DNA of 64,000 nucleotides from contig CM059431.1 of assembly GCA_030390025.1 (NCBI GenBank), forward strand, positions 104,472,001 through 104,536,000, in the 5' to 3' direction. The stretch comes from Squalus acanthias (taxonomy: Eukaryota). This document shows positions 1 to 64,000 of this stretch, piece by piece. A model generated the notes under the pieces. That model ran no database searches, had not been told where the DNA came from, and was given only the letters and a program-made list of their open reading frames with translations. The stretch's first letter is position 1, and each line of letters opens with the position of its first letter. Made by a program: the position numbers and the translations under genes.

Positions 1-131
1 GCAGAAGGAGGTGGGAAATAGCATCTGAAGATTTGCAATGCAAGGTAGAAGGCAGGGAAGAAGGACGAATGCCCTCTTTTGACGTCCAAGGCACCCTCCT
101 TTCAGAAGGGGTTTGCCAGCTGCTTGACTGG

Positions 132-604
132 AAAAAAGAGAGACTTGCATTTCTGTAGCACCTTTCACAACCACCGGAAGTCCCAAAGTGCTTTACAGCC
201 GATGAAGCACTTTTGAAGTGTAGTCACTGTTGTAATGTGGGAAACGTGGCAACCAATTTGCGCACAGCAAGCTCCCACAAACAGCAATGTGATAATGACT
301 AGATAATCTGTTTTAGTGATGTTGATAGAGGGATAAATATTGGCCCCAGGACACCGGGGAGAACTCCCCTGCTCTTCTTCAAAATGGTGCCATGGGATCT
401 TTTACGTCCACCTGAGTGGGCAGACGGGGCCTCAGTTTAATGTCTCATCTGAAAGACGGCACCTCCAACAGTGCAGCACTCCCTCAGTACTAGCACTGGA
501 GCATCAGCCTAGATTTTTGTGCTCAAGTCCCTGGAGTTGGATTCTGAACCCACAAACGTTCTGACTCAGAGGCGAGAGTGCTACCCACTGAGCCACGGCT
601 GACA
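132..604 (-). mobile_element. SacSINE1/DeuSINE-type tRNA-derived SINE, full length
   Basis: Minus strand has A box TGGCTCAGTGG, a B-box-like GGGTTCAGAATCC, the Deu-domain core (GGAGGTGCCGTCTTTC...AAAGATCCCATGGCAC) and an L2-like tail ending AAATGCAAGTCT. About 18 copies or fragments in the window. Confidence 0.9.
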
Positions 605-1389
605 TTGGGTGGTGGGCAATAGAGTCAATGAAGACCTGGAGATAGGTAAGGAAAGATAAGAATAGGTGAGAATAGGTGAGGAAAGAAAATAATATAGCCG
701 AAAGGAAATTGCCAATGTAAGGCCATCCAGTAGTGCACAACATCTAGCAGGGGCACAAAGTATGCAGGACACTAACGGTTTCCTCTCAGCTGGTTAGACT
801 CTGACTGTGGCTGCAAGCTTTGCACTCGACGAGCAGCTATCCCTGAGCCATGTTGCAGCAGGCCACACTTTCTTATTCTCACTGGAAACTGCAACTGTCG
901 CTGCCCCATCATTTGGAAAGGCGATCTCGCAAAGCAAGCTGATCAGATGACAAACCTGCCTGTTAATTTACTCACATCCAAGCTGTGGTGTAGGGTGGAC
1001 ACTTGTCTCTCCCTCTCACTTCTCTCTTTCTCTCACTTGTCTCTGTTCTCTTCACACTTCCAACATCCCAGTGCATCTTCTGTGCTTGCAGAGCACGGTT
1101 GTGCATAACCTGAAGCTCCAGACCCAAGGCCGAGGGTGTTGCCCACATTTCACACCTTTTACTCCATGTAAACAGGCCCTACTGGATGAGGTCGCACAGG
1201 AGAATTGTAAAGGGAATGCTGCTGAGGGTTCCCAGGAAGAACAGGGTGAGTACCCTCTTTTACTTCCTTCCCTCCCTAATACATTCACCTCAAAGCTAAA
1301 CACCAAAAAGCACAATATTATTTACATAACATCTGGTTCTGAGGATACTATCGGTTTCCTATATATTGCGTAACAGATTGCCACAAAAG

Positions 1390-1650
1390 GAAGGTGGGGA
1401 ATTGGGCGACGTGACTCGTGGTTACTGGGGGCTCCTGGAACTTTCGTCTTCTGTGGTCGGAGAGGAATTTCCCAGATTGTTTTTTTCTCCCTGAATGGGC
1501 CTAGGGTTTTATCTCTGGGTTTGTGCCTGTCCCAGGAGATTACGTGGCTGCTGGTGAGTAAGGTGAGTTGGGGATCATGGCGCTCAGTTGCATCATGACT
1601 GTATGGGACAGGCTTGATGGACCAGCTGGTCTTTTCCTGTCTATCAACTT
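1390..1650 (+). mobile_element. Probable CR1-family 3' UTR fragment
   Basis: Ends in GGACAGGCTTGATGGACCAGCTGGTCTTTTCCTGTC, resembling the CR1 3' terminal stem-loop. No coding part is visible. Confidence 0.45.
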
Positions 1651-1822
1651 AAATATGTTCCAAATTTGCTGACCATTAAAATCATGGGCAAAACGTGCCT
1701 GATTTTCCAATTCACACCACTGATATCTCATACCCCAGTGAAACTCGTCTGTCTCAAATCCCTCCTCTTCTTTGTTCCTCAAATAATATAAAGCTAACGG
1801 GATTCCCAATGAAACTGCCCAT

Positions 1823-2447
1823 ATTACATAGAATTTACAGCACAGAAACCACCCATTCAGCCCAACTGGTCCGTGCCGGTGTTTATGCTCCACACGAGCC
1901 TCCTCCCACCCTACTTCATCTCACCCTATCAGCATAACCTTGTATTCCTTTCTCCCTTGTGTATTTATCTAGCTTCTCTTTAAGTGTATCTATGCTATTC
2001 GCCTCAACTTCTCCTTGTAGTAGTGAGTTCCACAATCTTACTACTCTCTGGGTAAAGAAGCTTCTCCTGAATTCCCTATTGGATTTTTTAGTGAGTATCT
2101 TATATTTATGGCCCCTAGTTTTGGTCTCCCCCACAAGTGAAAACAACTTCTCTATGTCTACCCTATCAAAACCTTTCATAATCTTAAAGACCTCTATCAG
2201 GTCACCCCTCAGCACTTCTCTTTTCAAGAGAAAAGAGTCCCAGCCTGTTCAATCTTTCCTGATAGGTATAACCTCTCAGTTCTGGAATTATCCTTGTAAA
2301 TCCCATTTGCACTTTCTCCAATGCCCCTACATCCTTTTTTATAATATGGAGACCACAATTGTGCGCAGTTCTCGAAGTGCAGTCTTACCAAGGTTCTGTA
2401 CAAGTTTAACCTAAGTTCTCTGCTTTTCAATTCTATCCCTCTAGAAA
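1823..2447 (-). mobile_element. CR1 LINE, 5'-truncated (ORF2 C-terminus and 3' UTR)
   Basis: Peptides LYRTLVRLHFENCAQLWSP and LRGDLIEVFKIMKGFDRVD...FFTQRVVRLWNSL with frameshifts. Tail ATTCTATGTAAT. Confidence 0.92.
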
Positions 2448-2468
2448 TGCTTCTATTCTAAATAATAA

Positions 2469-3361
2469 GGGGGAAAAATTCAGTTGGTTGCGCCTCCCGT
2501 TAGCTCCTTAAGAGGGCGCTAATGGGGCGCTAAGCATCTAGCGCCCAGGCGCGGCGAAGTTTGCGCCGCTCGCGAAATTAACTAGACATTTTGCGGCGGC
2601 GCTAAACACTACCGCCACGATCTCCTGCGCCGGCAGATCATGACGTCACTCGAGTGCACAACGCCCCGGTATCGCCCCGGAGCGGATATTGAGTGGCGCC
2701 CCCTGCCTTACCGCCTGACGCTAGCAACGACAGGTTGAGGGGAGCGTTCTGCAGTCATGAATGGAAAGGGGGAGCGCTATTTAAAGGTGACCGCTTCCTG
2801 CCTTTTATTGTTGGTGCCATTTTTGAACTACGCATTCTGAGAGAGAGAGGGAGAGACATCTGGAGAGATTCAACGTTGTGTGAAGGAGTTTTGGGTACTG
2901 AGCAGCACTTTGCAGGTTCATTTTGATTTGCCATTCCTTGTATTGATTTAGCAGAGACTGTTGGGGCTGCACTCTGAGCTCTTTGCCTGGTACTCTCCAT
3001 TGTTCTTTCCAGCAGATTTGATGTGCAGGTCTCTCCAGGCCGAGATTCAAGGCTGCAATGAGCAGGATGTGGATGGAAAGCAAGATTAACCATCCCCTTT
3101 AAGAACTGGCCCGTGCCATTGTGTGTGTGTTCCATTGCTGACTGACATTACATGAGCTTCGCCAGCGCTCCGAGGTAGCGCCTCGCTCCTCGGCCTTTGC
3201 GCCTTAAGACAGGTGTGAAGCGCCTGATTTAGCGCTGCAATCACCTCCAGGGGCGATAAAAGTCAAGTTTGCAGTCGGTGGCGATAATTAGCGCCAGGCG
3301 CTAATCTTTGCGCCCGGCCGATAATTGCGCCCCAAATGGGGCGATACTGAATTTCTCCCCC
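2469..3361. mobile_element. Non-autonomous PIF/Harbinger element, family N1 (copy 1)
   Basis: TIRs GGGGGAAAAATTCAGT / ACTGAATTTCTCCCCC, TAA target duplication (2466-68, 3362-64) and many subterminal GGCGC repeats. Homologous to 32263-33154 and 55502-56395. Confidence 0.88.
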
Positions 3362-3951
3362 TAAGTGCTGCAACTAAAAATATCTCAGCCAAAACTCTTG
3401 GCCTATACCTCCAAAAATAACCTGACAAAAAAATGAGTGCCAAAAATAACATGAAATTACAAATCTCCAGTCAAATTGCACTTTCAATCTAATTGAATGT
3501 GGGTCTCCCTTTAAGTACTGACTTACTCTCAGAATATGAACTGCCTCCAATTGTTTATGCTAAGGATTTTAACACACATCACATGATGAGAATCATATGA
3601 AATGGCACTTATGCTGATATATATTTTTTTGCATTAACATTTAATATTAAACCTTTAAACCGTTTGCGGCAGAGAGCCCCTTAGCCCAGCTTTAAGAACC
3701 CCCACCCCCCAATCAGAAATATACATGCTCCGAATTGCGAGTGAAGATTTGCCGATGGTAATCTCTGCCCACCTTTCCAAGCCCTCTGCACTCATTCAAT
3801 GCCACAGCCACCAGCGATGGAATCCGGAAAATAATATACCCGGTAATTTCTGACCTCTTACTTGACCAGATTAAAAATGATCTTGTATAATATTGGTTGC
3901 TCAAGTATTCATATTCCAGCAATTTTTTCCCTTTCTCCCACTACTAAGATC

Positions 3952-4841
3952 TTAGCTACAAGGACAGGTTGGAGAAGCTGGATTTGTTTTCATTAGAGCA
4001 AAGGAGGTTGAGGGGTGATTTGATAGAGGTGTACAAGATTATGACGGGTTTGGATAAAAAGAAAAACTTGCATTTCTACAGCGCCTTTCACGACCACTGG
4101 ATGTCTCAAAGCGCTTTACAGCCAATGAAGTACTTTTGAAGTGGAATTACTGTTGTAATGTGGGAAACGTGGCAGCCAATTTGCGCACAGCAAGCTCCCA
4201 CAAACATCAATGTGATAATGACCAGAGAATCTGTTTTTGTTATGTTGTTTGAGGGATAAATATTAGTCCAGGACACCGGGGATAACTCCCCTGCTCTTCT
4301 TCGAAATAGTGCCATGGGATCTTTTACATCCACCTGAGAAAGCAGACGGGGCCTCGGTTTAACTTCTCATCCGGTTAATCTCCTCAGCACTGACACTGGA
4401 GTGTCAACCTCGCTTTATGTGCTCAAGTCCCTGGAGTGGGACTTGAAACCCACAAACTTCTGACTCAGAGGTGAGAGTGCTACCCACTGAGCCACAGCTG
4501 ACACAGGCTAGACAGAGAAAGGCTGCTCCCAATAGTTGATGGTACAAGGACTAGGGGTCACAGATTTAAGGTTTTGGGCAAGAGATACAGGGGGAGTGTG
4601 AGGAAAAACTTTTTTACGCAGCGAGTGGTGAGGACCTGGAATTCGCTGCCGACGGAAGTGGTGGAAGCGAAGACACTCAATGTTTTCAAGGGGAGACTGG
4701 ATAAGCACTTGAGGGAAATAAACTTGCAGGGCTACGGGGATAGAGCGGGGGAATGGGACTGACTGGATTGCTCTACAGAGAGCCGGCATGGACTCGATGG
4801 ACTGAATGGCCTCCTTCTGCGCCGTTATGACTCTATGACTA
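3952..4841 (+). mobile_element. CR1 LINE 3' fragment split by a SINE
   Basis: SYKDRLEKLDLFSLEQRRLRGDLIEVYKIM before the SINE and RKNFFTQRVVRTWNSLP after it. (ATGACTCT)n-like tail. Confidence 0.88.
4057..4503 (-). mobile_element. SacSINE1-type SINE nested in CR1
   Basis: Same head, core and tail as 132-604. Interrupts the CR1 coding sequence. Confidence 0.9.
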
Positions 4842-6152
4842 CTGCATCCCAGATGCTAACTCTCTCTCTCATTTTTACATTCTGTCTCTTTTTCTAAGGT
4901 CATTGAAACCACATCTGTACCTTTCACAGATTAACCTGACAGCAGATTTACCACTTTATTTGCATAAAGACTATGTTATCCCTAGCTATCAGAAGATTGA
5001 TTTGATATCATTATAGGACATGCTACGACTAATGTTAGCTATACAGCAGAAATTCAGACCATCAAATCTAGCCATTTGTTTTGCTCCCTGGTTGGCCTGT
5101 TAAATAGTACAGAGTGTACACTAATAGGATTTCCATTGGGACCAAGACAGTTCCACTAACGATTTATTTTTGTCCACCAATGTTGACTTTGACTTGTCCC
5201 CCATTTATTCCATCAACAGCCTCAATCTCCATTACCTACACAACGCTCACACAGTCTAATCCCAAGATACTCATACGCCGCCTCTCATAAAATCTTAATC
5301 ATTCCTTCCACCTTTTCCAGATATCCTAAGCCCAACTAGTTCCCAGAATGAACGCTCCTTTGAACCCCAGGAGAAGAGGCAATTTTAATATTCAGGCAAA
5401 TAGATAACTGAGAGTCAAGAGAAAGTGTTTTCCTGCATCTGTTCATATTCAAGTTTCTTTTCACCAAACTACCCCTATTATTTAGCTCTTATTAAATATA
5501 GTAATGAAGGAAGTCACGAAGACACTCAATTATACTCACTGTAGGAGTCAGATGCCGCAGTAATTTAATTTCTAACCTTTCCTCACATTGACAGATAATT
5601 GCTGGTGCATGCAGTTGTTGGCCACATAAATATTCACGGAGATCGTCTACCGCTAGCTTAAGCTCTGTGTGATAAAAAGCTTCTTAAAAATCTGCAGGGG
5701 GTGCAATCACTCACTCAGCACTAATAAACACTGCTTTTCCAGAAAGGTTTATCAGTGTCTTTCAAAAGAAATAACATAGCGCTTCTAAGAAAAGGAAGTC
5801 ATTAAACACCTCAAGAACTTTCTGTTAAAATGCCAAGTTCTGCTCATAGTTTCAAAACACCTGGACTCCCTGTGAATTTAGCCTTGTGACTGCACTGATG
5901 TGTCCATAATGATATGTATGATTTGTTGCTGCCTTTCAGATACCTTAAAAAAAAACAAACATAACCAAACTCGATAATGAGGTAAGATTTCCAGTCAATC
6001 TGTTTAACAGTTTTGAGGTTTAATTAGTGTCAACTTAGTCAAAATTCATTTGTTCCATCTTGTTTGCCTGCTACATCTACACATTTAAACAACAAACAAA
6101 AACTTGCATTTATATAGCGCCTTTAATGCAATAAAATGTCCCAAGGCATTCA

Positions 6153-8257
6153 CGCATTTTAAAAGAATCTGGGGAAGAGATAGCAGAAGCATTACTACGC
6201 ATATTTAATAATTCATTAGAAAAAGGTGTAGTGCCAGAGGACTGGCGGATAGCTAACGTAATACCAATAGTTAAGAAGGGGGATAGAACATGTCCAGGGA
6301 ATTATTGACCAGTCAGCTGAACATCGGTGGTAGAAAAAATAATGGAATCCCCAATAAAGGAGAAAATAGAAGAACATCTAAAAACCAAAAATATAATAAT
6401 GAATAGTCAACATGGATTTCAAAAGGGAAAGTCTTGCTTGACCAACCTTATTGAATTTTTTGAAGAGGTAACAGAGAGAGTAGACAATGGTAATGCAGTA
6501 GATGTAATTTATCTGGATTTTCAAAAGGCCTTCGATAAGGTACCCCATAATAGACTGATGAACAAGGTCAGAGAATGTGGAGTCAGGGGACAAGTAGCAG
6601 AATGGAATGCTGGCTGGCTTCAGGACAGAAAGCAGAGAGTAAGAGTAAAGGATAGCTATTCACAGTGGTAGAAGGTAGGTAGTGGCGTTCCACAAGGATC
6701 AGTGCTGGGACCACTGCTCTTCACAATTACATTAATGATTTAGACTTAGGAATCAAAAACACAATTTCTAAATTTGCAGATGACACCAAGTTTGGGGGGG
6801 TTAGTTGATACTGAGGAGGACTGCAACAAATTACAGGAGGACATTAATAAATTTGCAGAATGGGCATATAATTGGCAAATGAAGTTCAACACAGATAAAT
6901 GTGAGGTATTACATTTTGGTACGAAGAATAGGGCGGTCACTTATCACTTGGAGGGTACGGGTTTAGGTGGGGTGGAGGAACAAAGGGATCTAGGAGTATA
7001 AATACACAAATCACTAAAAGTTGGGTCGCAGGTTAGCAAGGCCAAGAAAAAGCAAACCAACCACTAGGGTTAATTTCTAGAGGGATAGAATTGAAAAGTA
7101 GGGAAGTTATGCTCAAACTGTATCGAATCTTGGTTAGACCACACTTAGAGTACTTTTTTTTTTATTCGCTTATGGGATCTGGGCGTCGCTGGCAAGGCTA
7201 GCTTTTATTGCCCATCCCTAATTGCCCTTGAGAAGGTGGTGGTGAGCCGCCTTCTTGAACCGCAGCAGTCCGTGTGGTGAAGGTACTCCCACAGTGCTGT
7301 TAGGGAGGGAGTTCCAGGATTTTGATCCAGCGACGATGAAGGATCGACGATATACTTCTAAGTCAGGGTGGTGTGTTACTTAGAGGGGAACTTGGAGGTG
7401 GTGGTGTTCCCATGCGCCTGCTGCCCTTGTCCTTCTAGGTGGAAGAGGTCGCGGGTTTGGGAGGTGCTGCCGAAGAAGCCTTGGCGAGTTGCTGCAGTGC
7501 ATCTTGTGGATGGTACACACTGCAGCCACGGTACGTTGGTGGTGGAGGGAGTGAATGTTTAAGGTGGTGGATGGGGTGCCAATCAAAAGGGCTGCTTTGT
7601 CCTGGATGGTGTCGAGCTTCGTGAGTGTTGTTGCAGCTCCACTCATCCAGGCAAGTGGAGAGTATTCCATCACACTCCTTACTTGTGCCTTGTAGATGGT
7701 GGAAAGACTTTGGGGAGTCAGGAGGTGTACAGTTCTGGTCACCATATTATAAAAAGGATATAGAGGCACTGGAGAGGGTGCAGAGAAGATTTGCAAGGAT
7801 GATACCAGAAATGCGAGGGTATACATTTCAGGAAAGGATGAACAGGCCGGGTCTCTTTTCTCTTAATAGAGGTCTTTAAAATTATGAAAGATTTTGATAG
7901 AGTGGATACAGAGAGAGTGTTTCCACTTGTGGGGAAGAGCATAACTAGAGGCCACCAATATAAGATAGTCACCAAGAAATCCAATAGGGAATTCAGAAGG
8001 AACTTCTTTACCCAGAGAGTGGTGAGAATGTGGAACTCGCTACCACAGGGAGTGGTTGAAGCGAATAGTATAGATGCATTTAAGGGGAGGCTGGACAAGC
8101 GTATGAGGGAGAAGGGAATAGAGGGTTACGCTGATAGATTTAGATGAGGAAAGATGGGAGGAGGCTCGAGTGGAGCATAAACGCCGGCATGGACTGGTGG
8201 GGCCGAATGGCCTGTTTCTGTGCTGTATATCCGATGTAATCCTATGTAATCCTATGT
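6153..8257 (+). mobile_element. CR1 LINE with degraded reverse-transcriptase domain
   Basis: Motifs SQHGF, CLTNLIEFFE, YLDFQKAFDKVPH, SGVPQGSVLGPLLF and KFADDT, with stops and frameshifts. Interrupted at 7153-7724. 3' tail (ATGTAATCCT)n. Confidence 0.93.
7153..7724 (-). mobile_element. Second CR1-clade LINE family (type B), 3' fragment nested in CR1
   Basis: LSTIYKAQVRSVMEYSPLAWMS...LDTIQDKAALLIG. The 3' UTR ends GCCAGCGACGCCCAGATCCCATAAGCGAATAAAAA. Inserted between GAGTAC and TGTACAG of the host. Confidence 0.88.
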
Positions 8258-8504
8258 AAGGGGTTTCACAGGAGACACAATTTGACACCGAGACACTTAA
8301 GGAGATATTAGGACAGGTCAAAGGGGTAGGTTGTAAGGTGCGTCGCAAAGGAGGAGAGAGAGCTAAAGAGGTGGGGTGGCTTAGGGAGGGAATTCTGGAT
8401 CCTGGGGCCCAGGAAGCTGAAGGCACGGCCGCTAATGGTGGAGAGGTTAAAATCGGGCGTGCGCAAGAGGCCAGATTTGGAGGAGCCCAGAGATGTCAGC
8501 GGGT

Positions 8505-8867
8505 AAAGAAAGAAAAAGAAAGAAAAGAAATAAAGCCTTGCATTTATACAGAGCCTTTCACGACCACCGGGCGTCTCAAAGTTCTTTACAGCCAATGAAG
8601 TACTTTTTGAAGTGCGGTCACTGTTGTAATGTAAGAAACACGGCAGCTAATTTGTGCACAGCAAGCTCCCACAAACAATAACAATGATAATGACCAGATC
8701 ATCTGTTTTAGTGATGTTGGGTGAGGGATAAACATTGGAGAGGTCCCCGTGCTCTTTCTTGAAATAGTGCCGTGGGATCTCTTGCGTCCAGCCGAGAGGT
8801 CAGACGGGGCCTCGGTTTAACGCCTCATGCGAATGACGGCATCTCCGACAGTGCAGCACTGCACCGG
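8505..8867 (-). mobile_element. SacSINE1-type SINE, head truncated
   Basis: Tail and Deu core match the other copies. The tRNA head is missing. Confidence 0.85.
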
Positions 8868-9269
8868 AAGTAGATATCGGCAGATAGCATCTCACTGTTT
8901 ACATCTTGGGTAAGGCTTTTCCTGAGAAAACACTCAGAAAATCTGAAATGAGCAATTACAGTAGCAATAACAATCTGGGTATGAGATATGGATTATACAC
9001 TTCAATGAAGAAACTAATCTGACTATTAGAAATAGTCTCAGCCCAAGGCCCTGGCCACTGTGCTCATTGCAGGGATAATAATCACTCTCAGCTCCTGAAG
9101 GAAGTTAATCACTTTTTTCTTCTTCTCGTTTCTTGTCTCATCCGATTCTGACGTTTTTTATTTTGTCTTTCTGAAGGTCAGCGTGCACGAAATGTCAGGA
9201 AAATGAAACATTTGTAATTGCCTGCCACTAACAAACCTTCATCTCATTTAGATAAATGGGAGAATTTTA

Positions 9270-9734
9270 GAAAGAATAAAGAAGACAGTCATTGTAAGCA
9301 TTTCGAGAGCAACTTTCACAAGGTCCCAAGGCACTTTTACAGCCAATGAAGTACTTTTTTGGAGTGTGGTCACTGTTGTAATGTAGGAAACCGGAAGCCA
9401 ATTTGCGCACAGCAAGCTCCCACAAACAGCATGTGATAATGACCAGATAATCTGTTTTTGTTATGTTGATTGAGGGATAAATATTGGCCCCAGGACACCA
9501 AGGATAACTCCCCTGCTCTTCTTCGAAAATAGTGCCCGTGGGATCTTTCAGGTCCACCTGAGAGAGCAGACGGGGCCTCGGTTTAACGTCTCGTCCGAAA
9601 GACGGCACCTCCGACAGTGCAGCACTCCCTCGGCACTGCACTGGGAGCGTCAGCCGAGATTTCTGTGCTCAAGTCTCTGGTGCGGGACTTGAACCCACAA
9701 CCTTCTGACTCGGAGGTAAGAGCCACGGCTGACA
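9270..9734 (-). mobile_element. SacSINE1-type SINE
   Basis: Colinear with 132-604, with a B box GGTTCAAGTCC. Confidence 0.88.
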
Positions 9735-10286
9735 CTGTCCCCATCAAAGAGAGATGAAAAGAGGTACGGAGGATTGTAACGATGAATGCTGCAGAGCAAG
9801 TTACTTTCTAAAGTATTTGAAAGGGATTTTTAAGGGATCTTGCAGAAGCTCAAAAGAAATTAAGGTTGGGAAACAAAATAAAATATTCCCGGGGAGTTTG
9901 TTAAGAGACCGCCTTGGAAAGATTAGTGGAATGTGAATTGGGCCGTGGAGGTTTGAGTAGGTCCAACTTTGAATCGAACATTTTTTTAAAAATTTGAATT
10001 GCCTTTAACAAAGCAGTTTCAGGTGTTGCAACAGAAAGCTGTTGAAAATATGATTGAACAGAGAGCATTCAGGTTTTGATGAGGAAGATGCAGTTATCAG
10101 GCTGAAGTATTGTGTGGATTTATCGGTTGTGAGGTCGTGTCCTACAAAACTCTTAACACAGACAAAAATGTTTTTGTTATCTAGCCCATGCGTTTGGTTG
10201 GTATGCTCTGAAGAATAATTATTGTGTGTCAAAAGGGAATATAGCTTAAAGGAACACTTATTTTTTTTAAATGAAAGTTTCAAGTA

Positions 10287-10996
10287 AGAAAGAAAAAATA
10301 AAAGACTTGCTTTTCTATAGCGCCTTTCAAGACCTCAGGACATCCCAAAGTGCTTTACAGCCAATGAAGAACTTTTTGAAGTGTAGTCACTGTTGTAATG
10401 TGAGAAACGCAGCAGCCAATTTGCGCACAGCAAGCTCCCACAAGCAGCAATGTGATTGACATGAATCTTGTCATTCATGTGGAAATGACTTATGAAATAA
10501 TACTGGGCAGCCTGCTGGTAGCGCTGTCCAGGGAGAGTATAAATACTCAGGCATGGGCCCAGCTTGCTCAGGACATTCTTTAACAGGAACTAGTGAAGGA
10601 CACAACTAGATCTCCATGTTGAAAAACAGTTGATTAAAGCTTTGTTTAACGCTTAGACCAAGTGCCTAATAATTTTCGTACGTCAGTGATAATGACCAGA
10701 TAATCTGTTTTAGTGATGTTGACTGAGGGATAAATATTGGCCAGGAAATTGGGGAAAATTGCCCTGCCCATCTTTAAAATAGCGCCATGGGATCTTTTAC
10801 GTCCACCTGAGAGGGCAGACCGGGCCTCGGTTTAACATCTCATCCGAAAGACGGCACCTCCGACAATGCAGCGCTCCCTCAGCACTGCACTGGAGTGTCA
10901 GCCTAGATTTATGTGTTCAAGTCCCTGGAGTGGGACTTGAATTCACAACCTTCTGACTCAGAGGCGAGGGCGCTACCCACTGAGCCACAGCTGACA
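10287..10996 (-). mobile_element. SacSINE1-type SINE interrupted by a solo LTR
   Basis: The SINE sequence is continuous once 10457-10690 is removed (CAATGTGAT|AATGACCAG). Confidence 0.9.
10457..10685 (+). mobile_element. Short solo LTR (229 bp)
   Basis: TGAC...GTCA termini, exact 5-bp TSD GTGAT (10452-56, 10686-90), TATAAATA at 10538 and ATTAAA at 10633. Confidence 0.78.
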
Positions 10997-11454
10997 GAGT
11001 ATGCAATATTTATTTTATTTTAAATTATGTACATTTTTAGTCTCATGCTCCAGAGGTTACTAAAGAAGCTCTAGTTAGAATTGTTGGAGCGCATCTCCAA
11101 CCTACATATCCCTGCCTCCCTCCAAATCAGGAAACAAATTATATTATAGTGAGTTTGACCCATTGGCAGTCTATGAAACAGAAACAATCCAGATGGCCAG
11201 GACTCTTAGAGGTGCGATTTTAAAAACTTGTTATTTTTCAATTTATATTTCACTAGGGCAGTACTCCCCGCGACCCTTAATGCTTCCTCCTCGCTGCATC
11301 TTGGCTCTGGGTCAGAATGAGAGACATGATTGTGACTTTATCGCATCTGTGACTACACTAGACAACACACAGCCTGGCAAATGGGATCAGACAGCCTGCG
11401 TGGGAATGAACAGCTACCCTTCCTGCAGCCTGCTCCTGTTGACAGAAAGGCCTG

Positions 11455-11790
11455 AGAGCTTCAGTGATTTGGCGCACCATCCTTTCACCACCTTGGGACC
11501 TTGGAAACTGAATCCAGCCCAGACTGATGGCGTGAAAGTCTTCATGCCTTTGCTGTGTGTGACGGCCTCCATGAAATAACTTTAAGCACTCTCAGCCTAG
11601 TTCTTAATAAGCACACAAGACAAAAAAAACGTAATTCAGCACAAGTTGCCACTAAACTGCCACTCTTTCAGAAAAGCCAGAGAATGGTGGAAAATAGTGT
11701 GAGGGAAAACTTACAGCGGCACAGTTTAGAGTGGATTTCTAAGGGCCGATTTTCCAAATGTGCACTACTGGTGGGGAGTCTTGCCTTCTG
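11455..11790 (+). mobile_element. Degenerate LF-SINE-like element
   Basis: CCTTTCACC...GAATCCAGCCCAG...GAAAGTC...TGAAATAAC...CTCAGCCTAGTTC occur in the order I recall for the LF-SINE consensus. Confidence 0.55.
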
Positions 11791-11803
11791 GCTGCGCAGA
11801 TCA

Positions 11804-11895
11804 AGAACATAAGAAATAGGAGCAGGAGTCGGCCATACGGCCCTTCGAGCCAGCTCTGCCGTTCAATAAGATCGTGGTTGAACCTCTACCTCAAG
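11804..11895 (-). mobile_element. CR1 3' terminal fragment
   Basis: AAGAACATAAGAAATAGGAGCAGGAGTCGGCC is the reverse of the (TTCTTATG)n CR1 tail seen at 27190 and 39700. Confidence 0.8.
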
Positions 11896-11917
11896 AAATC
11901 ATGGGAGCACTGTTCAG

Positions 11918-12069
11918 CAATGTTCCCTTTAAACTGCGTGGCCACATGGCCGCACAGCGCTCTGGACCTCCCGCACCGCCAGCTCGCCGGCTTTTAAATC
12001 GAAAATAACGCGCATGCATGGCATTTTGAATGGGCCGCGCAGCCCAAAATAAAACCAAAGGGAACATTG
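11918..12069. mobile_element. hAT-like MITE (about 150 bp)
   Basis: Perfect 13-bp TIR CAATGTTCCCTTT / AAAGGGAACATTG. The 8-bp flanks CTGTTCAG / CTGCCCAT match only partly. Confidence 0.6.
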
Positions 12070-12930
12070 CTGCCCATATTTTTCTGTTCTGCCTCAAGTC
12101 TCTTAGGAACAGAAAATGGTGTCTTTATTTCTTTGCCAAGGTACGTGTCATTGTGCCCAGGTTTAGCAATTATTTCCAAATTATGGTAAATCACTGACTT
12201 GAGAGTGCATAAAATGCCCACTACACTCACTCACAAGGCAGAAAATAACATGTCGACAGAGCACTGTGTACATCTCCCTACTTAGTAAGTTGCTCTCAAA
12301 CATCTGCACACATCAATATACCACCCAGAATATCTGCAAGCTCAGAAAGAGCTACAGGGCATTAACTGAGTAGCATTGCCTCCACAGACTCAGGTTCAAC
12401 AGGCTCTGTGCCGTCTGCATCATGGAGATTTCAAGCCAACCCTAACCACAGGGACAGCACTACCAGCTGAACCATGGTCCTTATATACCTCCGTCTCCTT
12501 TCAGGCTACCACAGGTGACGTCTGCACTGTAACTCAATTTGCTGTATTAAATGGGCCACTGATGCTTTATTCAGCAGGGGCAACACTGTCATCTTCTTTC
12601 TCATTGATTAGCAACAGCAGCATGGCGATCCTACTGCCCTGTTCCCGCCTGTTCCCCACTGAAAACCAGCCCCGTAATGTTTGCCAGTTAACTAAATAAA
12701 GCAAACTAAAAATGTATTATCTTAAATGACTTCTACGTTGCAGCTTTGTGTTGACTGGCCAACAGCTGGTTACCATGTTCTCTTTGTTCATTCTGTCGCA
12801 ATTAAAGAAACTGATTATAACACCACTTAAAGGGGAAGGTAACTCTGTGAATAATTGCTCTTCTCTGATTTTTCTCTTTTAGTGATTGCTTAGGGGGCAT
12901 TTCCCAAGGTCAGGTAAAAGCCCATATGCA

Positions 12931-13362
12931 TTTTTTTTTAATTCATTCACAGGATGTGGGCGTCGCAGGCAAAGCCAGCATTTATTGGCCATCCCTAATT
13001 GCCCTTGAGAATGGTGGTGGTGAGCCGCCTTCTTGTACAACTGAGTGGCTTGCTAGGCCATTTCAGAGAGCAGTTAGAAGGCAACCACATTGCTGTGGGT
13101 CTGGAGTCACACATATGCCAGACCGAGTAAGGATGGCAGATTTCCTTCTCTAAAGGACATTAGTGAACCAGATGGGTTTTTGTGACAATCTGATAGTTTC
13201 ATGGTCACCATTACTGATACTAGCTTTTTTTTTTCAGATTTATTAATTAACTGAATTTAAATCCCCCAGCTGCCATGAGTGGGATTATGAACTCATACAG
13301 TTCATATGTCCAGGCCTCTGGATTACTAGTCCAGTAACATAACCACTCTGCTACCGCTTCCC
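12931..13362 (-). mobile_element. tRNA-derived SINE (type B) with CR1-B tail
   Basis: Homologous to 34706-35350. Its 3' end matches the CR1-B 3' UTR. Confidence 0.82.
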
Positions 13363-13404
13363 CAGAATGTGCAACAGATGCGCTGGAGAAATGTAAAGCA
13401 GGCG

Positions 13405-13905
13405 GAACATAGGAACAGGAAGAAGCCATTCAGGCCCTCGATCCTGTTCCGCTCTTCAATGAGCTCGTGGCTGATCTGTACCTAACTCCATCCACCCACC
13501 TTGGCTCCATATCCTTTTATACCCTTGTCTAGCACAAATCTATCAATCTCAGATTTGAAATGATTAATTGAGCCCCAGCATCTATTGCTTATTGTGGGAG
13601 AGAGTTCCACATTTCTACCACCCTTTGCGTGAAGAAGTGTTTCCTAACTTCTCTCCTGAATGTCCTGGCTCTGATTTTAAGTTTATGTCCCCCTTTGTTG
13701 TAGACTCCCCCCCACCAGTTTCTCTCTATCTACCCTATCAATTCATTTCAAAATCCTAAAAACCTCAATCAAATCACGCCTTAACCTTCTATATTCCAGG
13801 GAATACAAGCCTAGTTTCTGTAATCTCTCCTCGCAATCTAACCCTTGGAACCCTGGTAACATTCTGGTGAATCTGCGCTGCACTCCTTCCAGGGGCAAGA
13901 TATCC
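13405..13905 (-). mobile_element. CR1 LINE 3' fragment
   Basis: The reverse strand encodes the RKHFFTQRVVEMWNSL motif and the CR1 3' UTR. Confidence 0.85.
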
Positions 13906-14588
13906 ATTCTAAGTGGGGAACCACTTCAGTTCCTCTACTCTATGGCATGCTAGCTCAGCGTTAAAGGTCAAGGAAGGCCAAAGGGACAGAGTAATGTTCT
14001 TTTTTCCTATGCCTGGCATTGGCAAATATTGGGAAAAATAGGTTGGCAGCATCAACATCCCACAAAAAACCCAGTTCCCAACACTTCTATTGCAGCACAA
14101 CACAAATCAGAGACACAGGAAAAAGTGCAGTTGAGGGCTTTGGGAAATCACATAAATTCCTTTCGCCACTATGCAAAGAAAAGCGTGATTTTTTAATGCC
14201 CTGAGAATGAAATGTCAGAGCAACATTTCTCCTGTGCTGTACAAGTTCTAATTCTTTCATTCAGAGTTCGGACGCATTGATGTGAAAGTGCACGGAAAGC
14301 CGCAATAGCCATTTCATTCATCAGACATGAAATATTTGTTCAAGGTTCCTTATACATTACTGAGCACTTTGCCTCACAGCACTGAGGGACACATTGGACA
14401 TCCACGCTGATGTACCCAGGTAAAAGAGAATTCAGACCTTTGTTGATTCAGAGTTGTGAGAAAAGTAGTTTTTGCAGGCTTTTCAGTAGAATAGGCCTTT
14501 TAGATTCAAAGTTTTTTGTTGCCAGCAGTTTGTGTAACTGTCCTTGTACACCTACGTCTGAACACATTTCATCTACTGTGGTTACCTT

Positions 14589-15342
14589 GGCCCGGAATTT
14601 GCGGTTGCAATGACGGCAAAACTGTCAGCACTCGCCGCCGTTACTGTGTAAAACTGACAGCAACTTCTGGCGTCCGCAAGTGCGCAGTCAAACGCGGAAA
14701 TCCGAAAGTTGCTGTCAGTGATACCCTGCTCCTCCACAGGGCTTTTGCACTCTCCGCAGATGCAATCAACACAGAATCAGTGAATTGATGTGAACTTCAA
14801 CTTTTTACACTCTAATTCCGCTGTAAAAGCCCTTGAAAATGTTAAGCCTTGTTTAATGAGTTTTTAACGGCGTCATAAGTCATAATTACTACTGAACAAC
14901 CTCTCTGGCCCTGAAAAACTAATTTTATAAGTATGGAGTCTCATTCACTCAAAATAACATTTTAAAATTCCATGATTTTTAGAATAATAAAAATTATTTT
15001 TTTTTAAAGTTTTTTCATATTTCAGCTTTTACCTTAATTGCATGTACATGTCCCAATCTATATTTTGCTTTCTGTAAAATGATTAAAAAGTGAATTACAA
15101 TCCCTGCTTTTTACTTCCTGGTTTGCTGTCTGTGAGAATTCTTCAATCTGATTGGCCGGTCAGCCTGCCTGCTGCCTGAACTGTTGCTAGACGCCACAGA
15201 TCCTCTATAGATGGCGGCAGATTCAAAGCACGTCAGAATAAAGGAAATCGATGCTCTAGAGCCTGCTGAATCTCTGTGGGTAGCTTTTTTCGAGGTTGGA
15301 GGCGAGTGAGGTCTTTTCACCGCTGACCGCAAAATCCAGTCC
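14589..15342. mobile_element. Non-autonomous PIF/Harbinger element, family N2 (copy 1)
   Basis: TIRs GGCCCGGAATTTGCGGT / ACCGCAAAATCCAGTCC and 3-bp TSD CTT. AT-rich centre. Inverted homologue at 61869-62618. Confidence 0.82.
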
Positions 15343-15539
15343 CTTAGGATCACAGCATGGGAACTATTGGTTGACTGTGTCTGCCTATTTTGGAAAGTGT
15401 GGGACTGGTTAGGAGGCTGCTTGGCCTGGGGAAACATTGAAATCTATTGACATACAAGAACAGAAGCAGGCTCAGGTTCCCATAATATAATGAGAGTTTT
15501 TTGGGCCACTCACGTATTACCACAAGGTTATTTTTTAGC

Positions 15540-15932
15540 TGCTCCATCACCAAGACCGCCTCTTTCCATCTCTGTAACATCCCCTGACTCCGCCCCTGCC
15601 TCAGCTCATCTGCTGCTGAAACCCTCATCCACGCTTTTGATACCTCTAGACTTGACTATTCCAATGCTCGCCTGCCCGGCCTCCCACCTTCCACCCTACA
15701 TAAACTTGAGCTCATCCAAAACTCTGCTGTCCGTATCCCAACTCGCAACAAGTCCCGTTCACCCATCACCCTGTGCTCACTGACCTACATTGGCTTCCGG
15801 ACCGGCAACACTTCAATTTTATAATTCTCATCCTTGCTTTCAAATCCCTCCATGGCCTCGCCCCTCCCGTTCTCTGTAACCTCCTCCAGCCCCGACAACC
15901 CTCCGAGACCTCTGCGCTCCTCCAATTCTTGC
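15540..15932 (+). mobile_element. L2 LINE ORF2 C-terminal fragment
   Basis: Encodes L2 motifs SRLDYSNA, LELIQNSAVR and SPITxVLxDLHWLP, with frameshifts. Confidence 0.85.
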
Positions 15933-16414
15933 CTTCTGTGCGGTAAATGCTATATGATTCCATTTGGTGGCAATGTGAGGATGTCTTTCCCAAGGGATGG
16001 CCGTTTTCTTTGATACTTCTTGGACCATTGTCAGTATCGCGCGTTACCGACAATTTCGGCGAAGATTTTCCATCCAAAACTTTACTCTGTCCTTTTTCCT
16101 GTTGGCGACTGATGGATCTGCTGCATTTTCTACTTTACTTCAGCAGGAAGCATTCCCAGGTTAGGTAAGAGGAGGGCGAAGTGCAGAATAAAGCTTCTTC
16201 TTGTAATCTTGTGAGTAATTGATATGAGATTCGATCTTTGGTGCTCAAAGACTAGAGAGAGCCTTGTACAAAGTATTATTACAGTTCTAAAAGAAGCAAC
16301 AATGCGACAAGTAAAGAGTTCAAATACAAAACAAAGATTATACTTATAGCATAGTAAAGTTAAAGAGAAAGAAACCGTCAACATTTACAAGGTTTCGAGG
16401 TGATCAGTCTCAAA

Positions 16415-16890
16415 ATAACAACAACAGCAACAACTTGAATTTATGTAGCACCTTTAACATAATAAAACGTCCCTAGGCGTTTCACAGGAGCGATTATCAA
16501 ACAAAATTGACACCGAGCCACATAAGGAGATATTAGGGCAGATCACCAAAAGCTTGGTCAAAGAGGTAGGTTTTAAGGAGCGTCTTAAAGGAGGTAGAGA
16601 GAGAGGTAGAGAGGTTGAGGGAGTGGATTCCAGAGCTTAGGGCCCAGGCAGCTGGAGGCACGGCCGCCAATGGTGGTGTGATTAAACTGGGGTGTGTGCA
16701 AGAGGCCAGAATTGGAGGAGCACAGAGATCTCGGAGGGGTTGTAGGGCTGGAGGAGATTACAGAGATAGGGAGGGGGAGGCAAGGCCATGGAGGGATTTG
16801 AAAAGAAGGATGAGAATTTTTAAATCGAGGTGTTGCCGGACCGGGAGCCAAGGTAGGCCAGCGAGCACAGGGGTGATGGGTGAACTGGAC
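16415..16890 (-). mobile_element. L2 LINE 3' end
   Basis: Reverse strand has the IGGRAxSCLGPKLWN motif, the 3' UTR and a (GTT)n tail. Confidence 0.87.
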
Positions 16891-17116
16891 AGAAATGTCA
16901 TAATGAAATCTGACATGTGGAATTTCCATTTTTCTCATTATTCCTGTGCAACTTTCAAGATAAATTTTGGGTTTGAACATTACATAATTTTAATATTCGA
17001 ATTTGCATTGAATTACACAAAGCTTGCAGGCTTTCTGGAGCACTGTTGCATTTCAGATTAAATAGCCCTTGGAGCTATATACATTGAGGATCTTGCATAG
17101 TTCTATATATTTGGGT

Positions 17117-17591
17117 AAAAAAAAGACTTACATTTATATAGCGCCTTTCACCACCACCGGATGTCTCAAAGTGCTTTACGGCCAATGATGTACTTTTTTG
17201 AAGTGTAGTCACTGTTGTAATGTGGGAAACATGGCAGCCAATTTGCGCACAGCAAGCTCCCACAAACAAACAGCAATGTGATAATGACCAGATAAGCTGT
17301 TTTAGTGATGTTGATTGAGGGATAAATATTGGCCAGGACACCGGGGATAACTCCCCTGCTCTTCTTCGAAATAGTGCCATGGGATCTTTCACATCCAACT
17401 GAGAGAGAAGACGGGGCCTCGGATTAACATCTCATCCGAAAGACGGCACCTCCGACAGTGCAGCACTCCCTCAGCACTGCACTGGGAGTGTCAGCCTAGC
17501 TTTATGTGTTCAAGTCCCGTGGAGTGGGACTTGAACCCACAGCTTTCATGACTCAGAGGTGAGCATGCTGCCCACTGAGCCACAGCTGACA
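17117..17591 (-). mobile_element. SacSINE1-type SINE, full length
   Basis: A and B boxes, Deu core and L2-like tail. Confidence 0.9.
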
Positions 17592-18191
17592 AACTGTACC
17601 ACTGTACAAAGTCTCAGGTGTACCTCTGTAAAACCAAAAATGAAATGAATTTTCATTCTTTCACTGATGGATGCATCAGTTTTAATTATAAATAAATAAT
17701 AAGAAACACACTGCAGAGAAATTCAACTATATATCTTTAGTGACTGTGATTGTGTTAATAAATCTTTATTATCCAGAATACAAGATAGTCTGCAGGCTTC
17801 ACCTTGACCCCGATAAGCGACTGGCTGCATTCTACCACAGCCATCAAGGTACTAGCTGCAGTGAAGACTTGTTGGCATTATTTTTATTTTCTTAAACCAC
17901 TTCGAAAGCTTATGCAAGCTGTGTATGAAACATCACATACATGTGTGTATTGAGAATCTTTACGGTACTATCCATAATTTCTAACTGTTGGTGTAAGCTG
18001 GTGTCACTGAACATTATCAATTGCTGGGGTATTGTTTGGAAGCTTTTACACTATTTCAACAGGAAGAACTTTGTTTTGCCCCTTCCACAGTCTTAGAAAC
18101 TTTTTTTTAAAAATTCAAAATCGATGTACTTAAACCCAAATATTCAATTTATAATAATCGTGAGTAGAAATTCCTCCATGTGTAATCTTCA

Positions 18192-18305
18192 TACATTACA
18201 ACAGCGACTACACTTCAAAAGCACTCCATTGGCTGTAAAGGGCTTTGGGACGTCCTGAGGTTGTGAAAGGCACTATAGAAATGCAAGTACTTTCTTTTCT
18301 TTCTT
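18192..18305 (+). mobile_element. SacSINE1-type 3' fragment
   Basis: TACATTACAACAGCGACTACACTTCAAAA...AAATGCAAGT tail. Confidence 0.8.
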
Positions 18306-18395
18306 TCATCCCATGGGCATTGTCATGTCACCATATGGTTTAACTGTGGGGTGAATGGAATATATTCAGGAATTTTCAGCCGGACATGTTTTAAT

Positions 18396-18772
18396 AGAAT
18401 CAGAGAATCATCGAATAATACAGCACAGAAGGAGGCCATTCAGCCCATCGAGTCTGCGCCGGCTCTTTCGAAGAGCAATCCAGTTAGTCCCACTCCCTCG
18501 CTCTTTCCCCATATCTCTGCAAATTTTTTCTCCTTCAAGTATTTATCCAATTCCCTTTTGAAGGCTGCTATTGAATCTGTATCCACCCACCTATCAGGCA
18601 ATGCATTCCAAATCCTAACCACTCGTTGCGTTAAAAAAGTTTTTTGCTCATCTCGCCTCTGGTTAATTTGCCAATCACCTTCAATCTGTGCCCTCTGGTT
18701 ATCGACCCTTCCTCCATTGGAAACAGTTTCTCTGTATTTACTCTGTCTAAACCCTTCATGGTTTTAAATAGA
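18396..18772 (-). mobile_element. CR1 LINE 3' fragment
   Basis: FKTMKGLDRVNTEKLFP...TRGHRLKV and VRIWNALP peptides. Confidence 0.87.
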
Positions 18773-19602
18773 AGTGTCCTGTCCCAATCAGTGATGAAAT
18801 TACTGCTGGCGGTTTTGCTGTGCGAGATGGAATGTCGTAAAAGAAAAAAAAAACAGCAATTGATAACTAATGATTCCGTGACCATTGCCAGTTTGCACCA
18901 ACTGTTATAATTCAGTTAGCTAATCCCCAAAAGGATTATAAATAGATTAGGTGCAGCCAAGTCATGATGTTGAATGATTTCTTCAGATTAATCTTAAAAT
19001 AATGATTTAAAGGGGGACAAAATAACAGCGATCCTGTCATGTAAGTTATCTTCATAAAGGTACGCATATTTGTCAGGACCAGTCAGTGGTAATCTATCTA
19101 CAGCATTGTGCACCACGCTATGATGCTAAAATAATCTGTTTCCGAGTCCTATGATGTACAGCAAGTCTCTGTACTGTTAACGCCGTTTGCAAAGTGGGTA
19201 AAGGACAGCCATTGCTTTGAAAAAATGTAACTTTTAAGGTTTTGATTGCACTCCTGTGATTCCAAAAATGAGATTAATTTGCACTGTTTGGCTGATAGGT
19301 AGAGCGGAGCGAATTCTAATGCCCGCTGGAGGTTCTATTGCATTCGAGGCTGGATTTTATCGCCGTGGTTTCCTGCTCCTGTTCTGGCCCAAATGTCAGG
19401 TCGTTCTGCAGCTGCAGTGAACTGAGCTGAAACCTCGAGAGGATCGTAAAACGTGGCGGGCGTGCACTGCAGGAAGTTAGGCTTTACACTTGGGTTAGTA
19501 TCACTTCTCATAAACTCCGGTTATTGAAGTGCTTAGGCATATGCCAGAAAGCTATCCAGTTAATAAAAAAAAAATGGGAAAGGAAGCTTGAGCTAATCTA
19601 AG

Positions 19603-19953
19603 ACAAAAGCAAAAATATGGCGGATGCTGGAAATCTGAAATAATAACAGAAAACGCTGGAAACACTCAACAGGTCAGGCAGCATCCGTGGAGAGAGAAAC
19701 ATGGAGTTAACGTTTCGTCAGAACTGGAAAAAGTTAGAGATATAACAGGTTTTTAAGCTAGTGCAGAGGCAGGGGAAGGGGGGAGGGGCGGAAAGAACAA
19801 AATCAAAGGTCTGTGATAGGGTGGAAGGCAGGAGAGATTAAAAGACAAAAGTGATGATGTTGCAAAGCAAAAGGAGATGGTAATGGGACAAGTAAAGGAA
19901 TAAAAGATGGGTCTAGAAGAGGTGTAAATGGGAATAGTAGAATCATCAACAGC
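19603..19953 (-). mobile_element. Penelope-like element 3' end with stem-II-deleted hammerhead
   Basis: Same terminal sequence as the copies at 38912, 41421 and 57214. The minus strand reads AGTT-CTGACGAAACGTT-AACT at 19705-19725 and continues about 230 bp upstream in the element. Confidence 0.75.
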
Positions 19954-19954
19954 T

Positions 19955-20120
19955 GTTTAAGGGGAAGCTAGATAAACACATGAGGGAGAAAGGAAGAGAA
20001 GGAGATGTTGACAGGGTGAGATGAAGTCGGGGTGGGAGGAGGCTGGTGTGGAGCATAAACACCGACACGGATCTGGTGGGCCGAATGGTCAGTTTCTGTG
20101 CTGTAGATTCTATGTAATTC
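19955..20120 (+). mobile_element. CR1 3' terminal fragment
   Basis: TTTAAGGGGAAGCTAGATAAACACATGAGG... 3' UTR ending ATTCTATGTAAT. Confidence 0.82.
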
Positions 20121-20419
20121 AATCTGCATTAATTGGTATTGCACCTACAGTTCCCATCCAATACATACTTATGCCAGACTACTATTCCTTTCATAATAGA
20201 TGGTTATTGTATCACAGGTGACAGACCATGCAGAAGGAATGAGCATCTCAAGTGTGACTTTGGAAGATCTAAATGTGAAAAGTGACTGAAGCTGGCCTTA
20301 ACATTTTACTGTGTGGTACACAAGTGTGAATGGCAGTAGTTTTAGTCAAGTTAATTGGAGTGTATTAACCTTCCACACAAGGTAATAAAGTGGTTTTCAA
20401 GTATATTAAGGAACATTAG

Positions 20420-20670
20420 TAAAAACTTCTTTACCCAGAGAGTGGTGAGAATGTAGAACCTGTTAGTACAGGGAGTAGTTGAGGAGAATATCATAGGTGC
20501 TTTTAAGGGGAGGCTAGATAAACACATGAGGGGGAAAGGAATAGAAGGATATGCTGATGGGGTTAGATGAAGAGGGGTGGGAGGAGGCTCGTGTGGAGCA
20601 TAAACACCGGCACGGACCAGTTGGGCCGAATGGCATGTTTCTTTGCTGGACATTCCATGTAATTCTATGT
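20420..20670 (+). mobile_element. CR1 3' fragment
   Basis: NFFTQRVVRM motif and 3' UTR ending ATTCTATGT. Confidence 0.85.
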
Positions 20671-20779
20671 AAAAAAAATCTTAATTCCTTTTTTATTTCC
20701 AATTTCTGAATACTTCACAATTCTTTTTGCCCCCAACTTGAGCAGTAATGTGGTCTGGAATGACATTGAGTTACATTGA

Positions 20780-21817
20780 GGCCGGGAATTTCCCAACGGA
20801 GGCGGGATGGTGACGGGAGAGCTGGTTGCCGGGTTCCGGTCCCGCTCTCGGCCGCAGCTGCTCTGTCAAAGGGATTTTCCCTTGATTGACCCTGTTAAGC
20901 CCGCCCTGTGGACTTCCCGGCCAATTAACAGGAAGCAGATCTGATGACGTCATTTGATGTGTTTTCCTTAAAGGGACCACGGCCACATTGAGTTTGACAG
21001 TTGTTCTGTCAGTGTTTGACAGCATTGAGGTGCTGCAAACACTGACAAGCACTGCACAAAGTTGGACGCTTGCACGAAGGCTCTCAAATGACTCCTTCCG
21101 TATGCTTGTGGAGGGAGTCACAGCACGCAGGGAGGTTCTCTTCCCTTCCAAGGGCGGAAGAGATCTCCCCATGACACCAACGCAGCCTGGTTGCCATTGA
21201 ACAGGAGGGCAAAAGCAGGGATGTCGTTAGGAGTCCCTGGCTGCAGTGGCGCAAACCTTTCAATGATCTCAGTGGATCACAAAACGTTACTGCAAAGCCA
21301 CACTCAAACTCACCCTGCTGTGCCACTCACCACATCCCCATCACTCTGCCTTCCCTACCCTACTCCTGCACATCCTTACTCACACCAACTTACCTTGCAC
21401 CTCCACCCATCCCTCTCTATCTACATTATCACTTCCTCATCTCACTAGTCACCCCTCATACTCACCCCCATCCTACTACAAGCTTGCCAACTAACAACAC
21501 ACAAGGGTGGGCACTTGAGAGGTTAACCAATGTTCATGTGAAGTTTATGGTAATGTGTTGTCAGACAGTGAAATCTATATTTTCAACACAGCCTCTTATT
21601 GGACAGATCTGTGCCCACCTTGAGAAGTGTCTTACTGAGTTCCAGTGAATGTTGAGACATAACTCCCCCCCGCCCCACCCCCACCCCCATAGTGATGAGT
21701 GTGCATGGAATGGCTTGGACATTAAAGGGATGCTTCACGGTGCTGGTGTGGGACGGTGTCAACCTGGCGCATCATGTGGCAGCCAGGGTTTACAGCGTCA
21801 AGTGAAGTAAATCTGGC
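20780..21817 (+). mobile_element. Decayed PIF/Harbinger element carrying a Myb/SANT exon
   Basis: Left end GGCCGGGAATTTCC. The subterminal region is homologous (inverted) to the right end of 47796-48639. The right boundary is uncertain. Confidence 0.7.
21060..21273 (+). pseudogene. Harbinger Myb/SANT-like DNA-binding protein, frameshifted relic
   Basis: With two frameshifts it reads ARRLSNDSFRMLVEGVTARREVLFPS/GRKRSPHDTNAAWL/IEQEGKSRDVVRSPWLQWRKPFNDLS, matching the RFS-x-LV...LF...AW...R-x-W-x-Q-x-RK-x-(W/F)NDL pattern. Confidence 0.78.
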
Positions 21818-21996
21818 CTCGAGTGGAGCATGAATGCTGGCATGGACCAGTTGAGCTGAATGCCCTGTGTCTGTGCAGTACACTCAGGCCAGGAATTTAC
21901 TGGTGCTCAGAGGGCAAATTTGTGGCCTGAGTGTACTGCACAGACACAGGGCATTCAGCCCAACTGGTCCATGTTGGCCTTTATGCTCCACTGGAG
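21818..21996. repeat. Inverted repeat of two CR1 3' ends (74-bp arms, 31-nt spacer)
   Basis: 21855-21891 is the exact reverse complement of 21923-21959. The outer arms are imperfect. Confidence 0.9.
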
Positions 21997-22321
21997 CCTT
22001 AGTGGAATTAACAAAAAAAAAATCATCACAAGTTCTGATTAATGTATCACTCTCTCCCATATATGTGCTATCGTGGTTACAAGGATACTTTATTCAGCAT
22101 GTATTATTTAAAAAGTACATGTGTTAATAAATGCTTTCTAGCGTAACTGAGGTCTGAATAGATACATACTTAATTCAAAACAATGCATCATACGCAACTC
22201 CCCACCACCAGGACTAAGGAATAATGCTGTAACTGGAAAAATAAAAGACATCAGTAACACCAGGTCAATAAACATCAGTAGAAAAAAGAAACAATACAAG
22301 ATGGGAAAAATGATGGGACAT

Positions 22322-22920
22322 TTTGATGAGGGGTTTTGATAGAGTGGATAGGGAGAAACTGTTCCCACTGGCAGGAGGGTCAGTAACCAGAGGACACGGA
22401 TTTAAGTTAATTGCCAAAAATCCAGGGGGGAGATGAGGAGAATTTTTTTTTAAAACTCAGCGAGTTGTTATGATCTGGAATAAACTACCTGAAAGGGCGG
22501 TGGAAGCAGATAACCTTCGAAAGTGAATTGGATATATGCTTGAAAGGGAAGAATTTGCAGGGGTATGGGGAAAGAGCAGGGGAGTTATTTTTGCGCTTAT
22601 GGGACCTGGGCGTCGCTGGCAAGGCCAGCATTTATTGCCCATCCCTAGTTGCCCTTGAGAAGGTGGTGGTGAGCCGCCTTCTTGAACCGCTGCAGTCCGA
22701 TGTGGTGAAGGTCCTCCCACAGTGCTGTTAGGGAGGGAGTTCCAGGATTTTGACCCTGCGACGTTGAAGGATCGGCGATATACTTCTAAATCAGGATGGT
22801 GTGTGACTTGGAGGGGAACTTGGAGGTGGGACTAATTGGATAGCTCTTTCAAAGAGCCGGCACAGGCACGATAGGCCGAGTGGCCTCCTTCTGTGCTGTA
22901 TTATTCTATTATTCTATTCC
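22322..22920 (+). mobile_element. CR1 3' fragment split by CR1-B
   Basis: MRGFDRVDREKLFPLAGGSVTRGHGFK motif. The host resumes TGGGACTAATTGG after the insert. (ATTCT)n tail. Confidence 0.85.
22585..22827 (-). mobile_element. CR1-B 3' UTR fragment nested in CR1
   Basis: Near-identical to 7165-7400. Confidence 0.85.
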
Positions 22921-23380
22921 AGGCGCAGGGTGGGTTCGTTTATTCCGGTATATTGCCTCTAACGTTCATTATTTGTTTTAAGGGACACACAGACGTAGAG
23001 CTGGCGTGTCCCATATTTGCAGAATGATCCTGAACTGGCCCAATTTATGTCACGGTGGGTTTGGAAATCAGGTCAGTGCTTGTCCCTATGCACAGTGGAG
23101 AAAGTGGTTTGTAATTAACAAAAATTGCAAGATGAGCATTAAAAAATAGTCCACGTACTGACATTGGAAGAAGCAAATTATCATTTCCTTTTCAATTTTT
23201 TTTAGATTTATTAATAAGCCTGTGAAAATTCTGACTTTCCCACGTAGAATATGAAAGTATTATACTGTATAAATTTTATAATGAAATATATAGTAGAAAC
23301 ATGTTATATTGTTCATGAAGTGATGCAATTATTTCCTCTCAATCTGTCACTCCCTACTCTTATGTCAATTATGACTGAGA

Positions 23381-23818
23381 TGTCAGTCATGGCTCTGTGG
23401 GTAGCACTCTCGCCTCTGAGTCAGAAGGTTGTGGGTTCATAGTCCCACTCCAGGGACTCGAGCACAAGTACTGAGGGAGTGCTCTAGTGTTGGAGCTGCA
23501 GTCTTTCGGATGAGACGTTAAACCGAGGCCCCGTCTGCTCTCTCAGGTGGACGTAAAAGATCCCACGACACGATTTTGAAGAAGAGCAGGTGAGTTCTCC
23601 CTGGTGTCCTGGTCCAATATTTATCCCTCAACCAATATCACTAAAACAGATTATCTGATCATTATCACATTGCTTTTTGTGGGAGCTTGCTGTGCGCAAA
23701 TTGGCTGCCGCGTTTCCTACATTACAACAGTTCAAAAAGTACTTAATTGGCTGTGAAGAGCTTTGGGACATCCTGAGGTCATGAAAGGCGCTACATAAAT
23801 GCAAGTCTTTCTTTCTTT
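23381..23818 (+). mobile_element. SacSINE1-type SINE
   Basis: TGTCAG head, A and B boxes, Deu core and (CTTT)n tail. Confidence 0.9.
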
Positions 23819-24114
23819 ATTTTCATGTACCTAGGTATTAAATCTGAATTTGTGAAATTGACTGGAAGCTGACTTATCAAATACTGGAAAAGGAAAACTA
23901 TTAATACATAAATTCAACATCTGGAAAATAAACAAGCACACTTGCTTATCCTTTGAATACTGAAGGTTTTTCTGATTTCTGAAGACAGACCTCTTAATAG
24001 ATTTTCTGGGAATTCCAAGTAGTGCATTCTATTAAGTAGAGTTAGATAAACTAATTGAAACAAAGATTACCTACCATTTCAGAATATGTTTGAAAATCCA
24101 CCATTTCATGATAT

Positions 24115-24555
24115 TCAGGCTTGGCTCAGTGATAGCACTCTTGCCTGAGTCAGAAGGTCATGGGTTCAAGTCCCCCTCCAGAGACTTGAGCACATAATCT
24201 AGGCTGACACCCCCAGTGCAGTGCTGAGGGAGCGCTGCACTGTCGGACGTGCCATCTTTCGCATGAGACGTTAAACCGCGGCCCCGTCTGCCCTGCTCAG
24301 ATGGAAGTAAAAGATCCCATGGCACGATTTGAAAATGAGCAGGAGAGTTTTCCCCGGAGCCCTGGCCAACGTTTATCCCTCAACCAACATCACTAATCCA
24401 ATGGAATGTATTTAATTGATGTTTGTGGGACCTTACTGTAAGCAAATTGGATGCTGACATTCCCTGCATTGCAACCGTGACTACACTTCAAAAGTACGTG
24501 ATTGGCTGTAAAGCGCTTTGGGACATCCTGAGGTAAGGAAAGGTGCTGTATAAAT
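24115..24555 (+). mobile_element. SacSINE1-type SINE (more diverged)
   Basis: TGGCTCAGTG A box, GGTTCAAGTCC B box and Deu core. Confidence 0.87.
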
Positions 24556-24618
24556 TTTTAAAATAATATATACTTTTTAAATAAAACATGCTGTATACAG
24601 ATTGCTAGTAAACACTAT

Positions 24619-24875
24619 GGGCTGGATTTTGATACTGGGGCGGGTTGGGGTCGTGTTATCCACCCGACTGCAATTGGATGTGGGAGATTGATGCAATTTT
24701 CACTTAATTGGGCAATTGAGTTCCAGCATGTGGGAACCCATGAACCAATTAGTGGTTTCAGTCTGAAAGTCGCCTTTGATGATGTCATCATTGCTGCTGC
24801 ATTGCAGGTCAGGTCAGAGACTGCCTGGCCTTTGCTGTGAGAGGACCTGGATGCAAAATGAGCAGCGGCTCTAAG

Positions 24876-24906
<31 letters not shown>

Positions 24907-25372
24907 AATTTTTTTTGCATCCAGGTCCTCTCACAGCAAAGGCCAGGCAGTCTCTAAAGACATTCAATGCAGCAGCATCAGAGGTGACTTTCAGACCTAA
25001 TACTACTACTACTACCTTCATCACATCTCCGTTGTAATAGTGGACCTGCAGCTGATAGTCAGCTATCCACTTGTGCTCCCGCCAGGTTTCACTGCCGTGT
25101 TTCAGATCAGGCGTGCTTCACGTGGGAAAAGGGTTAAACTAGCTAAAGTGTTTCAAAATGGCATTACAGAACCAATTTAGGGCTTGTTAAGGGCTTTAAT
25201 GGCCTCTCCTGCCTCTTGGAGGCGGGACGGAGACGGGACCACCGCACACGATTTCATCAAAATTGCGTGGAGGTGGAATGGAGACGGGATCGGGTCTGCC
25301 CGCCACTTTTCGCAATTTTAACCCCCCACACGCCTCCAAACCCGCCTCCACGGGTCTATAAAAATCCAGCCC
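24619..25372. mobile_element. Non-autonomous PIF/Harbinger element with internal hairpin
   Basis: TIRs GGGCTGGATTTT / AAAATCCAGCCC and exact TSD TAT (24616-18, 25373-75). Confidence 0.82.
24816..24955. repeat. Perfect 43-bp inverted repeat around a (GA)n loop
   Basis: 24816-24858 is the exact reverse complement of 24913-24955. Confidence 0.93.
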
Positions 25373-25388
25373 TATAGCACCCATATAA

Positions 25389-26063
25389 GGAGCAATTTTA
25401 GCCCTGCCTGGCTGGTGGAAACCAAACGGACATCTCTATTAAAATCAGCCGGGAGACACTTTCCGATGTCCAGCTCCCTTCCCAAATTCTTCAATTTTAA
25501 CCTTCTCTTCTGAGCAGGCGTTAAGGACACCCACCTGAAACCTGTGAGGTCCTTCTTTACATATGCAGACCAGGCTGTGATGACGTCATCACGGCCTGAT
25601 TGCTATTTTAACCTGTGGGCTCAGTGGGGAAGCGACCTGTGGCTATCTCACCAGTTGAAGCTAGCAGGAAGAAGAGTCAGGGTCGCAAGAGACTCAAAAG
25701 TAAGTTATTAAACTGCTTTTATTTTTCCTCTGGTGCCAAGAGGAGCAGGAAGGAATGCTCCTCCTGGCCCCACGAGGAAAGTTCAGGCCTCCCCTGCCCA
25801 TCGGCCCACCCCATCCCAATCGCGAGACCTTCCCGAAACACTTCCCACCCCCCCGCCCAACCCCGCTCACCCCCTGCGACTCACTTGAGTGCCAGGGACC
25901 GTTCCTTCAGTCCTGGCCAGGTTCAAGCAGGAAACTGACCGGGAAATGCAGAATAGGCCCAGGGGTTAAAATCGCCCAGGCCTCACTATGCTGACATCTG
26001 GGCGGTTTGGCGCTCACCACGGCCCCCGCCCGCCTTATTCCTACTCCAACTCAAAATCAGGGT
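25389..26063. mobile_element. Degenerate Harbinger-like MITE
   Basis: GGAGCAATTTTA at the left and AAAATC-type repeats at the right. GATGACGTCATC palindrome. TIRs are poorly preserved. Confidence 0.5.
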
Positions 26064-26344
26064 GGAGGATACTGAAGTGGTTGTGGTATGTGACTGAGTA
26101 TATTTAATGTGTGTGAAAGATAATTAATTCAATTGCAGCACAGGTGCAAGTATATTCTGAAGCCTTAAGAGTGAAATAAGCTTAATAATGCAATTATACA
26201 GGTTAAGTATTCTATTAATTTTAAGGATAATCACATGTACTAGCTATATTGTAAACTATGTTCACGTTGAATATTTTCATGCAGTAACCCTAACCCTAAC
26301 TAGAGGCATTCAGAACTGTGCTCCCTTTGTCTACCGTTTGTAAC

Positions 26345-27265
26345 CGTGACATCATCCTGACTTGGAAATTTATCGGCCGTTCCTTCTCTGTCGCCGGGTC
26401 AAAATCCTGGAACTCCCTCCCTGACAGCACTGTGGGAGCACCTTCACCACACGCACTGCAGCGGTTCAAGAAGGTGGCTCACCACCACCTTCTCAAGGGC
26501 AATGAGGGATGGGCAATAAATGGGCAATAATGCAGGTACAGCAAGCAATTAGAAAAGCAAATGGTATGTTGACCTTTATTACAAGAGGATTTGAGTATAA
26601 GAGTAAAGACGTCTTACTGCAATTATATAGGGCCCTGGTGAAACCACACCTGGAGTATTGTATACAGTTTTGGTCTCCTTACCTAAAGAAGGATACACTT
26701 GTCATTGAGGGAGTGCAATGAAGGTTCACCAGACTGGTCCCTGGGATGGGGGGATTGTCCTATGAGGAGAGATTGAGTAGACTAGGCCTATATTCTCTAG
26801 AGTTTAGAAGAATGAGAGGTGATCTCATTAAAACATACAAAATTCTTACAGGGCTTGACAGGGTAGATGCAGGGAGGATGTTTCCCCTGGCTGGGGAGTC
26901 TAGAACCAGGGGTCACAGTCTCAGAATAAGGGGTCGGCCATTTAGGACTGAGATGAGGAGAAATTTCTTCACTCAGAGGGTGGTGAATCTTTGGAATTCT
27001 GAACCCCAGAGGGCTGTGGAGGCTCAGTCATTGAGTATATTCAAGACAGAGATCGATAGATTTTTGAATATTAAGGGAATCAAGAGATATGGGGATAGTG
27101 CAGGAAAGTGGAGATGAGATAGAAGGTCAGCCATGATCTTATTGAATGGCGGAGCAGACTCGAGGGGCCAAATGGCCGACTGCTGCTCCTATTTCTTATG
27201 TTCTTATGTAATAAATGCTGGTCTTGCCAGTGACGCCCACATCCCATGAATGAATAATAAAAAAA
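26345..27265 (+). mobile_element. CR1-B 3' end split by a CR1 insertion
   Basis: RSFSVAGSKSWNSLP motif. The 3' UTR resumes at 27210. Duplicated AATAAATG at 26515-22 and 27210-17. Confidence 0.85.
26531..27209 (+). mobile_element. CR1 LINE 3' fragment
   Basis: LLQLYRALVKPHLEYCIQFWSP...RRNFFTQRVVNLWNS, with one in-frame TGA. (TTCTTATG)n tail. Confidence 0.93.
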
Positions 27266-27497
27266 ATAATTGCACCACCACACATCTTGATTTCCATTTT
27301 CCCATGAACGTACCGCAATATTAATCTTATCTGGTGTGAAATATCAGCATGGCAGAACTGTGAAAATAACATTATGTCCAGAGACTAATCTCATTATAAC
27401 AAGCTAAATGTTTGACTCCCAGTTTAGTTGGAATGGAATGTTCTCAGGTCAGTTTTGATTGCTCAGAAAGTTGAATATTTGATTCTCAACTAAAAGG

Positions 27498-28535
27498 TCA
27501 CAACAACAAGAGCTTGCATTTATATAGCACCTTTAACACAGTAAAACGTCCCAAGGCGATTCACAGGAGCGTTATCGGAGAAAATTTGACACCGGGCCAC
27601 ACAAGGAGAGATTAGGACAGGAGACCAAAAGCTTGGTCAAAGAAGTGGGTTTTAAGGAGTATCTTAAAGGGGGAGAGAGAGGCGGAGAGGCAGAGAGGTT
27701 TAGTGTTGGAATTCCAGAACTCAGGGCCAAGGCAGCTGGAGGCACGGCCGCCAATGGTAGAGCGATTAAAATTGGGGATGCGCAAGAGGCCAGAATTGGA
27801 GGAAGAGCATTCGTGAGACCACACCTGGAGTACTGTGTGCAGTTTTGGTCTCCTTACCTAAGAAAGGATATACTTGCCATACAGGGAGTGCAGCGAAGGT
27901 TCACCAGACTGATTCCTGGGATGGCAGGACTGTCGTATGAGGAGTGATTGGGTGGACTAGGCCTGTATTCACTAGAGTTTAGAAGAATGAGAGGGGATCT
28001 CATTGAAACATATAAAATTCTGACAGGGCTAGACAGACTGGATGCAGGGAGGATGTTTCCCCTGTCTGGGGGGGTCTAGAACGAGGGGTCACAGTCTCAG
28101 GATACGGGGTAGGACATTTAGGACTGAGATGAGGAGAAATTTCTTCACTCAGAGGGTGATGAACCTATGGAATTCTCTACCACAGAAGGCTGTGGAGGCC
28201 AAGTCACTGAATATATTTAAGAAGGAGATAGATAGATTTCTAGACACAAAAGGCATCAAGGGATATGGGGAGAGAGCAGGAATATGGTATTGAGATAGAG
28301 GATCAGCCATGATCATATTGAATGGAGGAGCAGGCTCGAAGGGCCGAATGGCCTACTTCTGCTCCTATTTTTCTATGTTTCTATGTTTCTAAGGTTGTAG
28401 GGCTGGAGGATGTTACAGAGGTTGGGAGGGGGGGCGAGGCCAGGGAGGGATTTGCAGACAAGGATGAGAATTTTACAATGGGGGCATTGCTGGACCGGGA
28501 GCCAATGTAGTGGGCACAGGGGTGATGGGTGAATA
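27498..28535 (-). mobile_element. L2 3' end split by CR1
   Basis: L2 tail at 27498. The L2 sequence breaks at about 27803 and resumes at about 28390. Confidence 0.82.
27810..28389 (+). mobile_element. CR1 LINE 3' fragment nested in L2
   Basis: VRPHLEYCVQFWSPYLRKDIL and RRNFFTQRVMNLWNSLP peptides. (TTTCTATG)n tail. Confidence 0.92.
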
Positions 28536-28709
28536 ATCACAAGCATTGTGGCAAAGGCTACTAACTCCAAGCAGTGTTTTGCTTGAGAGCCAATATCAGT
28601 AAAGTTAAAACTATGGAAAGTTGTTCTGGACCTGCATTTACCAACGGGTGAGCATTTGATTAGAATCACTATGAATAGTTGTCTAGCAGTTCTAACAGTT
28701 CTAACAATA

Positions 28710-29012
28710 ACATTTACGTAACAGCTTATCACATTCAAACATCTCAAACTGCTTCACACATTAAATTATCGTGAAGTGTATTCAATGCTATACAGCCAGA
28801 TGTGACAACCCACCCTACACCAATGACACCTTGGAATTGAAATGAGAATGACAAGTTAATCTTTCTTTTGTGGTATTGGCTGAAGGAGTTACTTTAGCTT
28901 GAGCACTGGAGGAATTCCCTGCGGTTCCTTGAATAGTGCCATGGTATCTTTAACATCTGTAAGAAACAACCAGAAGATGCACACAGGGCCTCGGTTTATG
29001 TTCTCATCTGCA
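28710..29012 (-). mobile_element. Old SacSINE1-like fragment
   Basis: GAATAGTGCCATGG...GGGCCTCGGTTTA...TCTCATCTG core, heavily diverged. Confidence 0.6.
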
Positions 29013-29029
29013 GTTCGCTGAAAGCCATT

Positions 29030-29345
29030 TTCAGTGGGTAGCACCTCTCGCCCCTGAGTCAGAAGGCTACGGGATCGAGTCCCACACCGGAGACTTGAGC
29101 ACACAATCTAGGTTGACACTCCCAGTGCAGTGCTGAGGGGGTGCTGCACTGTCAAAGGTGACGTCTTTTGGATGAGATGTTAAACTGAGGCCCCGTCTGT
29201 CCTCTCAGGTGGATGTAAAAGATCCCACGGCACTATTTCGAAGAAGAACAGGTGAGATATCCCCGGTGTCCTTCAATTCTAATCAAGCACTTTGGGACGT
29301 CCGGTGGTCGTGAAAGGCACTATCTAAATGCAAGTCTTTCTTTTT
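29030..29345 (+). mobile_element. SacSINE1-type SINE with internal deletion
   Basis: Head and Deu core are joined directly to the tail. Confidence 0.85.
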
Positions 29346-29641
29346 TACTTTTCTTTAACTCATCTTCAACAATGCCAGGGGAGTTCCAATAATATTATAA
29401 AAGTTCTAGCCAGTCATACAATTAAATTAATCAAAATTGGGTTTGGAAAGTCTCAAGCAACAAAACATCATTCATGAAATTCAGTTTTATATAGGTTTGC
29501 TGGTATTGCTTGATACTTCTTCAAAGAATTCAGCCAGAAAATAGACGTAAAATAAAACCTGAAGCTACTGTTGCTGGTGCTGAATGTCAAATTGAATTTG
29601 TAACTTTAGATGCGACCACAAATAGGCTCTAATTAAATAAA

Positions 29642-29958
29642 GGACGCGACTGCTGCCATCGAACCGGAAGCGGTCTGCGCATGTGCGCTGCCGCTTTGTC
29701 ATGGGGGCGGGTTCGGTAAAATGTTTTAAAAAGCAGAGAAGGGAGCGAGTTGGTGAAAAAGCCGGGAAGCCAGGAAGGGGAGCGAGTTGGTGAAAAAGCC
29801 GGGAAGCCAGGAAGGGGAGCGAGTTGGTGAAAAAGCCGGGAAGGGTTCAGGCTCGTTAGCGTGCTCGTTTTTAAAAAAGCAGGAACGTCATGCTTCCGGT
29901 TGTTGGAGTGTGCAGTACGCTTCTGCGCAGCTTCCAGTTCGTTGGCAACAGTCACTCC
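29642..29958. mobile_element. Mutator/MULE-like MITE
   Basis: About 30-bp imperfect TIRs (GGACGCGACTGCTGCCATCGAACCGGAAGC vs reverse complement GGAGTGACTGTTGCCAACGAACTGGAAGC). Exact 10-bp TSD ATTAAATAAA (29632-41, 29959-68). Confidence 0.75.
29741..29843 (+). repeat. 37-bp tandem repeat, about 2.8 identical units
   Basis: GGGAGCGAGTTGGTGAAAAAGCCGGGAAGCCAGGAAG at 29741, 29778 and (partial) 29815. Confidence 0.95.
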
Positions 29959-30227
29959 ATTAAATAAATAGTCACATGCCCAATTTAAAACATCTTGAAT
30001 CACCCTGTTTCCCATAAGATCAGAGGTACATCCTTCATTCACTACCATTGTAAAATGCCGCCATTAGTATCTTGCCACTTAAATGGCTGGTGGGAGTCGG
30101 ACTGTTGTCTGTAATTGGAGCCACAGTGGCATAACTGGGCCATTTAACTTTTTAAGGTGTAGAGCTGGTCATCTAGTGGAGAGGGAATGGATGTCCGATG
30201 TATGGCAATGCCGTGGAAGCAGTCAAT

Positions 30228-30615
30228 TCCCTTGTTTACAAATCCCTCTATGGCCTCGCCCCTCCCTATCTCTGTAATCTCCTTCAGCTCCACAAACCCC
30301 GAGATATCTGCGCTCCTCTAATTCTGCCCTCTTGAGGATCCCTGATTATAATCGCTCAACCTTTGGCGGCCGTGCCTTCTGTTGCCTGGGCCCTAAGCTC
30401 TGGAATTCCCTGCCTAAACCTCTCCGCCTCTCTACCTCTCTTTCCTCCTTTAAGACGCTCCTTAAAACCTACCTCTTTGACCAAGCTTTTGGTCACCTGC
30501 CCTAATTTATCCTTATGTGGATCGGTGTCAAATTTGTCGTCTTAAAATACTCCTGTGCAGCGCCTTGGGACGTTTTACTACGTTAAAGGTGCTATATAAA
30601 TAAATGTTGTTGTTG
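30228..30615 (+). mobile_element. L2 LINE 3' end
   Basis: GGRAFCCLGPKLWNSLP motif, 3' UTR and (GTT)n tail. Confidence 0.87.
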
Positions 30616-30697
30616 GCGATGGTCTGTGTCCAGTTCTCTCAGGGTACATCTGCATTCCTGCTCTCTGACACCCATTGTTGTTGTGTGCGTGGGATAA

Positions 30698-31545
30698 ACA
30701 TAGAATCAGAGAATCATAGAATGGTTACAGCACAGAAGGAGGCCATTCGGCCCGTTGAGCCCGTGCCAGCTCTCTGCAAGAGCACTTCAGCTAGTCCCAC
30801 TCTCCCCGCCCTTTCCCCGTAGCCCTGCAAATTATTTTCCTTCAGTTACTTATCCAACTCCCTTTTGAAAGCCACGATTGAGTCTGCCTCAACCATCCTT
30901 TCAGGCAGTGCATTCCAGATCATAACCACTCGCTGGGTAAAAAAGTTTTTCCTCATGTCACCTTTGGTTCTTCTGCCAATCACCTTAAATCTGTGTCCTC
31001 TGTTTCTCGACCCTTCCGCCAATGGGAACAGTTTCTCACTATTTACTCTGTCTAGACACCTCATGATTTTGAACACCTCTATCAGATCTCTTCTCAATCT
31101 TCTCTGCTCCAAGGAGAACAACCCCAGCTTCTCCAGTCTATCCACGTAACTGAAGTCCCTCATCCCTAGAACCATTCTTGTAAATCTTTTCTGCACCCTC
31201 TCTAAGGCTTTCACATCCTTCCTAAAGAATTGGACACAATACTCCAGTTGATGCCGAACCAGTGTTTTATAAAGGTTCATCATAACTTCCTTGCTTTTTG
31301 TCTCTATTTATGAAGCCTTGGATCCCGTATGCTTTTTTAACCGTTTTCTCAACCTGTCCTGCCACCTTCAACAATTTGTGCACATGTACCCCCAGGTCTC
31401 TCTGTTCATGCACCCCCTTTAGAATTGTACCCTTGAGTTTATATTGCCTCTCCTCGTTCGTCCTACCAAAATGTATCACTTCGCACTTTTCTGCGTTAAA
31501 TTTCATCTGTCGTATATCCACCCATTCCACCAGCCTGTCTACATC
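30698..31545 (-). mobile_element. CR1 LINE 3' fragment
   Basis: QMKFNAEKCEVIHFG and NLYKTLVRHQLEYCVQF...RKNFFTQRVVMIWNALP peptides. Confidence 0.93.
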
Positions 31546-31549
31546 CTCT

Positions 31550-31633
31550 GCGAGCGTTAGGTCACTTGAGATTAGCAGTGAGAGTTAGGTCAGTTGGGAC
31601 CAGCAGCGAGAGTTATGTCAATTGGGATTAGCT
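31550..31633 (+). repeat. 28-bp tandem repeat, 3 diverged units
   Basis: Consensus GCGAGAGTTAGGTCAGTTGGGATTAGCA at 31550, 31578 and 31606. Confidence 0.88.
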
Positions 31634-32262
31634 GTTTAAATCAAAATGAATGAGGGGGATATGACCATATCCCCACCCACCCGCCACCCCCAAACTCAAC
31701 CACCGCTACTGTTAGTGCTTAGCTTAGACTTTGCATCTTGCCCTTTGTGAAAACTAACTCACAAGTCTAATGGTGGGTAATATTCCTGTTGATCCCACAC
31801 TGAGCAAAACTCCACACTTCTGCTGATTGGCCTGTAACCAGAGTCCAGCTGATGAGCATTATTTGTTCCTTTGGTTGTACTTTCACAAAGACATTTTAGT
31901 AATGGAAGCAAGAGTCTGAGTAAAGAAATTAATGGAGCTGAAATGGTTTATTATCATGTACTTGTGCCCCTAATATCCACACCATGTGTTTTTCTTAAAT
32001 CTTTACCTACAGTGGAAAATATTAGCTCTTAAGAAGTTAAGCAAGAGACAGAATAATCTCTGCAATGTATTTTAATAATAGTTTCCCGAAGATAATCCTT
32101 AAGTAGGAATTTAAAAAATGGGGACATCAAGCAGCCGTACAATGAAGCAATCGCATTTTGCTATAGGACAAAATATATTATCCTACCAGAGTTCAATGAA
32201 GAATGCAGAGAAAAGCTATTTTAATGCTTGCATGGAAAGTGAACACAACAGCACAATTCTTT

Positions 32263-33154
32263 GGGGGAGAAATTCGGTATCGCCCCGTTTGGGGCGCGAT
32301 TATCGGCCGGGCGCAAAGTTTAGCGCCTGGCGCTAATTATCGCCTCCGACTGCAAACTTGGCTTCTATCGCCCCTGGAGGTGATTGGAGCGCTAAATCAT
32401 GTGCTGCACACCTGTCTTAAGGCGCAAAGGCCGAGGAGCGAGGCGCTACCTCAGAGCGCTGGCGAAGCTCATGTGATGTCAGTCAGCAATGGAATACAGA
32501 CACACTGGCGCCGGCCAGTTCTTAAAGGGGAGGGTCGATCTTGCTCTCCATCCACACCCTGCTGATTGCAGCCTTGAATCTCGGCCTGGAGAGACCTGTA
32601 CATCAAATCTGTTGGAAAGAACAATGGAGAGGCCCAGGGAAAGAGCTCAGAGTGCAGCCCCCATAGTCTCTTCTAAATCGATGCAAGGAAGGGCAAATCA
32701 AAATGAACCTGCAAAGTGCTGCTCAGTACCCAAAACTCCTCAACACAGCTTTGAATATCTCCTGCAGTCTCTCTCTCTCACTCAGAATGCGTGGTGCAAA
32801 AATTTCACCAACAAAAAAAGGCAGGAACCGGTCGCCTTTAAATAGCGCTCCCCCAGTCCCTTCCCGACTGCAAAATGCTTCCCTCAACCTGTTGTTGCGA
32901 GTGGCAGGCGGTAAGACAGGGGGCGCCACTCAATATCTGGTCCGGGGCGCTACCGGGGCGTTGCACGCTCGACTGACGTCACGATCTGCGGGCGCAGGAG
33001 ATCGTGTTGGTAGTGTTTAGTGTCGCCGCAAAATGTCTAGTCAATTTTGTGAGTGGCGCAAACATCGCCGCGCACAGGTGCTAGTTGCTTTGCACCCCAT
33101 TAGCGCCCTCTTAAGGCGCTAACGGGAGGCACAAACTAACCAAATTTTTCCCCC
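32263..33154. mobile_element. Harbinger family N1 (copy 2, inverted relative to copy 1)
   Basis: GGGGGAGAAATT / AATTTTTCCCCC ends. Colinear with the reverse complement of 2469-3361. The right TSD is obscured by the adjacent CR1 tail. Confidence 0.87.
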
Positions 33155-34240
33155 ATAGAATCTTACAGCAGAGAAGGAGACCATTCGGCCCATCGTGCCT
33201 GTGCCAGTTCTCTGAAGGAGCTCTCCAATTAGTTCCACTCCCCTGCTCTTCCCCATAGCCCTGCAAATGTTTCCTTTTCAAGTATTTATCCAATTCCCTT
33301 TTGAAAGTTATTATTGAATCTGCTTCCTCCGCCCTTTCAGGCAGCGCGTTCCAAATCACAACAACTCACTGCATTAAAAAAAACTCTTTGGGGCCCCTTT
33401 GGGGCGCTAACTTCGCCGGGGCGCTACTTTTAGCGCCCAGAAAAAGTTAACGCCCCAGCGCTTTAAATTCAGTGGTAGTGCCCCAAGCAGGAGGCGGCTG
33501 GAAGCGCCCCCCCCCGCCTTCCTGGGGCGCTACAAGTGAATATCGCGGCCCTACATGCAACCGCGCCACGCGCATTGGCACGTAGCGCCACTGTACTGCA
33601 GGCCTTCCTCCCCTGATTAACGGGGAGGGGCCTAGCGCTGCGCGCACCGGGGTCCTGCTAGACCACCGGGGAGCGGGGTGCCGGGAAAACAGCCTGGCAC
33701 TCAAGAGGAGTGAGCGATCGTGGCCGGCTCCCCGAGGAAAACAGGGGAAGGGGGCAGGTGCTGGCAGTCGGCCAAAATAAAAATGGCCGCCCGACACCTG
33801 CCCTTCAAATCGCGCCGCTGCAACTGCAAAAACACCACCCTGACCCTTTCGGACATATCGTCTAGCGATAGGTCAGGGGGCGCAACCGAAGTTTGCGGCC
33901 GGGACGCGAGCGGGGCGCTGCGCACGGCAATGACGTCATCGCCGGTGGCGCCGCGCCACGGGGTACTACCAGCTACCCCCGCCGCTAACCTCCCGCTGAA
34001 TTTCCCGGGAGGCATTAGCGGCGCTGCGCCTGGGCGCATGGGGATTTGCGCCCCGTTAGTGCCCCCTAACGGGAGGCGCAAATCAACCCAATTGTTCCCC
34101 ACTTATTTCCTCCCGGGTTCTTTTGCCAATTACCTTAAAATCTGTGTCCTCTGGTAATCGACCCTCCTGCCACTGGAAAGAGTTGCTCCGTATTTGCTCT
34201 CTCAAAACCCCTCATAATTTTGAACGTCCCTATTAAATCT
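33155..34240 (-). mobile_element. CR1 3' fragment split by a Harbinger-type element
   Basis: IWNALPERAEEADSIITFKRELDKYL at the left. The CR1 resumes after 34100. Confidence 0.82.
33389..34100. mobile_element. GC/CpG-rich Harbinger-type element related to N1, left end truncated
   Basis: Right end CTAACGGGAGGCGCAAATCAACCCAATTGTTCCCC resembles the N1 terminus. GGCGC arrays and TGACGTCA. Confidence 0.75.
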
Positions 34241-34705
34241 ATTAAAATGACAACATGGCAGCGCTGATACGTCTACCAGTCTTGGTGATGCTAGCTGTAA
34301 AAATGCAGTCCAAATACCAATAGTCAGCTTTATAGACCGATGGCTAAAAGTCGGTTGGCGTGTCTACTTAACAGCCTCCAAGTGGTGCTCGCTGTAGAAA
34401 TCTCCTCATTGGCAATCAGCTTGACAAATTCATTTTGAAACCTAATTGAGATTTTTTTTCCAATTGGCTACTTTTCAGTTGCTCAGTAGGATAGAAAACT
34501 AAGACTAACTGCAACTGATGGACAGTGCGATGTCACTATAGTGAAATGTAACAGAACATAATGTCCCGTGTTAAAGCACTAAAATTATGTGCAATGCCGT
34601 TGTTCATCATTTAATGCTTGATCACTGCATTAATATGAAAATGAGCTCCATTCATATTTGACAGCAATCGACAGAAATATTGTAAATAAAAATTGGGAAC
34701 TATTT

Positions 34706-35350
34706 GGGGTGCAGTAGCATAGTGGTTATGTTACTGGACTAGTAATCCAGAGGCCTGGGCTAATGATCCAGAGACATGAGTTCAAATCCCACCACATCAG
34801 CTGGGGAATTTAAATTCAGTTAATTAAATAAATCTGGAATTTTAAAAGAAGCTAGTATTAGTATTGGTGACAATGAAACTACCGGATTGTCGTAAAAACC
34901 CAACTGGTTCACTAATGTCCTCCAGGGAAGGAAATCTGCTGCCCTTACCCGGTCTGGCCTATATGTGTCTCCAGACCAAAACAACAATGTGGTTGACTCT
35001 TAACTGCCCTCTGAAATGGCCGAGCCAGCCACTCAGTTGTACCATAGAAGCATAGAAGATACGAGCAGGAGTAGGCCATTCGGCCCCTCGAGCCTGCTCC
35101 GCCATTTAATGAGATCATGGCTGATCATCCAAATTCAGTGCCCTGTCCTGCTTTCTCCCCACATCCCTTGATCCCTTTAGCCTTAAGAAATATATCTACC
35201 AAACCAACTACGACAAAGTCAGCACTGCGGGAGTACGCGGACTGCAGTGGTTCAAGAAGGCGGCTCACCACCACCTGCTCGAGGGCAACTAGGGAATGGG
35301 CAATAAATGCTGGCCTCGCCAGCGACGCCCACATCCCCTGAATGAATGAA
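34706..35350 (+). mobile_element. tRNA-derived SINE (type B) with CR1-B tail
   Basis: A box TAGCATAGTGG and B box GAGTTCAAATCC. The 3' end matches the CR1-B 3' UTR. Interrupted at 35045-35196. Confidence 0.85.
35045..35196 (-). mobile_element. CR1 3' terminal fragment nested in SINE
   Basis: Matches 46024-46186. TSD TACCA (35040-44, 35197-201). Confidence 0.85.
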
Positions 35351-36629
35351 CATTTTTATTGCACCTTTCCCCCCTCACCAAATTAAAGCCTAGAAATTGC
35401 TGTTGCTGGCTTAACTGAGCGTTACTGTAGGTTTTTGAGAGGTAGGAAGGAAAGCTGCTCAACACCCGATTTCACTGGCTTCAGTCGATGCGTGCTAAAA
35501 CATGCACTTTGACACCTCCACAGCCGGGACCGATTGCCATCCCACCCCAGCCAGGAGTACCTGGTGCAAAAGGAAAGGAAGGAAGGCAGTAACAGAAAGG
35601 GTGATTTCACTCTCTTGCACCCACAAGACCTGGAACGATATCAGGAACAAGACGTCAGGCTTGAAGGGATCTGCTCGGGTAAGCCTGACAAGCACTTACC
35701 ACAAGTAAACATGCACCACCGGTGCCATACATTAACTTGGCAATATCATTTACTTTTTCCTTAAGTACCTTTTATGCTGACAATAACAAGCTAAACTAGC
35801 CTAGTGAGCATCTTACACAGTAAGAAAGGACTTGCAGAGCCTTAAGTCCAAGCATAAATGATATGCTCAAATCCTAAAATAAGACTTGAACTTACAACCT
35901 TCTGACTCAAAAGACAAGATTGCCATCAGCTGAGCCAAGTTGATGCTTGCGCTAGTCTCAGACACTATCATTGCTCATCAGACTTTTGGACCATTGGAGA
36001 TTCAATCCCCAAATGTTCTGATTACTTTTGTCGCCTAATTGGATTTTTACACTGGAGATATTTCCCTACTGTATTATGATAGTACAATTACGGCAGCATA
36101 TAGGAGAACACTCTGACAAAACTGTAACCAGACTTGTCAGACCCCAAGTCTTCAGAATCATTAGGTACCATACCATACCAAAAGCAAAACTCTTAATTCT
36201 GATATTAGAGTTATTTGAATACAAACAGAACTTTTGAGAAACTAGTGAGGCATTATCCATGTATCAGTCTCTTGCAAAGAGATAGTACTGAAAAACAAGG
36301 TACAATCAGGGATTGTAGCTACGATTCTGTAAGGAACTTGTATCTTTTTCAGAAGAATGTCAAGCCTTGCTACGTCTGTTTGATCGATTGTCGAAATCCA
36401 AAAACAACAACGAGCTATTAGTGGCGTTCTTAAGAACTTGCACTTATTCAGTACTTTTAACACAGCAAACATCTGTGGTCAGGCTTATTGCAGGGTAGGG
36501 TGAGGCGTTAGCGGAGAGAATCAAAGAGGTAGGCATTCGGAAGCTCTTGAAGGCAAGGAATGATACATCAAGATGGAGGATGAAACAAGAGAATCCAGAG
36601 TACAAGTGCCAGATGTTGGGAAGGAGGTA

Positions 36630-37100
36630 AAAGGAAGACTTGCATTTATATAGCGCCTTTCACGACCACCGGACGTCTCAAAGCGCTTTACAGCCAATGA
36701 AGTACTTTTTGAAGTGTAGTCACTGTTGTAATGTAGGAATCGCGGCAGACAATTTGTGCACAGCAAGCTCCCACAAACAGCAATGTGATAATGACCAGAT
36801 AATCTGTTTTTGTTCTATTGGTTGAGGGATAAATATTGGCCCCAGGACACCGGGGATAACTCCCTTGCTCTTCTTTGAAATAGTGCCGTGGGATCTTTTA
36901 CATCCACCTGAAAGAACAGACGGGGCCTCTGTTTAACGTCTCATCCGAAAGAAGGCACCTCCGACTGTGCAGCACTTCCCTCAGCACTGCAATGGGAGTG
37001 TCGGCCTAGATATTGTGCACAAGTCTCTGGGGTTGGGACTGTGAACCCACAATCCTTCTGACTCAGAGGCAAGGGTGCTACCCACTGAGCCACGGCTGAC
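36630..37100 (-). mobile_element. SacSINE1-type SINE, full length
   Basis: A box, Deu core and L2-like tail. Confidence 0.9.
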
Positions 37101-37112
37101 ACCCTAAGAATA

Positions 37113-37275
37113 AAAATGAGAAGTCGCACAACACCAGGTTATAGTCCAATAGATTTATTTAAAATTACTAATTTTAAATTAGTAATTTTAAATAAATCTG
37201 TTGGACTATAACCTGGTGTTGTGCGACTTCTCATTTTTGTCCACCCTAGTCCAACGCCGGCATCTCCGCATCATG
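37113..37275 (+). mobile_element. Fold-back Penelope-like insertion (second family)
   Basis: 63-bp inverted arms with one mismatch and a 1-nt spacer, followed by a 37-nt unpaired tail. 12-bp TSD ACCCTAAGAATA (37101-12, 37276-87). Confidence 0.72.
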
Positions 37276-38149
37276 ACCCTAAGAATAGTGTGTAAGAGGA
37301 TTGTGTAAGAGTTTGGTGACTGGAGGAGGCACTGGCCTGCACCAGAGACTGGGTACGTTGAAAAGACCATTTTACTGCAATGTGAATTGCTCTTCTAATG
37401 CTACGAGCTAGCTTGGCTACGGATTTCTGGAACAGCTCCATCTGGTGTGCAGGTTCAGAACTGACCTGTATCTTTACACCAACGAAGCAGGAGTCACTGG
37501 GGAGATGAAAGCACGCAGACAGCAAGCACTGATGTTATAAATAAAGCGGCTTGTTTGGAAATGCAGATTCTGAGTGCTCCTTGCGGGCGTGAAATACAGG
37601 GAGATAAAACGTTATGTCAGATGTCTAACGATTCTGCACAAATTCAAAGAAAAGGGAAAAAAAAGGCTGAACGAGGCTACATTACAATTCACCGGGGGCT
37701 CGTGAAGCAAATACGGGAGGCAACAAAAAACATAAGTTGCTTTGAAACCTGAAAATTCTGATTCCATTGCCTCTCTATTGCAGAAAGTGCTAAACAATTG
37801 ATTAAAGTTAATTCTTCAACCACCACCTGCTACGGAGGTTCAAAAGAATAAAGAAATAAGCTGGAGTGGGTTCCCTCATTGTCCATTTCTATTATGGTAT
37901 CAACCTTAGATCAGGGAGCATAATGAGGAATAGCTGCAGTGATATCTGATTGATAAAGATGAGGTCATAAAAATTACATTGCTGCTCCTAGTTATACAGC
38001 ACCACGCAGCTTGCTGGAGTCCCAGAAGAAGGCACCCTCGCAGTGGTATTCCACGCCAGCGATGAGCACTGCAGCCCTAAGAGAAGCAAGACAATTGAGT
38101 GCTACAAATGTTTTACCTGCAATCAAGAGGCTGGAAAGCAAATGGAGCA

Positions 38150-38300
38150 AACCTACCTCTTTGACCAAGATTTTGGTCATCTGCCCTAATATCTCCTTAT
38201 GTGGCTCGGTGTCAAATTTTGTTCTATTACGCTCCTGTGCAGCGCCTTGGGACGTTTTACTACGTTAAAGGCGCTGTGTAAATGTAAATTGTTGTTGTTG
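38150..38300 (+). mobile_element. L2 3' UTR fragment
   Basis: AACCTACCTCTTTGACCAAG...TTAAAGGCGCTG...(TTG)n tail. Confidence 0.82.
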
Positions 38301-38911
38301 AGAAATGACAGCCAATTGAAAGTGTTAGGAGCTACCTGCAATTTGGGGAAATTGCATGAATCTTTGATTAGAGATTGGATCACCCGTGGAATCAGAGACT
38401 CGCAGTTGAGGGTGAGACTCCTTAGGAAGGCAGAATCAGGCTTAGTAATATATTTGCATGCGTGAGGAGCTTCCTAAAGAATGCACCAGAGCCATAAAGA
38501 ACTGAGTCACAGTCACATTCAAGGCATAAGGTGAGAATGCAGCCTAAGTATACCGTAAAATTCTATGATTTTATATGTCAGTATTGCAGCAGTAGTCATC
38601 AGTACAGTGGTGTAAGTGCCGTGGACAGGGCAAAATGGGAAAGGAAAAACATCTTGCACGGTGGCAGTTGTGTAGGAAATCCAGTCAATGGATCGTTTTA
38701 CCTCAGTATTATTGCAAGAAGCAGAAGTGGGTGAAATTTCATACCATCGCTGATATGGTCAAGTGAGCAAGTTCTGGAGATCGTTAGCCCTGTAGCCAGA
38801 AAGAGGAATGTAGCCCCAAACCAGATTTATGCTGCTATCTATATGAGCAACAAAACAGTTACATTTTTCAGACTGTAATGCAATATGGTCACAACCAAGC
38901 TTTGATAATGT

Positions 38912-39098
38912 GAAATAACAACAGAAAAGGCTGGAAAAACTCAGCAGGCCAGGCAGCATCCGTGGAGAGAGAAACAGAGTTAACGTTTCAGGTCGAAGAC
39001 CTTTCGTCAGAACTCTGATGCTGCCTGGCCTGCTGAGTTTTTCCAGCCTTTTCTGTTGTTATTTCGGATTTCCAGCATCCGCAGTATTTGCTATCGTA
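38912..39098 (+). mobile_element. Fold-back Penelope-like insertion with hammerhead
   Basis: Perfect 49-bp inverted arms (38912-60, 39017-65) and a 3' tail to 39098. 13-bp TSD TTTGATAATGTGA (38901-13, 39099-111). Confidence 0.8.
38975..39017 (-). ncRNA. Minimal type I hammerhead ribozyme
   Basis: Minus strand: CAGAGUU-CUGACGA-A-AGGUC-UUC-GACCU-GAAA-CG-UU-AACUCUG. Both conserved core boxes, stem I, stem II and a loopless palindromic stem III (AACGUU). Confidence 0.8.
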
Positions 39099-39246
39099 TT
39101 TGATAATGTGATGTAAGGTCACCCCAAGGTTTATGAGATGTTGAAAAGTGAATTTGGTGAACACAAAGAATGGCAAGAAATAGGTAGGAACACAGGAAAG
39201 TAACAGACTGAAATATCCATCTAACCAGACTAACACTAGTGTCTCT

Positions 39247-39720
39247 CAATCCTGGCATGAGAGGGTTGTCCTATGTGGAGAGAATGAGTAGAATGGGCCT
39301 GTATTCCCTAGAGTTTAGAATAATGAGTGGTGATCTCATTGAAACATATAAGATTCTGAGGGAGATTGACAGGGTAGATGCTGAGAGATTGTTTCCCCTG
39401 GCTGGAGAGTCTAGATCCAGGGGTCACAGTCTCAGGATAAGGGGTCGGCCATTTATGACTGAGATAAGAAGAAATTTCTTCACTCAGAGGGTGGTGAATC
39501 TTTGGAATTCTCTACCTCTGAGGGCTGTGGAGGCTCAGTCATTGAGTATATTCAAGACAGAGATCGATAGATTTTTGGACACTAGGGGAATCAAGGGATA
39601 TGGGGATAGTGCAGGAAAGTGGAGCTGTGGTGGAAGATTAGCCATGATCTTATTGAATGGCAGAGCAGGCTCGAGGGGCCGTATGGCCGACTCCTGCTCC
39701 TAATTCTTATGTTCTTATGT
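39247..39720 (+). mobile_element. CR1 LINE 3' fragment
   Basis: PGMRGLSYVERMSRMGLYSLEFR...RRNFFTQRVVNLWNSLP peptide. (TTCTTATG)n tail. Confidence 0.92.
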
Positions 39721-39814
39721 TCAATCACTCGCTCCCTCAGTCCATTTCACACAGTAATCATCCTCTGCATAAAATAGTTCAATATAAACTGTCTGTGCAA
39801 TTTTCTTCTTCTAA

Positions 39815-40275
39815 GAATTGAGAGGTTATACCTATCAGGAAAGATTGAAGAGGCTGGGGCTCTTTTCTCGAGAAAAGAGAAGGCTGAGGGGTGACCTTAT
39901 AGAGGTCTTTAAGATTATGAAAGGGTCTGATAGGGTAGACATAGAAAAGATGTTTCCACTTGTGGGGGAAACCAGAACCAGGGACCAGAAATATAAGATA
40001 GTCACTAATAAATCCAATAGGGAATTCAGGAGAAACTTCTTTACCCAGAGAGTGGTTAGAATGTGGAACTCGCTACCACAAGGACTAGCTGAGGCAACTA
40101 TTCATTTAAGGGGGCTGCTAGATAAACAGATGAGGGAGAAAGGAATAGAAGGTTATGCGGATAGGGTGAGATGAAGAAGGGTGGGAGGAGGTTTGTGTGG
40201 AGCACAAACACTGGCAGGGACCAGTTGGGCCGAATGAGCTGCTTCTGCGCTGCACATTCTATGTAACTCTATGTG
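39815..40275 (+). mobile_element. CR1 LINE 3' fragment
   Basis: RGYTYQERLKRLGLFSREKRRLRGDLIEVFKIMKG peptide and 3' UTR. Confidence 0.92.
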
Positions 40276-40575
40276 AAACTCGAAACTATGTCCCGTAGTT
40301 CTCGAGTCTCTGCTTCAACCCATCTACAGCTGAAAATCTCATCCATGTCTTTGTCACCTCCAGACTCGACTATTCCAATGCTCTCCTAGCCAGCCTCCCA
40401 TTCTCCAAGCTCTATCAATGTCAGTTTACCCCAATAGGTAGCGCTGGTAGCACTGGGAGCCCACCCTCGTCAGTATGAGTGCAACTTTTAGCGGGTGGAA
40501 GCGCTGCCCCAGTGCACTCTGGTGTGAATTCTACTCATTTCAAAAATCTAACCCAGAGCCTCTGACTTCCCTTTA

Positions 40576-41297
40576 AAGAAAGAACTTCCATTTATATAAC
40601 GCCTTTCATGACTTCAGGACGTCCCAAACTGCTTTACAGCCAATGAAGTACTTTTTGAAGTGTAGTCACTGTTGTAATGTAGGAAATGCAGCAGCCAATT
40701 TGCGCACAGCAAGCTCCCACAAACAACAACGTGATAATGGCCAGATCATCTGTTTAGTACTCTGTTTTTGTTATGTTGGTTGAGGGATAAATATTGGCCA
40801 GGACACCGGGGATAACTCCCCTGCTCTTCTTTGAAATAGTGACATGGGATCTTTTACCTGCGAGGGCAGATGAGGCCTCAGTTTAGAAATTTTTATGAGG
40901 ACTCTAACATGGGCAATAGCTGAAAGTACAATTCTTTACTGTGGCAAAGGATGTCAGCTGTAGGGCAAGCCTGTGGATTGCAGAAAGTGCACCAGTCTGC
41001 GAAGAAAGGTAGAGAGCTCGAAGCAAGAGACAGTTAGGGAACAGAACTATATAGCTCTTATCAGGTGTGAGAAAGGCAGAGACATGGAAACAAGTCTTTG
41101 ATATCTATAATCATTGCTGAGTATGTCAGACCTTAAAAATATCTGAAAGACGGAACCATCCAACAGCGTAGCACTCCCTCGGTACTGCACTTGGAGTGTC
41201 AGCCTAGATTTTGTACCCAAGTCTCATGAGTGGGACTTGAACCCACGACCTTCTTGACACAGAGCAGGAGTGCTACCCACTGCGCCAAGATTGACAC
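40576..41297 (-). mobile_element. SacSINE1-type SINE interrupted by a templated insertion
   Basis: The SINE core breaks at GCCTCAGTTTA (about 40885) and resumes ATCTGAAAGACGG (about 41141). Confidence 0.87.
40890..41142 (+). repeat. 253-bp direct duplicate of 42405-42657
   Basis: Ungapped match. I count 4 substitutions. Confidence 0.95.
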
Positions 41298-41420
41298 ACT
41301 GATATAAAGAACCCGTAAGGTAAAATAATCTAACTCTAACTCATTCTTATCTTAAATACATCATACAATAAGGAGTTATTTTAACCTTTTGCATATAGAT
41401 AAACGGCATCATTCCATACA

Positions 41421-41600
41421 ATAGCAAAATACTACGGATGCTGGAAATCTGAAATAACAACAGAAAATGCTGGTAACACTCAGCAGGTCAGGCAGCATCC
41501 GTGGAGAGAGAAAAACAGAAGTTCTGACGAAGGGTCATTGACCTGAAACGTTAACTGTGCTGCCTGACCTGCTGAGTGTTTCCAGCATTTTCTGTTGTTG
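41421..41600 (-). mobile_element. Fold-back Penelope-like insertion with hammerhead
   Basis: 42-bp inverted arms (41456-97, 41558-99, one mismatch). The 3' tail is at the left. Possible CATCATT duplication in the flanks. Confidence 0.78.
41520..41556 (+). ncRNA. Minimal type I hammerhead ribozyme
   Basis: AGUU-CUGACGA-A-GGGUC-AUU-GACCU-GAAA-CG-UU-AACU. Predicted cleavage after GUU at 41552. Confidence 0.8.
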
Positions 41601-41619
41601 TTGCAAGACATCATTGCTG

Positions 41620-42400
41620 AGTTTGCATTTGGCATAATGGGTGGAGTTGTGGGGACCATATTTCCAAAAGGACTTTAATCTGTTGGAAAAAGTTCAGGGA
41701 AAAGTGACAAGATGATTCAGGAAGATTCAAAGTTCTGAACATGTTCCTGAGGGGGGAAAAAAATGAGAGGATCTGTGAACTATACATTTAAAATGCTGAC
41801 AAGAGTGGATATAGAGATGAATGTAGGTTATTTAACTTGAAGTACAAATTTAGAGTTTGAATATTGAAATTCAATATCAACAAAACACAAACAAAACATC
41901 AAATTAGAAGACTTTCCCATTCTTCTCAGAGTAGTGGAGCTGTGAAATAGGCTCCCAACTAAGCCAGTTGAAAAGACCGAGGTGAATACCTGCTTTGCAT
42001 TAAGATTGCGGGTCACAGGATAGATACAGATAATTGAGTGCTATATGGGGCATGAAATAAAAATAGAAAATACTGGAAATACACAGCAGGTCCGTCTGCA
42101 TCAGTGTCTTCTCTTTATAGATGTTGATTCACCTGCTGTGTATTTACAGCATATTCTGTTTTTATTTCAGATTTCCTGCATTCGCAGTTTCTCCTTTTAT
42201 CGTTTTCCTGTATGAAATATGTTGGTTACTGAACTGCATGGGATCACGGGGTAACTCAACAAGGATGTAAAAATGTAAGATATAAGAGTTCAGTTTGATT
42301 TATGGTTGGGAAATCAGATGGTCAATGGGATTGTCCATGGGTTGGGGCAGAATAAAGCCCAATGGACTGAATGGGCTTTGCGATTTGAATGATCGCTCAT
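41620..42400 (+). mobile_element. Old, heavily degraded CR1 3' fragment
   Basis: Remnants such as PYFQKDFNLLEKVQGKVTR and SQRVVELxNRLP. CR1-like terminal GGACTGAATGGGC. Confidence 0.5.
42053..42211 (+). mobile_element. Older fold-back Penelope-like insertion, no hammerhead left
   Basis: Imperfect inverted arms homologous to the 38912 element. Duplicated ATGAAATA at 42052-59 and 42212-19. Confidence 0.65.
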
Positions 42401-42404
42401 GACT

Positions 42405-42657
42405 TTTTTATGAGGACTCTAACATGGGCAATAGCTGAAAGTACAATTCTTTACTGTGGCAAAGGATGTCAGCTGTAGAGCAAGCCTGTGGATTGCAGAA
42501 AGTGCACCGGTCTGCGAAGAAAGGTAGAGAGCTCGAAGCAACAGACAGTTAGGGAACAGGACTATATAGCTCTTATCAGGTGTGAGAAAGGCAGAGACAT
42601 GGAAACAAGTCTTTGATATCTATAATCATTGCTGAGTATGTCAGACCTTAAAAATAT
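42405..42657 (+). repeat. Donor copy of the 253-bp duplicated segment
   Basis: Matches 40890-41142 and runs on into non-repeat sequence. Confidence 0.93.
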
Positions 42658-42916
42658 ACAGAAAAGCATTGTCTTCTTTTTGTCCTGAGCTAACTTTGAG
42701 AGGATGCCATGCATTATAAAAGGAATTTGTTTTCTATCAAAGGGTAGCTTTGAGAAATGTGTGTTCTTTGCACAGTGCTTCACACACCGGAATAAATACT
42801 TGAATCTTACTCAATAAATTACTAAAGCCACTTGGCCCACCTTCCAACAGTTGACACTAAAACCCAACAAACCCTAGTTGTTCCATTCTAGTAAACTAAA
42901 GAGAAACCTCTTTATA

Positions 42917-43505
42917 AGAACATAAGAACATAAGAATTAGGAGCAGGAGTCGGCCATACGGCCCCTTGAGCCTGTTCCGCCATTCAATAAGATCATGGCT
43001 GATCTTCGAACTCAACTCCACTTTCCCGCCCGATCTCCATATCCCTTGATTCCCCTAGAGTCCAAAAATCTTTTGACCTCAGCCTTGAATATACTCAAAG
43101 ACTCAACATCCATAGCCCTCTGGGGTAGAGCATTCCAAAGATTCACAACCCTCTGAGTGAAGAAATTCCTCCTCATCTCGGTCTTAAATGGCCTACCCCT
43201 TATCCTGAGATTATGTCCCCTAGTTCTAGACACTCCAGCCAGGGGAAACAGCCTCTCAGCATCTACCCTGTCAATCCCCCTCAGAATCTTATATGTTTCA
43301 ATTAGATCACCTCTCACTCTTCTAAATTCCAGAGAGTATAGGCCTAATCTACTCGATCTCTCCTCATAGGACAACCCTCTCATCCCAGGAATCAATCTAG
43401 TGAACCTTCGTTGCACCGCCTCCAAGACAAGTATATCCTTCCTTAGATAAGGAGACCAAAACTGTGCACAGTACTCCAGGTGTGGTCTCACCAAGGCCCT
43501 GTACA
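42917..43505 (-). mobile_element. CR1 LINE 3' fragment, reading frame intact
   Basis: LYRALVRPHLEYCAQFWSPYLRKDIL...GYGDRAGKWS is uninterrupted. (TTCTTATG)n tail. Confidence 0.94.
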
Positions 43506-43683
43506 GAAATGTTTCTGAAATCATAATGGTAGAGATGGGGATCAAAGCACAGTGGAAGTCCCAAATCATGCCCTAAGTTCCCAGATTCCAAACTCAAAAG
43601 TTATGGTCTATTTGAATGGAGTAGCCCCATATCCTTGTCCTGTCTGACCCATGATTTGGCCTCAGACATGCTCGGCTAAATCC

Positions 43684-44665
43684 AGAATCATAGACCCATA
43701 GGGGTTTACAGCACAGAAAGTGGGTATTTGACCCATCGTATCTGTGCAGGCTCTTCGCTGGAGCAATCTCATCTCCTTGTGCTCTCCCCATAGTCCTGTA
43801 TCTTTCCCTGTGTCAAATATTTATCCACTTTTCCCTTAAAGATGCAAAGGTCTCGGACTCAACCATTCCCTGTGGCAAAGCATTCCACGCTTCAACAGCA
43901 CTCCGCATAAGGAATTTTCTCCTACCCTGCCTCATTATTTTTTTAGTGACAACTATAAACTGATGACCTCTCATCATGACTCCCCCACTGGAGCAAATAA
44001 TCTTGCCCTATCTATTCTATCAACACCTTTCATAACTTTAAAAACCTCTGTTAAATCTCATAACCTTCATTGGAAACACTCCCAGTACCTCAAATAACTT
44101 GTCGTAATTATAGTTTCCCATTCCTGGCATCATTGTAGGGCATCTGTGCTGTATGTTCTCTATGGCTTTAATGGTCTTCTATGATGGGCACCCAAAGCTG
44201 TGCACAGTACTCTACAGGTGACCTGACCAATGTTTAATACAGATTTACCATTAATATTTTTTCTTAATAAAGCAGAATGCTTTTGGCCTTTTTAATGGGT
44301 TCATCGACCTGCACACACTTTCAGGGAATGATATGTTTGAACCTCTTGGTCTGTCTGTTCAATCGCATCCTTAAGTGTCTCTTCATTGAGTGAATACTCT
44401 AATTTCTTGTTTTTTCTTCCAAAAGAACCTTACACCTCTCCACATTATACTCCACCTGCTACATGTCTGCCCATCAATGTCTTCCAAAAGTCTTCACATT
44501 CCTCCTAAGTATTAAACATAATTCTTGCTTTGTATCATCGGGATATTTCAAGATTTTCTCCCTCTGCCCAAATCCAACTCATCTATATATGCTGAGAGCT
44601 AAAGGGAACCCAGATCAGAACCATGGGACACACCACTTATAATCCTTCTTCAATCTGAACACCAC
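43684..44665 (-). mobile_element. Old CR1 fragment including RT remnants
   Basis: The reverse strand has SGVSHGSDLGSL (decayed GVPQGSVLGP), a KYPDDTK-like remnant and the CR1 3' UTR. Confidence 0.7.
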
Positions 44666-45479
44666 CAGAACAATTCACAACCTGAAGGAATGAGAGACTC
44701 CGCCCTTTAAATTGTTCACTTTCTGGGCCAAGAAGATTGAGTGGCAGTCACTAGTGATCATCACATCATTAAAAGGGTACATATGCTGTTAATTACTGGA
44801 CTTATCTTTCTGCGGTGAGTTTAATGAGCAATTAATGCGCAAATGCAGCATTTCTTGAAACTCATGGGGAGGTTGAAGGCGAGACGTCAATTTTGCAAAG
44901 CTAATGGCAGAGCGGCGCAAATCGTCCAGCAACTTGTGGCGATCTGCAATCCACGGGGTATCTCTTCCTCACCACAATATGTGGCTGATTTCCACATCAA
45001 TAACAGCGTGCGTCGTTCACACACCGTTATCTTTTCAACAGATTCTGGGTCATTCTTTCTGTTCAATTATTCATTTATCTTTTAATAAAATAGTGCGATT
45101 TCTTAACCTAAGCCACCATCTGGGGAAATATTTGTTCTACCGCCTCATGAAGTTGAGAAGACTCATGTTACGGCATGTGGTATAACTAGCAAGCCAAAAT
45201 ACAGCGAAGAGGGATTACTGTTGGAGCCCTGGGCTTGCTATGAATTCTGTGGTTATTGATAGGTATCTGGGATGGAGGGCTCACCGACAGTAGTGGTGTG
45301 AGATGCTGAACCTGATAAAAATATCTAAAGGCCCAAAAATGTAACAACATGATTCTCCTGATCAATCGCTACTATGAGATTTCAGCAGAAACAAAAACAG
45401 ATTGTCATCAAAGTACTGTGCTCTTTACTTAGGTTCTCTTTTCATTCATTTTACTCATCAATGGGTATAATATCTGCTT

Positions 45480-45830
45480 TCAACATCCCAGGTCAGGTAT
45501 AGCATAGCCAGATTCAGAGTAAAGATTTTTCTGTTATGATTTAACAATGTGTCTTAGCCACATCCTTGGAGAGCACACATTACTACATCATTGTGATTTT
45601 CTCCCTCACTTCCTAGCCCAGCTGTCCAATTGTCTGTTTAAGTGAGATTGATAGGTTCATGGAAATTTGTATAAGATTCTGAGCGGTTTTGTGCTGTAGG
45701 TCAACGTCAACTACAAATTGGGTTGCGATTATTGAAACCCATTTCATGCGTCTAAGAGAGGAAGGAGATTTTCATCTTATCATTCCGAATTGAATTCAGA
45801 CTCAGCTCCCAGAGGTGAAAGGACAGTATT
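45480..45830 (-). mobile_element. Degenerate LF-SINE-like element
   Basis: The reverse strand starts CCTTTCACCTCTGGGAG...GAATTCAA...TGAAATGGG and ends ATGCTATACCTG, as I recall for LF-SINE. Confidence 0.5.
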
Positions 45831-45834
45831 TCTT

Positions 45835-46857
45835 CTTCAACAGCACCTCCCAATCCCACGACCTCTACTATCTAGAAGGGCAAGGGCAGCAGGCGCATGG
45901 GAACACCACCACCTCCAAGTTCCCCTCCAAGTCACACACCATCCTGACTTGGAAATATATCGGCCATTCCTTCATTGTCGCTGGGTCAAAATCTTGGAAC
46001 TCCCTCCCTGTGGGAGTACCTTCATAGAAGCATAGAAGCATAGAAGATAGGAGCAGGAGTAGGCCAATTGGCCCCTCGAGCCTGCTCCGCCATTTAATGA
46101 GATCATGGCTGATCATCCAAATTCAGTACCCTGTCCCTGCTTTCTCCCCATATCCCTTGATCCCTTTAGCCTTAAGAAATATATCTAACTCCTTCTTGAA
46201 TATATTTAATGAATTGGCCTCAACTGCCTTCTGTGGTAGAGAATTCCACAGGTTCACCACTCTCTGGGTGAAGAAATTCCTCCTCATCTCAGTCGTAAAT
46301 GGCTTACCCCTTACCCTTAGACTGTGACCTCTGGTTCTGGACTCCCCTGCCATCGGGAACATCCTTCCTGCATCTAGTCTGTATAGCTCTGTTAGAATTT
46401 TATAAGTTTCAATGAGATCCCCTCTCATTCTTCTAAACTCTAGCGAATATAAGCCTAATCGACCCAATCTCTCTTCATACGTCATTCCTGCCATCCCAGG
46501 TATCAGTCTGGTAAATCTTCGCTGCACTCCCTCCATGGCAAGAACATCCTTCCTCAGATAAGACGACCAAAACTGCACACAATACTCAAGGTGTGGTCTC
46601 ACCAAGGCCTTGTACAACTGCAGCAAGACATCCTTGCTCCTGTACTCGAATTCTCTCGCTATGAAGGCCAACATACCATTTGCCTTCTTAACCGCCTGCT
46701 GGCTGCACCTGCATGTTTCCCTTCAGCGACTTCACCACACGGACTGCAGTGGTTCAAGAAGGCGGCTCACCACCACCTTCTCAAGGGCGATAGGAATGGG
46801 CAATAAATGCCGGCCTTGCCAGCGACGCCCACATTCCCTGAATGAATGAAAAGAAAA
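45835..46857 (+). mobile_element. CR1-B 3' end split by CR1
   Basis: FPSKSHTILTWKYIGHSFIVAGSKSWNSLP peptide. Resumes CTTCACCACACGGACTGCAG at about 46730. CTTCA is duplicated. Confidence 0.85.
46024..46715 (-). mobile_element. CR1 LINE 3' fragment, reading frame intact
   Basis: 183-aa open C-terminus (LLQLYKALVRPHLEYCVQFWS...RRNFFTQRVVNLWNSLP). (CTTCTATG)n tail. Confidence 0.94.
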
Positions 46858-47795
46858 ATTTGGTGGTCCATTGCAGTACCCAGATATCTATGCTTCAACA
46901 TTGCTAATGGCTTCAACTATATAATTGGTATCTTCAACAGATACCAAGTGCAAAGGTTGGCTGTATCACTCGGTGAATTGGAAAGGTCTCTGAACTAATC
47001 TGCAACCTCAGACTGACCTCCCATTTTCCAGTTAAAAACTGCAATACTTCATTTAGGTTCAGGCCAAGTATGTCATATTTGACGTGGTAGGTTCTATCCG
47101 ACAACAACAACTTGCATTTATACAGCACCTTTAACAGAGAAAAACAACCCAAGCGATTAAACATAGGCATTGGCTTTGGGTTAATGTGTGCTGCATCATT
47201 CGACAAATATCAGAAATTGTTCTCCAAACAGAGAAGATCAGGCAGACGAAAGGGGAAGGAATGATCATTTCCACCCCAGTGTGGTAAGCACTGGGCTGGA
47301 AATTCCTAAACCACTGCTGGTATATAGTTGCCGTTATCTGAGAGAATCGCGGGGGAATATGAGGCGGGTCCTTGTTCTGCTGAGCCTCCCCTGCTCTTCT
47401 TCGAAATAGTGCCATGCAATCTTTTGAGTCCACCTGAGAGGGCAGATGGGGCCTTGGTGTTACGTCACATCTGAATGACGGCACCTCCGACAGTGCAGCG
47501 CTGATCACGACCATCATCGTGATGGAACGATGTTATCCCACACAAATCCCACTGGTTCCAGCTCCTTCGCCCATCCAGATGTTCTTTGCTTGCCAGGATG
47601 AGATGCTGGCAGACGTGGGTCTCACACTGTCAGTTTCTGAATAGAAAGCAGCATAATATCACTTGGCTCACGTTTAAAACGTAATGGCACCTTCTGCCAG
47701 ATTGGCTGGTTTCCCCACCCCTATCTGTATGAATTCCTTGAGGATTTGAGTTTGGCCCCATTCTCAGTCTTTAGTGCATCTTCACAAATAACCTT

Positions 47796-48639
47796 GGGGG
47801 GAATTTTCCCAGCCCTGAGGAGGTGGGTTTGGAGGCGGGACTGCCGGGAAAATGGCAGAAACTGGGAGCGGGTACCGAACCCGTTCCCAACCCACCTCCG
47901 TGTCATCTTCCCGGGAGGTGGGTCCCCGAGTCGCGCATGGACCCGTCTCCTCGAGGCAGGAAGGGGATTAGAGCCAATTAAATGCCTGTTAACAGTAGTT
48001 AACAGGCAGTTTTGAGGCTTTTCCCTATTTTGAGCCTTCTGCTGCGGGCTTCCAGACGGCTGCGAACCTCGCCAGGGTCAGCAAGGCAAGCAGTGGGTCT
48101 GCGGGGGTGAAAGGGGTCAAAATGTCAGCTGTAGAGGTCAGTGATGGGTGCAAGTGTGGAGAGGTAATTATGAGAGGTGAGTGTAAACTGTTAGAAAAAG
48201 TTTCCTTACCTTTGCTTCTTTCTGCAGGCTTCAACCCTTGGGGATCCGGAGGTGCCTCAATACAACGGCAGAGATGACAGAATGGCTGCTGCATTCTCAG
48301 ATGCAGCAGCCATCTGCTTTCTGCTGAGGAGAGAAGTCTTGGTGAGCCTTTGTGCAAGGGCTCACCTTAGAACAGAGATTGTCAGTGTCTGATAGCTTCT
48401 CAAAGCAGTCAAATGCTGACAATTCATCTGTCAAAAAATTTTCAACAGATGAAGCGTCATACGCTGACGTCATCTGTCACTGGCTTTCCCTTACTTGGCC
48501 GGTAAGCCCACAGGGCAGACCTAACAAGGTCAATCAAGGGAAAATAGCGTGCGTTCGTCAGACATCGCTGAGGGCGGGACTAGAACCCGGAAGACAGCAG
48601 TCCCGCCCCCAACTCGTCTTGGCTGAAAAAATCCAGCCC
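47796..48639. mobile_element. Non-autonomous PIF/Harbinger element
   Basis: Ends GGGGGGAATTTT / AAAATCCAGCCC with CTT/CTG flanks. The right end is homologous to the left end of 20780-21817. Confidence 0.72.
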
Positions 48640-48862
48640 CTGGTGCTTGTAATCAAAAGTGACATCGTTCTCTTTGTTAATAGAGCATTCCTGGCTATAG
48701 AATAGTTAACTAAGCACCTGAAAGACAAATAACGGCTGAACCGATGCAAACAGAAGAAGATAAATGGGACAGTAAGCAGAGATCTTCAGTGCTGAGCAGG
48801 GCCAATGAATGACTGTTGAGGAAGATTGATCTTGATGTTGCCCACCTTGTCTCTGCTCTATA

Positions 48863-49029
48863 GGCCCGAATTTCCATACTCACACTGCCAGGGGGACGCC
48901 TCACCCGCCACACGCACATATTGGGACATCCCATGACTATGCGTCCATGAAGAAAAGTGCCGCCTGTGATTTTCTGATATGGCTAGGCTGGCAGGCCAGG
49001 CTCGCAGCCTGAATTCAGAATTTTGTCCC
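48863..49029. mobile_element. Short degenerate Harbinger-like MITE
   Basis: GGCCCGAATTTC / GAATTTTGTCCC ends with ATA/TTA flanks. Confidence 0.4.
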
Positions 49030-49038
49030 TTATGGGAA

Positions 49039-49770
49039 TTGCCCCATGACATTCAACGGTATTACCATCGCCGAATCCCCCACCATCAACATCCTGGGGG
49101 TCAACATTGACCAGAAACTTAACTGGACCAGCCACATAAATACTGTGGCAACAAGAGCAAGGTCAGAGGCTAGGTATTCTGTGGTGAGTGTCTCACCTCC
49201 TGACTCCCCAAAGCCTTTCCACCATCTACAAGACACAAGTCAGGAGTGTGATGGAATACTCTCCACTTGCCTGGATGAGTGCAGCTCCAACAACACTCAA
49301 GAAGCTCAACACCATCCAGGACAAAGCAGCCCGCTTGATTGGCACCCCATCCACCACATTAAACATTCGATCCCTCCACCATCAGCGCACCGTGGCTGCA
49401 GTGTGTACCATCTACAAGATGCACTGCAGCAACTTGCCAAGACTTCTTCGGCAGCACCTCCCAAACCCGTGACCTCTTCCCCCTAGAAGGACAAGGGCAG
49501 CAGGCGCATGGGAACACCACCACCTCCAAGTTCCCCTCCAAGTCACACACCATCCTGACTTAGAAGTATATCGTCGATCCTTCATCGTCGCTGGGTCAAA
49601 ATCCTGGAGCTCCCTCCCTAACAGCACTGTGGGAGTACCTTCACCACACGGACTGCAGCGGTTCAAGAAGGCGGCTCACCACCACCTTCTAGAAGGGCAA
49701 TTAGGGATGGGCAATAAATGCTGGGCCTTACCAGCGATGCCCACATCCCATGAACAAATATTTAAAAAAA
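49039..49770 (+). mobile_element. CR1-B LINE 3' fragment
   Basis: TFNGITIAESPTINILGVNIDQKLNWTSHI and YKTQVRSVMEYSPLAWMSAAPTTLKKL peptides. 3' UTR with A tail. Confidence 0.9.
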
Positions 49771-50091
49771 ATGTTCAGTCTTAAACATGCAGCTTATAGT
49801 TGGGTTGTTATTCACATCTGATCCAAGCCTCAGTGATCAAGGTGCATAGATAATTGGAAAAACCGATGGAAAATAGAATCCCCCTAAACAACACAAGCCT
49901 TCTTGTTACTATTGGCGGGATAGGCACTCATTCGAATGAAATAATTCACTCAGTGATTGTATATTGTCGAACGTTTGGCTTGCAGCAGAGAAAACCCATC
50001 CATTGCTGCTAGACTCAGTGCACTACGAGCAACTTGATGAGTTTAGCAACCTAGTCAACATCAAAAGAATCCAGCCAGTAGCACTTTGTTA

Positions 50092-50480
50092 TTATATAGA
50101 ATTAACAGCACAGAAATAGGAAATTCGGCCTATGCCGTTGTTTATGCTCAACATGAGCCTTCTCCCACTCTATGTACCTCATCTCACCCTATCAGCATAT
50201 CCCTCTAATCCTTTCTCCCTCATGTGTTTATCTAGCCTCCCCTTAAATGCATCAACGCTATTGGCCTCAACTAATCCCTGTGGTAGCGAGTTCCACATTC
50301 TCACCGTTCTCTGGGTAAAGAAGTTTCTCCTGAATTCCTTGTTGGATTTAATAGTGACATTCTTATATTTATGGCCCCTAGTTCTGGTCTCCCCCACAAG
50401 TGGAAGCATCTTCTCTACGTCTACCCGATCAAAGCCTCTCATAATTTTAAAGACCTCTATCAGGTCGCCCCTCAGCCTTC
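50092..50480 (-). mobile_element. CR1 LINE 3' fragment
   Basis: MRGFDRVDVEKMLPLVGETRTRGHKYK...RRNFFTQRTVRMWNSLP peptide. Confidence 0.9.
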
Positions 50481-50689
50481 ACTTTATGTGATCCAATGTA
50501 CAGAAAGGCACAGGTCCCAGAAGAACTACATACGAAAGGCTCAGGGTCCAGTAAAAGTGCAAACAAATTATTTTTCTACTTTCCCTGAAAACAAGGCACG
50601 TCAGTAGATCAACATAAATCTTATTTAATTCAATAAAGTTCAATATTTGTTTAATTAGTATTTAATATGATATGGGTTACATAGACATA

Positions 50690-51051
50690 CAGGAAACTCT
50701 TTGGTATCCGGCACCGATGGGACCGGGATGGTGCCGGTTGAATAAAAATTCCGGATAACGGAGAGGTATATCTACCGAGGCTATTTTTAACAAACAAAAA
50801 TAAAAAAATCAAGAAATGTGCAGTATAATTGGGTACTCCCCTACAGAATGTTGTGTTAAATGGATGGTGGAAGATGCTTGATTAAGTACAGTAATGCCAG
50901 TTGAGGGTAATCCATAACTCTTTAATTACTTAACAGTAAAACAGTAAAACAAAACTTATAAACGACTGTATACTGTAGTTTTCGGAGTATGAATTCTGCC
51001 GGTTATTAGAGAATTCCGGATATTTAGGTGCCGTTTAAACGAGAGTTCCTG
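50690..51051. mobile_element. Tc1/mariner-pogo (Tigger-like) MITE
   Basis: TA|CAGGAAACTCT...AGAGTTCCTG|TA with subterminal (T/G)CCGG repeats at both ends. Confidence 0.72.
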
Positions 51052-51061
51052 TAGTTACATA

Positions 51062-51803
51062 GGCCCAGATATTCCGATCCCTACGGGTGGGTACGTGCTG
51101 TGTACCCACCCGTAGGGACATCGGAAATGCCGGTTTCAGGCATGCGCAGCGCAAGCACTGAAACCCGGCATTTCCGATCTGTCAAGAAAGCTCTTGACAG
51201 ATCTTCCGGCTGCCCGGGAGAAGGGCCTCTGCGGGCGGATAGTTCCACTTTTCCGCCCGCAGAAACCCCTTACAATTCTTACGCCTGGTAAAAGCGTAAG
51301 GCCTGCTTTTACCAGGATAAGAGTTGAAACAAAGTTAAAAAAAATGTTTTCATTGATTTATCATTTAAAAATAATTTTTAAAAAGGTAAGTTTATTTTTA
51401 GCCCTGAAAAAAACTTTAATTCTTTTTTTCAAAAAATTAAATTTTTGTTTAAAATATTTAATTTATTGTAATTTCAAGTCATTTTAAAAATGTGATTTAA
51501 AAAAAAAATATTTAAAGTTTTACTATGTTTTTGGGGTGATCTCCATTCATATATTTGACAGGTCTTCCTGTCAAATGTATGAAGGGAGATTCCCTTCTCT
51601 GATTGGCTCCCCATGGCCCACGTGATCCCAGGGACGCTGCGAACTACCTGCGCCTCTGGGATACGTGGGCCCTGCGCACTTGAGGTTTGGAGAGGCCCAG
51701 GAGCGGAAGCGTGTGCGTCCTGAGAGCCCTCAGGTAAGGGCGCAGATTTTTCCAGATCGCAGGCCTCCGCCCACGGGAGGCCTGCGATCGGAAAATACGG
51801 CCC
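51062..51803. mobile_element. Harbinger-like element built from a chain of short hairpins
   Basis: Ends GGCCCAGATATTCCGATC / GATCGGAAAATACGGCCC with ATA/ATT flanks. AT-rich centre. Confidence 0.75.
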
Positions 51804-52199
51804 ATTGAGTCTACAGCACAGAAACTAGAGTGAACTTTTTTAACACTGCTTACTATCCCATTTATCTTCCTCCGTCTGCAATAGGTGTGACAATTAGTTC
51901 TACTACAACAGCCTTAATTTGGTCAATTAAGTCTAAGTTTCCTACAGCTCCAAAGAACTTAATCTGTTGAGACTGACCTGCCAAGCAGATCACGAGCGTG
52001 ATTGAAGAGAATCACACACAGACAAAAGAATTAGAAAAAGAAACCAAAAGCAAGGGGACATTAAAATAATAGTGAATAAAGCAGAGTGGTTGATCAGGAA
52101 AGTCACTGATCGAGCAGCAATAAAAGTTGAAGGAAATAATCTTCCTGAGTTTAGATATGTAGTTGTAGCCAGATTGAGTCGATAGGGGTAATGTCTTGG

Positions 52200-53020
52200 T
52201 CAAAATTCTCATCCTCATTTTCAAATTCCTCCATGGCTGGCCCCTCCCTATCCCTGTAACCTCCACAACCTTTCGAGTTCTCTGCGCTCCTCCAATTCTG
52301 GCCTCTTGCACATACCCAATCTTCAGTGCTCCACCATTGGTGGCCGTGCCTTCAGCTGCCTAGGCCCTAAGCTCTGGAATTCCCTCCCTAAACCTGTCCG
52401 CCTCTCCACCTCTCTCTCCTCCTTTAAGATGCTCCTTAAAATCTACCTCTTTGACCAAGCATTCGGAAAGAAAGAAAGACTTGCATTTATATAGCGCCTT
52501 TCACGACCACCGGATGTCCTAAAGCGCTTTACAGCCAATGAAGTACTTTTTGAAGTGTAGTCACTGTTTTAACGTGGGAAACACGGCAGCCATTTTGTGC
52601 GCAGCAAGCTCCCACAAACAGCAATGTGAAAATGACCAAGTAATCTGTTTTAGTGATGTTGATTGAGGGATAAATATTGGCCAGGACACCAGGGATAACT
52701 CCCCGCTCTTCTTCGAAGTAGTGCCATGGGATCTTTTACATCCACCTGAGAGAGTAGACGGGGCCTCGATTTATCGTCTCATCCAAAAGACGGCACCTCC
52801 GACAGTGCAGTACTCCCTCAGCACTGCACTGGAGTGTCAGCCTAGATTTCTGTGCTCAAGTCTCTGGAGTGGGACTTGAACCCACATTTGGTCACCTGTC
52901 TTAACATTGCCTTATGTGGCTAAGTAAGAGTGAAATTTTGTCTGATAACGCTCCTGTGAAGCGCCTTGGGATGTTCAACTATGTTAAAGGCGCTGTATAA
53001 ATGTAAGGTGTTGTTGTTGT
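52200..53020 (+). mobile_element. L2 3' end split by a SINE
   Basis: STIGGRAFSCLGPKLWNSLP peptide. The 3' UTR resumes TTTGGTCACCTG at about 52887. Confidence 0.85.
52466..52885 (-). mobile_element. SacSINE1-type SINE nested in L2 (head clipped)
   Basis: Tail, Deu core and B box are present. Confidence 0.88.
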
Positions 53021-53024
53021 CGTC

Positions 53025-54113
53025 ATGGGACTGCCCTCGCTTGATTCTACTCTTGCTTCTCCAGCCGTAACCAGAGCAATGGATTCTCTTCTGCCCCTGC
53101 ACCATTGCCTCTGGCGTTCCCCAAGGATCTATCCTTAGCCCCCTACTCTTCCTTATCCACATGCCGCCCCCTGGTGACATTGTTCAATGATACAGCGTCA
53201 GCTTCTACATGCGTGCTAACTTTGCTCAGCTCTACCTCTCCACTGCGTCAGTGCTGCCATATTGCTTGTCCAACATCCAGTCTTGGATGAGCTGCAATTT
53301 GCTACAGATAAATGTTGCAAAGACCGAAGCCATTGCCATCAGCCCCTGTCACAAACTCCCTACCCCTTGCAAATGATTCCAGCCCCGCCCTTGGCCACTG
53401 TCTCAGACCGTTCACAATCTCGGCATCCTATTCTACCGCCAGCTGAACTTCCAATCCCATATATATCTCCATCACAAAGAGAGGCTACTTTCGACCCTCT
53501 GTAACATTGCCCTCCTCCGCTCCTGCTTCAACCCATTTGCAGCTAAAAATCTCATCCATGTCTTTGTCACCACCAGACTCGACTATTCCAACACTCTCCT
53601 GGCCGGCCTCCCATCCTTCATGTTCTGTAAACTTCAGCTCATCAAAAACTCTTCCGACCGTATCCTAACCCACACCAAGTCCGACTCACCCGTCACTCCT
53701 GTCCTTGCTGATCTGCATTGGCTTTCAGTCCACCAGTGCCTCCAATTTAAAATTCTCATCCTTGCCTTTAAATCCCTTCATGGCTTCACCCCCCTCCCTA
53801 TCTCCGCAATCTGTTCCATCCCTACAGCCTTCCCAGAGATCTCCATTCATCTGACTCTGGACTCATGTCTATCGAACTCCTTTGCTCCATCATTGCCGGA
53901 CATGCCTTCATTTTTCTAAGCCTCATGCTCTAGAATTCCCTCCCTTAATCTCCACCTCTCGCCCCTCCTTCAAAATCCTCCTTGAAACCCAACTCTCTGA
54001 CCAAGCTTTCGGTCACCCCTCCTCATATCTCCTTCTTTTGGCGTCCATGTTTGTCTGAATGTGCCTCTGTGAAGCTATCTTGGCTAGTTTTTCTAGTGGA
54101 GTTGTTGTTGTTG
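53025..54113 (+). mobile_element. Older L2 fragment with RT remnants
   Basis: SGVPQGSILSPLLFL at about 53110, then TRLDYSNTLLAG, TPVLADLHWL and the 3' UTR. Confidence 0.83.
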
Positions 54114-54330
54114 TAAAGGGAAGGTGGATTTAAAGCAACCACACGATAAAGGTCTAACAAGAAAGGTCAAGTGCAAAACTACACCAGACGGTAGCACATT
54201 ATCAATCTCACCGCAGTCTAAGAATAAACTGACAAAAAACGGAGTGTGTCACTATTTGTAATTTTCATACAGAGGCAGCTGTTGTAGTTCTTAAGACGTT
54301 AATATCAATACTTCAGAAAGAAAACACTAT

Positions 54331-54516
54331 GGCCTGGAAATTAGTCTCGGGCGATGGTGGAAAACGGACGGTATCGGATCGGCTGCTCGTTATACGCAGC
54401 GTCTGATATTCAGTTCCACGGCAGTCAATGCCGCTGAACATCAGGAGCTGCCTCCAACGGGCAGCCGATCCGATACCGCCAATTTTGTGCCACAGTCCGG
54501 GACGAATTTCTAGCCC
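54331..54516. mobile_element. Palindromic MITE (186 bp)
   Basis: GGCCTGGAAATT / AATTTCTAGCCC ends and an internal CGGTATCGGATCGGCTGC / GCAGCCGATCCGATACCG stem. Confidence 0.72.
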
Positions 54517-55482
54517 TTGAAGAGAAAAGACAACGTCAGACCCGGGCACGAGGTAAATGATCAAATAGAGCTATCTGCACTGTCCAGCAAAACAGACTTC
54601 AAACACGGGAAATATCCATAAGGGGCGACATTTTTTACATTTCGCCTCGTGGCAAGAGGGTTATCGCTTTCATAATCTGTCCATAGATGTACAAATTCTA
54701 TCCACTGTCAACCAGAAGAAGAATGGATTGGTTAATATTTCTAAAGTGATTTTTTTTTTTTTTAGGAAGAATCTCTGAAGAGAAGCAGAACTTGCTACAG
54801 GCACAAAAAAAAACAGCACGCAGAGAGAAACAAAAATTCTAAATATGCTAAGAGCTTTCAATCACTGAATTAAATGTGCAAATACCCACAGCGCTTCCCA
54901 GATCTGCTTGTCACCGTGAAAATTATCTTATCTTCATAATATTTTCATGGAAGAAAGTAACACATTTTTCTGTGTTGCCTCTCGGTTATACATTCACTTT
55001 TGTATCATCTTAGCACTGTTGATCCCAGAGGAATGGCGGAGGGGGTGGGGGGATGGGGGGTTGAAGCAGCTTTTAATCCCAGTCTTTTTCTGATTGCTTC
55101 CATCCTTTCTACCTGACAGCATTCACTTTATAAACTCTTTTGTCATCCAATCAAATAGTCAATCCTTTCACAGCTTATCAGGCAGCTCACAGGAGCCGAG
55201 TGACAGAACTGCAGCACGGGTCAGTCTTCTTGCGAAAGCTTTCAAAGGGGAAGCTGCGAATTTAGCTCTTTAAGTGGGAAGGGTTTCACTGCTGAAATCG
55301 AAAATAAGCATAAAGTCTGCATCATCTCACAGCATGTCACTAACAATGCTGTGCAATTTGTCAGTCCTTCTTAAATGTGATTTATTTCAATGTTCTGACA
55401 CAAGCTTTAGTGTTTGTATTACAGACTGTGTTAGAAATTGTACTAGTCACTCACGCATGACACATTTCATTGGAACGGTCGA

Positions 55483-56982
55483 TAACAACAACAACAACTT
55501 GGGGTAAAAATTCACTTGGTTGCGCCTCCCGTTAGCGCCTTAAGAGGGCGCTAATGGGGCGCAAAGCCGCTAACGCCCGGGCGCAGCGATGTTTGCGCCG
55601 CTCGAGAACTTAACTTGAGATTGTGCGGCGGCGCTAAAACTTACCGCTGCGACCACCTGCGCGCGCAGATTGTGACGTCATTCCATGGTGCAACGCCCTT
55701 GGGGCGCACCGTAGCGGAAATTGAGTGGCGCCCCCTGCCTTACCGCCTGGCGCTTCCAACGACCAGAAGACTGGAACGCTATCAATCGCTGTGGGGCTGG
55801 GGGGGGGGGCGCTATTTAAAGGGGGCCTCTTCCTGTCTTTTATTGTTGGTGGCATTTTTGAACTACGCATTCTGAGAGAGAGAGGGAGAGACTTCTGGAG
55901 AGATTCAACGTTGTGTGAAGGAGTTTTGGGTACTGAGCAGCACTTTGCAGGTTCATTTTGATTTGCCATTCCTTGTATCGATTTAGCAGAGACTGTGGGA
56001 GCTGCACTCTGAGCTCTTTGCCTGGTACTTTCCATTGTTCTTTCCAGCACATTTGATGTGCAAGTCTCTCCAGGCCGAGATTCAAGGCAGCAATGAACAG
56101 GATGTGGATGGAAAGCAAGATTAACCATCCCCTTTAAGAACTGCCCCGTGCCATTGTGTGTGTGTTCCATTGCTGACTGACATTACATGAGCTTCGCCAG
56201 CGCTCCGAGTTAGCGCCTCACTGCTCGGCCTTTGCGCCTTAAGAGAGGTGTGCAGCGCCTGCTTTAGCGCTCCACTCACCTCCCGGGGCGGTAAAAGTGA
56301 AGTTTCCTGTCAGTGCCGATAATTAGCGCCAGGCGCTAATATTTGCGTCCGGACGATATTTGCGCCCCAAATGGGGCGCGACCTAATTTTTACCCTTGTA
56401 TTTATATAGCGCCTTTAACGTAGTAAAATGCCGCAAGGCGCTTCACAGGAGCGATTATCAAACAAAATTTGACACCGAGCCACATAAGGGGAAATTAGGG
56501 CAGGTGAACAAAAACTTGGTCAAAGAGGTAGGTTTTAAGGAGCATCTTAAAGGAGGAAAGAGAGGTAGCGAGGTGGAGAGGTTTAGGGAGGGAATTCCAG
56601 AGCTGAGGGCCCAGGCAACAGAAGGCACGGTCACCAATGGTTGAGCGATTATAATCAGGGATGCTCAAGAGGGCAGAATTAGAGGAGCGCAGATATCTTG
56701 GAGGGTTGTGAGGCTGGAGGAGATTACAGAGATAGGGAGGGGGTCGAGGCCATGGAGGGATTTGAAAACAAGGATGAGAATTTTGAAATTGAGGCGTTGC
56801 TTAACTGGGAGCCAATGTAGGTCAGCGAGCACAGGGGTGATGGGTGAACGGCACTTGGTGTGAGTTAGGACACGGGCAGCAGAGTTTTGGATGACCTCAA
56901 GTTTACGTAGGGTAGAATGTGGGAGGCCATCCAGGAGTGCGTTGGAATAGTCAAGTCTCGAGGTAACAAAGGCATAGATGAT
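55483..56982 (-). mobile_element. L2 3' end split by Harbinger N1
   Basis: (AAC)n tail at 55483. Resumes at 56396. Encodes IYAFVTSRLDYSNALL...SPITPVLADLHWLPV. Confidence 0.87.
55502..56395. mobile_element. Harbinger family N1 (copy 3)
   Basis: TIR GGGTAAAAATT / AATTTTTACCC and exact TSD TTG (55499-501, 56396-98). Colinear with copy 1. Confidence 0.9.
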
Positions 56983-57213
56983 TCTTAAAATATGTCTGGG
57001 CTCTGTTCCCCCTCTCTCCATTTTCCTGCCTTTATTCTCATTTGCCATGTGTTTTGCATTTGGGTATATTATTAGTTTAGATTGCTGCAAATGTTATTGA
57101 TTTATATTAGAAACATAACTTTTGAAGCAATGTAAACAGACAGGGGTACAACTGCCCCAAACAAAAGCTTGTTTCAAACAATTAAAATGCTGGCAACTCC
57201 AGTTGTAAGTGTA

Positions 57214-57341
57214 CAAAAGAAAAATACTGCGGATGCTGGAAATCTGAAATAAAAACAGAAAATGCTGGAAATACTCAGCAGGTCAGGCAGGATCTGAAGA
57301 GAGAGAAACAGAGTTAACGTTTCAGGTCGATGACCCTTCGT
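57214..57341 (-). mobile_element. Penelope-like 3' end truncated inside the hammerhead core
   Basis: Minus strand reads ..ACGA-A-GGGTC-ATC-GACCT-GAAA-CGTT-AACTCTG. Flanks are GTAAGTGT / GTAAGGGT. Confidence 0.75.
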
Positions 57342-57595
57342 AAGGGTTGTTGGTCAGTTGATTGTAGGGATTTTATGCTTGTATCAATATTGGTGTAACT
57401 TTGTATCCATGGTAAAATACAGAAAGTTCCCTAACTGTTTCCTCTGGATTGGAAAAGTTTGTATGGTTTGTAGGCTACGCACTAAAATTGTAGTTGAATG
57501 CAAACATGTTTTGATTCTCTTCAGTCTATTCTAATGTATTACTAGCTAAACTTAATAACAAACACCACAATACTCATGTGAGAAAGATTTCCATT

Positions 57596-58760
57596 TGATC
57601 TACATTGGCTCCCGGTCTGGCAACGTCTCTATTTTAAAATTCTCATCCTTGTGTTCAAATCCCTCCATGGCCCTCGCCCCCTCCCTATCTCTGCAACCTC
57701 CTCCAACCCAACAACCCTCCCACATCTCTGCGCTCCTCCAATTCTGGCCTCTTGCGCATCCCCGATTTTCATCGCTCCACCATTGGCGGCCGTGCCTTCA
57801 GCTGCCTGGGCCCCAAGCTCTGGAATCCCCTCCCTAAACCTTTCCGCCTCTCTATCCTCCTTCAAGAAGGTCCTTTAAACCGACTGTAAGAACACACTAT
57901 TTGCTATAACTTCTGCTGTAACTTGACCAAAACTTAAAAGTTGACCAGATTTTATGTACCATCATGCTTCGCGAGGCGAAGAGACTGGTTGCTGAGAGAA
58001 GTTTTGCAAAAAATAAAAGATGCTACGGCTGTAAGCTGTGAAGGCGGCCAACTGTCTTTCAACAGATAAGGAAAACAGACCTTGAAAGTTCTGTGGGAAC
58101 AGACGATGGGACTGTTGAATCAGTGCAAAAACAGAAACATCTTCAGACTATTGAATGTAACCGGCCTTGACACCCACGGATGCTTAACGGACTATTGATA
58201 AGAGGAACTGAAAAACAGCTAATGACCATTATCCGTATAGTTAGGGACACGTACGCAGTGGGCGGGTTGCCAGATTTTAAGGTATAAAAGATGCTGTAAG
58301 AAGACACTCGGGGCTGTAGCCGGGCGACCTGGTCAGTTGTCAGAAATCGTACGTCTAGTCATCGCCGAACTGACCAGTCGCTGGTGTTAGTACGTATGTG
58401 GTGTTTTGCTTATTGTCACTTGAGCTTAAGGTAAAGGGTAGCTCTGTGTGCGCTAAAGTATAATCGGGAATTGTTATACGCTGCATAACTGTTGGATGCT
58501 TACTTGTAATCTCTTGCTGATTTTTAAGTAAAAGAAGTTTTTCACAGATTCATTGGGTTTTGTGCTATCCGTTCGACGGGTCTGAACTTTGGAAACTGTT
58601 GGCCGGGGCGAGGGGCGATTTCCGCAGGTCTTACACCACCCCTGTCCTAATATTACCTCATGTGGCTCGGTGTCAAAGTTGGTCTGGTAACGCCCCTGTG
58701 AAGCGCCTTGGGACATTTTTACTACGTCGAGGGCGCTGCATAAATGCAAATTGTTGTTGA
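57596..58760 (+). mobile_element. L2 3' end split by a solo LTR
   Basis: DLHWLPV...FKSLHG...GGRAFSCLGPKLWN peptide. The 3' UTR resumes at 58636. Confidence 0.85.
57885..58635 (+). mobile_element. Solo LTR (751 bp)
   Basis: TGTAAGA...TCTTACA termini, 4-bp flanks CGAC/CCAC, TATAAAA at 58283, and AGTAAA at 58527 followed by a GT-rich tract. Confidence 0.82.
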
Positions 58761-59752
58761 GGGATTTTCACGGTTCGGGCAAAAAAATGTTGTCCCCTGC
58801 ACCTTTTGTGCTTTCAGGAGATTTTAATCTCAGATTCAGTTCAGCTCATCAGCGTGTTTTATATAATATCTCCTTGAGTGCCTCAAAACATCATGGTTGA
58901 CATCTTTCCCACCACAATAGAGCATAATAAGATGTAAATATGTGGGGCACATATACATCAAGATATTAATGTACGGTGGTGGATTGACAGGGGACAGAAC
59001 TGTGCATGTTTCGCAAGATCATTTGCATTCTCGTTGCAAATTTAAGGCGACAATGCCGCTGCAGTTTAAAAAAATGAAGATCTTTGAATTCTATCCTTCT
59101 GAAGCGAAAGAACGAGGTTCTATAATTCCCTGCAAAGAAAATTCTTAAGCTCCAGCTTGCTGTCGGGTACTGAGTACAATGATGGAGATTAGTGAGGGAG
59201 GGAAAATAACGAATCAGCGCAATAAAACAGATTTAAACTGCAATTTCAATGTAAGCTTTGATGGGGGGGTGGGAAGAGGCGGCCTGATTAAAATGTTAAT
59301 AGATGCAGCATTCATCAGATTGATAATTAATTTCCGGTTCTGATTATGTGTGAAAGCAGTCTGCTGGAAATTCCAGCAAGGAAATACATCTGTTACAGGC
59401 TATTATCCCACTGCCCACCAAGGTGTGAAGCCTGTTAACGTCTAGTTTGCTTGGATGAGCTTCAAAGAAATGGTTTAATATCTAAAAGGATCCAGACAAT
59501 AAACATTCTAGCCTGGCTACTAATCTTAAGTTCTTTAATGTGGCAAGTAGCAGACGCCATGAGCATTTGAGGCTCATGGATGACATCTCATCCCAAAAAG
59601 ATTGACTTGGAGACTATCGACTTTGGATACCAAGGAACAGGGGGGGAATCAGGATTAATTAACCCCTTGTGAAGAGGTTCCAGTTCTCTCCTACATGTTT
59701 TTGTGCTGTTTAGTATTGCGCCTATGTATTTACTTACGGTGAATTATTTTTA

Positions 59753-60223
59753 GAAAGAAGGAAAGATTTGCATTTCTGTAGCGCTTTTCACGACCACCAC
59801 ACGTCTCAAAGAGCTTTACAGCCAATGAAGTACTTTTGACGTGTAGTTACTGTGTTGTAATGTGGGAAATGCGGCAACCAATTTGCGCACAGCAAGCTCC
59901 CACAAACAGCAATGTGATAATGACCAGATAATCTGTTTTTTTTTATGTTGGTTGAGGGATAAATATTAGCCAGGACCCCAGGGATAACTCCCCTGCTCTT
60001 CTTCAAAATAGTGCCATGGGATCTTTAACGTCCACCTGAGAGAGCAGACGGGGCCTCAGTTTAATGTCTCATCCGAAAGGCAGCACCTCCGACAGTGCAG
60101 CACTCCCTCAGTACTGCACTGGAGTGTCAGCCTAGCTTTATGTGCTCAAGTCTCGTGGAGTGGGATTTGAACCCACCACCTTCTGACACAGAGGCAAGTG
60201 TGCTACCTACTGAGCCACAGCTG
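59753..60223 (-). mobile_element. SacSINE1-type SINE, full length
   Basis: A and B boxes, Deu core and tail. Confidence 0.9.
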
Positions 60224-60709
60224 ATTTATTAGTCATAAATAAACCTGGACAATTGCTTAACTTGTATGACGTGCACTTTCAACGTGATATTTCCACTTTT
60301 GACAGCAGTCACAGTGGAATGAATCATAGAATCATAGAGCGCAGAAGGAGGCCATTCGGGCCATAATGCCTGTGCCGACAATTTGAAAGCTGTCCAATTA
60401 TTGCCACTCCCTATGCTCCGACACCTGGGTTACATTCACTTCCTATGGCAGAGAATAAGGACATAGGTCTCAGTTTGTAGCAGCTTTGGGTTACATACAG
60501 AAACAATTATCAAGCTGTGACACACACTGAGCAAAATGTTGGAAAAAGCCCAACCAGTAACAATTGCTTAAACGTAACAGTTTCCCATTTCACCATCCAC
60601 ACCACTCCAGTAAAGATAGAGGTAAATATTATTTTGCCTTCAAAACTGAGCAACCAACTTTTCCCCGAGCATGCCCTCCACTTTCTTAATCCTGTTTCCT
60701 TAACTGAGA

Positions 60710-61180
60710 CCCGTTCACCCATCACCCCTGTGCTCACTGACTTATATTGGCTCCCAGTCCGGCAACAGAAGTTCTCATCCTTGTTTTCAAAACCTACCAT
60801 GGCCTCACCCCCTCCCTCTCTCTGTAACCTCCTCTAGCCCTGCAACCCCCCACCCCTCCGCCGAGATCTTTGCGCTCCTCCAATTTTGGCCTCTTGAGAA
60901 TCCCCGACTTTCATCGCTCCACCATTGGTGGCCGTGCCTTCAGTGGCCGAGGCCCTAAGTTCTAGAATTCCTTTCCTAGGCCTGTCTGCCTCCCTCCCAC
61001 ACTCTCCTCCTTTAAGACGCTCCTTAAAACCTATCTCCCTGACCAAGCTTTTGGTCATCTCTCCTAATATCTCCTTATATGGCTCGGTGTCAAATTTTGT
61101 TTGATAACGCTCCTGTGAAGCACCTTGGGCTGTTTTATTACGTTAAAGGCGCTATATAAATAAAAGTTTTTGTAGTTGAC
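60710..61180 (+). mobile_element. L2 LINE 3' end
   Basis: RSPITPVLTDLYWLPV peptide and 3' UTR ending AAAGGCGCTATATAAAT. Confidence 0.87.
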
Positions 61181-61868
61181 AACTCCTAGGGCCTCCAATT
61201 CTTCAAATAAATGACTCCATTAGTAGTGCAAAATGTGGGACATCAGGCGCTACAAAATTTTGCAAGGCTAGTCAAAGACAAGAGAAGCATCCATATGCCA
61301 TTCAATCATGATTTTACCATTCGAGACTTTGAATATTTCATTCATAATTTTAACAAATTGACTGTTCTGACACTCCACATCAAGTGCTCTTAATTTGGAG
61401 AACAAGCATGAAATGAAATAACATTTGTGAAGTTATGAATCAAATGAAGGAATGAAACATGAATTGACCAAATGACAAGATTTCCTACTCAGAAGTGCAT
61501 AGCGATAACATGAAATTAATTACAGCGAATCATTTGATGTGTTTTATTGGCTCTTTAATGGAAGCAGGTGAGATAGAAATACCAGTTTATTTTCAATATA
61601 TGCACTCATTGCAGTAGTTTATAAATTGTATGCTCTCCTATGCTGAGGATGGAGCTCTGGGCTGGAATGATAATCATGTACAGTAGCTGGGGCACTTAAG
61701 ATTCAACAGGGATCAGGCTGAGGTTGGTAGCAGGAGTGAGGGCGGGTCTGGCTATCTGAAGCAAGCCAATGGATGCCACCAAACTGGATGTTGCAAATGT
61801 CTCAGCCAACCCTTTAAAAGACTCTCAGTTGTGCACTCCCCCAGAGCTCCATTGATTATATTTTCATT

Positions 61869-62618
61869 GGCACGGATTTTGCGGTCAGCTGCGATGTGAT
61901 GACGCTCACCACTGACTTCAAAAGAAAGCTGCCCGCAAACATTTAGCATGCTCTGTGGCGGCGATTTCACCTTTCCCAACGTTAATTTCAATTTATAGGG
62001 GATTTCTGGCGTCCAGCAGCAGTGATGTCATCAAGCAAGCTAAGCAGCCAATCACACTGAAGAATTCTCACAGACAGCAAACCAGGAAAGTAGGTTTTAT
62101 CATTCACTTTTTCTAATTTTACAGAAAACAAAATAAAGATTGAGACACACTCATGGGATTAAGGTAGAAGCTGAAATATCAAAAACAAATTTTAAAAACT
62201 TTTTTTTTTATTATTTTAAAAATCTATGGAATTTTTATCATGGAATGGAGAAAATCACATTCCACAAATATAAAATTAGGTTTTCAAGGCCAGAGAGGTT
62301 ATTCAGCAGTAATTATGACTTATTACGCCATTAAAAATTCAGTTATACCTTTTCCAACAAGGTTTAATTTTTTCAAGGGTTTTTACAGCGAGAATAGAGC
62401 ATAAAAAGTTGAAGTTCACGTCAATTCAGTGATTTTGAATCAATTTTCATCACCGAAGAATGCACCAGCACACCCTGTGGAGCAGCAGGGTATCACTGAC
62501 AACAACTTTTCGCGTATATCTGTGCATGTGCGGCCGCCAGAAGTTGCTGTCAGCTTTACACCGTAACGACCGCGAACGCTGACAGTTTCGCCGTCATTAC
62601 AACCACAAATTCTGGGCC
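61869..62618. mobile_element. Harbinger family N2 (copy 2, inverted)
   Basis: GGCACGGATTTTGCGGT / ACCACAAATTCTGGGCC ends. Homologous to the reverse complement of 14589-15342. Confidence 0.82.
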
Positions 62619-62912
62619 AATGCTTTTTCCCAATTAAACAGCTCATTAACTACTTCAGAAGTATGAACGAAAGCATTAGTGCAGGTGTACCCTGATAGGC
62701 TGTTGTCTGCTATTTGAAGTTAGCAAACTCGTGCAACACTAAACTGGCAGAACAGAAGCTGAGATTATTCACCATTTTCACTAGTGGGTGCTAGACATAA
62801 CCAAAAATATTATTTACTATTAATGTTTTAGAAAAATAGGAAAATATACCGCAATGAGTTTAATATGGAAAAATACACAGACTCCGATCTTTGATTCCCC
62901 TCCCACTTGTTT

Positions 62913-63360
62913 GAAAAGAAAGAAAGACTTGCATTTCTACAGCGTCTTTCACAACCTTAGGATGACCCAAAGTGCTTTACAGCCAATGAAGTACTTTTGA
63001 AGCATAGTCACTGTTGTAATGTAGGAAACGCGACAACCAATTTGTGCAGAGCAAGCTCCCACAAAGAACAATGTGATAATGACCAGATAATCTGTTTTTA
63101 ATCATGTTAATTGAGAGATAAATATTGGCCCCAGGACATAACGTCCCCTGCTCTTCTTCGAAATAGTGGCCGTAGGGTCTTTTACGTCCACCTGAGAGGG
63201 CAGACGTAAAAGTTTAACGTCTCATCCGAGCAACTCCCACAGCACTATACTGGAATGTCAGCCTAGATTTTTGTGCTCAAGTCGCTGGAGTGGGACTTGA
63301 ACCCACGACCTTCTGACTCGAGATGAATAGCGCTATCCACTGAGGCACCCACAGCTGACA
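62913..63360 (-). mobile_element. SacSINE1-type SINE
   Basis: B box GGGTTCAAGTCC, Deu core with small deletions, and tail. Confidence 0.87.
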
Positions 63361-64000
63361 CGGTTTGTGGGATTTTTATCAAGGACTCTGGGCATTTTCC
63401 TTTCTAATTGTGCAGATTCCAATATGGAGAGTCGAAGGTCAGTTTGTGTGTGTCTATGGCCTTTAAATACATAAAGAACATACCAGCTTGAATTTTGCTC
63501 CATTTGCAGTTACAGCGTGTTGGCATTCCACTTGCACAGGGGATCTGTACTTGCAGCACACAAATGAAATTCAGTCTTTAGCTCACTTTGACTAGTTACT
63601 GTTTTGCTGGAATAAAGAGCAGAACCAGTTAGTGCATCAGCCAGGTGTCAAGTGCGACAATAAGCTATGATTGTAGTTGGAAGCCCAATGATGACTGAAG
63701 CAAGAGTTCAAAGGTCCAAATAGGGGTTCCAACAATTCTTGGTGCTGAGAAAGGATACATTCAGACAACTATTACGTGAAATAAGAAATGTGTGAAAACC
63801 GCAAGAAAATCTAAATGGAAAAATAGAATGCATCATTGCCATGAACTAGCTGTCAATCTGTACAATTCGTTTCTATAAAGGGCATCTTAAATTTTTTCTA
63901 AAAGAAAAGCAATTCTTGGGGGTTTAAGTTTCTCTGTGCACTGTTCACATACGCTGTTTTAACAAATTCAATAACCCATTTATTTTAAAACCTTGTTAAA

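Follow-up and report, generated by a model that had tools for sequence, protein, structure and literature searches.

Introduction

Head-to-head insertions of Penelope-like elements have been described before. In Adineta, the accessible parts of two reports describe inverted-pLTR insertions of Pen2a_Av as a head-to-head inverted 5′-truncated copy with a TSD around the whole (PMC3846280, PMC8557442), and in one of them the palindromic junctions were read as self-priming, a hypothesis of Arkhipova 2013 (PMC3846280). The general layout, an inverted truncated pLTR with one tail and a TSD, is thus already published (PMC3846280, PMC8557442 and PMC8969392, in their accessible text). The minimal hammerhead ribozymes (HHRs) of these elements have a short helix I and a palindromic loopless helix III and are predicted to be active only as dimers, and the accessible text of the same paper mentions pairs of them on opposite strands, 100–700 bp apart (PMC4209133). 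The accessible sections on PAc, a Poseidon element of Anolis carolinensis, report that it cuts and extends both strands in vitro, that two internal initiation sites define its tail, that it is a predicted dimer, that its HHR mutants insert normally, and that its cut site marks neither the start nor the end of any RNA-seq read (PMC11167929). Animal non-LTR retrozymes are short, non-coding, derived from Penelope-like elements and furnished with a type-I HHR, in the accessible part of the preprint that describes them (bioRxiv 10.64898/2026.07.22.740005).

Here we analyze two short insertions in a 64,000-nucleotide stretch of Squalus acanthias DNA (hereafter the window; assembly GCA_030390025.1, contig CM059431.1, positions 104,472,001–104,536,000), together with their relatives in the 3.7 Gb genome. 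They resemble the Adineta insertions in their 30–40 bp tail at one end only, whole-insert TSD and palindromic or overlapping junction, but their arms are only 80–140 bp long and their 5′ ends peak at −33/−32 (numbering below), and no such peak is described in the accessible text on Adineta. They resemble PAc in having an HHR at the pLTR–ORF junction, in two internal RT start sites spaced by roughly one tail length and, as proposed below, in the cutting and extension of both strands, but the PAc ORF starts in stem II and its RT starts 111–118 nt into the ORF, whereas the shark element has a CX4CXXC linker, an ATG at +23 and ends that lie some 45 and 80 nt inside the ORF; fold-backs are not modelled in the accessible sections of the PAc paper. 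Finally, retrozymes are described in the accessible preprint text as head-to-tail tandems amplified as units, whereas the shark inserts are head-to-head one-off insertions, each with its individual junction and TSD.

Results

Two fold-back insertions with a predicted hammerhead in one arm

Positions in the element are numbered from the predicted ribozyme cut, GAAACGTT^AACT (GTT^AACT), +1 being the first base 3′ of it, and in this numbering the HHR runs from A−33 (AGTT) to T+4. Element 1 (38901–39111) is flanked by a perfect 13-bp TSD, TTTGATAATGTGA, at 38901–38913 on its left and 39099–39111 on its right. Its tail-less arm (38914–39014, minus strand) extends from −33 to about +68 as defined by the motif scan and genomic copies, three of which are 100% identical to it, and most of the 30 best matches continue upstream of the arm into a common pyrimidine-rich region, in some copies for more than 1 kb. 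This arm carries a putative minimal type-I hammerhead (38978–39014, minus strand; found by motif scan, with the architecture given in the accessible text of PMC4209133) composed of stem I AGTT/AACT, CTGACGA, stem II AGGTC/GACCT, GAAA and a palindromic ACGT stem III, and cleavage is predicted between 38982 and 38981 on the minus strand. The tail-bearing arm (39017–39098, plus strand) extends from +22 to about +105 in an anchored alignment, the arms are 96% complementary across 54 nt, and the junction between them (39011–39017, plus strand) reads AACT-CT-G, where AACT can be assigned to either arm.

Element 2 (41417–41602) has a layout that mirrors element 1. Its tail-bearing arm (41417–41519, minus strand; anchored alignment) extends from +4 to about +107, and its tail-less arm (41520–41602, plus strand; motif scan and alignment) from −33 to about +69 with one G replacing +5 to +23, an 18-nt deletion in the HHR arm. 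The putative minimal hammerhead lies at 41520–41556 (plus strand; motif scan) with a predicted cut between 41552 and 41553 on the plus strand. The arms are 94% complementary across 48 nt, and the TSD is degenerate, CATCATT alone being common to both sides.

The initial annotation of this DNA, made without database searches, took both insertions to be fold-backs of Penelope-like origin, each with a minimal type-I hammerhead, and the arm complementarities and the core motifs and stems in both elements bear this out. It also had each tail-bearing arm begin at +1, and here anchored alignment to real copies gives other starts: the element 1 arm lacks +8 to +21, reads AACT-CT-GATG and starts at +22, and the AACT-TCTG junction of element 2 is a blunt join to +4, where a start at +1 would need an extra T. 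A pivot at +1 is ambiguous in any case, because AACT (+1 to +4) is also the reverse complement of AGTT (−33 to −30), the end of the other arm. The placement of the intact core only in the inverted, tail-less arm holds for both window elements (scan for CTGANGA..GAAAC) but is no rule in the family: at seven loci examined with an exact +1 junction, the HHR arm bears the tail five times and the +1 arm twice.

The motifs expected of a hammerhead core, CUGANGA, GAAA and UH with stems I and II and a palindromic stem III, can all be recognized in the sequence, and an Rfam scan of the window returned no HHR match and only sub-threshold hairpin matches. Differences among the seven commonest HHR haplotypes (92 of 165) are confined to N7, to a site beside A9, to loop II and to H17, a pattern in which the constancy of the core was forced by the search. 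The short helix I and loopless palindromic helix III are like those of the minimal hammerheads in the accessible text of PMC4209133, but the minimum free energy structure predicted for the monomer here is a different hairpin (101-nt arm, z = −0.14), and an unconstrained dimer is predicted to pair through loop II, which is not the catalytic form; neither prediction bears on activity.

The parent is an abundant EN+ Penelope-like element

A 35-mer from the element end has 50,562 exact matches in the genome, compared with 0 for a control. The pyrimidine-rich region into which copies continue upstream codes for a GIY-YIG endonuclease with a CX4CXXC linker, and an RT lies ahead of it. One copy (L366) displays the canonical partial tandem, in the order EN end, 3′UTR, HHR and a frame that begins with ATG at +23, stays open for 501 codons and contains a DKG motif (KPADKGG), and another (L227) holds a 510-aa frame with RT, a CX4CXXC linker and GIY-YIG. 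The Pfam matches of the latter (RVT_1, E = 1.8e-4; GIY-YIG, E = 1.9e-3) and the GIY-YIG match of a third copy (L019, E = 1.5e-4) are below the gathering cut-offs, but the motifs themselves can be seen. A CCHH zinc finger has its two Cys between GIY and YIG (LVYCIRCSRCGLLYIG) and is completed by downstream His residues; such a finger and the DKG motif are the defining features of EN+ Penelope-like elements in the accessible text of PMC8557442. The pLTR layout is also found here, with a partial tandem, an HHR in the pLTR, an optional tail and TSDs. The RT–EN linker, CKRRRCNTC, fits CX2-5CXXC, a pattern that excludes Penelope/Poseidon according to the same text (PMC8557442). Judged by these sequence features, the family is an EN+ Penelope-like element with a C-terminal GIY-YIG, of Neptune or Nematis type, the linker being common to both clades.

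The 5′ ends of copies peak at the front edge of the hammerhead

Three samples of 5′ ends were examined. For sample (a) the first 100 matches of the 35-mer were all fetched and aligned; these 100 arms are drawn from the initial 7.8 Mb of a single contig, with a few segmental duplicates among them. Fifty-one of them run past −99, 7 end at −38 to −62, 21 at −28 to −37, 14 at −13 to −27, 4 at −1 to −12 and 3 at +1 to +5, and none of the 100 has its 5′ end between −62 and −98. Sample (b) consists of 39 arms in 864 kb of sequence selected without regard to the element (the window, neighbouring stretches and evenly spaced stretches), 10 of which end at −28 to −37 and 3 at +1 to +5. When (a) and (b) were pooled without the arms of elements 1 and 2 (four arms, 139 to 135), 29 ended at −28 to −37 and 5 at +1 to +5, 2 of these exactly at +1. 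Sample (c) came from a pattern that picks truncated copies (289 matches, the first 100 read by eye); with 16 passenger copies and 13 long copies set aside, 32 of the remaining 71 rows end at −29 to −35 (10 at −32 and 7 at −33), 21 at −13 to −28, 6 at −42 to −44, 5 at −3 to −6 and 7 at +1 to +5, including 1–2 at +1. There is thus a small excess just after the cut (7/71 rows at +1 to +5 versus 5/71 at −1 to −12).

The 51 arms of sample (a) that pass −99 enter the 3′UTR, and many continue into the endonuclease and RT. The SINE-sized, separate class of element that had been suggested is therefore not seen; an independent SINE or retrozyme unit was considered and set aside, since about half of the anchored arms reach the coding element and the junctions are heterogeneous. 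The window elements are ordinary members of the family, 5′-truncated ends of an abundant autonomous Penelope-like element.

Numbers of ends in the whole genome were calculated as total matches multiplied by the truncated share among the first 100 listed matches, classified by eye. The −32 search gave 2,402 matches, 87–90 of the first 100 truncated, or about 2,100 ends, and the −33 search 1,933 matches, 83 of the first 100 truncated, or about 1,600 ends. A search built to enrich +1 ends gave 4,656 matches with only 2–3 such ends in the first 100, or 90–140 ends, an estimate that is based on those 2–3 rows and could reach about 400. By these estimates, which come from different anchors, +1 ends are about 15–20 times rarer than −32 ends, and the −32 and −33 classes are undercounted because their anchor holds a fixed CpG. 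The initial annotation had the ribozyme fix the shape of the insert, in one of two versions through its cut end, proposed a sharp breakpoint peak at +1 as its test and named an even spread as what would speak against it. Breakpoints are strongly uneven, but the peak is at −33/−32, which keeps the whole ribozyme, and a sharp peak at +1 is absent (2 of 135 arms, and 2–3 of 100 rows even in the enriching search); the cut-site model fails the test proposed for it. The 5′ ends cluster where the HHR begins, 32–33 bases ahead of the predicted cut, the cut is therefore unlikely to shape the copies, and it accounts at best for a small share of the template ends. No published breakpoint map of Penelope-like elements was found in the openly available main texts that our literature search covered.

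The −33/−32 boundary most likely marks the 5′ end of the element RNA, presumably its transcription start. A−33 and G−32 are the sole purines within a pyrimidine run, and the context CCAGTTC of A−33 is initiator-like, in line with the consensus YYANWYY, and follows a TTTAAA by some 30 nt. Immediately before the end, G is slightly over-represented (24 of 60 solo rows, p = 0.03; 24 G versus 10 C, p = 0.02), but the TSD-resolved −33/−32 copies show no unambiguous untemplated G, and any G present lies inside the TSD. We therefore treat a cap signature as a statistical hint, a cap-derived G having appeared as that excess and never as an untemplated base.

The −33/−32 boundary matches a 3′ splice acceptor perfectly as well (polypyrimidine-CAG|TT), and the accessible text on the Penelope of D. 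virilis describes an intron end that coincides with helix I (PMC4209133, PMC2377424). Element RNA may be spliced at this CAG|TT. As the source of the template ends a spliced RNA was rejected: of 11 −33 copies resolved by their TSDs, 10 have a TSD that adjoins or overlaps the end, and they share no upstream exon; also, no recurrent leader precedes the −32 ends in the first 100 of the 2,402 rows. Contigs of four putative-RNA runs from other organisms cover the element, although contigs of this kind do not reveal where transcripts start; among 15 of the 47 joints listed in them, none is a GT-AG joint that falls on the acceptor.

Two classes of 3′ end and one tail per fold-back

The 100 arms show a bimodal distribution of 3′ ends, with 55 at +62 to +73 and 33 at +96 to +109. 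In 106 fold-backs (a set that includes loci from the junction searches below and about 8 passenger copies) exactly one tail is present in 96, none in 10 and two in 0; outside this set, one locus with widely spaced arms (L007) has two tails. Paired arms differ in haplotype at 11 of 189 diagnostic sites, where permutation gives a mean of 107. In five pairs (L143, L184, L204, L286 and L322) the arms come from different subfamilies, so two templates are needed. Together these values point to two templates, mostly from one source. The shared haplotype of the arms fits a single cDNA folding back equally well.

Fold-back junctions

A fold-back pattern with 45–75 nt between its anchors matched 973 loci genome-wide versus 0 for the reversed control. 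When 45 of the first 50 were fetched and aligned, 23 junctions were found to overlap, 4 were blunt and 18 carried inserts, and tail arms and tail-less arms had similar broad ranges of 5′ ends. Because the 45–75 nt range excludes an exact −33/+1 join, this join was sought directly, again with the first 100 rows classified by eye. Among 294 matches with one arm to −33 and the partner from about −12 or later, 13 of the first 100 rows are exact stem-I +1 joins (TCAG-AACT-CT[G/C]TTT) and 26–31 are CTG joins at −10. With the partner holding −13 or further upstream there are 1,390 strand matches (5 double-counted pairs per 100 rows); the symmetric TCAG-AA-CTGA (CAG/CTG) pivot accounts for 26 of the first 100 rows, and AACT|CTGA, the second commonest, for 11. 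The exact +1/stem-I class thus has about 38 of about 1,600 loci, 2–3% of comparable fold-backs, fewer than either the −10 or the −29 microhomology class; the seven loci of this class that were examined all have different flanks. The suggestion in the initial annotation that two cDNAs anneal through stem I is supported in that such joins exist, but they are outnumbered by others: the stem-I join is one of several microhomology joins.

Discussion

We think it probable, though well short of assured, that the fold-backs are abortive Penelope-like insertions in which both cut strands prime copying and the short cDNAs are joined head to head. The GIY-YIG nuclease would make staggered cuts in both target strands, as the observed TSD suggests, and each 3′-OH would then prime inside the RNA, near +65 to +70 and near +100 to +106, a short way into the ORF, whose start is at +23. 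Priming on both strands, one at each site, is what the two observed 3′-end classes and the single tail lead us to infer. RT would run to −33/−32, the observed peak and presumed transcription start, or stop short of it. Two same-sense cDNA ends could pair only at self-complementary sequence, which the hammerhead stems would supply (candidates are AGTT/AACT, CAG/CTG, GGTC/GACC, AACGTT and GTTAAC), and repair would join them with the short overlaps or inserts that are observed at the junctions, by a pathway that we suppose. The ribozyme would thus shape the junctions passively, by its sequence and not by cutting. In L1 twin priming, too, both target strands prime and the inversion junction shows microhomology, but the L1 arms copy adjacent, non-overlapping RNA segments, whereas here both copy the same segment. 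A fuller version is offered more tentatively, and we regard it as possible but somewhat doubtful: a dimeric RT-endonuclease would prime both strands at two fixed sites on two capped RNAs that start at the first base of the HHR, the 100–140-nt strong-stop-like cDNAs would pair through the ribozyme stems, and the minor +1 class would record cleavage by a Penelope ribozyme in vivo for the first time.

Self-priming, in which one cDNA folds back on a 3′ palindrome and the second arm copies the first, would account directly for arms that agree at 178 of 189 diagnostic sites and have private variants in common, and for a commonest junction that is symmetric (TCAG-AA-CTGA, 26 of the first 100 rows). 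We nevertheless consider it unlikely, as five pairs have arms of different subfamilies, 18 of 45 junctions have inserted bases and the majority are asymmetric, and it leaves unexplained why the second arm should end at the solo-copy site, +65 to +70. The window elements could also have begun as symmetric palindromes pivoting at −33/−29, with one core deleted later when short direct repeats in the apex slipped against each other. Element 1 does have the second commonest pivot, AACT|CTGA, followed directly by TGCTG, the AACT|TCTG of element 2 involves a TCTG present at both −30 and +4, the other arm of element 2 has its 18-nt deletion, and stem-II-skipping deletions occur in ordinary long copies (L178). 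This history requires two events where one is enough, however, and heterogeneous junctions are already found in young, near-identical copies; it appears improbable. Hammerhead self-cleavage that sets the template 5′ end at +1 and fixes the pivot of both window elements can draw on the exact +1 class (13 of the first 100 of 294 rows, about 38 loci), on the slight bump at +1 to +5 and on an HHR that looks maintained, the commonest haplotypes varying only at the places named above in a search that forced the core. Neither window element begins cleanly at +1 (+22 and +4), however, +1 ends are far rarer than −32 ends, the join of the +1 class falls on a 4-nt microhomology and is less frequent than the −10 and −29 joins, and PAc can insert in vitro without HHR cleavage (PMC11167929). 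As a general rule this explanation is largely refuted, and for the two window elements we find it very improbable.

How inverted one-tailed insertions of Penelope-like elements arise, and what their hammerhead does, are open questions in the field, as far as the accessible text of PMC8557442 and PMC11167929 shows. The shark family, with tens of thousands of insertions, has ends that give three testable predictions regarding them: one tail per fold-back, a template boundary at −33/−32, and pivots that are set by microhomology.

Other Copies and Repeats in the Window

A third fold-back of the same Penelope-like family as the fold-backs designated elements 1 and 2 lies at window positions 42053–42188, 450 bp from element 2; its arms are 78–82% complementary and are separated by a 17-nt spacer, it lacks the hammerhead, and it is older than elements 1 and 2. 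Element 2 and this third fold-back are bracketed by a direct repeat (40890–40985 and 42405–42500+) whose two copies, at least 96 nt long, 99% identical and 1,515 bp apart, are possibly a local duplication. Two solo copies are present on the minus strand, a long one with stem II deleted (19612–19955) and a stub that extends from about −29 (57218–57344; +1 is the first base after the predicted hammerhead cut).

The window also contains a near-perfect AT-rich palindrome at 37120–37230, with sub-threshold Rfam miRNA matches. A second hammerhead-bearing repeat, found upstream in genomic locus L006, has a tail that matches the arms of this palindrome, which is therefore probably a fold-back of a different Penelope family that pivots downstream of that family's ribozyme.

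Copies Elsewhere in the Genome

At five loci (L309, L320, L324, L325 and L112) a single fold-back with junction −15/+21 is embedded in a larger repeat. Its copies have flanks and mutations in common across loci, and it was multiplied as a passenger of the larger repeat; it makes up 16 of the 100 matches listed in the truncated-copy search and 24 of the 100 listed in the +1-end search, with about 1,100 copies. The TSD is still visible at both sides of the L112 copy.

A minor 5′-end cluster at −40 to −44, just beyond the U-tract upstream of the hammerhead, occurs both among the 100 anchored arms and in the truncated-copy search, where it comprises six of the 71 rows kept from the 100 matches listed; it may reflect RT release on the U-run. 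In three loci among the listed +1-end matches (G000:C1:35943710, 59049847 and 75061352), the element is bordered at about −4, within the AACGTT stem III palindrome, by one shared GC-rich sequence that is unrelated to it and is possibly another transposon that inserts into this palindrome.

In the subfamily at L356–L385, C replaces U at the cleavage position to give a GUC triplet, and identical copies are numerous; this subfamily is very young and is of use in activity assays.
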